Below are positions 1 through 64,000 of a DNA stretch of 64,000 nt, piece by piece. Numbering within the stretch: the first letter of the stretch is position 1; each line of letters opens with the position of its first letter. Source of the stretch: Neodothiora populina (lineage: Eukaryota); the NCBI RefSeq assembly GCF_041146345.1, contig NW_027191406.1, positions 930,001 to 994,000 on the forward strand. Direction: 5' to 3'. The position numbers and the translations under genes were made by a program. The notes under the pieces are model-generated. The model was not told the DNA's origin, ran no database searches, and saw only the letters and a program-made list of their open reading frames with translations.

Positions 1-333
1 TCTGCATGAGGGATTGTCTGTCAGCAACACGATCGCCGTCACCAGACTTCGGATCTACTTCATGGAGATGCGACGCCCACAACACACCTTGATCGCCTCG
101 GTCTCGGCATCGATACGCTGCACATCTTTGCTATCGCCCTTCTCACAAGCCGTTTTGCGCCTCCGTCCCAGCTTCTGCCTCTCGAAGCCCTTCGCAGTCT
201 TGAAAGCCCTGTTGAGCAGCTTGTAGCCTTGCTCCAACTTGTGTTCCACTCGGCGCTGTCGCATGCTCTTGCCCTGCTCCTCACCGCTCTCTGCGGCGGG
301 GCTCTCAGCTCCGTCTCTCTTGCGTTTGGGCAT
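1..333 (-). CDS. BUD22-like ribosome biogenesis/morphogenesis protein, 5' part only (runs off the window)
   Basis: Exon 333-88 reads MPKRKR...LNRAFKTAKGFERQKLGRRRK, resembling the fungal Bud22 N-terminus. It is followed by the donor AAG|GTGTGT at 87, a CTGAC branch near 24-20 and a CAG acceptor at 4-2. Confidence 0.65.
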
Positions 334-1597
334 GACAAAGAATGCGATCCGGTGGTCGCCGCTCGTGATCGATATACCGGCGGAGAAAAGTCAGAATGTG
401 CGTGTACTGTCCGATTACCTCAGGTACTGCAAATCCAAGTACTTTAGTCTTCTGGTAGAAAATCGCATTTAAGTTTTGACGCTTTGGCGGCATGCGCGTC
501 GGCCCGCCGGAGTGGTCAAGGCGGGGCCCGAGTATTTCCATAAGTTCGCCGAAGCTGTGTCGATTGGACCACATGCCTCCCCAGTCAAGTACACTATACT
601 CACTGGTCGCAAATTCTACTCACGCCCGTAGAGCCCGTCGAGCCCGTCGCATACGTTGCTTTCCACATGTCCCACCTCGCTCAGGGGTGCACTGGGACCC
701 CATGTTGGGTGCGAGATGGAGCTCTCGACGACTCGATTGGCTGCGCTGCGTGACCCCGGCCCTCGTAGGCGCGTAGGGTATCCCAGTACTGGGCCTTCAC
801 TCGAACTTCACTCGTCCCCCGCCGGAGACGATGCCGTTCATCGTCCACCAGGGAAATCAAATCCGACGTCAAAGGCTTCCTTTTGCCAGTAGAACGTCTG
901 AAGAAACACTGACGCAAGGTTCGGTGTGATTGTGCAAATGTGCAAAAGCAGGTGCACGATGCAACCATCCATGTTCTGCATGTCTTGTTGCCCCTGACAT
1001 GTCATGAAACCTGTGATTCCAACGGGCGTCAGCAGACAAAGAAGTCAGAGAAACATCAATCTTGCTAGAAGGTTTTGTGTTGTCATCAAAACCTCGAAAT
1101 TGCCCCCGGTTGGAGGTGTAGCAGGTTCGACTTGCTACGTCCCTCTCGGTATCTCCGCACTACGCTAAGTCACAAGGCCGGGGCCTGGTCATTAAGCCAG
1201 GAGTGCTGAGCTGCGAAAGAGGTAACGGTAGTAGATCTAGTAATACCTTAAAACACCGAAGGAATTACTCCTTCCTCTATCATTCTGTGGACTGGCAGGG
1301 ACGCCACGTGCGACGCCTCAAACAGCAGGTAGACAAACGACTTAGCGTCCACAGTGTCCGCGCTTTCCTCCTGACCTTCGTCCCCCATCTTACTCCACCT
1401 GTCACTTCTCACGTACCTCATGAAACATCTTTTCCTTTCCTTCCCTACGTAGCATTCCTCTTTGATATAAAAGCTGCCACCACGATCCTTGAACGTCCAA
1501 ACCACACTCCTTTGACTTGCCCCTGACATTCCTTCCCTCCATCCAATTCTCACTCCTTCCTTCTTATAATCTTTTTTCTACCACGTCTTCTGTGAAG

Positions 1598-2908
1598 ATG
1601 TACGCCTCATCTTTTCTCCTGGCTTTTTGCCTCGCCCTTGGTCTGGTCCAGGCGACCGTCTACAGCCTTGAGGATGACTACACCGATGACTTCTTCGGTA
1701 ACTTTGACTTCTTCACCGGCCCCGATCCCACCGAGGGTTGGGTCGACTTTCTCTCGTATGACGATGCGTCTGCTAGCGGGCTCATCAAGAGTACAAACCC
1801 CCCTTCTTGGGGCGTTGACAACAACAACGTCATCAGCCCAGACAACTCCGCAGGTCGTCCTTCAGTTCGTCTCACCAGCAAGAAGACCTACAACCAAGGC
1901 CTGTTCATCCTGGATCTTGCCCACATGCCTCACTCCGCGTGTGGAGTCTGGCCTGCATTCTGGACTTTCAGTCAGACTGCCCAATGGCCCGCTGGAGGTG
2001 AAATTGACATCATTGAATACACCAACCTTGGGATCAACGACCTGATGTCTCTGCACACCACCGATGGCTGTTCTATCGCCGGTGACTCCCAGTATATGAC
2101 CGGAGAGCTGGAGTCCAATGTCTGCGACGTAAGTGATGCTGCTCATTGATGGCCCTATAGACACGCGAACTGACATGCGCCCCCTATAGGTCAGTCAAGG
2201 AAGTGGCTGCAGCATCAATAACACTGATAGCACTTCTGCTGGCACTGGCTTCAACAAGGCCGGAGGTGGTGTTTATGCCATGGAGGTGAATTACTATTTT
2301 CAATTTCTCCTTGTTTTCGATTTGACTAATCATGTGCGCAGTGGACCCATGAACTAATCCAGATCTGGTACTTTGCAGCTGGCTCAGTCCCACCATCCAT
2401 CACAAACGGGCAGCCCGACACCGCCTTATTCGGCAAGGTAACTGCTTTGTTCCAAGGCACTTGCAACATTGACAACCACTTTTACGATCACGCTATGATT
2501 TTCGATTTGACCTTCTGTGGCGCCTGGGCCGGTGCAACCTTTGGTGATGACGGCTGTCAAGTCCTGTCTGGTTACGACTCGGAAAGCAGTTGCATCAATT
2601 ACGTTGGCAACAATCCCCATGCCTTTGACAATGCGTACTGGACCGTCAACTCACTCAAAGTCTACAAGGTCGGCTCAAACTCGCAAGCGTCTTCGCCGTC
2701 TTCGGGTACCTCTGCTGTGCCAGCCGCAAGTACAAGCTCTGTAGGTCTCACTTCGCAGAGTGCAGCGCTTGGTGTCAGCACCAGCATCTATGCACGATCT
2801 ACTTCTGCAGCTAGCACTACCACTTCAAGTGCCACTCCTACCTATTCTCACTACCACCACGGACCTCCCAGTCGTCGTCATGCTCACCGCAACCAGTACG
2901 ATTGGTAG
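1598..2908 (+). CDS. Secreted GH16 endo-1,3(4)-beta-glucanase with Ser/Thr-rich tail
   Basis: Signal peptide MYASSFLLAFCLALGLVQA, then DPTEGWV, GRPSVRL, CGVWPAFW, catalytic GEIDIIE and TFCGAWAG. Introns 2129-2189 and 2286-2341 join the frames. Confidence 0.92.
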
Positions 2909-5900
2909 ACGTCGTGATAGTTATGCTTGACCGGGCACATGACCATACAGTATCATCTTAAGCTGCGAACTTCATCAGGATATACTGGGTCAAGTGGAAT
3001 TGACCACTCATGCATGCAATCTTGGGGTCTTTTTGATTTTTTCTTGCTTCGGCTTAGATGATCATGTGGACGTGGGGTGGATACGATAGCTTTGCCTTTT
3101 TTTCCTCTTCTTTCTACCTTCATTTCATGTATCTTCTTCCTGTATCGTCATCAACACACAATGTTCACTTGGCTTCCTGGTTGGAGTCTTTGAATTGTGT
3201 CCATGATGGACGAGGTGGATTGACATGAGGATTGTGGCACATTTTTTCCTTTGTCTTCTTCACACTCCTTTCTCCTTCCCACCCCCTTTGCAGGTCTTAG
3301 GCTTTTTTTAACCTCTACCATTCTCTTATCGACCGGACAGGCTTCTTTCCTTCATCTACAACGCATCGCACTCGGTGGATTGGGCAATGGCGTACAATGT
3401 GGGGCATGGAATGAGATCGTCGTCCATGGATGCGGGCGCACATGAGACATGAATGAGATACAAACTACAGAATCATGGCATAGACAGGGGAAACCAGGGT
3501 ACTTTCTTGATTGCTTTTCAATTCGTGTCTTTTATTACAACTTTACAATGCAGAATGAGAATAGTGTTTTCTCTCTTGCTCGTCTGCATCAAATATTTTA
3601 CATTTCAGATTCGTGAAAATGCTGTTTACCTGACGTTTCGAGTGTGTGTTTGTTTGTTGTCCCTGTCTCTCATTTAGGTGAGGTAATCTAGAGCGTTTGT
3701 ATGATGGAACACATTACCAGGTACCAGGTATGCTAGACGGCCAGACTACCCTATTTTCCCATCAACATTCTTAGCGCTCACTTCCTTTCCATTACACGAA
3801 CTACCAAGATCGCTCATGTCAATTATCTTTTCATGTTTCACATATCACGAACAAGCTCCCCTTTCCCTCGTGCGCAACAAGATCCCTCGTCTACCAGATA
3901 ATCTAAAAGCAAGAACTAACCGCCAGCCCACTAACCACTTGTACATAATTCCCGTAAGCCGGGGATCGAGATCGGGAGTAAGTGCAGCGACGAGCAAAGA
4001 GCAAGGACATGGCCGGACGAAGACCCGTTTAGTCTGCTCGCCATCTTGCATGTGCAGGGCGGGCGGGCGTCGCGCTGCATTGCATTGCATTTGTCCCCAT
4101 CTCTCCCGCTCTCACTCTGTCGGTTTGTCGGTCTGTTGGTTCGTTGGTCTCAGTTCTGTTGTTCTTCAGGACTGCAGTTGCAGCAGGGTAGAGATGCTGC
4201 GGGGGAGGGGTGTGGTGTAGTGGGGGTTTCATAATTCCGTTTCGTTTTTTACTCGTCTTTTCTGCTTTCGATATCTGATTTATTGTATCTATGGTCAGGG
4301 TGAAGATTAGGATAGGATGGAGGTGTACGTAGCCCTTTCTGTCTTTATCTTTGGTTGATTCCTGGTTGTTCTTTTACTTCTCGGGAACAATCTTGTATAT
4401 TATCCGCCGAGAGAGATGGTAGGGTCTATGTATTCGCTCTATCAAAACCTCTCCCCTTCCTTCTACTTTTAATATTCTTTGTAATGAAGCTAGCGAGGCT
4501 CACAACAGCTACTCGATCTTAAGACTATGACCTACGCCTACTGAAGACCAACAATCAGCAGCCGAAGAACCAGAGCTAAGAAACACAACAAAGTATGATC
4601 CTCCAGAAGCAAACAGCTAACCCTCAACCCACTTGCCCTTGCCATCCTCCCTATCCCACAAACATAGAAAAAGGACTAAGACACCAAAAGAAGACCTGAA
4701 ACATCCCAAGCACCAACCTAGAATGAAGATGGCAGGCATGCATAGTCGTGTAGTATAGAGACCTTACAGTAGATATGCAGCACGACCGGGAAGGCCCCTG
4801 TTCCTCACTTTTAAGGTAAGGTATCTTAGCTACTCATAGACTCTTGCTCTACTATCTCCTTTTTCTTGCATGGCGTGCCATGAACCTCTATACGTCTCTT
4901 CGTCGAACCAACCGATCTCGAGAGATCTGGTTTTCTCTTTTTTTGCTGGTGGGCGCTTCGGTGCTGGAGCTTCTGTGTGGAGGATAAGTACTGTTAGAGA
5001 CCGGAGATGATGGTTGTAACGGAAGGCGGGCAAGAAGGAATTGTGACGTGTGTCTTTATTTGCGGTTCATGGTCTTTGGCAGACTTACTTGTACCCGCGA
5101 GTGTGAAGGGCTTCTTGTCACTGATATCATGTGTGAGTGAACGATAACTCATACACACCTTCGAAGCGAGGACCTGGTATCGATAAAGAAGAAAAAGTGC
5201 GATGGAGTCTAAAGCTACCTATGACTTATGACTACGAAACAAAGAATGTCGTATTACACATTCAGCTTCGAGCTGAAAAGAAAAAGGAGTTCACTCCAGA
5301 CACCGTCCCGTCCCTCTCTCGCCCATGCTTGACTACCTATATTCTCCCTCCTTCCCGCACTGATCCAGATTCTAGCTCTGATAGCAGAATCTGACAAGTA
5401 CATAGACACAGAAAACGCAGCCATAGAACCCGTGTCTCCTCTACTCCAGCTTGGTCCAGAGAAGCTTTTTGGTGCTCTGGCTTTTTGTTCATGCGACTGA
5501 GTATTCTTTCGTAGCTCTGAACTTCGACCCGCAAGAAGTTCTCGAATGGGACGAAGCAACGGAGCCGGATAGAAGTGGGAAGGAAGAAAGTAAAACCAAG
5601 CACAAAGAACTCCTGAAACAGAAAACGAAAAAGAAAAAGCATTCCTATGGGTATCCCTGAGCCGTAGCATCGCATGAATCCGCCGTGTGCCTTTTATCGA
5701 GGCACTCCATCATCGCACTTTTCATCACTCCACATCATCCAAATCTCGTACCGCCGTGATAATGCTTTGAGAGTACGATACTGGCAGCAGACATGGACAA
5801 AAGCAGTCGCGGGACTGTGATAGATGATACAAAGGAAACAACCAACTCAAGGTCCGACGAGCCGCTTGAGCCTCCTGAACGCAGGTGATTCTTTAGCCCT

Positions 5901-6011
5901 GCCGTGGCGTCCGAGTCTGCCTCGACGTCGCATGCCACGATCGGTAGTCTCAATGTTGGCTGCTTCTGCTGGTTGCGAAATGTTGGTTCTATCTGACTTC
6001 CCACGAAACGC

Positions 6012-8997
6012 CTAGTTCCCGGAAGCACCGCTTGGGGTGAGCCCCAGGTGCGCAGAAAAGCGGCCCAAGTCTTCAGCGGCACTGGGATCGGTTGTCAAGA
6101 TCGTCTTCATGCCTTGAAGGATATTTTCGGCAATCTCACCGCCACCGGCGCTTTGCAAAATGTGCTGGACAGTGGGCGCGTTGGCGAGCGGGCCTAGAAT
6201 ACGCGCCACGAGAGGGTTCGGGTGTGGGGGTGCGGCAGCGGTATAAGCGGCAAGGGGCGTGCCAGGGTACTGGGGTACGAGCGCAGGAGTATTCTGCGTA
6301 AGCGCACCGTATGGGTTAGGCGGGATAGCATTGCTGTTCGGGGTGCTGTAGGGAAAGCCGGTGGCTCCATTTGCGGTCTGTGGTGGCGCAGGCGAGAAGG
6401 CGGGCGCGGGCGGCTGACTGTTGATGGGCGATGCCACAGGGCCGTTGCGCAAGTGTGGCGGAATGCCATTTCCATTCTGTGCCACCTGGGCGTCTAGCGG
6501 AATGGGCGCGGTCGAAGGGTTATCCCAGTGAGCCGGCTTGTTGACGACAAAGGTGACGAGCAAGATACGATCTGGAATGGAGGCATCGAGCGAACTGTGT
6601 TCGAGGAGACCAATGTGTGGAGGCAGGGGGCCTCCCTTTTCAACGGGACTTATGTAGACATCTTTGACAATCTCGCTCATGCCATGGCCCTTCCTGATGA
6701 CGGCGTAGCGTGAACGACTGGCAAAGTAGTCGAAGATCTGGTCGAAAGCTGGGCGGTTGTTGTACGGGGACAGTGCCAACACAGCAACGTCGGACTTTCT
6801 GGACCATTGTAGTCCACATAGATAGTCATCAGCGCGACGAGCCTCCAGGCGTCCCTCGATCTCAAGGGCTCTTGGCAGAAATTGAGTCCATGGCATGTAT
6901 CTGCCAAAGTCGTTGCCGGCAACAAAGCGACCAGTAGTAGTTAGTTGCGTGACACCGGGCTGCACCAGCTCGCCACGCCAGACGGCACCATCCGACAGGC
7001 CCAACTCAGCAGGGTTATATTCCTCGTCGTCGTTGTCATCATCAGCAAGTAAGCGGTCTACGTCAGCGTCGACCTTTTCTCCTTTCTCCTGCTGTGCCTG
7101 CCTCTGTATAGAGCTACGACGTCTCGACGGCTGTTGAGTGGGCCGGGCATCAGGACCTTGTTCACCATCAGCAGTATGCTGTGTCTTGGCCCAAATGCCG
7201 CCAATATCAAATTGCTGTGATGAAGTGCGTCGACTGTGGCCGCCCTCTGGCTTGTCAACGTCCATGGCATCGGAAGCAGAGGCGGCGGAAGCATTTTGAG
7301 CAGCGGTCGGGCTGCCGGATTTGGGAGCTTCGGCATCAGACTCGCGGTGTCTGACGGGCCTCGAGGCAAAGACAGACTGCTCGGCTGTTTGGTTGGTAGA
7401 TTCGTCGTCGACGTACTCGTCGCCTTTGTGTGTGCGTCTCATTCGAGGCTTCTCGTCTTCCTGCACCATGACCGACTGCTTCTCGACTTCCTCCTTGAGC
7501 GCGGCGCGCTTCTTCTGCTCCTCTTCGCTTGCCATGTCTTCTGGCTTCATGACCGCCAGCTCATCAGCGGTGAGGTCCGACTTGAGCAGTCGCTCGATCA
7601 GCATGTTGTTTCGCTTGAGATTGGGAAGCAGAGCGCGGAACTGGGTTGAATAGCTCTCGGTGAGCTTGGGACCATGGTTCATGTACAAGGCATATTCGAT
7701 GCGTGAAGCGTGATGTCTGCCAAGTGAAGTTGCCGTGTGACCGTCGGGAATGCGATAGGAGGCAGCCTTGACTCTACTGTTGATATCGTCGGTGATGACC
7801 TTACTCAACGCCTCGGCGGCCTTCTTTCTTTCCAGCGGCAGTTGGTCAATCTCGACAAGTGCAGTTTCCGGGTCGGGTTTCTTAGGGCCGTCGACTGCGG
7901 GAGCGCTGGATTTCCGTCTCTTCTCCGCTCTCTTGGTTTCTGAAGACGAGGCGCGTCTGGTCGAAGCAGTCGTTTCAGTAGCAGTAGTAGTAGTAGTAGT
8001 AGAGGCGGCGGCGGCGGCGGCGGCGGCGGCGGGCGTAGGTGTTGGTGCAGGAGCTGACGATTCGTGCGTGGCCCTCTCCTCCGACTTGGCAGCAGCCGGT
8101 GGAGCATCTTCTTCCTTGACCTCGTCCTCCTCGAACTTCCTCTTGGTTCCCGACTCTTTGCCTTTGGAAGCTGCAGCTGGTGTCGTCGAAGGCGCGGGTG
8201 TGGGCGTAGCGGCGGCTGGAGGCTGGGATGCCGCAGTGGATGCCGGAGCAGGACTGGAAGAGACGGCGTGGGCGGCAGCGTCTGACTTGAGCTCGCTCGC
8301 TGTACTCTGGCGGTCCCCCGTCTTCCTTCGGCCCTTGCCCTTCTTCTTCGCATTGCGCCAGGCACGCAGTCTATCCTCCCACGGCTTCTCGCCCCGGGCC
8401 ATGGCGGCCAAGAGGTCCTTGTGGTCGTCTGGGGAACATTGTTCACAGAGGTAGTTGTCGGGCAACAGGTCGGCGTCTAAGGGCAGGTTCAGGCAGATGT
8501 TATGCTGCCATACTTGGCACGCATCGCATTGGACATAGTCTGGAGGTCCTTTCTCAGACGTGTCTCCGCACACACAGCGCACTCTCTCCTCTTCCTCGTC
8601 GTCGTCGTCGTCGTCCTCTTCCTCGTCTTCGCCCTCTTCTTCAGCTTCGGCTTCGGGCTCTGGCTCTGGCTCTGGCTCTGCAGACTTCTTTGCCGACTTT
8701 TTACTAGCTGACGCCGCCGGTGTTGCGGCCTTTTTGCCGGGCTTTGGTGTTTCTTCACCGTCTAGGTTCTTGTGTTGTCCCTTGGTCGCACGACCAGAAC
8801 GACGAGGTTCGTCTGCTGCTGATGCTAGAAGGAGAAAGTAGATGGTCAGTTCTATGCGCTATGATTGGCTGCTCCTCTGCAGGCATTCAACCCGAGGCCT
8901 TGTGGCATTGCAGATGAAACGGAATCCCAAACGTGGGTGGTGGAGATGAATGAATGATGGTCGTGATGATGATGATAATGTGATGCTTACCGGCCAT
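6012..8997 (-). CDS. BYE1: BYE1-like transcription factor (PHD finger, TFIIS central domain, SPOC domain)
   Basis: PHD finger CVCG...QCDAC...WQHNIC...YLCEQC; TFIIS-M segment FRALLPNLKRN...LAVMKPEDMAS; SPOC-like WRG...IEGRL...YFASRSRY. A 7-nt first exon ATGGCCG (8997-8991) with a GTAAGC donor gives MA..DEPRRSGRATKGQH. Confidence 0.88.
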
Positions 8998-10135
8998 GAT
9001 ATTTCTGATGCTCCCCCGAATGTCACGTTGATGCGGCAATCGACAAGATACAACAGGTTCAAAACACAGCAAGTCACGCGTGTAGTTACTTCTACTATGT
9101 GTACAAGCGCAAGGCAGGTACAGGACTCGCCGCGGAACGATGAGGCAGACACTTCAACAAGTGATACGGCCAAAACAACAGTTGACGAGAAGGGCCGTCT
9201 CTTAATCCAGGACTATGCTAAACTCCCAACCGATATCCTCCACCCTGCTTCTGCTTGAAAGAAAGCTGGGTCGCGTCGCGTTTCCAGCACCAAGCCGAGG
9301 GCAGCTTTTGAAGTCAAAGATGCTGCCGCTGGGTTCGCGATGGCGTGCGATCCGACGGCGGCGGTGACTGTAAAGCACGAGAGATATATGCTGCACAGAG
9401 CGATGGTTAGTTGTCAAGGGTTGACAGCTGGAGTGCTGTGCGCCGTCCGCGCGGGAAAGGCAGGAAAAGACAAGCTTGACGCGATGAACGCGCTGTGTCG
9501 TGGGTGTTTAGCAATCCACGTTTCTCGAGATGGAAAAGTAATGTGTAGCAGATGGACCGACAGCACGCGTGTCGAGATCAGAACGCGATCGCAGTCAATC
9601 GACAGGGAAAAGGTGGGAGAGATGGCGGCTTGATAACTTCGTATCTGCAGAGAAGAATGGGCAGGTGAGGGGAAAGCAAGCTCGTATGAGTAACGCGAGA
9701 GTGGAAGGTGCAAACGGAGGCAAACGCCCGGATGCCAAGACTATGCATAGAGAATCGCTGTTTCCTGACAGTAAGGTAATTGTCAGCCTGTGCGCAGCAT
9801 AAGTGGTGTGTAAATGCATAAAATGGTCATAAGTCATATCATGCATTAAATCCAGCTCCCAAACGCCAGGGAACCTTGGAGTCGAGTACACAGAAAAGGT
9901 ACAGGCACTGAACCCGCTTCTCCGTTTGCGCCTTCCGCATGTGACGTGACGCAAGGGCGCAACGCAGTGTACAGGGGTGGAAGGAAGTCTGGAGCGGCTT
10001 CTTCTTCTGGAGCAAAAGTCATAAACCAACACACTTTGAAGCAAAGAAATCACGGCACTCTGCTATATTCCAAGTATCCAAGGCTTCTCTATGATTGCAC
10101 TCGTCTGAGTACAAGCGTCAAAATCACCTACAGCC

Positions 10136-10999
10136 ATGGCCGACGTCCGATCACTCTTGCGCAACGAGCGCGCTTCTCGTCGCATAAACCATCCCCATGC
10201 TTCATATACAGAATCTGGGAAACTACTATGTACGGTCTGCGCATTACAAATAAAGACGGAATCACTGTGGGAAAGTCATATCAAGTCACCGCAACATGCT
10301 CTGCGTCTTCAACAGATGCGTGACAAGGCTCCCCCGAGCAAGAAGCGCAAGGCTGGAGACTCCGAGGATGACACCAGGAAACGAGTAAAAGCTGTGCCTG
10401 GCGACTCTTTCGATGATTCTGGACCTCAGGATATTGTCGACGACGAGGTGGATATGCTGCCACCTGCGGATGCATCTGTGGTGGAGGACCTGAGAACAGA
10501 CACGACATCACAATTGCCCGGCCACAGCACAGCCCAGCCTGTCCCTGTCCAGCCGGTTTCTGTCGATGAAGACGAATGGGCAGCGTTCGAACGAGATCTC
10601 GCAGCTGCTCCAACTCCTGCTGTTCCCACAGTCAGCGCTTCAGCAGTGATCAGTGCTGCTCCCTTGACAGCTGAGGACATTGCGGCTCAAGCGCGCCAAG
10701 ATCAGAGCGTCGAGAAGGGCAGGCGAGAAGCTGAAATCGAAGCAGAGAGAGAGGATGCGGCGAACGCTCTGCAAGACGAATTTGATGAAATGGAAGAATT
10801 GGAAGATCGCGTGAGGAGGTTACGCGAGAAGAGAGAGGCGCTGCGCAAGGCGCGAGAAGCAGAGGATGAGATTCTGCCCGATATAGTAGACGATGCGCCC
10901 AAGTCGTATGTTGCTGCAGCGCAAGATTCATCACTGGGCGATGAAGACGAGGAGGATGAAGAAGACGAGTTTGACGACTGGAACTTCGGGGCCAATTGA
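10136..10999 (+). CDS. ZNF830/CCDC16-like zinc-finger coiled-coil nuclear protein
   Basis: Intronless 287-aa ORF with CTVC...WESHIKSPQH (U1-type C2H2 finger), VDEDEWAAFERD motif, a coiled coil and an acidic DDW end. Confidence 0.8.
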   Translation: MADVRSLLRNERASRRINHPHASYTESGKLLCTVCALQIKTESLWESHIKSPQHALRLQQMRDKAPPSKKRKAGDSEDDTRKRVKAVPGDSFDDSGPQDIVDDEVDMLPPADASVVEDLRTDTTSQLPGHSTAQPVPVQPVSVDEDEWAAFERDLAAAPTPAVPTVSASAVISAAPLTAEDIAAQARQDQSVEKGRREAEIEAEREDAANALQDEFDEMEELEDRVRRLREKREALRKAREAEDEILPDIVDDAPKSYVAAAQDSSLGDEDEEDEEDEFDDWNFGAN

Positions 11000-11531
11000 G
11001 GAAAGAAGAAAACAAAAGAAACGCTATGACTTTCGAAACTATGATACCCGGGTTTAGCTATGCCTCAAAAGGCCTTTTTTTAATCTACGTCCGCAAGCAT
11101 ACCGGGTATTGATCTTGGTGCTGCATGAGAGCATGTCCTCCATGTCTGTGTTCATGTTACTCATGTCCCGAAACACCACCTTCTGCTTGCCAAGCCGTGC
11201 GGAGGTTGATACCATCAGATGTGGAATGTGGACCAAAGTACACCTTGCATTACCTCCGATACGGACAGTAAGTTTCCAGAACCAAGCAAGTCATCTCCTG
11301 TCCACGCTTTGTTGACCTCGTCTCCTCTTCTTCGTTGTTGTTTTGCACCACTGTCGTTCATCTTGTGGCAGGTCACACCAAGAAATGAGCACGATTCGAT
11401 GAGCATTTCTTTTGTTTCCCTGATCAACTCCCGTGGGCCAAGGGGGATATCTTCGAGCCCCTTATTCTCTTCTTTTCTTCCCTTTGCTCTACGTGCTCCT
11501 CGCAGTGGCGTCAGCCTGAACGACCAATGCG

Positions 11532-13068
11532 ATGCGACCTTCCTGGCCTACAGTGCTTCTGTTTGCCTGGCCAATGTCATCGGTTTCCGCACACAGCAAC
11601 GCAGAATTTACACTAGGCACTCCTCGGCGACCAAGGATCGTCAGCAAGCCCTGTGTCAACAGAGTCACGAGCAACGTGCTCTCGCTGAAAAGAAGCGAAG
11701 ACGCGAGATCGCAGAGCTTTGAGTATCTCAGTGCGGTGAGGCACGAGGATCATGTCGATGGGGTTTATTCGCGGTCACAGGTTAGCCGTTACTCATCTTA
11801 GGCTGTATACATATTGTGCCATCTATCATTCACTAACGACGATCCTGTCGGTTCGACTCAAGCAGACGCACAATTCTTCGCTCCTCGCTGTCCAAGGTGG
11901 CAGTGTCTTCCTAGCCCCCATGACGGCGGGCAACCAATCTTTCAATGTAGTGGTAGACACCGGAAGCAGCGACACCTGGCTGATCGCCAACCAGTAAACA
12001 TGTGTCTCCGCTAATGGAACCACACAGGCCCAAGCAACCTGTCGTTTCGGACCAAGCTACAACCTCTCCGCAACGGCCCACATACTCCCGGACCAAAACT
12101 TCAATATCAGCTATGCGGATAATGAACTGCTCAACGGAGCCATGATGACCGAGAACGTAAGCATGGCAGGAATAGAAGTGTCCCAGCAAGAAATGGGAAT
12201 TGTCGACTACGCATGCTGGCACGGCGACACGCTGTCCTCGGGTCTCATCGGGCTCGCCTACCCCCTGCTCACAGACGCCTACAGCGGGCAAGATCCCAGA
12301 TCCGACAGTCCAGACACCAGACGACACTACGACCCGCTATTTACCACGATGCAAAAGCGCGGACTCGTCTCGTCGCCAGTCTTCAGTCTCGCTCTGCAAC
12401 GCGCTTCGTCGCCGACCGCCTTGACTGCTGTGGGAGGCCTGCTGGCTCTGGACGGGCTGCCGTCTATTCCGTACGGTGCAGTCTTCGTTTCGGCGCCTGT
12501 GGCTGTCACGGGCGTGGATTCGCTGACTGGCGAGACCCAGCATCTTTTTTATCCCGTGTCCATCTCCGGCTGGGCCATGTCGCGCGACAGAGCTGTCATT
12601 TTCGACGTCAGAGGCACGGGGAACGAGCGGTATACGCCTATCGTGCCCGCTGGAGAAACAGAAGATGAAAATAATGATGATGGCGATGCGGATCTCGTTG
12701 TCATCGACAGTGGAACCACGCTTATCTACGCGCAGGATGATATCGTCGCTGCTCTCGCGGCGCTGTATGACCCTCCTGCGCGACTGCAGCAAGAGCAGTA
12801 TGGTCTATACACTGTCGACTGCGCTGCTCATGCCCCTGTCTTCGGAGTCGTGATTCAGGGAAAATTGATTTACATTAATGAAGGCGATCTTGTGCTACCG
12901 ATCAGTGGTGGTGGTGGCGTTGACAGCGTTTGTGCAATGGGTGTGCAGAGAATGGGCCAGGGTAGGACGATTCTGGGAGATGTGTTTCTGAGGAACGTCA
13001 TTGCTGTGTTTAACATTGAGGCTGGCGAAGTCAGGTTTGCTGCTAGGCAGTTTACTGGTGCTGGCTAG
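11532..13068 (+). pseudogene. Secreted pepsin-family (A1) aspartic protease interrupted by an in-frame TAA at 11995-11997 (pseudogene or base error)
   Basis: Signal peptide, intron 11781-11865, both catalytic motifs (VVDTGSSDTW, VIDSGTT), SGLIGLAY and ILGDVFLRN are present. The two catalytic halves are in the same frame, separated by one stop codon. Confidence 0.7.
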
Positions 13069-13448
13069 TGTGTCATGAGACTCGATTACACATGCCAAGG
13101 AATCAAGCTCATGGGGCAGAAGTGTTTAACCGTGAATACTCATGTTTTTATCTCAGGCAACCGCATTTGGTCATCATCTATTTGATCAACATTATTCCGC
13201 GCGAATTACTGAAGACTGAAGGTTTCGGTAATCGGTTGATTCAATGTAAGAACACGCACCATATGCACTCATCATAATCCTATGTCGTGTAATCACAGGG
13301 AGGAGACAGAAAATGGAGTGTAGAGAAAAGTAACAGTTCGTCATATTCTGTAATATCATACATTATATTAACCTCCCATAGCTGTCATAACCTCCGATAT
13401 CAGGGCATCGAGATACCAAGACGTAAATTATCACAACATGCTCCCAGT

Positions 13449-13772
13449 TTACTTGGTAGGGTGGATCTTCTCAGGAAGGGCATCCTCGAGACCCTTCGGG
13501 GCGATCTCCTGGATCTTCTGAGGGACCTTTGAAGGGCCAGTGGCGTGGGAGACGCCGCCACTGCTCTGGGCAGCCTTGTCTGAGCCGGCACCGGTGTCGT
13601 GGACGCTGTTGGGCAGAGCCTTCTCAACGCCGGCGGGGACCTTCTCCTGGACCTTTCCGGGGACTGGAGAACAAGTTAGCTGGTGGTGTGTAGAGAAGGA
13701 ACAGAGAGGAGGCTACGAACCCTTGGAGCTGTTGACGGGGTCAACTGCGTGGGACTGGTTGGTGGAGGACAT
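13449..13772 (-). CDS. Small hydrophilic fungal protein (~88 aa) made of two imperfect repeats
   Basis: Exons 13772-13721 and 13663-13449 (intron GTTCGT...GCTAAC...CAG) give MSSTNQSHAVDPVNSSKVPGKVQEKVPAGVEKALPNSVHDT...SHATGPSKVPQKIQEIAPKGLEDALPEKIHPTK, with strong codon bias. Confidence 0.8.
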
Positions 13773-15423
13773 TCTCTTGGATCTGAGGATGAACGATAGA
13801 ATGTTGTTGTTGGACTTAGTGGTGCGTCTTAGAATAGCAGATGAGTTCATTTGGATGATGAGATACAAACCAAAACGAGCATGAGCATGGCATCTTATAT
13901 ACTGCTCCAAGTCTCACTAGTCCTTCATCCTACCTAGTGCATGTGCACTCTCACACGCCTTCTACGCCTCATCGATGACTTTGCGCATGCGCAAGGGGAC
14001 GGACTAGTCATCGTCAAGGTACTGCACCAGTCAGTCGGGAGATGTCATCACGCAATTGATCCCTCAATGTTCGGAGCAATGCAGCAGTCCGGTGTGTACG
14101 AGCCTTGCCGTTACCTCGCTAACCTCTATTTGGATAAATATACGCTGATGACGTTTGTTTCTTTCTTGCCACATACGGGTTTAGCTTCAGTGAGATGGTA
14201 CAACAGGGGACCCCCACCACACCCCGCTTTTTGTCTACTGTTGGAGCTGTCACTGGATGGATATGACCTGGCTTCTTACGAGTGGTCGTGCATTTGGCGA
14301 TGACAAGGAGCGTCAATGCACAGCCGCGATCTGGGTAAAGTCAGGTACAGTGAGATAGACTGTCTCACGGCCGATGGTCGAAGTAAGTTTTGTTCGGGGT
14401 GGAAGTTGCTCCGAGAAACGCAGACACATGTGCGAGTACGCCACCTGAATGTGATTCCGTATCACGTTGCATCAAGGTCTCGACAAAGACTGTACAGTGC
14501 TTTACTGCTCGCTTGCTGTTTCGCATCGCTATGCATTCCCTTTGACCAGTAGGAAATGCAGTGGATTCATCTTTTGTGGTTGCCCGACCATGTTCTCCAA
14601 GACCGGGCAGGGGTCTACAGCCACATGTGGGGAGGTCAGTCTGACAACCATGACGAGACTTTTGCTAGTGCACATCAATCCCATGAGCACAGAAGTCGAC
14701 GTGGCATTTCCAGCATCTGGCCTGGTCGCTTGGCCTCTGTCTGATTCGTTGCTGCCTGTTCGACTTCCTTCGGGTAGTGGAAATGGCGTTTATTCCTTGA
14801 CTCTTGTCGTGCTCATTATGATGCGTACAAGCTTGAGCTCTGAGGCGAGAGTGCGAGGTGGTCTTACTCCTCGGAAGCGGGGAAACGAATTGATCCGGGC
14901 AAGGTAGTGGAGATTGCTTATGGCGCTCCCTCGCGCACCTATGCATTCCATTGACATTGACAATACTTGATGACGTGGAGGCATTTTGGAATAGCTTCGT
15001 GGGTTGCTGTCGAGTTCAGGTAGAAGCGAAGCATAGTCTGTATCTGGACGCATCGTAATCATGACGGGATTCGGTAGAAGTGCCCGGCCTTCAATCCAGG
15101 TCGCGATCAAAAGCCGGGTTTTGACGGGCACCCTGTCCGCCGCACGAGTGAACCAAGTCAATGATCTCAAGCACCTTCAGTCAAATCAGTCTTATATTTG
15201 ACCTGGATTTCGAGGTACTGGAGGGCTCGACCGAATGAGGTGCATCTCATTCTGCTGGCCCTTGTGCTTTCGAAGACTATTATCACTCGTAATCACTGTT
15301 GAAACGTAGCTTCCATAAGGAACATACAACATATCTCGTTATTTCTGGCTGGCCCCCAAGTCAAACCTTTAGAACAATACCCATGTACAAAACTACTTAT
15401 CACACCCTTTTCACTTTTGCCAA

Positions 15424-16235
15424 TTACACACGGTTCTTGGCCTCCCACTCCTTCGTCTTCATGACCGTAACACCCCACCCCTTGAGTTCAGCAATAGTGT
15501 CATCCTTAAGCTGCTGCGTCGGGGCCTCGGTGGCGTCCTCCAACAAGATGACCTCGAAGCCCAGCTTGATGCCGTCGATACTCGTGCCCCTGACACAAGC
15601 GTTTGTGACAAGACCACCAATGACAATCCTCTCGATGCCGTGAGCATGCAGCTCGGTCTGCAGAGTAGTGAACTGGTAATGCTGGTTATCGGCGAACGCA
15701 GAGTAGGAGTCCACGGTGTGGTTCTGCGCCTTCTTGATGTAGTTGACTGATGTCCTGAAGCCCTCTAGGTTGTGCAGACGAGTGCTGATGCCGTTCTCGA
15801 GCTCAGAGCCCCAGGTCTCGGGGACGCAGTGAGGCGTGTAGAGCGTTTGCAATTCCCACTTGGTGGTCGGGTCCGCGACGAAGGGGTCCATGACTGTGTC
15901 GCCACTGGCCTTGCCCGGGTGGCTGGTGTAGAAGCTGACATGGTCCGATGGGTGCCAGTCTTGAGACGCGATGATCAGGGGCCAGTCATGCTTGTCCAGC
16001 AGACGGTAGAGTTGGGGCAGGATTGCCGGGGCTCTGAGACTTCCCAGCGAGCCATTCACAAAGTCGTTCTGGACATCGATGATGACAAGAGCCGTGTTCT
16101 TGTGCAGGTGTGGGTTATACTACATCTGTTACTTTCCGAATCGAGGCAGAAATGTGTTTGCTTACATACTGGCACAGCAACAGCAGAGGAGATGATGCTC
16201 GCTACAGCAAAAGCTACAGACTTGGAGAAAAGCAT
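15424..16235 (-). CDS. Nicotinamidase/pyrazinamidase-like isochorismatase-family hydrolase with an N-terminal signal peptide
   Basis: Exon 1 reads MLFSKSVAFAVASIISSAVAVP; intron 16169-16120; then ALVIIDVQNDF, SQDWHP, PHCV, IKK..DSYSAF and GLVTNACV. Confidence 0.85.
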
Positions 16236-16966
16236 GATGTGTAGAACGTGACACGGTGATCGAGTACGAGTCTTACTGTCTATACCAAACGAAACCAAAA
16301 ACTACGGATCTCACAAAAAAAAGATGCCATACGACTTGTAGTATTTATATTAGCTTCGACCAGACCACACACGTCCATGGACCCACTATCGGAAAGCCGA
16401 TAGATAGATAGCCGTGTGTTCCTGGCGGGCTGATATGCAAATGCAAGTCAGCGAGCCGATCCTATCATGAGATCTACCAGCTATCAGCACATTCCGATAT
16501 AGGGCAGGCAAGCTTGGCGGGACGGGGGCTTGGGAGATCTGTTGCGGCGTCGGGACTGGGCGATATGTGCGAGCTGAAGAGATAGCTGACCATGAGTGAT
16601 TGCCAATCCCGTCCCAGGCCTTGTTGAAAACACATACAGGTAGGAGTTGATGGGGGAAGATGGCTCGGCCGGTGGCTTGAAAATGTTCCAGACATCCTGG
16701 CTTAGCTCGCCTAGACTTATGTGAAGGCTCTTCTGAACTTTGATTAGGGTACGAGGATGTGGCTTTGTCCTCCACTCTTGAGCTGTTGTGTACTTACTGA
16801 GTAGCTACAGTCAAAGTTGGGTCGAGATAGGTGACGTCCACCGAGTAAAGAGGAGCGTGGAAAGTAAGCGAGTGGTGGACAGGGTCGCCTCATCGCTTGG
16901 TGGTGGGTGGAACGACGGCGGAGTGGAGGGCGGAGGGGGGAACACTTGGCATATTGGAAACACCGC

Positions 16967-17005
16967 AGCTCCGCCCGCCGCGCGTGGGTGAAGCTGCCTG
17001 GAGCT
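16967..17005. promoter_or_regulatory. Two GGAGCT hexamers (opposite orientation) upstream of the proteasome subunit gene; candidate Rpn4-type sites
   Basis: AGCTCC at 16967-16972 and GGAGCT at 17000-17005, about 180-215 bp before the PRE9 ATG. I recall GGAGCT as the proteasome-regulon motif of filamentous ascomycetes. The motif is short and could be chance. Confidence 0.3.
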
Positions 17006-17182
17006 ACAGTGAGGCAATGCCTTGATATTAGATGTACATATACAGCGTTCATCATCTCTCGTCAACCGACAATAACCACTCGCTTGTTTTGCATCTGATC
17101 ACTTCTCTTCTCCAAAGCCATAGCGAAAGACTGCTCCTCTGCTGCTCGTCATAACACAACAACAACAACTCGCGCAGCCACA

Positions 17183-18153
17183 ATGTCGAGAAGATACGAT
17201 TCAAGAGTACGAAGTGCCTGCCTGTCTCTGCCGTCATCATCTTTGACTAACCTTCATTGCTTCTCCTTCTAGACGACCATCTTCTCCCCCGAAGGTCGTC
17301 TGTATCAAGTCGAATACGCCCTCGAGGCCATCTCACACGCCGGCACCGCCATTGGCATCTTAGCACAAGATGGAATCGTCCTGGCGGCCGAACGCAAGGT
17401 CACCAGCAAGCTATTGGAACAAGACACATCCGCCGAGAAGTTGTACATCTTAAACGAGTGCGCATCTGCAGACCGTCGGAAACAGACCAGATCAGACCTC
17501 TAATCTCTCCTTCACAGCAACATGATCTGCGCAGTAGCAGGCATGACAGCAGACGCCAACATCCTCATCAACTACGCCCGTCAAGCAGCCCAGCAATACC
17601 TCCTGACCTACAACCAAGAAATCCCCTGCGAGCAGCTCGTCCGACGACTTTGCGATCTCAAGCAAGGCTACACCCAACACGGAGGCCTTCGTCCCTTTGG
17701 TGTTTCCTTCATCTACGCCGGCTACGACGCCCAGCGCCACTTCCAGCTCTACCAGAGCAATCCCTCCGGCAACTACGGCGGCTGGAAGGCCACCTCGGTC
17801 GGCGCGAACAACGCCAGCGCCCAGAGTCTGCTCAAGCAGGACTACAACGAGGAGTGCAATCTCAAGGAGGCCTGTGGACTGGCAGTCAAGGTGTTGAGCA
17901 AGACCATGGACTCGACCAAGTTGAGCAGCGAGAAGCGTACGACTTTGTTTTCCTTTCATCATTCCCTGTATCTCTGCTAATCCACATCTGTCTAGTCGAA
18001 TTCGCCACCGTCGGCCGAACAAAGTCTGGTCAAATATACCACCACCTTTGGGGCGCCGAGGAGATTGATGCCCTACTCAAAGAACACGGTCTGGGCAAGC
18101 CGGCCGACGCAGAAGTGGCAGATCAAGATGCCGGCACCACCGGTCTGGCTTGA
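17183..18153 (+). CDS. PRE9: 20S proteasome subunit alpha-3
   Basis: [32 protein letters not shown]..., [14 protein letters not shown] and [10 protein letters not shown]; three canonical introns. Confidence 0.96.
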
Positions 18154-19785
18154 AACGAAGACGGAGGAGAAGGCATAATCCTTGGTCAATGCAGGGGAAT
18201 CGAGCGACCATGTACAATTAATCATCATCAGACAATCAAGATGGAATGACAGCATCTCGAGTCAAGTAGGCGAAAAGCTGCGCCGACAAAGGGAAAATAA
18301 GAGCAGGGAGAATGAATGAGAATAGTAACAAGCACATGGTCGTCTTTCCGCATTCCTGCTTATGAAAAGGGGGGAAAAGGGAGAGACTACCTAGACAGCA
18401 GCAGCGCTCAGAACAGCGCCGAAGAAATGCCAATTTTCGCGAGCTCGGCTCGTCTTGACTCGGTTTGGACTTCAACGTAGGAAGCTATAATCTTCAGAGC
18501 AGATTCTCGAGTCCCATGCTACGTACGTCCAAGTTGAAATTGTAACCCGTATCTCTTCGCGACTTCTTCAGTCTTTCGATATCCTCGAAAGGAAGATAGA
18601 GGATTCTGAGAACACAACAACTCAAGTGAGAAGGTGGTAGTGTAGTACTTACGCTACCTTGCTACATCACACCATCGCATCCAAGCAGATAAGAAAAGAG
18701 CAGAACAAGAGAGATAGAATGAGGCGGGTCTGGTGTATAGGACGATAGTATTATAGTATATGATGAAATCCAAGATTGTGTTAGAATATAAGGTAGGGAT
18801 CGAGGACTGAGAAGAGGTGTCAGAGCTGGCAGGAGCGAGCTGTGGATGAGCAAGCAAGGCCAAGTAGCAACAACAAAGGAAGGTAGCGATATCTGGTCAA
18901 AGCAGATGCTTCGAGACAAGGGGCTGAGGTGACAATTTAAACAGAGAACAGTCTGACCAGCTAAGTAGACATATCGACAACAAATCAACCGAGTACGATG
19001 CTGAGAACGGATGCAACAAGATTCGAAACACAAAAAACAATCATCACATAACGTAAAGTAGACAACAATAACAACAGAAACAGTGTCCTGACCCCTTCTC
19101 ATTCCCGTGGGATAAAAGAGGATGAAGTTATTCCCGCAAGACAAAAAAAAACGATTGGAATAATGGTATCAGGAATGAATAAACAAACACCGGTAAATGG
19201 CAAACCCTATCATCATCATCGTCTCCTTCTTCTTCCTTCTCTTTACCTTTCCTTGAATCCGCCCTCTCTGACCTTTCTTTTCCTCTTTTACCACTCTTCG
19301 CCTTCCTCCGTGGTTTTGAAGAGTTGTGGAGCAAATGGAAATGAATGATGGGCAAGAGCATGTACCATCCAACCGCTCTGCCTCCCTCGCCTTCTACTCG
19401 ACTGGTTGTGTATGAAAGAGTTAGGAAAAAATGGAAACAAGACATCCAAGCAAACGAATGAACAAAAAACGCCTTTAGTCGCCAATGTCTATGATTGATG
19501 TTCAGATCATGTATTGAGGATCTCGGTTGTTGAGAAGGGCAGCGTCGATGTACAGGGGTAAAACATGTCAATACTGATCTATGACGTCCGGTCCGTACCA
19601 GTCGGTGTCGGCGGTTATGTTAGATGTTAGGTTTTGATGTTGCAGACGTGCGGTGGACATGGTAGTGAAGTGAACGACTGTCAGCTTCATAATGCTTACA
19701 GCACTGCTCGCGCATCGTGTGGTTTCGGGGCCAGACACTCCGCACGACCAGATGTATATTCGTGTGAGCTCTTCGAGAGCGATTC

Positions 19786-21946
19786 TCAATTGCCAACAAC
19801 CACTCTGGCGCCTTCTTTGCCCAAAACACCTCTTTCTCGCTCTTTGCCTGCCTTGGGACTTCGATCTCTGCCCTTCTTGCGGCCGAGGAAACCGAGCATA
19901 CCAGATGGTTTTTGCCGCTCCTCGGGGACTTGTATTAAGTTCTGGCTTTGGTTGGCCATGTCGGTCCAGCTACCCGTCTCGTTGAGGACTACCTGCACGC
20001 CTCCACTCATAGACGTTGATCTTGTACTCCCACGAGGCCTGTGTCGACCAGACGAATGTGACGTTAGGGGGGTTCCTTGGCAGCTGCCGAATCGTCGTAT
20101 CTGACATTGCGGGGTTTCTGGGAGGGCTGACCATGACCTGGGGCTCCGTATTCGTGCCTTCCCGGCGAAGTAGACGGCGGCGGCGGCCCTGCTTGCATGG
20201 CCGCTGTGACCAGGGGCGGCGAACCATTTGGTGAATGTGTTGATGATCGTGCTCGTGATGCATTATGGGGAGTTTGTGACAAGGGTGTTGGTATTGATTG
20301 TGGTTTGCTGCTGTAGTCTTGCACAGGCGCTTCGCCTGATCTGGAAGGCGGCGGTGCTCGCCGAGGGGAGCCTGTGGACAGCTCGGCCGGATGGTCCGTG
20401 GTAGTCGCGGTACCTGGCGGCAACGATGCGGGATTTCTTGGTCATGTTAGCGCATACACATAATCGATTTCCCGCAGAACTTGCCTTTGCTCGGGTACAG
20501 TGGTGTAATTGAATGGCTCGAACATTGTCTCGATCATGCGATGAAGCTCGTCCGCTCGAATCTCGGCCTCGGTGGCGTCCGGGCGGAGTTCCGGCCGAGG
20601 CTTCTGCTTCCTTGTTCTTGCCTCCAATGGAGCCTCTTCCAGCAATAACTCCTCCAGGTCGTAGGTGGCATCAAAGTTCGTCTTCTCACTGGACGGTTTG
20701 AAGATGGGGTCGATTTCTTTGTTTTCTAGTGCTTCGAAGTCGAGTTGACGGAAGAAGGGGTTGTCCATGAAAGACTCGAATGAGGCGGCGCCTATTCTCT
20801 GGCTCTTGTCTTTTTCTAGAAGTGAACTTATGGCGTGCATGCACACCATCGAGACAGGAGGGTTGGTGACGGGGAAATTCGGCTCTCCTTTGACGATAGA
20901 TTGTATTAATTGATCGTGGTGATGGCCTTCGAAAGGTCTCTGCAGGGGTGATGTCAGCTTTTGTACGATAGCCGGCGGGAAACTACATACCTTGTTATAG
21001 ATACACTCGTAAAATACAACACCAAGCGACCACCAATCGCACTCGGCACCGTAGCCTTTACCTCTGTAAACCTCGGGGGCCAAGTAAGCTAGTGTGCCTG
21101 ATCTACTTGTCAAGGCTTTTCCTGGCGTTAGATCTGTCGCTACATTCTAGAATGGTATCAGTACCGATGCATGAAGAAAGTTTGGGTGGCATTGTACGTA
21201 CAAAATCTGCCAGATGAACATGGCCGTCCGAATCTAATAGCACATTATCGGGCTTGACATCGCGGTGAACGATGTTTTGGCCGTGGATATACCGTAGAGC
21301 ACACCCGAGCTCTGCTATCCAGAATCGAACAGCCTCTTCTGTAAAGGACTTTCTGGAAATGTGAAAGCGTAGGTCACCACCTGTCATGAGGTCCACAACA
21401 ATATATCTGATGTTGTCAGCTCAGGGAGGTAAGTGTAATCAGAAAATAATGTAACATACAGATACTCGACATCTTGAAAACTATATCTCAAATTACACAG
21501 GAAAGGGTGATTTAGATGTTCCAGCATGCGTCTCTCGCGGATCATGTTGCGAACGCTCTCGGATCGCACGACTTGATAGATGTCAGATGATGGCCCAATG
21601 CTTCACGGTAGCGTAGCTGATGGCTTACCTTCATCTTTACGGATGTATTTTAGAGCAAAGGTCAGGCCTGTGTCTTTGCGCTCTACTATCCTGACTTTTC
21701 CAAAGGCTCCCTTGCCGACTACTCGTAAAAGGCGGAAATGGTCGAGGCTGACTACAATCGAAGAACTCATGTGTCAGCTAAGTGTAACCATGACTTCCAA
21801 GCTCTTTTTCTTCTCAACATGTCCCGAATTGCCTATGCTACCAGCCCGTAATTCCAAATGGGGCATGTAGAAAAAGTAAAAAGGGCGGAGGGAGGTGCCT
21901 CACCTTCGTTGGTAAAGACAATGGGCTTGCCACTCGAATTCCCCAT
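19786..21946 (-). CDS. AGC-group YANK/STK32-like Ser/Thr protein kinase (multi-exon; frame discontinuity near 20070)
   Basis: MGNSSG start (possible myristoylation), [24 protein letters not shown] in place of DFG (STK32 hallmark), [23 protein letters not shown] and C-terminal [11 protein letters not shown]. At least six introns, one of them GC-AG. Confidence 0.88.
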
Positions 21947-22619
21947 TCTTTCGAGCTCTTCGTTTCGTTTGGGTTTCAGCTTCTCTATCAGAAGGGCGGC
22001 GTGGATTCGTCTTTCATTCAATAATCATGATCATGTGCTGGTGAACGATGTGTGGCAGGGAGAGTTGCGGTGTGAAGGGCCGCGGACTGCTCTGGGTAGT
22101 TCGGGGGAAGCGAGCTCAAGCAGAGAGCAGACACGGAAGGCTTGTCGAAGACAGCAAAGACATGACCCGGGTGAATGTGGTGCAGGGGAACCATGTAACA
22201 GCGGAATAATTGCAGTGGTTGTTGTTATTGTGATGATGGTAGAGTAGAGTGAAGTGTGGACTGGACAAGTCGCAATCCTGGCGTTCTGCAACGTCGTGCC
22301 TGCTCGAATTGAAATGTAGAGAGAGAGTTGTCGGCCCAGGATAAAGAAGGTACAGTAGCGCACTACTACTACTGAGGCAGGCACCCTCTCTGTCTCTGTC
22401 TCTCTCTCTCTCACCCAAACTCCACTCAGTACCCTCTGTACCCTTTCAAGTACCTCTCGTACCTCACTTCTAGGACAGTACAGCAACCTTGGACAGCTCT
22501 AGTACCACTCAGGGAAACGTGCGCGTGCAGGGCGGCCAAGCTTGGAAACGTCCGTCGACTAAAATTACCCCAGAATCAAGAAAAAGTACATTATTAGACC
22601 GAAACAGCTCGCTGACCGA

Positions 22620-22649
22620 CGTAGCTGCGCGTAGCTGCGCGTAGTTGCG
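22620..22649. repeat. 10-bp tandem repeat (CGTAGCTGCG)x3
   Basis: cgtagctgcg cgtagctgcg cgtagttgcg is directly visible. Confidence 0.8.
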
Positions 22650-23871
22650 AGGGTGCAATAGCTTAGGATCCTGATCAACTACTCCTCGATCAGGGTTAGG
22701 AGCTGCTTCTTCTTCATATCCATCTGTGCCTGATCTGCCTTCTGAAACCGTGAACCGTACTTTCTCTGATAAAACTTATTTCTTGGTATGGGGAAAGGGC
22801 GTCTGCTGCCCATGAACCCCCTTTCCCTGCCCGTCAGCCTATTGGCTATCTGCACCCAGGACCACCTGTTGACGTCCATGCCCTTGCTGCAATCACCTTT
22901 TTCTACTCAGGGCCTCTGCGGCTTATCAGCTTCGCTTCTTACTCGAATATCTTATTTCACGAATTTCCATAAATGGTGGCATTGGCCAGGCATTCTGTTT
23001 ACGCCTTTGTGGATCAGCCTGGTGTCGACTGACTCTACACTTCCGAACGAACAAGACCTGTTGCCACGTGTGCAGCCAGTGTCTAGAAGCGTGAGCGTGC
23101 ATATCTGACCCATGAGTCTGGTAGATTACCAGCAACGCAAACAACTGTGGTACATCTCATCTGTAGCCCTTTGCAAACCGAGGGTCATGACTTATCTCAG
23201 CTTACTTCATCTAACATTATCATCATCAGCGGGTTCCGCTGGACACGACTCGGGTCTCAGCTCTGTTCCGGAGTTTTGTCCTTAGCCCGCCGTTCGCCGC
23301 CATATCTCTCATTATTTTACCACTGTCCCTTCTCTACTGCGACGGTACCTCGGGTGCCTCGCATGTAATGTCACCAAACAACAACTTGTACTTGCGGATA
23401 TGCACAAAAGGGTGAGAAGTATATCAGATGCTGCATGCACCTTAGCTCTCTTTTGTATGCCATCGAAACATCTTGCAGACTTCTGGAAGGGCTTGGCTAC
23501 CCATGTACCCAGCGGCCCACAGCAGTAGCTGAACTATGATACCTAAGGTACTGTACCTTACCTTGCCTGCCCTGTGTGCTGCACTTTTCTGTCCTGCTGA
23601 GGGTGTTCCCGGGGAGGAGGTTCCTCTCCGCCGGCAAGCAGCCCCACTCAGGGTAGCCCTATACAAGTACAAGCTCGGCAAGTTTTATGGGAAACGTTGG
23701 AGCTCGACCCTAGGACGAGGATGCTGCTGTTGTGCTAATAACCATGCTTCCAATTTCCCCATGATATAGAAACCCATGCGCCAAAGTGAATGCCTACTAC
23801 CGGTCCGCGCGCTCGAAGTGTTATAAAATATGCGAACCTCGGTTCGTCCAGAGATATTACTGTCAGCACGA

Positions 23872-24971
23872 TCACACCTCGTCCATGGTCCCGGCTGGCT
23901 CTTCATCGTCCGCACTGTCATAACTTCCTACGCTGCTCATCTCGTCATCGTCCTCCGAGTCCTCTCCCGCGTCGTCTGCGGCCTCCTTGGACGCATACTT
24001 GGTCACGTATTCTACCTTTCATCAGTATGCCAGTAATCTTCGACTGTTCTGTATGCTTCCCATCCTCTTACCTTTGACCTTTACATCGTAATTTTTCGGA
24101 TCCCTCATCATCAATGCCGCGGCTTCTCCGTTGAGCGGATCCGTCGGGTTTGGATATCGGAGTAGTTGTGGAAGGAAAACCTCAAAGATGTTGACCATGT
24201 CGTACATCGGCGACCAGGTTTGGTTGATCACATCGAGACAAACACTGCCCGACCTAGAGATGAGGAACGATGGTCAGCTCTATTCATATACGGACACGGA
24301 GGACCATAAGGTATAGGTACATAGGGCATCTTACAATTCATCGATGTTTGGGTGGAATATGCGATTAACAAATCCGATACTTGGACTCTTGTAAGGGTAC
24401 TGATCAGGTAGCTCCACGTGTATCTTCCATAGTCCGCCGGCAAAAGGTGCTAGGAGATGTCAGCGCCGTCTCGATCCTTTGCGATGCTGTCCGTACTCTC
24501 TTCAGGTCCCTTGAACCGAACATAAAACTCTTGCCTAATTATGGTCAGTCAGATGGAGAGACTTTTGCGACGATGTTATTGCGTAGGAAAACTGACACTA
24601 TCAAAGTAAATCAGTAGGATGCTTTTACAAAATGTAGCGAATTGAACAGCTGCAAGTGCCATCATTTGTTAAAGGGAAGTCATACTGTTATCGTTGACTA
24701 GAGTAACCTCATAATCACTCATGAGCCTGGTGCTCTTGGTCAGTATGTAGATTCGCTCGGACCTTCAACGCCCTCGACGCGACTATGCAAGTGATTGTAC
24801 ATACATCCTGCCATTATGTCAGTACTTGCAGATTATTGTACTTGTCGACTACGACCTACTTCATGACCTGTTACGCATAACAAGATCTGTCAGCAGCGTA
24901 TTCTTCACCCCGATCGCCAGTATGCTGCTTGGACCTACGTCTGTTTCGATCCGACGCTTTGGACTACTCAT
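23872..24971 (-). CDS. UBC8: Ubiquitin-conjugating enzyme E2 Ubc8/UBE2H, 9 exons, 186 aa
   Basis: Exons 24971-24939, 24867-24860, 24807-24805, 24726-24686, 24597, 24534-24497, 24449-24335, 24253-24072 and 24011-23872 total 561 nt. They give [44 protein letters not shown]...[23 protein letters not shown]... with an acidic tail. Confidence 0.95.
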
Positions 24972-27015
24972 TTTTGCAACACCGCCACTACCTTTCGGTC
25001 TTGCTCTTGTGTCCGATGATCAGGTCTGATCGCTGTTGCTTATGGTAGCGAGGTGACCCTGGGTCTCAGTGGTGTATAGTAGCTATTGATGCCGGTGATG
25101 GTCCGCAGGTGCTGCGGCGTCTCTATAAGCTGATGGGTGAGGAGTCTGGCTTGACAGCCAGAAATGGACAGAGTGAGGATGATAATGTGGACGAGGTTGA
25201 TGATATCCGGGGATAACGAGAAACACAAAGTAATAGAGGGGTAGGTAAGAATATGGAGTCGAAGGTGAGATTGTGGTCTGACGACACCGAAGGGCTTAGG
25301 TTCGTGATCATACCAAGCATCCTGACGATAAGAGCCGATAAGGGTAGGGTGCCTCTAAGGCAGGCACGTGAATGCGCAAATAAGGCTACGCACAGCACGT
25401 GAACAATTGCCCGTGCCACCGAGGCAGGACTGGACGTACAGTCAGGTAACCATCACAACTTGATAGACACTGTACGGAGAGCCCCAGACGAATGATTATA
25501 TGCTGAATAAACACGGGTGCATACCTCACTGTAGCTTGCAACACAGACTGTACTACAGACTAAGGCAAGGTACCTTAGGGTATAAGGTAACTCTTGCTGG
25601 CACATGGAGTGGTGCTGCGTCACATTTCGATCACCAGACGCTGCGATTCCCGGAACTCTCGGCTCGGTCAGACTCGACTCTTTCCCCATATGTGGTAGGC
25701 TCGGCGACTGTGATCTAAGCTTCCGCTGAGGGCAATTGAATTGACCTTTCCCGGGAAATGTAACGAACGGCGAAATACAATGTGAGATAAAGTAATCAGA
25801 TCCTGCGTCGATGCAAGATAGATCCATAGAGGGTCCGATGGGTGGGGCAGTGGACGGTGTGTAACGGTAGACTTCCCAGGCTGCACTCCCTCAACAAGGC
25901 GTACGATACAGTACCGCATCTGCACTATAACAGGTTCTGCCCAATGTCCAACAATGTCACTTTTGTATTGAATCCTCGTCAATACAGAGCGACTTCCCGC
26001 CTAGGAAATAAAGGCAGAGTGAGCATAGGGAAGAACCTGATGACAGGCACAAGCATGAGCACGGACGAAGATATCTTGGGTGCGAGTGGATGCGTCTGAA
26101 ACTTGGCCCACGCACAGGCCCCAAAACCCGTTAGTCCAGCTCCTCGGTGCTTTAACACACGGTCGGCGATCTGCTGGTCACGAAGTGCTGCAGGGGGACA
26201 AGGGTGTGGCGGCCTCAAGGTCGTCAGCGTGGATTCTGTCAGTGTGACTTGACGGCTGTGGCGCCGCGTGTATACACAGAGTAATTTCAAAGTACCGGTA
26301 CTTTACCGGGCTGGTGGTGGAGCACAGTATAGACCAACGGGGGGACATGAATGTACAGCATACCGTACAGTACCTTACGAGAAAGCAACCGCAAGTCATG
26401 TAGCACGCAAGAGGTAAGGTACTAATGTACGTGGGTAAACTAAGGCACAGAGTACCGCGCAATACTTGTACCGTAAAAAGAATGCGGGTAGTGGGAAGAA
26501 TCTGCCTGCACACTGCACAATGCACAGTCGCTGCTTGCGCAGATCAGCACTCTCCACGTTGATCGCATTCATGCTGTTTGCGCGTTGCTTCTTTCAACCA
26601 ATTCTGGATCCTTCGTCCCCACGGGCTCCCTTTGTTAATGCCTTGCGGCTCTGCTGAGGCTCTGCTAGGGTAGAGGAGTGAACAAAGTTCTCCGTTCCCA
26701 CTCTGTGCTGGTCTGGCCTCGACCTTTCCCTTGGGCGAGTGTCAAGACAGAAAAAACAGTGAAACCTCGCATCGTACTGTATGGACCTTTAGACGTGGGA
26801 CTTGAATCGGGATCCTTGGCTTCGGCGTGGCAGCTTCCCGCCGCTTCATCTCAACCAAGAGGTTATTTTCGCTTTGATTCCCTTGCCGAACCAAATTCAT
26901 ATCAACGTGGCAAAGCAGTTGTTTCGATCAGCACCGTTTCTCTCTCGCTCCCAGTCTCTCTCTTCCCCGTTCCCGTACCCAGCGTTACGGACAGAGGGCC
27001 AGCGACGGGCTACGA

Positions 27016-27041
27016 GTGTGCGTGTGCGTGTGTGTGTGTGT
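27016..27041. repeat. Imperfect (GT)n microsatellite upstream of the phytochrome gene
   Basis: gtgtgcgtgtgcgtgtgtgtgtgtgt. Confidence 0.8.
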
Positions 27042-27500
27042 CAAGTGCAGGCATCATCACCTACTGCCGATATTCGAGATTGAGTTTGCGTTTTCCTTTC
27101 CCGGTCCATTTGTGGAGTTCAGTCCGCACAACACAACCTAACGTCGCACCCCTCTGCGCCACGCTGCTGTCGACCTCGTGTCGCGACCTCTTCATCCTCA
27201 GGTCGTCAGGTCTCTGACTTGATCATACCACACAGCGCTGTGCTCTTCGAAGCGCTCTCACGGCATTGCATATGCTGGCGCGATAGCAGTCCCAATCGAC
27301 AACAGGTCAAGAGGTGGGTGGCAAAAGGCGCTATTAGGTGCCGATAGAATCGGCCCCCGCGCACACAGCTGCGACCCGACAACCTCGACTCTGAATTACA
27401 AATCTGGCTCCCTCCCACGCAGGAGACTGCCATCGTACTGACTCACACGAGCCGAGTCTGGCAACCCTCTGCCGCACACCCTCAAGGCACATCGCGCGGC

Positions 27501-30500
27501 ATGCGGCCGGACTCTTCGCCCAGGGAGCGGCATGGCGCAGCAGCGGGCTTTACTTCCTCACTGTCTCCTGTCGAGAGTGACACAGCGTCGCCTCACGCAG
27601 ATGAGCCGGTAGCCTCTGCTACCACGAGGCATCAGCCCCGGTCGGATGCTTCGAGATACCAAACAGACACCGCGGGCCAACCAGGCGGAGGTGTCACCAC
27701 CTCGTCTCAGAACACCGATGCTCTAAGTCCTGGTGCAACTGATAGAGTCTTCCCTATCAGGTCCGTTGTGTCGGTCGATCCTACTCCTACACCGTCACAT
27801 CGCTCCGACACTAGCGGTGGCGGCTACTTTGGTTACCATGCATCCCAAAACAGAAGGTATAGTGTTGCCAGTCATTCAGACAAGTCCGTCCAGAACACCC
27901 CCGCCAAGCCGATGAAGAACGAAGACTACAAATCAGACGCTGCATTATCCGTCGAGCAGGACGACCGCAGCCGGCAGGGTTCTACCTCAACGAGCGGCGG
28001 ACAATCAAAAAGTGGCGATCAACAACACCGACATCCGCCCCAAGTCTTTCAGGATATCGCCGCCAACAGGCCTGCGAGTGAACGCACAACAATAGGCTCC
28101 AGCTCTCAGCAACCGTCACTTCAGGCAGGATCGATCAAGAGTACTCAGAGTGACTTGGACGAAACAGGCACGGGGCTCATCACTGCAAGGTTCAAGCACG
28201 TCGTATCCGAAGGTGGTCATGCTATCATTACCGGCAGAGATGGTGAAACTCTTCAGAGATGTGAGGATGAGCCGATTCACATTCCTGGCGCTGTGCAAGG
28301 GTTTGGTCTTCTAATCGCTTTTGAGGAGGAGGCTGAAGGTAAACTCGTCGTCAAAATTGTGAGCGAGAATTCGAAGAGAATGATCGGCTATTCCCCAAAG
28401 CAGCTATTCGCTCTGGAAAGCTTCACGGATATTCTATCTGAAGAGCAGACCGATAATCTACTGGACCATGTCGACTTTATCCGAGATGAGGACGCTGATG
28501 TCACCACAAACGGGCCTGAGGTCTTCACCATGTCCATCCGATCACCCCAGCGTAAGGTGCAAAAGCTCTGGTGCGCAATGCACATCAACGAGCGCAACCC
28601 TAACCTTGTCATATGTGAATTTGAATTGGAGGACGACGCGGTGCATCCTCTGGTGCCGACCAGCGAGCATGGCGAGGAGCCGCCCGAAGATACATTACAA
28701 AGCGATCCAACGCCACAAGAGCTCGCCGAGAGTACCGAAAACTCCAGTCGACCTCTGAGGGTACTTCGCAGTGCAAGGAAGCGTAAAGGAGAAGCTGCAG
28801 CCATGGAGGTCTTCAACATCATGTCGCAGGTGCAAGAGCAACTTGCTGCTGCGCCGAATCTCGAGAAGTTCCTCAAAATCCTAGTCGGTGTAGTCAAAGA
28901 GTTGACAGGTTTCCACCGCGTCATGATTTACCAGTTCGACAGTCAATGGAATGGCCGTGTCGTTACCGAACTTGTGGATCCCCGAGCCACCAAAGACCTC
29001 TACAAAGGGCTTAATTTCCCAGCATCTGACATCCCTAAACAGGCCCGCGACCTTTACAAGCTGAACAAAGTACGAATGTTATACGACCGCGACCAGGAAA
29101 CTGCTCGTCTTGTGTGCCGCACTGTTGAGGATCTAGAAACTCCCCTAGACCTCACTTATTCTTACCTCCGCGCCATGTCACCAATTCATCTCAAATATCT
29201 CACCAATATGGCTGTCCGATCGTCCATGTCGATCTCAATCAGCGCTTTCGATGAGCTCTGGGGTTTGATCGCTTGTCATTCATACGGATCTCGCGGCATG
29301 CGCGTTTCCTTCCCAATTCGCAAGATGTGTCGATTGGTTGGGGAGACTGCGTCTCGCAACATCGAGCGGCTGTCGTATGCTTCTCGTCTACAAGCACGCA
29401 AGCTCATCAACACAGTACCGACCTCAAACAATCCTTCTGGATACATCATCGCCTCATCAGATGACCTATTGAAGCTCTTTGATGCAGATTTTGGCATGCT
29501 GTCTATACGCGACGAGACCAAGATTCTTGGTCACTTGGAGCATTCACAGGAGGCCCTGGCGATGCTCGAGTATCTTCGGATGCGTAGAGTAACAAATGTG
29601 ATGACATCGCAAGATCTGCGCCTCGACTTCCCGGACCTTCGCTACGCCCCTGGATTTCGCGTCATAGCTGGTCTCCTCTTGGTTCCACTCTCCAGCGGAG
29701 GTCAAGACTTCATTGTTTTCTTCCGTAAAGGTCAATTAAAGGAAGTCAAGTGGGCTGGCAATCCTTATGAGAAGTTCATCAAGGAGGGCACCGAGGGATA
29801 TTTAGAGCCGAGGAAGAGTTTCCGTACCTGGAGCGAAACGGTCGTCGGCAAGTGTCGAGAGTGGACCGAAGAAGAGATCGAGACTGCCGCCGTGCTCTGT
29901 CTTGTCTACGGTAAATTCATTGACGTCTGGCGACAGAAAGAGGCGGCACTACACAACAGCCAGTTGACTAGACTGTTGCTGGCTAATTCAGCTCACGAAG
30001 TTCGGACGCCGCTCAACGCGATCATCAACTACCTCGAAATAGCTTTGGAAGGAGCACTAGATCAAGAGACGCGCGAGAATCTCTCCAAGTCTCACTCAGC
30101 TTCGAAGTCTCTTATCTACGTTATCAATGATCTTCTCGACCTCACCAAGACAGAGGAAGGCGGTGAGCTGATAAAGGAGGAGGTCTTTGATCTTTCGTCA
30201 ACGCTCAAAGAAGCGACCGAGCCATTCTCAGGCGATGCACGACGAAAGCAAATTGACTTTGAAGTGGTAGAACACCCTGGGCTACCAAAGCATGTCATTG
30301 GCGACCAAAGGAAAATTCGCCAGGCAATTTCCAACATTACCGCCAATGCCATTCAGAACACGATACGCGGTGGTGTCGAGGTTCAGATGTATCTGGCCTC
30401 TCGTGATGAACGGCACGTTGAAGTGGAAGTCAGCGTCCAAGATACCGGTGCTGGCATGAGTGACAAGAAACTTGATTCACTGTTCCGCGAGCTCGAGCAA

Positions 30501-32202
30501 GTGCAGAGCGAAGCTATTGACATGCTCGATGGTCCCAAGCAACCCGAGGACAGCCGTATCGAAGCAGACCAGAAGTCCGAACACAAACGTACACTTGGTC
30601 TTGGTCTTGCAGTGGTTGCGCGTATCGTTAGGAACATGAATGGGCAGATGAGATTGAAGTCAGAAGAAAACAAAGGCTCCAGATTTGTCCTTCAATTCCC
30701 ATTCGACCTTCCGGACTCCGAGCCGCAACAGCAGTCTGTCGGTCGCCCTTCGTCCATTTCGGGCTCAACCTCGGGCTCAGAGACCCCTCACGGTGACATG
30801 GGATCATTCGATACTGGTGAAGTGACGCTTGTGAAACCGCGACGCAGTTCGGCCGAGGGGACAATAATGAGTCGCAGGACGAGTCAGGAAAGTGTTCACA
30901 GCAAACGCAGTCTTCGGAGTTTGAAGTCAAATCGAAGTGTTGCTAGTGCGTCATCGGCACGAAGCGAGGCTGATAGGCTGATCGATGCCATTCAAGCACC
31001 AATGGAGACTGCGAGTGCACCGGATCGATCTCTGACTCATCGAGCTAGTAGTAAGGGTAGCATGCCGAGGCCGAGACTTGACCACAGAAGTAGCACTTCT
31101 GCCGCTCTTTCTGGTGGAGGTCCGCTCCGACCACGATCTCACAGCACCGATGTCGCGAGCCTGCCAGAACAGTCACGGCAGCAATACGCTGATCCTCCCG
31201 GACAAAGCTCTGTGCAGGACCAAAGAACTCCCATCAGAGCCGTCAGAATGCCCGATGAGCTCGATGCTACGTCTCCTACGGCGCATATTGAAACACGCCC
31301 GCCACAATTCGCGATCGAGAAGAACACGGGGTCTCAGGATCAGGATCATAGCGAACAACAGCCACCCACTGCTGATCACTTACGTGTGCTCGTGGCAGAA
31401 GATGATCCGGTCAACAGCAGAATCATCAAGAAAAGGCTGGACAAAATGGGTCACGAAACCTATCTGACAACTAATGGAGAAGAATGCTCGAGTCTACACG
31501 GAGACAAAGGTGGCTATTTCGATGTGGTCCTGATGGACATGCAGGTAAGTGCTACGGATCTCAACTACAAGATTATACTTACTGACTGACTCTGCGTCTC
31601 AGATGCCCATTGTTGATGGTTTGACGTCGACGAAGATGATTCGTTCCCTCGAGAAAACGACACCTTCGCATACATTGTCCAAGAGAGCATCATTAAATGG
31701 ACGCATCCCTGTTATAGCTGTATCGGCCTCGCTTTTGGAAAGAGATCGACAGAAATACATTGACGCTGGGTTCGATGGCTGGATATTGAAGCCGATTTCA
31801 TTCCCTCGCCTCTCCGAAATTTTGACTGGTATAGTAGATCGAGACATTCGACGACGCAATTTATACCGGACCGGCGAATGGGAACGAGGTGGCTGGTTCG
31901 AGGAGTCTCAGGCAGACGTCTTCGCGGCAGACACAGAGCCCGAAAGTGAGAGACAGCCCATGTCAAACCCCAGCGAGGAGGTGAAGATAGCCGCTGTTAG
32001 CGACGACCCACAATTGAAGGAAGACACGGACAGCAAGCAGACTCAAGAACAGCAGAGGATGGCTGCGGAGCAAGAAGCTGATCGACAGAATGACGACGAT
32101 GCTCAGTCTTCTAAGCAACAAGACACGCCTGTAACGACAGAAGAGGGCGATGCGCAATCAGTTGAGGAACAGACTCCACAGAGATCAGATGAAGTGGAAT
32201 AG
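27501..32202 (+). CDS. fphA: Fungal phytochrome (PAS-GAF-PHY, histidine kinase, receiver)
   Basis: Chromophore Cys motif RCEDEPIHIPGAVQ, RVMIYQF, FPASDIPKQAR, PHY-tongue PRKSF, H-box SAHEVRTPLN, VQDTGAG, GLGLA and receiver AEDD...LMDMQMP...K. Intron 31545-31602. Confidence 0.95.
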
Positions 32203-34257
32203 CCAGATTCATGAAGCGATTCGAGCAGCATCAAAGATCAAGCTCGCTGTCATTACTGCGCATTCTTACGGCCGGTGTAAAGCGAATGGAGCATATGCAT
32301 TATTTGGAGTGTCCTGGGTGGTTAACGCGAGTCATTGAAGGGCTTGTTGAGCGCATTTCAGCGCTTCCAGGGTGTCAGATCTTCGCAGTCTGCACGACAT
32401 GATCGTCGTTCGCTAAGCTCAACCGATTCTTCCTGGTGGCGAGGAAGTTCTTGTATCCTCGTTTATCTTGATCTATTTGAGTCATGCGTTTGTCAGGGTC
32501 GATACTTTGCCTGCACAGGTGCGTAAGGTCAAGCCGATACCAGGACTGCTTGACAAGAATCTTTGGCATAGACGTCGCCCTATCATGACCTTATTCCTTC
32601 TCATCTCTCTGGCTCCGCAATCATTTGCCCAAATTCAACAGTCGCTCTTCCAAGAAGGGGTTTCGGCCAGCAATGATCACAATGAGGGTAGCAAACCGTA
32701 GCACCATGACTATGGTGATGGTGGAAATGACATTTCTTTTTTTTTCTTTTTGGAGAGCGACTTTCGGCACTGAAGGTAATGCCGATCTAGGTAGAGACAG
32801 CAGAGTGACACACTATTGTGTATGGTAAACAAGAGCATAAGGGGAGATTAATCACTGAAATGAAAACGATGGAATATTGATTATGAGATAAGCGACATGG
32901 ACTCTTGTCGTGTGGTGTGCGATTCCCTTCTGTTTTCCCTGGCTCGTGAATGGCTCTATATCCATAGGAAGACAAATCCTTGACGATCCTTCTTTCATTA
33001 CATGCCAATGAGGAATCAAGTTCAGCCTGTGACTTCTAAACATGAATGTATAGCGAGCAGAAAAAACAATCTCACGTAAAAAACACCGAACAATCAGAGC
33101 ACCATCACATCAGAAATACCACCTATCTAACCACCTCACTCCAATAAGAATTTTAACATCAACCGCAAAAAGGCAAGAAGAAAACACACTCCAATTCCTA
33201 GCTTTCCATGCCATTCATAGCCTCAATGTACCATTCCACGACCCAGAAATAGAGAAGAGACCGAAAGCGTCATACTGTAAGTCGCACAAAGACAGGATCG
33301 CCCTGCCCACAACCACCGTGTCCTCATACCTTGTGGACACGAAGGGCCTCGGGAAATCCTCGCAGCCGTATCGGCCATCAGCGTAGGCGCGCGAGTCAGG
33401 GATAGTCAATTCATCCGAGGCTCTCGTAACAGCCAAGCCCAGCCAATCGAGCGCCAATAGGCCCATGCGGAAAAAGCTCATGTGTGCGGGAAAAAGCCAT
33501 GAAGCCATTAAACCAACGACCAGTTCCAACGGATGGACCGCAGACACAGAGCACCGCAACAAGCAAGCCTCGGGAAGTACGCCTGGCCGTTGTGTGTGCA
33601 CCCTGTGTTTGCACTGTGGACATTCTGTGTGGGATGGGTAGACGTCATTCTCTCGTGGTCGGTGGAGGAAGGTGGCGCATATGTTGTGAGTGGGTGAGCC
33701 ACTTTCAGCCATTGTACGCCCGAATTGTGCGCCTGTGGCGTTGTGGGCTGTGGCTGCGATTCGGGGTCAGGTGTGTGTGTAACGTCTTTTGGATGATAAT
33801 TCGGGGTTTGTGAGACAGAGATCTCCGACGGGCATTGGACCTCGTCATCAATGTCTTAGTTCTTTTTTTTCTCTTAAAACGTGGGCTGTGGTTCTGGGTC
33901 ATGAGTGTTGCCTATTGCATTTCAGTGGTCGATGAAGTGCCGAGGCTGTGAGCAAGAGATATGGAGAAGACACTGCTTGTGGATAGCATAGAAAAGGAGA
34001 TATGAGTGAAAGTCATGTAATAATAATTATTAGCGCTATATATTAAAAGCAGATTTACGCTGAAATCAGTCATGAAAAGCGCTGGAGTACATGTGAGTGA
34101 AGTCCTGCTCCGATGGATCATCAAGATCATATATTTGCCGTAAAGCTCTATAATCATACCCATGTATCCCTCTATTAAATTGTCTGTTTTTTCCTTTTCT
34201 TTTTCTTTTCTTTGATGGTTCTTATGACATGATAGACAATGAGCAGAGAGCCAGCTC

Positions 34258-37226
34258 TTACTTCTTGGTAGATGTGACAGTCTTCTTGCTGCTACTGCTA
34301 ATCCTGGCAGTCGAGGTTGCTTCAGTCGAGGTTGCTTTCCTGGTCGAGGTTGTTTTGTGGATAGACGTTACTTTTTTGGTCGAGGTTGTCTTCTGAGTAG
34401 AAGTTGTCTTCTTTGTAGAAGTTATCTTATTGGTAGAAGTTGCTTTCTTGGTCGAGCTTGTCTTAGCAGTGGTAGTTGGCTTGACTGCCTTGACAACTGT
34501 AGTCTCGACCGACGAGGCGGGCTTGACCGACGATGTAGTCTTGATGGTGCTGTGTTTATCTTTCAATTCCTTTTCCGATTTCGCGTACCATTGTGTACAA
34601 CAAGCAGAGATCCGGCTCTTACTTTCTGGTAGATGTGACAATCTTGCTGCTGCTGCTGCTGGCCTTGACCGATGAAGTGGCCTTGACTGATGACGTGGGC
34701 TTGACCGACGAGGTCGTCTGAACCGATGAGGTGGTCTTGGTGCTGCTTGATGATGCCTTGGTCGAACTGGCGACCTTCTGCTGCACAGCTGGGCTGCTGG
34801 TGGAAGACACGATAAGTTTGGCACCGTGGATACCTCTGTTGCTGTAGACAGCAGCACCGACGGATTTCTTCATGTAGCAAGCTGAACCAGACATGCTCAC
34901 ATCACTATAAGATATGTCAGTGGAATGTCCCAAGAATGTGAGTGGCACGTAAAACTTACACGCAATTCGTAGTGTTTGCGCATGCAGAAATGCAAGCCTT
35001 CAGGTCCTTGACATAGACAGATCCCATGTCACCACCCGAGTGATCAGTACCGCACTGGACCTCGAATTTAAGGTTGGTGATGGGATCAGTATACATAGTT
35101 GCGTTCAGGCTTGGGCAAAGAGGAACATCACTCGAGGCTGCTGCCGAAGTGCTAGACGAAGTGGCTGTAGAGCTGGTCGACACCTTGGCGGACGATGTTG
35201 CGACGGCCGCCTTGTTTGTGCTCAAGGTCTGCGAGCTGCTGCTGCTGCTGCTGCTGCTGGTTGTGACCTTCGAGGAGCTGCTCGTGGAAGAGATGCTAGT
35301 AGCCCTCGAAGAGCTACTTGTGGAGGAGCTGCTGCTGGTTGCGCTGGTAGCCTTCGAAGAGCTGCTTACGGAGGAGCTGCTGCCGGTAGTGCCGGTAGCC
35401 TTAGAAGAGCTACTTGTTGCAGAGCTGCTGCTTGAGGCCATAGACGAGCTAGAGGAAGATCCAGCAACTACAAGCTTCGCAGCTTGCACATTCGAGCTGA
35501 CTTTGGGGACGCTGATAGTGTTCTTCATGTAACAAGCTTGGCCCGAAAGACTGACAGCCTTGCAACCCTCGGTAGCGCCGCAGGCATCAATACATCCCTG
35601 AATACCACCATCGGTGTATACCATAGTCATATCGTAGCCACCATGATCCATACCACACTCAAGAACGAAGGTGGTTCCGTTGGGGTTGGTATACTGGGTA
35701 TTGTTGCCTGAAGGACAGAGAGCAGGAGTCGAAACATTGGCAGTGTAGTACAAACTGATGGAATTAGTACCACCGCAGTACTGAGTAGAGTTGCCAGAAC
35801 AGGGTTGAATGCAGTTGCCAAGAACACCGGGAACAGGAGCGCGGTTAGATGGAATATTGTCGCCACAGTAGCACTCCTTTCCGTTCTCGGCACCAGAGTA
35901 GTGGTAACCTCTGCTGTTACAGTACTTCAAGCAAGACTCAATAGTGAGAGATTTCGACGTGAAGGCAGTGGCGTTCAATGTGCGCGAACCATAGGTGTCT
36001 GAGCCACAACCAAGGTATTCTGAACCGGTAACGTTTGAGTAATAGGTCTTGGCCGAAGAGATGTTGGTCTTGGGACAGGTGTCGTAGTGGGTAGGTGCCT
36101 CATCAGGGCCCCAAGTCACTGGGTTACATCCAGGCAGCGCATCCATCTGACCAGTGACTTGCTCGTTGACTTCAGGTGCGATAATACAAGCCTTGCTTTG
36201 TGAATTGGTGAAAAGCGCATTATCGAAGACATCGCAATCGGAAATAAGACCGCTGTCGTTCAGGCATCGGTCAGTAGCGTTCTGAAGAATATCTACATCC
36301 CAACCGTTGAGGAAATCGCCGTGGTAGCCGTATCCAGTAGGGTCTCCGTTAGCCCAGACGAAGGGTTGCTGAGTGCCGTTCCACCATTCGAAACCTGCGG
36401 TGGAGTAGATGACTTCGAAGAAGATTGAGATCATGTGAACAGGATGGCTGGCAGGGCAAGGTCCGTTGTCGTAAGAGTACTTGGTGGGGTAGGCCATGTG
36501 TGACTTATGGTCTGAGGAGTCAAGATTCACGCCATCCCAGCAAGATGGGAAGAAGACCTGGGCACGAAGACCATCTGGGCACTCCTTGGTGGGGAAGTTG
36601 TTGGTGTATGTGGACTCTCCCTCGTAGTCAAGGCACACATAGCTGACAGCTTTGCCAGGAAAGTCATCAGTAGCTGCGCGCTTGAATGGGTCGCCTGCAA
36701 TCATGCGGAAGCCTTCAGGGTATGCCTTCAATTTGTCGTTATTAGGACCTCCACGTTGCCTATATCACATGAGCTGAAGAAGATTAAGACGTGCTCCACT
36801 GCTACTCACAAGTAATACACTGTCATGCCACCATAGCTACCAGGACCATCGCCGGATTGGGGAACATATTGAAACGTTCCATTCTCAGCTTGATAGTAAA
36901 GTGTGGGGGTCCAGTAGTTGGAAAGATCTGCCTTGATAGGGCATGAAGAGCAAGAGGATGAACGAGCCTGCTCGTAATCCATTGAGAAACTAAAACCATT
37001 ACCTACGTTCATTAGTGACTGAGCCTTGTGAAGTGGTGTTGCTGTTATGCTTACCTCCACTGACAGTGTGAACGTGTCCAGACACGCCACCAGGGTTGAC
37101 GATAGGATCGGCTCTCTCTGTGACAACGCGGCCAGGACAAGGCATACGAAAGAATGCAGAACTGGGAGTAGCAAAGGACAGTATGCTAAACGCAGCGGCG
37201 CTCACACCGAACCCTGTTGATCGCAT
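34258..37226 (-). CDS. Secreted DUF1996 + WSC + two PAN/Apple-like modules + Ser/Thr-rich protein (stop at 34619, or at 34258 if a last intron is spliced)
   Basis: Signal peptide; DUF1996 motifs ERADPIVNPG..GHVH, DLSNYWTP, FPSCWDG and GYGYHGDFLNGWD; WSC YLGC...C...C...GAENGKECYCG...C..PCSGN...CGG; two CP...CG.DH.G.D...CI.AC.....C..VS.SG.ACYMK modules. Introns 37054-37003, 36809-36760 and 34959-34905. Confidence 0.88.
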
Positions 37227-40195
37227 GATTAAAAGATATTAGGCTACGATCGAACCGTTATTAGTATTATACAGGTGATCTGAAAGAAGATTGTCGCTGA
37301 GTGTGATGATTCGAAAATATGCATGGATTCATGGCTCCATTTATATGGATGCTGATCATAGTCGCCCGTATCCTCAGACGTAGGAGGTGTTGGTGAAGGA
37401 TACTACACAAAGTCCTTACACCGTTGAAGTGGAGACAACAAACAACGTACAATAGAGGATTTGAGCTATCGATATGAATTCTGCAACGGTCGATGGCGGA
37501 CAACGTCTGAAGAAACGGTCAGAAACTCCACGACCCTCCTGGCAGTAATCCAAGCAAAACCAAACGGAGACATTTCCATGTGGTCACGATACGCGACAGC
37601 GCATGAAAGTGATGATCCAACAGTTGCCTTGCTAGGAGTTGTTGTCAAATGTATTGCGCCAGAGCATCTTTGCTCCACGTTATGGTGAGGGAGAAGGATG
37701 GACGCTACTTGTGATCTCGAAACGCGGTCGAGGCTCTGCACTCTTCACGACACCTAATGATCTCTGCCGCGCATTCAATACTGCGAAAGCGGAAGAGTTC
37801 ACGGAGAATTCTCATCTTGTTATAACGCCGCATAGGTGTTGTCGTTCGTACAAGGAATAAAGTCACTAACGCAGCTACCGAGCGAGATGTGCCAAAGCCG
37901 TTTTGGGACCATTGAGGCTCCGGCATTAGGCTGCCGATGAGCAACCTTACCCAAAACGGATAGATCTGGCAAATTGCATAAGGTTTCCGCCTCCCAAAGT
38001 GATAATTACCTAGTACGCAGGGTCGTCCGCGCCTGCAGCCACGGCCCGTCTGGCTGTTGCCGAACGTCAGTTCGTACACTGTCCTGGGATTTCCTCGCAA
38101 TCGACAAAAATCATGTCTCATAGGTTCCACTCCACGACAGCACTTATTCCCACAACGTGAAGTAGGGGATGTTTTCGCGAGCGGCAGTTCTGGACTTGGA
38201 TGGAATCCATATATTCTCGAAAAGTCTCGACTGATAGCTGTTTCGAATAGCAGCAGTTTAGTTCTACGGGGAAATATAATCAGGCATACACTCTTCAATG
38301 CTCGCAGCATGGCTGTAGTTCCGCACTTCTCTTACGCCTTCATACGCCCATATCAACGTGGAGGCTTCAGCCAGGTGCCACATGCCTGACAGAGAAAGGC
38401 CTACATATCATCATCTAGTGCGCCACGCAGTCATACACACTGCTTTGTACGCCGTGGCAATGCGATGGCTGATTTGCGAGTACCCTGTGGAACGTCCCGT
38501 AAGCCCTCTGCGAAGCCCTCGAGGGTAAGTGTACGGAAGGATATTGGTCTCACTTCTCAAACGTTTTCCAATATAAACTACACCCAACGGTTTCCTCAAC
38601 GGCTAGGATTGCCGTATCCAAGACGAACCAAGGACATTATATGAATTTCTTCACCATTTCGATGACTACACTCCACACATATCAAGAGATTTCTTGCGCC
38701 TACATAACGAGATTTACGCCCCTGGCTCTCGCGGCTTATTATTTTGTTTCCTTGTGGCTTTTGGGCTTGATAGGTTAAGCCTTGAAGATGAGTGCAATGC
38801 TCAACTCCTAGCCACAATGACTTCACTCACGGTCGGCAAAACTGAAAGCATGCTCCGCTCGACCATGGCTCGCATCAAATGACCAGTGGACGAGTTTGCT
38901 ACTGATGTGGAATTATCGTTGAACTGAAAGTTCTCCACTCGAGCGGACCATCTCTTAGTACAGTTGACAGGGCGCATGTATACTCGTCAGTGTAGCTTCC
39001 GCTTTGAGGCCTCCTGTCTCTACCTGGGCTATACCCGAAGTTGTGACAATAGTACTCGCAGATCAATATCACTGCGATCCGGTAAGGGTGGTAAAGACTA
39101 GCAATTGTTGATATTTTAGTCGTACTTGAGGCTTTCACGTGACGGGGCCATTTTTTCCGTAGTAGGCAATTCAGAAAATGCGAGTAAGTCTTCAACACTT
39201 CTTTTGTCCAGTGATATCAAAAATCACAGCCACACACGTATGCTCTCCGAGCGATCTCCGTGTCACAAAGCTCGTATGGTCATCTGATACGACGACCATA
39301 CTCGACAGTCAGCTAAAAGAGAGACGGCAGTTGGCATGCCTCGCTTGAAGGCACACGCCAGAATCTGTGAGCTTTTACGTGGTGAACCAATTTCAGCATT
39401 CACCTATCTAGAATCGTTGAAACACAAGTCAAAGGTTAAACTTGAAACTGCATAACCCTCAAAATCTTCAGTCTGTAGCTCAAAGCTGAGGAGAGATCCT
39501 ACTTAGCCCTCGCCAGTCCAGACCTGCCGGGTGGGAATTAAGGTGTGCTTTCGATAAAACCTGCTCTGCAGTCTGATTTGTGCTTCAATGCGCTCGGCCG
39601 TGTTCAAAGAGCCGCGTCAGATGTCAAAGCCATGAAACTTACCTTATACATCAACGTCCAACGCTATGGGTTTTGGGTTTCGTAGCCTATATGCTCCACT
39701 GAGGTACATTTTACTATACGTGAGTGAGGACAGGTGATATGTTTCACTCTACGCCTAGGCTATAGTCCCGAAGACTCAGGTCTTCTTGCAACGGACTGGT
39801 AGATCACATATACGAGCGCTGAGCGACTGTTGACCTCAGCCATAATCCAGTCCAAACTTGCGTCAGTCCTTGGTCATGATCGTCGTCTGCCTTCCGACGT
39901 TTAGAGTAACTTCTCCATATACTGCCTACCTAACAACGCTGCGAGATGTGACCGTGTGAGTTTGATCAATAATTCACTGACCCATGTTCATGGGTAGGAT
40001 TGACCTTGATGTACAAGTGACTCAATCCAACGAGATCATTGGCAAGCAAAGTTTGAGTTTCTATCTTATCACAAGATAAAGGACTATAAACTATGATTTA
40101 GAGGTAGAGATGACTGTCAGTGTGGTGGTCGTGAAAACTAACGAAGGGCAATAGTAGCAAAGGACAAGCAAGCCTTCTAGATGTATGAGCAAAAA

Positions 40196-40281
40196 TGATT
40201 CCGCCCGGGTTCGAACCGGGGACCGCCTGTGCACAGAAATATCTGTTAGACAGAAGTGATAACCAACTACACCACAGAACC
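40196..40281 (-). tRNA. tRNA-Val (AAC) with 12-nt intron
   Basis: GGTTCTG...CGGAATC acceptor stem, A-box TGGTGTAGTTGG, anticodon AAC at 40247-40245, intron 40243-40232, GGTTCGAACC T-loop and a following T5 Pol III terminator. Confidence 0.93.
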
Positions 40282-41427
40282 ATTGATGAATCACAACTCG
40301 ACTAAACAAAGTCATATCCTTTTAATGCACTAAGCGACAGGCGACTCCAGTAGTCAAGATCATGAGAGGCGGATAACGGTGCAGAATTCTACAAAGGAGC
40401 AAAAATGACCAATGACAATGTTTGAGCAATGACACTGGATACAACGCTGATGGATCTCAGTGATCCTACCAGAGAAAGACGCATGAGCTGCCCTAGGTCA
40501 TGCTAATTATGACATCTTTCTGTATCGGTAGACCAAGGACTCAGGCCTATATAGATAGCTTTGGGACTGACTTGACACGACACAAAAGATCCCCACAAGT
40601 CCTCGTTGTCCAACACGAGAATCCTCCAGGTATTTCATTCCAATAAAGCATGCCATTATCTCGGGATAAACACTTGCCCTGTACAGTAGCTCACGAAGTA
40701 GACGAAGGATTACAGGGACCGTGAGTACGGGAAGCCGTTTTCGTCGATCGCCCATTCGCTCAGACGAAGGACACATGGGCAAGCGTCCATAGGGACAACA
40801 GAGACGAAAGAAAGGACCTTTTTTTTATATTTTTCTTTTAAGACCGCATTCGTCCTTGCTCCGAATAAACGATGCTGCGAACTACTATAAGGAGTTGTTA
40901 TCTACTCACGGGCCCTCGCTTATATTCTAATAAACGTGGGTATTTTGACCGTTGAAAGCGCTGTATAGCAGCGAAAATCTCCGAGTAGTAGCGGCCTTTT
41001 AGTTAGCTGAAAAGTCGATAATGCTCTCGCTTTTTTGTTCCAACGAGGCCACGTTTGGGTCAGCATCCGTACGGTTGTTCGCATTCGAATTGTGTTCGAA
41101 TTGTGAGAGTGGAGACCAACACCGTACTACTGGGACTGCTTTATTGTTGGCATTTCCAAATGACCTCACTAGCTTGAAGACGCTACAGTGGTGCGTTCAT
41201 CGATCGAGTCGTTTAAATCACCGTTGTCTATCTGTACTTTCGTCGATTGGCTGCTGTGGCTCTCCTCAGAGCGCATCACAGGTCGCTTACAGTACTCTAT
41301 GAGAAGATCACCGTGGGTCGAATAGCTGAATAGCCGTGCCTCTCAGATTGCTTGTCTGGTATGGCTGTAACTCAAAAAAAACTATCGGTCAGTATATACT
41401 GCTAAAATTAAATCTCTTTTCATGAAA

Positions 41428-41520
41428 TCCGATGTGGTCTAGTGGCTAGGATTTGCCGCTCTCATTATTCAGATGAATGAAAGGTCCGGCAAGGCCGGGG
41501 TTCAATTCCCCGCATCGGAA
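41428..41520 (+). tRNA. tRNA-Glu (CTC) with 21-nt intron
   Basis: TCCGATG/CATCGGA acceptor stem, anticodon CTC at 41461-41463, intron about 41465-41485, GGTTCAATTCC T-loop and a downstream T5. Confidence 0.93.
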
Positions 41521-42471
41521 TATATTTTTGCCATTTCATCCTTGATTCCTTCCCGAAATATCTCCAGAAGCTGCCATGGTTCGGAGTTAAGGATCCGGTC
41601 TGCCAGCTCACAACGCTCTTTTTGTTCAATGCATACATGCGCCGAGGTCATATTCAGATTGACCTTCACGAACCAAGTGAGTTTCGGATAGCGACAAACT
41701 CTTGACTGCGATCTCTGAGAAGAGTAAATGCACAGCAATAGTAGTGACTCGCCGAGGTTAGCAAGCCACCTTTTATCGTTTCCCCATTCATAAGTTCTAC
41801 CCCATTGGTCACATTCCACCAACGCCGCAGCTTTGATTATTGTATACCACATCGTACCTTAACCTACGCAAGAACAGATAGCACAATCCTTGTCAAGATT
41901 GGCGAACGCCCGTGAACGACGAAGACTCAGGAAATCTGATCAAAGAGGGACGCATGGTGCGATTCTCTATCAGACTAAAGCAAGACGAACCCAGGTAAGG
42001 TGAGGCGAATTTGAGTGCTTGAGCAGCACCTTATCTTCAACGACGGGCAATGCCTCGCGCCTGCTGGTTGACTGACTGAATGCTGCTGCTGCTGCTGCCC
42101 TGTCTCTGAATATCCATCTTTACCCCCCGTCCAAGAAAGGTCGAGCAGTACTCTATTCTGCCATCTACGGCGGTGAGTAGTGATCTTACACATGCCTAGG
42201 TTCGTGTCGGATCACTTGACTCCGAGGCTTATTTGCTATAGTATTAACCCCGCTCCTGTGAAATGTCACATCAACGTGTCAGTTATGTCGCTACATAAAG
42301 TGAAATGTCGTAGCCTGCATTTTGGTCAATGTAAGCCTGATTCGCAAGCAAGTGCGCAGTGACAACAGCAGTGAAGCGGTGTAGATCTTGTTATATAGGT
42401 CTTGTTTCTTGAGCATTCTTCGTCTTGTATCCTTTTCACATTTGCTTGTCAAGGGAAAAGCAAAAGCGATC

Positions 42472-43551
42472 ATGGCGAGCTCAATCAGGGGACTCACTCT
42501 CACACCGGTTTTGACCGCCTCAGCTCTCTATGTTCTGACTCGGGGTCCGCCTTCTCTCCAACAACCACTGCTAACCAAACTCCTCACGTACATCAGTCCT
42601 CGAACTCTGTCTCGTCTGATCACAGGCTTGAAAGTGCTGCTCGGTGCATCGCTCCTCAAGACTCTCAACCTATCACTAAGCGCGTGGGCGGGCAACAACT
42701 TCACACTATTTTCGTCGACGAAAGGCTGGGACTGGCCGAATGAAATCGCCGTCGTGACAGGCGGCAGTTCAGGCTTCGGCGCCCTGTTCACCGCAGACCT
42801 GACCGCAAAGGGCATCAAAGTCGTCGTGCTGGACATCAACCCTCTGCCGGCCCACCTGGCCTCGAACCCCTTGGTGACCTTCCACCAATGCGACGTGACC
42901 TCGCGCGTCGCCGTGCTCGAAGTCGGCGACAAGATCCGCGCAGAGCTGGGTGATGCCACGATCCTGATCAACAACGCAGGCATGGGCGCGGGCAAGTCCA
43001 TCCTGGGCACCGACGACGCCTTCCTGGCGCGCATCTTCGGCGTGAATTTGTTTTCCCACTACTACACCGTGCAAGCCTTCCTGCCGGCGATGCTGAAGCA
43101 CAAAAAGGGCCACATTGTCAACATCGCGTCCATCGCGTCGTTTGTGGCCCCCGCGACAATCATCGACTACGCAGCGACCAAAGCCGGCGCCCTCGTCTTC
43201 CACGAAGGCCTGAGGAGCGAGCTGCGCACTCTGCACCACTGCCCGGAGATCAAGACGAGTATCATCCACCCGTCGTGGGCGGACACGCCCCTCATCGCGC
43301 CGGGCAAGGCGCATCTCCAGAAAGCCGGCGAGAAGATTCTGGATCCGCAGGACGTGTCCGATGCCGTCGTGGCGCAGATTCTGAATGGCAGGAGCGGCCA
43401 GATCGTGCTCGCTGGTAGCGGGGTCAAGGCTACGTTGATCAGTGGTCTGAGGGGTATGCCTGGCTGGTGGCAGGAGATGATCGGCCGGCTGACCGAGGAC
43501 AAGTCGCATAAGGTGACCGAGAAGGGGGTGGATTCGTGGAAGACCGCATGA
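42472..43551 (+). CDS. Short-chain dehydrogenase/reductase (17beta-HSD11/retinol dehydrogenase-like) with N-terminal hydrophobic segment
   Basis: VVTGGSSGFG, CDVT, LINNAG, catalytic Ser (NIASIAS) and YAATK; intronless. The start is taken at MASSIRG. Confidence 0.9.
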   Translation: MASSIRGLTLTPVLTASALYVLTRGPPSLQQPLLTKLLTYISPRTLSRLITGLKVLLGASLLKTLNLSLSAWAGNNFTLFSSTKGWDWPNEIAVVTGGSSGFGALFTADLTAKGIKVVVLDINPLPAHLASNPLVTFHQCDVTSRVAVLEVGDKIRAELGDATILINNAGMGAGKSILGTDDAFLARIFGVNLFSHYYTVQAFLPAMLKHKKGHIVNIASIASFVAPATIIDYAATKAGALVFHEGLRSELRTLHHCPEIKTSIIHPSWADTPLIAPGKAHLQKAGEKILDPQDVSDAVVAQILNGRSGQIVLAGSGVKATLISGLRGMPGWWQEMIGRLTEDKSHKVTEKGVDSWKTA

Positions 43552-44748
43552 GCCCAGAGCGCTTCTTGTTTTTGTTATCTACTCCCTTATCATCGTATAT
43601 ACCTTACAGTATGAGGAAACCCAACGCTGCATGGACCCCCACGAATTTGATCATCTTACACAAATAACAATTACAAAGGAGATTCCAACGCCGCACATCG
43701 CGCACGAAGTCGACTTCTACCAAGTCTGCATCACTAATCCTATATTGACCAGGGCCCAACATCAGTGACCGGACGCAAGACAATACCACTATCCGAGGCA
43801 CATGACCCTTCCATTTGCAAAAAACCCAGAGACGACAGACTGGCGAAGGTAGAAGAAGTATATTCCATCCCTAATGCTCACCACGACCAATCTCTTCCTC
43901 AACGATAATTGTACTAATGCGGGAAACAAGAGACGAGAGAAGGAGGAACAAGACACACAGAACATTGAATTTCTCACAAGCTACACAGGACAGAGGCAGA
44001 CCAGACCACAGCCAGACTTACCACTGTGCACAGATTCTTCGACTATCCTAAGGTTAGTTCATCCTGACCTTTAGTCCCCCTGTTCTCTGCGCTGCTGGTG
44101 CAGGAATGAGCAAGGCGGATACAGACTGCCCTGTCCCTCTCTTCGTGCGTGCAGGAGCAGACGAGTAAGCAACGATGAACCAGACACAGAGTCAATTGAT
44201 GAAGCAAATCTATCGTGAGCTAGTATCTTTGGTCTCTAGCCACTCTTCTCGCCTCATTTGAATCATTCATATCTAGGTAGACAACACCGGTATGAGTTGA
44301 TTCACATCTCGTAAGAAGTATATGTGCTTCGTTTTACGCCCTTCCCTTCCTCATCTCTCTTTACTTGACCAGATCCTATACTGCCTTCCTTTGGACTCAT
44401 CTAGAGACTATCAGCAGTACATGGCACATGCATCTAGTTCCGTTTGCATTGTATCACACTTCTCCAGGTCTGATCCGACCATGCTCCTCGTTCCTTTCCT
44501 TTCGTCTTCCAAGACCATGTCTAGAATACAGATGACAACACTTCGTTCGAGGTTCTGGTCAGAAACAGCAAGGACATGTTCGGGGATATCCTTTCGTGTC
44601 TCCAACGGTAGGAAATAGAGGGGCAGAAACAAAACCAACAAGTGCTCATGAGACCCAGTCGACCATAGTTTTAACAGAGAAAACAAAAAAAGACATTTTC
44701 CCTCAAGAGACTCATCTATGCATACATTGTGGAACTGACTAGGTTACT

Positions 44749-47700
44749 TCATGTCCTCTGGTTGAAGAACCAACTACTCCTCTTGGCGCCGGCTTGTTCA
44801 GACTGATGCTGTTGCTGTTGCTGCAGGCCTGCAAAGGTGGGCACCATGGGACCCTGCTCGCCAGCAGCGGCTCCACCACCACCTCTGAGCGGCTTAGCGA
44901 TTCGGGAAAAGCCACCGCCGAAACCGTTGGACTGGTTGGAGGCGCTCATGTTCAGGGCGGAAGGGTTCGACGGAGCGAAAGGGCCCGATCGCGCAGACGA
45001 GATCTTGGCCGCCTCGAGGCGCTCCTTCACCGCCGTCAATTGCGTTTCGAAACTGCGACGCCGTAGTGTTAGTTGTGTCAATATTCGCGAGGATTGGAAC
45101 GCATTTCTATCATGTGCACGAAAATCAAGGATGCGAGGAGGATTGTTGACATACCGGTGGTTGGCTTGCATGAGCTTCTCCTGGCTTTCGCCCAAGAGCA
45201 CTTCCAAGCCGTGAATTCTCTCCCCTCTGGCCTGCAACTTGCGCTCGGCAATGGCGACTTCCTTCTTGAGGCCGGCGTTCTGCTCTACCAGCTGTCTTTG
45301 TACCGCGGTCAATTGCTCGAGGTTTCGCTCGAGGAATGCAAGCTTCTTCTGCTGCTGCTTGCTGTTGGCCGATCGCAACACGGAGTTGTACTGTTCCCGC
45401 GTACTGTCCAGAGAAATCTCCAGTTCGACGACGCGCTCACAGCGGTTCTGCAGGTCTCGCATGAGTGACTTCTTCATTGCGTCAAAGTCTGCGAGCTGCT
45501 TCTGCAGAGTCAGAGAGCCCGAGTTGCCTGTCTTGCGCAGGGTGTCGAGGTCGTGACGAAGGCGAGCATTCTCCTCCTGGTGTCGCGTGAGAAGGCTCTG
45601 GATCTCGGCAGGCGGTGTCGAGTCCGCGTGGGAAGCCCGAGATTCCTGGAGCTTCTTCTTGATCTCCTCGACATCGGCTTCGGAAAGGTTCTGCTCAAGA
45701 AGCTCCTCATACTTCTGACGCACTTCGGCAACCTTTTGTTGTAGGATGAGCATGTCGGCATTGTTCCCTGAACCAGCAGAGCGTACGATGCCTTGAGTCT
45801 CGACCAACTTGTCCCGCATGCCCATCAGGACGTCCGGAGAGATGGGCTCTCCGGTGCCTCCGTGGACGAGCATGCCGTCGTTGGCGAGGTCCAGGAGGCG
45901 GTCAACCTCTTCGATGATCTGGCGAACGCTGGCCTCATTGTCGGAGAAGACTTCGCCGCCTATGTCGAAGCCGGCCATCATCTCGGCCATGCGTTCCTTC
46001 TTGAGCTTCTCCTTCTCGTCCATGACGGCGGACGTCTCCTTTGCGCTCATCTTGGCCTCGAGAAGCTCCTTCCTCAGGTCCTCGAGCTCGGTGGACAAGT
46101 CGGCATTTGCCTCCTTCAACGAGTCCATCATGATGCTATCTTCCTTGGTCTCAAAGGTGACTCGCTCGACTTGCATCTTGAGATTCTCGACCTCGCCAGA
46201 CAGGCGCTCATTGTCCTTGTTGGCGCGGCCGTGCGTCTCTCTGAGTTCCTTAAGCTCCGACCTCGCAAGCAGCAAGTTCTTCTCTGCATCCGCAATGGCC
46301 GACTCTTTCTCTGCCAGTTGGTCCTGAAGCTCGTTCTCCCGTCGCAGGAACTCGTCTCTTTCGTCTTTGTCGAGGGCGATGCTGGGGGTTCCGGCACGGT
46401 CGAGGTCGAGCCGTGATTCGGGTCTCCTCGAGGACGGCGTCTCAGCACCGCGCTGTGATTCGCTCTGTGCTAATGAGGGTGTGGCGGGTCTTGCAGGAAG
46501 CTTTGCAACTTCCTTGATTGTGGGAGTCCACTGTTCTTTGGGGACACTCTGACCTTTCCGCCAGGTGCCGACCTCGGACTCGAGGTTGGAGATGTAGTTC
46601 TCGAAAGTGGTGACTTGGGTCTGGGCCTTGCGCAGCAGAGCCTTGAGTTCGGCGGGAGAGAGTTCCTGGTTGACCTTGGCCTTGTTCTTGATGCTCTTGG
46701 CTCTCACACCGAAACGGAGGGTCGAGAGGGTTTCGGCGTCGTTGTAACTGGAGGGTGAACAATTGATGATGAGGGTGGTGCGCGAGTTGCCACCGAGCGA
46801 CTCTTGCAGGATACGGGTGAGCTTGGAGTCTCGGTATGGCACGTGGGTGCTCTTTCCGTCAGTCAAGGCGTTGATGACCATACCCAACGCACTCAGACTC
46901 TTGTTGATCTTCTTTGCCTCCTCGAGAGTCTGACCGCTGGCTCCAGTCTTGCCGACCTTCTCGGAACCTGCAAGATCGACGAGGAACAGCTGACCTGCCT
47001 TGGCACTGCCGGTCTCGAGGTTCTTCTGGTTGATGGTGAGGAGGAAGATGGAGTGGGAGCGGGAAGACTCCTGGTTCATGTTTGTGGCCGCAACAGCTCT
47101 CGCCATGCCACCCTGGTCCAGGATGTGATAGACCTCTTCAATGCTGCTCACATAGACCTGAGACAGACCCTTGACGTAGACACCCTTGTTCTTCTCCTCG
47201 TGGATGGGCAGATTGTCGCATTCGGGTCGTAGCAGATCTCTGATTCTCTCCATGTAGATTTCCATGTAGCTGACACCGACCGTGTACTCAATGTTGCTCT
47301 CGCTCGCGAGGATGCTCTCGAAGATCTGCTCGGTGATGCGAGGGATGACACCCTTCTGCTCGTGGTTGGTGATATCACCGCCCATCATGGTATAGGATTT
47401 ACCCGCACCGGTCTGACCGTAGGCAAAGACGGTTCCGTTGTAGCCATTCAGGATGTCGTCGACGGTCGGGCGGATGGAGAAGTCGAAGAGATCCGCCTGT
47501 CGACATGACATGTCGAAGACACGGTCGAAGGTGAATGAGGCATTTCCGGCTTCGCGTGACTGTCATGGTCGATTCAGTGAGATTGATGCTGGTGGTGATG
47601 ATGATGATGATGATGATGATGACGATGCAAATGGAAAGCAGATTGCAACATAGACAAGTGACAGTGACTGACCTGGATCTGACAAGTATCGTCCGATTCG

Positions 47701-47982
47701 AAATCCACGATCGGGGTACCACCGCTGGCCAATTCGACTTTGTTCTGCGGTCGAAACCGAGCCACGACTGCGCAAACAAGTCAATAAAAACATGGTCTTG
47801 TGTGTTGTTCCTGTATAGATCTGTCCTACCCTTGATGGTGTTGGGGCTCCTGTGCCGAACATGTTAGCCTATTTGTTGATTCCATGGTAAGGTAGGCAAT
47901 AGGAGAGAGACGGAGACGGAGACGGAGATGTATCTCTGATGAGAAGAAGATAAAGAAGACGAGCAGTCGGAACTTACGCCAT
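44749..47982 (-). CDS. kinA: Conventional kinesin (kinesin-1 heavy chain)
   Basis: Exons ATGGC (47982-47978), 47849-47830, 47767-47673, 47559-45155 and 45052-44749. Motifs NTIKVVARFRP, GQTGAGKS, NQESSRSH, LVDLAGSE, a coiled-coil stalk, cargo motif LQNRCERVVELE and tail RIAKPLRGG. Confidence 0.96.
47596..47627. repeat. (GAT)n microsatellite within kinesin intron 3
   Basis: gatgatgatgatgatgatgatgatgacgatg. Confidence 0.85.
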
Positions 47983-49520
47983 GATGGCGCTGTGTGCAGA
48001 GAGCACCTGCGCTCTTCTCCAAGATGACGAGCAGTAAGAGTCGGGTCGGGGCCTGATGCACAATCAAGTGTCTGCCGCGGTCAGGAGAAGAAGAAGAAAG
48101 GCAAGGAAACAAGAGAAAGTTTCGAAAAAGTGGCAGCGGCAGCAGCAATTGCAGCAGGAGCGGCAACGACAGACAGCGACAATGCAACAGCAGTTCGAGA
48201 GTAGTGTGCGCGTGCAGGGCGGTGACTGCAGCGCCGGGGGAGTGGGCCAACTCAAGGAAGATCAACGTATACAAGTATGTATTGGGTATTAGGATAGGGT
48301 AAAGTAGGGTTCCAACAGGAACAGAACAGACACGGAACACAGACACACACCACCACAACACAATACACACTGATAACTGATAGTAGAAATCAAGGGCAGA
48401 TCACAAGGGACTCTCTCTCTATCTCTCTCTTCCTTTCTTACACACACTTCCCGCGCTTTTATTTGGTCGGTCACTGCCGCCCTTTACAGTGATATGATTG
48501 ATTAAGGTATCTTGGGATGATTAATCGATAAGCAAAACAGAGCAGGCACCTCCGCAACAACAATCGACCCAAACAATCTTCTCTCTGGCTCACCCGTTAC
48601 AGTCGGATAGAAACGTAGATGATGTCAGGGAAACGGAATGTTATGATGGCATCCAAAATGAGTGAGTACTCCACTCTGGAGAGTACGAGTAGAGTAGTAG
48701 ACAAGGTAACTACCCGGTAAAGTGAGGTGGGTTGCTTGGGTTGTATTGATCTTGCGGTCACGGCTTGGCTCAAAGTGGCGGCGTATTGTTGTCCTTGTGG
48801 AGTTGCAGGAGACCGAGCTCCCGGTTTCATCTTGATGGGGCTGAACTCTATCTCGCCCCGACAGAGCTGTTGCAGCAGGACAGGGACGGCAATGCAAATG
48901 CAGGGAGAGTTGGCGCCCGTCTCGTGATGCTCTAGAGATGCTGGCTATGACTTCCTAGAAAACATGGAGATATGTGAGGTGATTTGTTTCGAGTTGCCCA
49001 GGTACATGTCGCTAGAGACTCGACCTTCTGGAGCAGCCTTGTCTTCACACTTCAAAGATATTCGGGCACAAAAAGATCTGCAAGAATACGCAACGCCAGG
49101 ACCATTACTGAATGCCCGATTTATAGAATGGAAACCGCCTGGTCATGCCGACAGCCCTCTCGTTTGTCTCATTGTGCCATGTGCTGCTGTCCCTCATGCT
49201 GCTATTCCCTATGCCGCTGTTCCATCCGCCGTCTCCATCTGGTAAAAAAAGGAAACAACCCTTTCTTCCACATCCAAATCAGGCTGCATTGCATGTCATG
49301 TTGCAACGCTCTGTCCGCAAAACGCCTCGCTGAATCCGTCATGAATACGTGGGAAATGCTTGCGATACACAAGCTGAAGAGTCGAGACGTGTCCTTGCCT
49401 TTGCATTCGCTTTCTCTACATCTTTGTTGCTCTCGAGCCTCTCGAGACAGGAGGCTGTCTTCGACCTCCCTCGTGTCCCCCATCAAGGTACAAAAGTGAT
49501 GAGTACTCGGGACCGCCGGC

Positions 49521-50331
49521 TCAGTCATCCCAGCTCTTCTCTACCGTCTCGCGTACCCGCTTGGTGTATTCCTTGCGGTTGTCTTTGTATAGATTTGACG
49601 CCTCCACGTTTGCCGGCGAGCTGGTGTTTGGATCGTTAAGCAAACTGTGGTTCCTCTGTCAGTTTTTGTATATTACACAGCTCCATTTTCATGTTGCCTG
49701 AACGCCCGAATCCACGCTGGCGTGTGGCGTGCCCATTGCTTGCATAACGCACCTCTGAATGCTCGTCAAGATAGCCGCTACATCGTACGTCGGGCTCCAT
49801 CTGTTCTGTAGGATATCCAGGCAAAGCTCGCCCGTGGCGTAGACATTCGGGTGGAACATGGTGCTGATGAACTTGACGCCCGGCGGTTTGTTCGGATATT
49901 GCTCTTCGAAGTGCATCACTAGTCTGAATGTGCCATCTTCGAAGGGCGTGTCTGATGGTCCGATGATTACTGCGTTCCTGGAGGGGTGTGTGAGTAATGC
50001 TGTTCCGTAGTCCTTGACCCACGAGTGGCGTTGCCAGCCGTGGAGTGTGAGAATCGTACCATGTCATGACATTGTCTGCAATAGGTGATGCCGAGACGCC
50101 TGCGGGAGGATCTGTTTGCATGCGCTATACAAGAAACATGTCAGTCGATCTGTGCTTCTTGATCTTCTTCTTCTTCTTCTTCTTCTTCTTCTTCTTCTTC
50201 TTCTTCTTCTACTCCGACGACCATCCTGCACCGCCATTCACTCCCGAAGCCGCACGCCTCGGACTCAAAAAGGCTAATGTCCGCCGTACCTTGAAGTCGC
50301 GCATCAGACGACGGCGAGCTGATGTAGACAT
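49521..50331 (-). CDS. RAD6: Ubiquitin-conjugating enzyme E2 Rad6/Ubc2
   Basis: [28 protein letters not shown]...[41 protein letters not shown]...VEKSWDD; three introns. Confidence 0.97.
50163..50210. repeat. Perfect (TCT)16 / (GAA)16 microsatellite in RAD6 intron 1
   Basis: 48-nt uninterrupted trinucleotide run. Confidence 0.95.
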
Positions 50332-51126
50332 TATGAGGACCGGTGTGGTCTGTGTTGATAATGTCGAATGATTTGGCCGATGGCTAGCGAGATGTGACCG
50401 GGTTGGAGAGGAACGGAGTCAAGATGTCATATGATGAATCAGATGGAAAGATGATGAGCTGATGCAAATGGGGGGCAAGTCGTGACTAAGGTAACGACCA
50501 ACGCGGCCTGTGACGCTGTGGAGAAACTCCGCCAGTCCCTCTTCGCTTCCCTTTGGACAAACGGAATCTCTCCCGTCTTCGACCTGTCACACACACACTA
50601 TGAACGACCGACCTATCGCTAAGACTCTGAACCAGAATCCCTCGAATATCTAGACGCTTCTGATGTTGTGAAAGTCCCATGGGCTGCAACGTGCCGTCGC
50701 ATCTTGATCTGCCCAAGAGGCAGGCCATTATCGAGGCATGCCTCTAGGCTTCGTGCACATGCCGTGACACGTCGCTAATGTCCGCTGACATGCAAGAAGC
50801 GTTATCGATATGTGATACGTCTTCCACCTTAGCCATGTCTCGAAGAACATCCAAGTACATGCATCTGCGAGTCACGGCCGGAATATGTTTGCCGAGCACG
50901 AGAGATACTTGTTATCTTTGTACATTAGAACTACATCTCGGCATTTCAACTCTTTAAAAAATTAATAGACCTTGTCACCTCCCATGCATCAAAGTTTCTA
51001 ATCGCTAGCTGTTACCGCACTGATTGGCGCCGCCTGACTAAAACTGCTGACGAACAATGTCACGTCAAATGGACTCGTACGTCACGTTGGCGTACGCTCT
51101 GGCCCATCTCCTACATAAAAACTCGC

Positions 51127-52284
51127 TCATAGTATGGTACACAAGAGAAGAGAGGCTCCAACGCAGCCCCACAGAGACAAGGGTAATATCTTGGACCAAG
51201 CAGCGCTGTCTGAAGTGGCGCTGGTGGTGGCAGCTGCAGCTCTCGTCGAGGAACCAAGTCCAGAGCCAGAAGTCCCTGTAGACGTAGCACTGGCAGCAGC
51301 TTCACCCGTGGCGCCGGCGAATCCTGTCGAACGAGGGAATCCTGTAAAGGAAGAGGAAACGGTGGACAAGGCAGCGACAGAAGTCACGGATGTGGTATTC
51401 TAAGCGCAACGGTCAGTTGCTGAAGATATGAATCGAGAAATGGCGTGGTCTTGACATACTCCGATCTGAGCCTCAGCGGCTTTGCCACATACGAAGCCGA
51501 TGGCGTCAATGCCGTAGTTGCTCACATACTCGTAGTGAGGAGCAAAGTACAGCCCCGAATCGCAGTATGCATCGCCGCTGTCACAGTAAGAACGTGTCTT
51601 GTTGATGTACTGCAAGCAGCCACTATCGTTGGTGCGAGGAAAGATGCCATTGTTAGAGCTAGAGCCGGAATCAAAAGGTAAACCACCGACGTGAGCTGGG
51701 TCACCCATTTGTACAATTGCGATGACTGGTCAACAAGTCAGTAAGTGCTCACCGGCTTGTAATCCAAGAGCATACTGTTATCGTTATATTTGCTGTCCAA
51801 AGGCGAGGTCGTCTTGAAACCTGAAGAGCTGATCCCGCATACCGTATCACCCACTACCTGCGCGCCTTGAGAGTATCCAAGCAGTACAATCTTACTGTTG
51901 GGACAGCTGGCGACATATTCTTCAATGAGCTTTGTAGCATCTGATAGCAAAGGTTTAGCTCTCGTCGGCTTTCACTGCTCGTCAAGACATACTGGATACG
52001 CCCGTGCCGACGCTTTGCCCATACTCGATCAAGGTGGCCGGGTAATCGACAGGTACAGCATCAGAGCCAGGAAGAAATTCCTGAATACCCGCAACCACTG
52101 GTGCGAGCAAAGATCCTATGCCTGTCTCTTCCGTCGATGCTCTGGCGACTATCATGTGTACACCCGTCGTCGTGCAGTTGACACTGTCCATGGTCTGTCG
52201 TTCTTCGAGTTGAATAGACGGCAGTGCTTGCACCGCCACGGCAATCACAATGGAGAGCAATGATAGTGATTGCATGGTTAACAT
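51127..52284 (-). CDS. CE5 cutinase/acetyl-xylan-esterase-like protein with Ser/Thr/Ala tail and probable GPI signal
   Basis: Signal peptide, IVARASTE, VDYPA, CPNSKIVLLGYSQGAQV, MGDP, SYCDSGDAYCD and APHYEY. Introns 51992-51941, 51775-51726 and 51458-51400. C-terminus TSDSAAWSKILPLSLWGCVGASLLLCTIL. Confidence 0.87.
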
Positions 52285-53414
52285 AGCACTCAGGAGTGTT
52301 GATGGTGCAACTTGAAGGAGTAGAGACGACGAGGACTTCAGGGAAGTGTGTCGCATCGAATCAACTTACGACTTGAGACATACTTTATGTTTCGGGCTAT
52401 TGACTATTGTCCAGCATCAACGAACTTGCGTCAACGGTCACGGTTTGAGCACTTTGCAGACCCTATCTGAATGCAAGCATGACCACAGATTAAGGGCAAG
52501 TCCCAGTCCGATGAAGCTAGATCTAATTCATAGATCCGACAGCAATAGTTTGGACGACGCCGCAGGGACGTCACGGATTGATACATTCAGTGTCGAGAGT
52601 GTGTCAATAGATATCTGCTGGGAGACCTACTTAGGGTAATGCTCTCGTTAGGGAAGCTTAGGATGCAACGGCATTGCCGAGACCCACGCTTGCCCAACGG
52701 CCTGTAAACGCTATTCAAGATCTGAACAGGAGTTCGAGTAATTGTGAGGCTGGTGACGGAACTTCGAATATATACTGGTATGGCCGCACAAGACAATAAT
52801 GGAGATCACTGAGCATGAGTGTGCCAAACTCAAGGATTTTATGTTTGCATTGGAACTCCTTCAAGCGTCAGCGGAGGATGGACATCTGAAGGCTTCAGCT
52901 GGATGGACATTCGCAAGAGTGTTGTTTGAGGGAATGACTTCGACCCACAGACATGATGAGCAGTAGCTAGCATGCTGGTCCCAGAACAACGGAATATTCA
53001 GCGCTGGTACTTTGCAGGCAGCATAGTACCTAGTATGTCAAGGTAAGGTATTGAGCAAGGCAAGGTACCTTCTTGAGGTACTTCATCTGACTTCAAGGTA
53101 GTAAGGTAGTTCTTGTGCCCAAGTCCCCCGGTGATGTCGTTGCTCAAAATAGCTACAGAGCTCGGAAGTCGGAAGGACATCTCGCCGCATTGTGGCTTGG
53201 CACAGGATTGATTGACTGACTTGTTGCTTCGCCACCCTTGAGCTCCTACCAAACAATAGGCAGCAGTAACGCTCGACGCCCTGTGTTCTATATCTCTCCC
53301 TCTGCACAAGCTTGTATATTGCAAGCTTTCAACAACTATCAGTCATCGGTCTATAATTCCCACAGCTTCAACTTCTTGTGCGAGCCAGTGCAAGCTCGAA
53401 AGGAAATCAGCGCT

Positions 53415-54628
53415 ATGGTTGGTCTTCACGTTGTAGGCCATTTGGCCCGCCGCGCTCTTGATGGAAGCCCGGAACAATTCCAGGTCGAGCAACTGAAGAA
53501 AGCAGCTCGTCTTTATGAGGATACTCCAGGCGCAGAAGTCAAACCAGCTGAGATGATTCCTATTGTCCTTACTATTATTCTGTTCATAGTGCTATATGCC
53601 TCGGTATGTTACAAGTCGAATCACTGTAGCCATTACGTCACAGCTAATGTAACCTTCAGGTCCGCTATACCCTGGGCGAAGTTGTGTCTACTTTGGCGAT
53701 GATCGAGCAGCCCCAGTCTACTGTAACCCGTCAGACTGTTGATGCTGATAGCATCGAACCCGATGCTCCCCTTGACAAGGAGGAGAAAGAACGTCTGATC
53801 TTCGAGGAGGAGGTCGTCGTCAAGCAAGAACCGCTCACCCGCAGTATCCGTAAGACCATCCGTCACCTCCACTCTGTTGGCGGCTTCTCTGCACGTTGGA
53901 GAGGTTTGGGCGTCTCGGCAGCATACCACCTCGCCCATAGTCTCTGCTCCAACTTCATCGCTTCCTTCTTCCACGACTTCGCTATTGTGCAGGCGATCAC
54001 GTACATCGTCTCCAGCGTACTTCTTGCTCGTATTCACATGACCTGGACCCACGTCATGATCTCTGAGCCCTCGCCAAAGCCGTGGTTCCGCCGCATCGTC
54101 AGTGATGCAGGCGTCTGGAGAGCTCTGATCTTGCCGTCTGCTGTTTACGCTACAGCTCAGATGACCACCATTGGCTTGCCTGTTATTGCCTTTGTCACCT
54201 TCACCTCCGGCTCCGGAGTAGCCAACTACAGCCAGATGTGGATCGGATTGCTGGCCTCTGTTATGGTTATGCTTGGACTTAGCCTTCTTGTTCTGCTCCC
54301 TGCTTCTGTCACTCTTACACGAATCGAGGCAAGCTTTTTGCCCGAGGATGAGACCACTATTGTCCCCTTTGATAGGACCTTCGGTGGAGCCAAGAACGGC
54401 AGCAAGAGCCTCTTCATTGAGGCCTGGAGGTCGTTTGATATGTCTTCCCGACTTCGCCTGATCGTGTTCTACGTCAAGATGGCTGCCATTCAGATCATGA
54501 TTGTCAATGTCGGAATCCATGCAGTCATGGCCGAGACCTGGATACTCGGCATGGACAGGCTGTCTATCCTTGCTCAATCAGGCAGCGCTCAGTTGCGTCT
54601 TGCTGCTATGGGTGTTGACCAGGACTAG
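53415..54628 (+). CDS. Conserved fungal multi-pass membrane protein of unknown function
   Basis: Intron 53604-53659 joins the frames. Several hydrophobic segments, with motifs YTLGEVVSTLAMIE, IRHL..VGGFSARWRG, WTHVMIS and LTRIEASFLPEDETTIVPFDRTF. Confidence 0.8.
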
Positions 54629-55696
54629 ATGCACGACTCCCAAGGTCGAAACATCTCTTTTGTAACAATATTTGTCTCTCTTCTGGTGTTCTCACAGCTA
54701 GTTGCTTCTGTTCTCCTGTAGCACAACTACAGTATTCGCAATCTTACCGACCGAATGCCAACATCTCGCCGTTTATGAAGTGCCGCTCTTGGGCTGTTCC
54801 AGCATATCAGTGTACCTTTCCCGCATGTTTACAAGGTACATGAAAACTCGTGATAGCAAGGTAAGACTTTCGTAGCTACGAATACCACAAATATTCGAAG
54901 TGATATTTTAAGAATTGGCAGAGGATCAATAAGCATCTGGCAGACACTTTTGATTCGGTGGATCACCACCAGCCTGCATTCCTGCCGCACGCGAGTCGGC
55001 TGCATCTGAGCTCAGCCGCAGTTTGCGCCCCGTCATCTGGGCTATCTATAACACCATTTCCATATCAGGCACCAACACACCCACCTAACAATGCTCAGCC
55101 AAATTGAGAGCGAGATCGCATACGTTCTCGTCATGCACATGAAGCGCCGCTTAGTATGCTATTGACTCCACGTGCAGTTCTGGTTCAAGTGAATGGCTAC
55201 ATGACAGATAAGTTTCTCCTTTCTTCACTCTTCTGTTTCCATAAGTCAATATCAATTTCCACATCTCGGTCGATTCCCTATCCCTTTTCGGGGTTCTCCT
55301 TATCTTTCCTTCCTTCGCCATTCTTCCTTTCTGGACTTTCGTTAACGGGAGGTATGACATGATTTGGTGGAGGATACCATTCTTTCTGTTCTTTCTATAT
55401 TTTTCTGCACCGGTGTACCGATCATAGCAATATTGCTGTCGAGGTTGCTGCCAGTAAGTCGTCTTGAGTGTAAAATATTCACTTCTTTTGAACTAAGTCC
55501 ATGATCAGCCTCGCGAAGTGACAGAATTCGGGTTATACAGCCTTTCTCGCACTCCTTCGCCGGAGCCCACAAGCCTTCTCAGAGCACCCGTAATCTCAGT
55601 GGGAAAGCCACCTCCTTCCGCCTTGAATGTGACTCGAGCACATTACCTGCGCTAAGGATCACTTGTCGGTCTGCATCGCCCTCGGGACTGCTAGAT

Positions 55697-56920
55697 ATGC
55701 CGCCGTACGCAAACACAACAGCATCAGCTCAGGAAACTGTTTCCAGCGTCATAGACTCTACAGCAACAATCAGGCTCTCTGACTATTCCATTCCTACGAA
55801 TTCATCAGAACTCACATCTCTACTGAAATCTTTACTGGACCTCGCTACAAGAACATCTACGCCTTCAGCCGGCATCAGTCTGACAACCACAATTCCCACA
55901 GGGTCATTCTGGAATTCGTCTACTATTGCAAGCTCCACAATGTCTAATTCAACCCTACAGGCGGCAGCGACATCGTCCAGCATCATGCACACATCTACTA
56001 CGTGCTGTTCCAGGACGACAGTCCCAATTGCGACAAGATCGACAGCCTCGCCAGCGGCAACATCATCGCTTGCTTCCACGGTCGTGAACGAGTCGCAGAA
56101 TGAAGCCTTGTCGACCCCACAGATTGCGGGCGTGATCGTTGGTTCCGTGTTTGGAGCAGCAATTATTGTCGCAGTGATCCTATACCTGTTTCAGTGTAAA
56201 AAACTCAGGCGTCAAGAGAAAACGCTTCCCTTCCAGATGGGCAAACGGAGACCATGGTCGAGCCAAGGAGCCGCATACCGACGAAGAAGAAGTGACGATC
56301 CCGAGAGAAGACTTGAAAGTGCCTGGCTCTACGATCCTCCCGTTCAAACACCGACAATTATCTTCACCGCACCGACTCCGCCGCCACAAGTGGCACCTCA
56401 AAGACCACAGCGCCGTCCGTTCGTACTGCCGCCTCGCACCGGCACGATGCAGAGTCCCCTTTCTTCAAGTCCGCCGAAGCATGCACAACCTCGTGCAAGA
56501 ATGCTTATGGAAAGAGTACGGAGCCACAGGAGGACAAACTCAGGACTCAGTGTACGAACAGTGTACACGGAGCCTGGCAATCCTTTCGCGGACGACGCAA
56601 TCGAGGAGAACAGTACCGAGCATCGAAGGAATGCAGGTACACAAGCTTATGGACCTAGTAGCTCAGCAGCAGCAGTACCAACAGCAGAACCGAATTCACC
56701 AATAGTCGTATCACCACTTTCACCGAGTTGTACCGGCAATGGACCTAGTAAGAGCAGCGTATGGGAGAATGTAGGAGTTCATAGATTACAACACCAGCAA
56801 CATCAGCGTTGTCAGCATCAGCATTTGCAGGGATTGGCGCCATTGAATACCAGCATAGTACCCAGACCAAGGAGCGATACCTTTGAGCTGGATAATACGG
56901 AGGTCGGGACTCCTTCTTGA
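55697..56920 (+). CDS. Single-pass membrane protein with Ser/Thr-rich ectodomain (Mid2/SKG6-like architecture); start uncertain
   Basis: 407-aa ORF: S/T-rich region, LSTPQIAGVIVGSVFGAAIIVAVILYLF transmembrane helix followed by basic CKKLRR, then a Pro-rich tail with NPF. Confidence 0.7.
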   Translation: MPPYANTTASAQETVSSVIDSTATIRLSDYSIPTNSSELTSLLKSLLDLATRTSTPSAGISLTTTIPTGSFWNSSTIASSTMSNSTLQAAATSSSIMHTSTTCCSRTTVPIATRSTASPAATSSLASTVVNESQNEALSTPQIAGVIVGSVFGAAIIVAVILYLFQCKKLRRQEKTLPFQMGKRRPWSSQGAAYRRRRSDDPERRLESAWLYDPPVQTPTIIFTAPTPPPQVAPQRPQRRPFVLPPRTGTMQSPLSSSPPKHAQPRARMLMERVRSHRRTNSGLSVRTVYTEPGNPFADDAIEENSTEHRRNAGTQAYGPSSSAAAVPTAEPNSPIVVSPLSPSCTGNGPSKSSVWENVGVHRLQHQQHQRCQHQHLQGLAPLNTSIVPRPRSDTFELDNTEVGTPS

Positions 56921-58320
56921 AGCACATACGAAATACACGTACTTTTTTCATCTAATTCGGATTTTGTCGGATCTGTTTCTTTCTTTTTTCCCTGTACATA
57001 ATACCCATTCTCTTTCTTTCTTTCTTCCTTCTTCTCTTCTTTTACCTTTGCCTGCCAAGGTTTAAAGCCGATTCAGGAATCACAGTACACATATGACATT
57101 ACATAGAGTCAGCCAGACCTAATTATCTTAGCAAGCGAACAACCAGACATTTGATTGCTTTGCCGATAGCAGAACTACCTCTTCCTACGCTTCTAAGGTA
57201 TGCTTGAGTCCTCCAGTCACATGGATACTTAGACCATATAAAGGTGTACTACACAGTAGTGTACCCCTTAGCCTGTGCTCATTATTGCAAAGCGGGTTCG
57301 CGGATCTTAGGCGAGGTACAGTGCAACAGCCACGGGAAGAGAACATCTTAATCCTGCCTGTGTGCTGGCGCTTTATACAAACTACGTACTAAGACCCCAC
57401 CCCCAGCTTGAAATCTAAGATAAAAGTACAGAGAACTGTACCTTGTTCCTTCGACCTGTACCTGAGCCGAAGTGCCTTAGGTACGGTATCTTCGTACAAG
57501 TACAACAGCACAACAACAAGGTGCCACGCCCCGCAGACGACGCGTGAGTTTCGCGTTGTTGTTGATTCTTCTGACCGTCATCCGAGAGATCTAAAGGGGT
57601 AGGAGAATCGGAAAGCCTCTCCAGAAACAGCGCGACAGTACAAAGATTATAGCGACTAGACGTGATGTGAAGTCAGATGCCCCAGTATGCATGCGGGATC
57701 GGCTCCACTCTTCCGTGTAGTAGGCCCTGTACTGTACTTGTACCTACAGGATAGTGTAGGTAGATAAGGCGTATCAACACCTTAACTATCTGATTGACCC
57801 GAACTGATGCATATCAACGTACCTTACTTTAGTTTAGTCCGGACGGTTATCTTGACCATTGATGAATCCCTCGCACATCTTGTTCACTCAGTAGCCTAGA
57901 TCAAAAGATCCAGTGGCGCTTTTTCATAAGCGTTTATTGGGATCTACATCATATCTTGTTGCTCAGGAATATGGTTAAGACGATACTACACTAAAACCGT
58001 TGCCCCGCGGAGATCCTAATATATGAAAACACCAGGATTTTCACAAGACTATATGCCAAGGGCGATGGTGAAAAGTTTTATACGCAGTGGGGAATAGAAG
58101 ACACAAGCGAGCTCACGATCCAGAAAAACTTGAAAAATTGGTGTTGATTAGGCGCAATAGCGCTATCCTTTTCCTCACCCAAGTAGGCGCCCCGGAATAT
58201 GTACGCCAGGGGGTATCATTATAATACATTAATTAACTATCGTGCGTGTTCTTCTCTCGTAAAACATGTCTCCCGGACCTCGCGGTGAGGAGGGCAATGT
58301 CATATGTTCAAGCCTCACAC

Positions 58321-59541
58321 TTAGAAAAGAGCAAGAGCTGCAAGGGCAGCAGCGCCGAGCATAGGTGCGGCGGTCCTCATTGGGACACCAGCGTTGGAGG
58401 TGGCGGAGCTGGCAGCAGAGCCAGCAGCACCGGCAGCAGAGGATGCAGCGCTACCAGCAGAGCTGGCCCCAGAGGAAGCAGCAGACTCGGCAGAGCTAGC
58501 ACCGGATGAAGCGGCCGAAGCGGCAGAGCTGGCTCCAGAGGAAGCAGCAGAGCCAGCCGAGCTGGCACCAGAAGAGGCACGAGAGGCGGCAGAGCTGGCA
58601 CCGGACGAAGCACCGGAAGCGACAGAGCTGGCACCGCTGGTAGCAGAGCCAAGAGCACCAGTTCCGGAAACAGTGGTAGAACCTGTGGTGGTGGTGATGG
58701 TGCTGCCGTCAGTGGTGATTACACCGATCAGAGGAAGGACGGAGACACCGGAGCCACCGGTGGAGGTGGCGTTACCACCAGCACCAGCCTCACCTGTGCT
58801 GTAAAGGGTAGAGGAGCCAGTGATAGTAGTGAAGGTGCTGCCTCCAGAGGTGACGGTGGCGGCAAGGGCAGAAGTGGTGACGGGAGTGCCTGAGACAGTG
58901 GTGGAGCCAGTGGTAGTTGCGATGGTGCTTCCATCAGTGGTGATGGAGCCGATCAGAGGAAGGACGGTGGCAGTAGCACCAGAGCCGGTGCCAGAGCCGG
59001 AGCCAGCGACGCCAGCTGTGGTACCGTTAGTACCTTCGGTGCCAACGGTAGCAGTGGTAGTGGCAGTGGCAGTGGCAGACGCGCTAGAATCGTCACTGCT
59101 GGAGCTGGCAGTGATGGCAGTGGCAGCAGGAGCAGAGCTACCGGAGGCAGTCGCGTATTCTGACCAAAAAGTTAGCTACTAGTCAGGACTATCAAAGTTT
59201 GACATAAAACGTACGCTGGCAGAAGCTCTGACCGACGCTGATAACCTGAGCTGCGTCTGAGGCACCACAAGCTTCATTGGAGCAATCTCTAATGCCGTAG
59301 CCAAAGTCTGGGTTGCTGCACAGACAAGAGATGTCGGTTGAAGAGCAACCGAGCGCGGATGCTGCACCAAGCATGTTCTGAATGCAAGTTTGCTTGAGTA
59401 GATGTCAGTCCACGCGTTCCACGTTTCGATGCCATGGGCAAGAAGGTTACTTACACCACATTGAGAGAGGCCGGAGAGCGCGCTCAAATCTTGCGCGGCG
59501 ACAAGGGCGGCAGCGCCAATTGCGATCACGAAGCTCTTCAT
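58321..59541 (-). CDS. CFEM-domain GPI-anchored cell-wall protein with Ser/Ala repeats
   Basis: Signal peptide MKSFVIAIGAAALVAA; 8-Cys CFEM (LSQCG|QTC...GCSSTDISCLCSNPDFGYGIRDCSNEAC...FC); two introns; GPI-type end TSNAGVPMRTAAPMLGAAALAALALF. Confidence 0.9.
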
Positions 59542-62500
59542 TGTGGAGTGTCTGGGTGAGTTTGAGATGGGCAGACTGTTGTAACGTTCGATTGACGACG
59601 ACGGCGCGTAGGTCGTATATGAAGAGCACTTGCGACTGTGGATGAGTTGCGAGGAGGAGATGGAGAGTGTACCTGGGATGCTGGGAGACTTAAATCACTT
59701 TCAAAGTCTTCAGGTGTGACCTACCACCTCATGCACGCGAAGCAATATCGATCAGCCAATTAACCCTGTAAGCTTTGGTGATGCAAAACAAGTCCTGCAC
59801 TAAGATATCTGGTTCCTTGCAAACCTGTTTGTGCCTGGGTATCGAAACAGGGTCCTGCGCAAGGTCTGGACTACCATTAGAGCTGCGGGCCGGTCAGACT
59901 AGCAAAGGGGAAAGTAATGGCAGACCAATCGTACGCAAGCGATCATGTCAACAAAGGAAATTGGTTGTAGCTCCTCTAAAAGCTTGTTTCGCCGTACTCA
60001 GCCAGCACCGAGATGCACGTGTCTCCATCGCGCGAACTCTGACAACTTTTACCAGCCTTGTTGACAGCACGGGCGACTACTTTCCATGGTTCACTCTATA
60101 CTTTCCACTTGCCTGTCTACCCCAATCTCATTTGCGAACTCGAAGCAGTGGCTGATGATAGCCGATTGTGGTTACACGGCTGAGTCGGACTTCAAGCAAG
60201 GGAGGCCGGTTCGGTTGAGATCTCATAGTGTAGGGCAGGATCTTGGCTCAGGTTTCCCCGCACACATGATATGTGAGCACGGTCATCTCTACACACACCC
60301 GCAACACACAGTAGATGTCATAGGCTCCACTGGCCATCGCCAGCAATTCGGCGACTATCGAGTTGTTTCTCCTTCGTAAAACGTAAAAGGATTTCGATGA
60401 TCACTAATGACGACCATAAGCTATCGAAGTATCATGGTGGAATGTTGACCCTGAAAAGACTGTGCTCTCATCTGTGCTCATGTCCTCCGTGCACAATGAT
60501 GCCGGTGTCATGGCTGGACTTAGCCTAGAGACAGGGGGCTGATCACCACTACGCCAATCGCATACAGTACAGCACCCCAGCCTGAACTTCTGCATATCAT
60601 ATAGACCATATTCAAAAACTTGGATGCACGTGTATACAAGCCGTATTTGTTGTACAGACAGCACACATCGACACGTTCTGTTCTGCGCCAACTGCATGCT
60701 GTGCACGTCGCAGCTTGCCAAGGGATGTAGTTCGAGTTGATCCGTCGAGGTTGAACTCCAGGCACCGCCTATCTTACATCATATGTGCTCAAAGCGTTTT
60801 TCTAGTGCTGACCGCAAGATCGTCCCACCGTGTCCGGGGTTCATCTAAAATACTTGACGTGGATAATATATTGTGCCCGACTCTTGTTTTTGAGGTAAAC
60901 AGATCCGATGACTTCATCCTGTGATGCTCACTGTCAGGTCTGTTATGTCTTAATTTTATACCGAAACCAATGTATGACTTGGACAGAAAGCTGCACCAGA
61001 AGCTCCGTTCGCTCCCCCATAGTTTGACAAGATGCAGCATCGTTAGTAGCAGCCAGATCGAAGTTACAGCTGCATGCCGTAGGCTCCGACCGCTTCGCTA
61101 CCGTCCCGCCTCCCTAGCCCCCGGTGCAGAGACTTAGTTTCACAGCGCCTCCGACGCTCTATTCATTCGTATTTGTACCGCGTTGAGAGTCAGAGAGAGT
61201 CAGAGATGACGACAATGATCCATCGCATTATGTGAGGGCAGTCAGTCCAGCTACACCACATGACGCGCTTCTCAGAAGTTTTGCAGCGCAATCTGGATTA
61301 ATCAATACAGGAAGAGAAAATGTAAGACTCTGTAAGCACTCGTAGCACTGACTGCGCTACTACTGTACAAGCTTCCATGCAAGCGCGCCTCTTGTCAGGA
61401 CTAACGACGCGCGTATAATTGCCTGCTGCCAACTGCTCTCTTGATCAACCGCCCATGCACAATGTCACAGCTCTTGTTCCCCAAGCTCTGGCAGTCAAGT
61501 CCGAAATGAGTATAGGCTTGGAAGTACCAGCAGCCGAAATTTTCGAGAACAGCATGATCGATATGCTTCTGCGCATGGAGCAATCACACTCTGCGCAACG
61601 TTACTGCAGCGTGTGCGCTGCGGAGGACATGTGCCGTTACATGGTAACGTCGTCGTCCCCGATGTCCTCTCATATCATAGTGGTACAAACAAATCAGAGA
61701 GGCAGATCGACAGATTCCCCTGACATTACTAAGGCGGAGATACTAATGTCACCGCAAGATACACAGATATGTCATGTTCATCATGCGACTCTGCCATGCT
61801 CGTCAGAAACAAACCACTATGCTTTCATCGTCTCACATAGCTTCTTCAAGAGAAGCCTTCAACATGCAAGATGAGCAAAAGAGCCTCATCATAGCACTTA
61901 CAGCCCAAGCGTTTCCCCAAGATTACAACAAACGTTCATAATCTTCCAATCGGTGCTAGACAACGGGCCACGATCATGTGTGCCTCTGGAAGCCTTTCCC
62001 CTGTCCTGACAGTTTCACGTGGTGGGCACATCTTCACTATACAAAAGTGAGATTGTCGCGACACCAATGCATGTCTGAAACCTTGCCCTTCGGAACCAGT
62101 CGACAACGGCTGTGCGTGTGGTCTGGGGTCCAAAGGAGATATCCGTCTGATTGCTCTGTTTCAAGTGATTAATGCTTATAGGGGATGTTGTAGAGATACT
62201 GTAAGTTCATCCCCGCATACTGTTCTTTGATGCGAAGACAAGTTATCTCCCCGTTGAAATCTTCATACCTCGACCTCGCTTGCTTCTTCCTATGAACAAA
62301 AGCTCTTGCCAATCGTTTCATTGCACCGGTAGGTAAGCTAGCAACTCTCTCTCTCTCTCCCCTGCCTCTACTTTTACAAGGCTGTATGTTCGATCGGCTA
62401 GTCTCCCCACCTCGGACCACTGATCATATGCTCCTTCGGAGAATGGTGTCTTCCAAGAACTCTTGCCGGAACTTTCTCGACAGACGACAAACACATTTCG

Positions 62501-63514
62501 AAGATAAGCAGAAAGACCCCCAAATGGACAACGAGTTACATACCACGAACATATCCTTCCCAAGCGCCGCAACCAGGTTCATAAATAAGCATACCACAAC
62601 AATCCGACGTTCTCCTCTTAATGTGGTTCTCTGCCAAGGGCTGTATCCAAACTCTTCAAAAAGGAAAACATCGCAATCTCGCCTTATCACATCAAACCCC
62701 TCCCTTCTCTACATGCCCTAGTCCGAATTCCTAATCACATTCTGGAAAGTAGAAGAGAATGTATCCATGAGATGTAAAACCCGCTATTGTCATCCAGTTC
62801 TGTCATTCATATCCCATCTTGCATACCGTATCACATGTTCAACATCTATCCCTTCCTTTCTTTCCCTTTTTCTTTCCCGCTAATCCTGGAGTCAGTAGTC
62901 TTCTGTAGTAGATAACCTTCCTGTTCTACTCTCCCTTGCATTAAGTGCTCCTTCAGGGGATTGAGAGTGGGTTGTATATCCCACAAACATTTCGTATGAA
63001 GTCTACTCCGGTCTGTACTAAATGATACGTATGCAGGGTCTCCTCTTCATTGCGGAAAGGTGTTGTGATGCACGATGTAAGTTATGTTCTTGTTCGTGAC
63101 TCGGGAATCGTCTGGAGCAATCTGCGTGAGAAGTGCAGTGACAGGGTCACCCTGTCGGTCTGGTGTCTTAGCCCTGAACTGTGTGACGAGCATAATTATT
63201 GGAAAGTATACCACTCGAGTGTACCCTCATGATGATGATGGACGATCATGGCTGAGTTTTCTTTGACTCTATACCAATTCAAGGAACGAAACATGGTGGT
63301 GCTGAGTCCAATCCACCCCTCGCATGACGAGGCTATTTCTTCTGGTTAATATTGATGCGTCGTTATCATACGGCTGATATGCTAGTGAAAGAAGAAGAAT
63401 GACAGTAACAATCCAATAATGCTCATCCAATGATAGTTTACCTCCCTTGTCCTGGAACACCAATACCCTCATTACCCACCATGCTAATCGCTAAAGTCAC
63501 TGGCTTTCCCCTGC

Positions 63515-64000
63515 TTAAAGTCCACGAGGCTGCGATGGGTTATCCAACGGGACTAATGGAAGGTTGCGCCTCATAGGCACACTGCCTCCAGCTCTCGGAT
63601 TATGCCAGCCTTCTCGCTCGGCCCCCAAGGCTATGAAAGGATCAATGTCAACCTTGTTCTCCCGGTCACCGAAAACAGAAGGATGAATCTGGCCCTGGCG
63701 CGGTGGCATAAGAGTTCGTCGTGCACCATAACGTGGTGACATGAAAGGGATGGCAGTGAGTTCTGCTGTGCTGGGCTCAAGGCGAGGCCATGGTGCCGAT
63801 GTCGACGCCGGGTAACTCCTACGATTGGAGCTCGTCTCTAAGCTGGAAGCTGGACTCAGGACCGGATTGGGTGTCTTTGCAGCTGGTGGTCGTGATGGGC
63901 GCCATCTACTGACATCTGCAGGAGTTTGAGGCTGTCTTGCTGCAGGTAACTCATCATCGTAGATCCTGAAGCTTGGAGTCGTCCCTGGCCGAGCATGCAG
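63515..64000 (-). CDS. Hypothetical protein, 3' part only (frame open to the window edge)
   Basis: Stop-free frame of 162 codons from 64000 to TAA at 63517-63515, containing FRIYDDELPAARQPQTP and Pro/Arg/Ser-rich sequence. Confidence 0.55.
   Translation of the reverse strand: MHARPGTTPSFRIYDDELPAARQPQTPADVSRWRPSRPPAAKTPNPVLSPASSLETSSNRRSYPASTSAPWPRLEPSTAELTAIPFMSPRYGARRTLMPPRQGQIHPSVFGDRENKVDIDPFIALGAEREGWHNPRAGGSVPMRRNLPLVPLDNPSQPRGL

Follow-up and report, generated by a model that had tools for sequence, protein, structure and literature searches.

The window analysed here, a stretch of 64,000 nucleotides (nt) from Neodothiora populina, a member of the Dothideales within the Dothideomycetes, carries on its minus strand a coding region of the UBC8/UBE2H type that extends from position 24971 down to position 23872. 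Within this gene, two introns are separated by a single T. A neighbouring open reading frame of 1413 amino acids (27348-31586, plus strand) is 100% identical to a phytochrome-like protein of N. populina. The features of the gene are as follows:

23872..24971, minus strand, UBC8/UBE2H-type coding region from ATG to TGA with nine exons and eight introns, 561 nt, 186 amino acids (manual model and protein-guided spliced alignment)
24939..24971, minus strand, exon 1, 33 nt (manual model and spliced alignment)
24860..24867, minus strand, exon 2, micro-exon of 8 nt, GTCATGAA (manual model and spliced alignment)
24805..24807, minus strand, exon 3, micro-exon of 3 nt, GAT, the last base of Lys14 and the first two bases of Met15
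24686..24726, minus strand, exon 4, 41 nt, with the 3' end AAC A, of which the final A is the first base of Met29
24598..24685, minus strand, intron 4, 88 nt, phase 1, donor GTATGA, branch-like motif CTGAT, acceptor TAG
24597, minus strand, predicted exon 5, one T that forms the second letter of the Met29 codon A-T-G
24535..24596, minus strand, intron 5, 62 nt, phase 2, donor GTCAGT, overlapping CTGAC motifs, acceptor TAG
24497..24534, minus strand, exon 6, 38 nt, opening with G CAA GAG TTT, the last base of Met29 followed by QEF
24335..24449, minus strand, exon 7, 115 nt
24072..24253, minus strand, exon 8, 182 nt, carrying the stretch with the presumed catalytic Cys
23872..24011, minus strand, exon 9, 140 nt including the stop codon, encoding the acidic C-terminal tail
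24530..24685, minus strand, rival single intron, 156 nt, GTATGA..AAG, giving VNDN-K-FYVRF (enumeration of GT-AG solutions)

Judged from its sequence, the gene is an ortholog of UBC8/UBE2H with an acidic C-terminal tail. Ubc8 is the E2 of the GID/CTLH ligase. Exon 8 alone matches the Pfam family UQ_con (PF00179; E 1.7e-14), and the translation of the window contains the HPN..C active-site stretch HPNIDELSGSVCLD, of which the Cys in exon 8 is presumably catalytic, as in other E2 enzymes. Moreover, the ortholog P0089 aligns with the window model across the full 186 amino acids. A search for solved relatives, in which P0089 and not the joined protein of the window served as the query, gave yeast Ubc8 (8pmq_E; 1e-71) and human UBE2H (9e-68) as the best matches, followed by other E2s at about 1e-28. 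The solved yeast chain 8pmq_E reads LINDSMQEFHVKF and the Met is thus conserved at this position in yeast. Furthermore, MQEF is kept in yeast and plant relatives, and Met29 is invariant in alignment A1, which was built from proteins of this M-type. Among the best 120 matches, which are cluster representatives, and the ten clusters that were opened, no entry with 100% identity was found that would correspond to the annotated UBC8 of the source species itself.

In the manual model, all eight introns are of the GT-AG type with lengths between 47 and 88 nt, and the nine exons with the lengths listed above are free of stops up to the TGA at 23872. The sequence-only reading had placed two introns at 24685-24598 (88 nt) and 24596-24535 (62 nt) with a lone T at 24597 in between, had counted nine exons with a total of 561 nt ending at the right stop and had assigned the T to the middle letter of a conserved Met. 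These positions proved to be exact to the base, the joined exons translate without interruption into 186 amino acids, and the one-base exon completes Met29, at which yeast 8pmq_E likewise has Met. A script-checked reading of the minus strand and its coordinates gives ...GATAACA/GTATGA...TACTGATTTACTTTGATAG/T/GTCAGT...GACTGACCATAATTAG/GCAAGAGTTT, with the slashes marking the splice junctions. At 24600-24591, the minus strand reads TAG/T/GTCAGT, with the single base directly between the acceptor AG and the donor GT. Introns 4 and 5 are each complete, having their own donor, branch motif and acceptor, and their lengths fall within the range of the other introns of the gene. The branch-like A of intron 4 at 24611 is the 14th base from the 3' end, and the branch-like As in the CTGAC motifs of intron 5 (24549 and 24545) lie 15 and 11 nt before the acceptor. 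With two complete short introns in phases 1 and 2 of Met29, the mRNA is expected to join AAC A, T and G CAA GAG and to read N-M-Q-E. The T at 24597 is very probably a constitutively spliced exon of one nucleotide, the fifth of nine, in the UBC8/UBE2H ortholog of this Dothideales fungus.

The gene has two further micro-exons that the sequence-only reading did not point out, namely the 3-nt exon 3 (GAT, 24807-24805) and the 8-nt exon 2. The same 8-nt exon is present in the loci L043, L077 and L063 of the survey of other fungi described below, and the arrangement AG/GAT/GT around the 3-nt exon recurs in L043, L052 and L077. Eight named protein models read VMK-LMSDY without Met15, as expected for an in-frame skip of the 3-nt exon.

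The splice model was evaluated with a custom protein-to-DNA spliced aligner, which accepts split codons and exons of one base, at a cost of 12 for each intron and 7 for each gap. With P0089 as the guide protein, its solution was identical to the nine-exon model and placed introns at 29.1 and 29.2 (residue and phase). For the interval 24726-24497, six frame-preserving GT-AG solutions with one or two introns exist, and VNDNMQEF results from the model with the one-base exon only. Likewise, the 561-nt open reading frame exists only with the T at 24597. Omission of this T causes a frameshift (...VNDNSKSFMF...) with several stops, in line with the previous statement that skipping would give a nonsense transcript. 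It had also been stated that treating the region as one intron shifts the frame. This applies to the TAG acceptor at 24535, but not to the AAG acceptor, with which a single intron from 24685 to 24530 remains in frame. The predicted mRNA junctions are GATAACATGCAAGAG with the T included, GATAACAAGTTTTAT with the AAG acceptor and GATAACAGCAAGAG with the T skipped. In shuffles of the window interval, an internal AGTGT leaving at least 40 nt on each side occurred in 4.5% of cases.

Sequencing run X1 was considered as a possible source of RNA and turned out to consist of DNA contigs; the pieces that cover 24259-24521 and 23600-23877 run straight through introns 6 and 7, and the one-base exon lies outside of them. 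Folding of the RNA between 24520 and 24700 revealed nothing unusual (z +1.4, with 190 of 200 shuffles folding equally well or better), and a comparison of 23600-25300 with Rfam yielded two weak matches at chance level (E 0.29 and 0.32), both far below the gathering scores and away from the site. Neither an RNA structure nor a known RNA family plays a part at the one-base exon.

To survey other fungi, metagenome contigs were scanned with alignment A1, and 80 loci were kept out of 373 confirmed stretches. The arrangement A/GT..YAG/T/GT..YAG/G was present in 11 of the 80 loci (L043, L052, L055, L058, L059, L060, L062, L063, L067, L069 and L077), the ATG codon was contiguous according to the pattern AAY/AGY-ATG-CAR in 63, and the coding sequence was devoid of introns before residue 150 in 36 and interrupted in 44, counts that cannot be read as frequencies because the peptide patterns used in the scan (VNDNMQE and MSDYEVTL) bias it towards loci without introns at these positions. 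The 11 two-intron loci represent nine distinct sequences, L058 and L059 being the same and L060 and L062 being identical except for a one-base insertion; the window is the tenth. The paired introns of the metagenome loci are 48 to 85 nt and 50 to 74 nt long, and a YTRAY motif lies 11 to 21 nt ahead of each acceptor in all ten distinct sequences. Beyond this, the sequences of the introns cannot be aligned among the loci and conservation is thus limited to the signals. A check of related UBC8 loci for AG-T-GT had been proposed together with the one-base exon, and indeed all ten distinct two-intron sequences contain YAG/T/GT. The internal AGTGT is found in 10/10 of them at a shuffle chance of 1.1 to 7.5% per locus, the product of which (3e-15) is only a guide, since the loci are homologous and the product, like the Fisher test given below, overstates their independence.

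Some loci carry only one of the two introns. L057, on a contig of 10.9 kb, has the phase-1 intron only (A/../TG, with A before and TG after the intron), and L014, on a contig of 1062 nt, is interrupted at the phase-2 position only (AT/GTACGT..TAG/G). L014 may be either genomic DNA with the phase-2 intron only or a partly spliced RNA from which the upstream intron has gone. Several named models, P0086 of Alternaria panax among them, have VNDNM and read on beyond it, which suggests that genomes with only the phase-2 intron exist. In six of the 11 two-intron loci (L052, L055, L060, L062, L069 and L077), the upstream donor is GTATGT, and for these the aligner favoured one AT/GT intron and an extra Ser (VNDN-S-M-QEF). 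This reading is impossible in the window, where the donor is GTATGA, and is excluded by the contig L011 for L055 alone among the six. Two groups of aligner solutions were set aside: those for the N-termini of L048, L060 and L067 (introns at '13.1' and a 243-nt intron at '15.2') look forced, and the 'introns' past residue 150 are for the most part a consequence of the variable acidic tail, apart from a 126-nt segment of L055 that L011 lacks.

The contig L011 (1142 nt) lacks introns and its exons are 95 to 100% identical to those of the genomic locus L055, and both untranslated regions 98 to 99.5%. The two sequences were drawn from separate data sets and show differences at 14 of the 1142 bases; they are very close relatives and may represent two genomes. 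A blastn comparison of the two leaves base 440 of L011 alone between the match to exon 4, which ends at 439, and the match to exon 6, which starts at 441. When L055 is spliced with two introns and the T retained, it equals L011 at 1128 of the 1142 bases, with the junction GATAGC-ATG-CAAGAG; the model with the extra Ser (NSM) and the model with the T skipped each need one more gap. We infer that the intron-free contigs of about 1 kb are transcripts, on the grounds that all introns are absent, that two of the 36 end in a run of As and that L011 corresponds to L055 minus the intervening segments. None of the 36 intron-free loci deviates at the Met site, and L032 and L038 are left without a call by the pattern. 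Moreover, the protein P0367, encoded by an uninterrupted open reading frame on a 1.19-kb contig, shares 93.5% identity with the window protein and has VNDNMQEF. In its 90% cluster, the representative from an annotated genome, P0009 of Zalaria obscura, is garbled at the Met site.

Garbled models are in fact common. The orthologs were collected as the best 120 matches to exon 8, comprising 65 unnamed and 55 named, genome-annotated proteins, and the comparison of the N-termini rests on matches found in this way. VNDNMQEF is present in 16 of the 65 unnamed proteins, mostly uninterrupted open reading frames on contigs of about 1 kb, and VNDN-M-QEF in only 5 of the 55 named orthologs, 50 of which deviate at or before the Met site. 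The deviant models lack exon 4 (18), read into the intron (16), join exon 4 to exon 7 with a loss of 13 residues (7), show the frameshift VNDNSK.. expected for a skipped T (4), have the K alternative (2, Parathielavia P0060 and Verticillium P0069), read VNDN-S-M-QEF (2) or have another residue in place of M (1). On the evidence of the protein sequences, these errors are signatures of gene predictors failing at the structure with the one-base exon in Dothideomycetes, Sordariomycetes, Lecanoromycetes and Leotiomycetes. The sequence-only reading had anticipated that predictors would miss such an exon, as they usually do here. Since only 5 of the 55 named orthologs are right, the models of the GID/CTLH E2 are wrong in many fungal genomes, and an annotation rule for the one-base exon would repair the mis-modelled UBC8 genes.

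Instead of two introns, a single intron of 156 nt (24685-24530, GTATGA..AAG) might be removed, in which case the internal AG/T/GT would be fortuitous and the protein would read VNDN-K-FYVRF without M-Q-E. Such an intron has canonical GT-AG ends, keeps the frame and has an equivalent junction in the two annotated orthologs with the K alternative. However, its length is about 2.5 times the median of the other introns in these genes (63 nt), and the coding sequence for QEF follows immediately on the TAG acceptor in all loci examined. M-Q-E-F is also what the intron-free contigs encode without exception, and MQEF stands in the yeast and plant relatives. Moreover, AG/T/GT recurs with well-spaced branch motifs in 10/10 distinct sequences, despite introns that cannot be aligned. 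The single intron is thus very unlikely to explain the locus, and it could account for a minor isoform. It is practically negligible that the gene is broken, either as a pseudogene or by an error of one base in the assembly, with the exon being a mere rationalisation. A deficit of one base does resemble a frameshift error, but the same layout is found in nine other distinct sequences from separate data sets, and all exons other than the single T are intact and 86 to 94% identical to those of orthologs.

The lone T could also be sought within a nested twin intron (stwintron), in which an internal intron is removed first and thereby completes a splice signal of the outer intron. Stwintrons are known in the Pezizomycotina and, according to the accessible part of one report, a stwintron intermediate explains introns that lie 1 nt apart elsewhere (PMC5587772). 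In the window, however, both introns already have complete donors, branch motifs and acceptors, and a nested intron GTGTCA..TAG, with the outer acceptor rebuilt from ..GATA and G, drops two coding bases and shifts the frame, as checked by hand. This makes a stwintron hardly credible here. Somewhat less remote, and still improbable, is the proposal that the one-base exon acts as a switch: a regulated skip would join 24686 to 24534 and produce a nonsense mRNA, and less Ubc8 and less activity of the GID ligase would follow. Skipping would indeed create early stops, and the downstream donor, which departs from the consensus at +3 (a purine in 4 of 10 sequences as compared with 110 of 117 other introns), might render inclusion dependent on conditions. 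On the other hand, no skipped transcript is among the 80 loci kept of 373, from a search whose patterns disfavour such forms, the NSK.. readings in the database derive from genome annotation and not from RNA, and lineages without both introns (e.g. L048 and L056) manage without any switch. The suggestion of the sequence-only reading that skipping may serve regulation is unsupported.

If the T is a constitutive exon, the two introns would have to be removed under tight spatial constraints. No more than about 15 nt separate the branch site and the acceptor of intron 4 from the intron-5 donor, and the factors at the 3' end of intron 4 and U1 on intron 5 would collide. Since both introns could not be fully occupied together, they are probably removed one after the other by intron definition. 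The order would be immaterial to the product, as either order would lead to the same mRNA. If the upstream intron went first, the process would be akin to recursive splicing, with a single base left behind in the mRNA. Recursive splicing makes use of zero-length exons, the AG/GT ratchet points, at which an acceptor is directly followed by a donor. The UBC8 site shares with them the direct succession of both signals and the presumed stepwise removal of the two halves. Unlike recursive sites, it has one T between AG and GT, which the frame requires and which would be kept in the mRNA. Its two introns are moreover of the short fungal kind and not parts of a very long one. The +3 position of the donors is uneven: in intron 4 it is A in all ten distinct sequences, and in intron 5 it is a purine in 4 of 10 as compared with 110 of 117 other introns (Fisher p 6e-5, with kinship ignored and independence hence overstated) and a pyrimidine in 6 of 10 as compared with 7 of 117, the window donor GTCAGT being among those with a pyrimidine. 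A weak donor of intron 5 could favour that the upstream intron leaves first.

A tree calculated from the C-terminal 138 columns, which is weakly resolved and has moderate support (80 to 97% ultrafast bootstrap), places the window, L077, L058, L063, L069 and L055 with sequences of Dothideales and Mycosphaerellales type, L060 in a group of Pleosporales and Botryosphaeriales (96/91), L067 with Lecanoromycetes (80/73 and 94/79) and L043 with Sordariomycetes and Leotiomycetes (82/98). L048, L056 and L047, which have neither intron, stand beside loci with both. Loci with both introns fall into several classes of the Pezizomycotina, with two groups in the Dothideomycetes. The two-intron state appears to be old, with one or both introns having been lost repeatedly in some lineages. 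A more far-reaching scenario can be put forward only tentatively and we regard it as rather doubtful as a whole. In this scenario, the one-base exon of UBC8 would be ancient, going back to the common ancestor of Dothideomycetes, Lecanoromycetes and Sordariomycetes/Leotiomycetes, and would be under selection; the downstream donor would be held weak, leading to an ordered, recursive-type removal with the upstream intron first; and the loss of a single intron would result in an apparent slide by 1 nt, a second route besides the stwintron.

One-base exons are already documented in plants and fungi, and UBC8 is very probably a further case. The earlier remark that they are very rarely documented was too strong in view of plant APC11 and VPS55, 13 genes of Coprinopsis cinerea and CYP621A of Fusarium. 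According to the accessible parts of these reports, the single-nucleotide exon of Arabidopsis APC11 was proven with a minigene (PMC4674806), the 1-nt micro-exons of APC11 and VPS55 are conserved across land plants and absent from reference annotations (PMC8831610), and the plant cases are backed by RT-PCR, RNA-seq and minigene experiments (PMC4674806; PMC8831610). As far as described there, UBC8 resembles them in having one base between AG and GT that is required for the frame, unannotated and conserved over long distances, and in that some lineages no longer have the flanking introns, the base then being part of a larger exon. It differs from them in kingdom and gene, in that the base is the middle of a Met codon and in that the evidence is comparative and includes a transcript-like contig of a relative.

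Another case is CYP621A of Fusarium, with a one-nucleotide exon that was reported for 20 orthologs of one genus with SRA reads and described by its authors, in the accessible part of the paper, as the first fungal case (PMC12940212). As in UBC8, the case belongs to the Pezizomycotina, AG/N/GT sits in an interval over twice as long as a typical intron, the single base forms the second position of a conserved codon, and the exon came to light through the phase mismatch of neighbouring exons. In contrast to this single genus, the UBC8 exon appears to be spread over several classes, and the gene also has exons of 3 and 8 nt. A long-read annotation of the basidiomycete C. cinerea contains 13 one-nucleotide exons in 13 genes (PMC12230235), which, on the part of the study available, makes such exons a regular if rare feature of fungal genes. 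UBC8, UBE2H and ubiquitin-conjugating are not mentioned in five supplementary files of that study, outside of which the list of the 13 genes lies. A search of the full-text literature did not retrieve a report of a one-nucleotide exon in UBC8.

The stwintron work, as far as its accessible part goes, explains a shift of an intron by 1 nt between orthologs by a stwintron intermediate (PMC5587772), and the likeness to UBC8 lies in orthologs with introns one base apart and in a possible two-intron intermediate. A stwintron has one intron placed inside a splice signal of the other, without any exonic base between the two. By contrast, the UBC8 introns are complete with a coding base in between; all their splice signals are intact, and for this reason the structure is not a stwintron. 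By analogy, the two-intron form of UBC8 with the one-base exon could be an intermediate of a 1-nt intron shift, the states of the locus being phase 1 only in L057, apparently phase 2 only in some lineages, and both or neither in others. The locus is chiefly of value in two respects: it allows the annotation of a gene that is widely modelled wrongly to be corrected, and it offers a natural setting in which minimal exons can be studied. Tractable fungi with both introns, one or none provide a natural test system for asking how an acceptor and a donor one base apart are used, whether the order of removal is fixed and how one-base intron spacing originates. A last, minor observation concerns L066, an otherwise intron-free contig that is 94% identical to L010 and has 40 extra bases between AACA and TGCAAGAG; this insert opens with GTTAGT and ends without AG.

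The donor directly downstream of the single-nucleotide exon of the UBC8 gene (a T, the middle base of the Met29 codon) differs in composition at +3 from most other donors of these genes.

24596-24591, minus strand: donor of intron 5, directly after the 1-nt exon

For this comparison, the donor of the window was counted together with its equivalents in nine distinct metagenome loci that have both introns and the 1-nt exon (L043, L052, L055, L058, L060, L063, L067, L069 and L077). A pyrimidine occupies position +3 in 6 of the 10 distinct sequences, as compared to 7 of 117 other introns of the same genes, these being raw counts from related loci. Judged from this base composition, the donor following the 1-nt exon may be kept weak.

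Two further very small exons are present in the same gene.

24805-24807, minus strand: 3-nt exon GAT, between AG and GTATGT
24860-24867, minus strand: 8-nt exon GTCATGAA, in the UBC8 gene carrying the 1-nt exon

The 3-nt exon GAT of the UBC8 gene is likewise found in L043, L052 and L077. Moreover, among the matches listed, 8 of the 55 named UBC8 models contain the reading VMK-LMSDY, which is expected if the 3-nt exon is skipped in frame.

Further observations concern the introns of related contigs. In the metagenome contig L066 (positions 47-90), 40 extra bases separate AACA from TGCAAGAG, while the rest of the contig is without introns. The extra bases begin with the donor-like GTTAGT, their 3' end is not AG, and the contig is 94% identical to L010. 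L066 may be a defective copy or an aberrant or partly processed RNA. The 1062-nt contig L014 reads AAT AT|GTACGT...TAG|G CAG at positions 221-281. Within the Met codon it possesses an intron in phase 2 and none in phase 1, and it has one other intron; L014 could represent either an intron-poor gene or a transcript that lost the upstream intron first. The ORFs of the ortholog proteins P0021 and P0114, located on contigs of about 2 kb, contain the correct VNDNMQEF, yet the reading continues across the intron positions 42.1 and 141.1 (residue.phase). Both look like RNAs that have lost the pair of introns flanking the 1-nt exon and kept other introns. A 126-nt segment of the genomic L055 (1907-2032), close to where its coding sequence ends, has no counterpart in the matching intron-free contig L011, which suggests that the acidic tail of L055 harbours an additional intron that is absent from the gene of the window.

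The UBC8 gene is transcribed divergently from a neighbouring phytochrome-like ORF, whose product matches a protein of Neodothiora populina with 100% identity.

27348-31586, plus strand: long ORF, phytochrome-like histidine kinase with PHY, GAF, HisKA, HATPase and receiver domains (precomputed Pfam)
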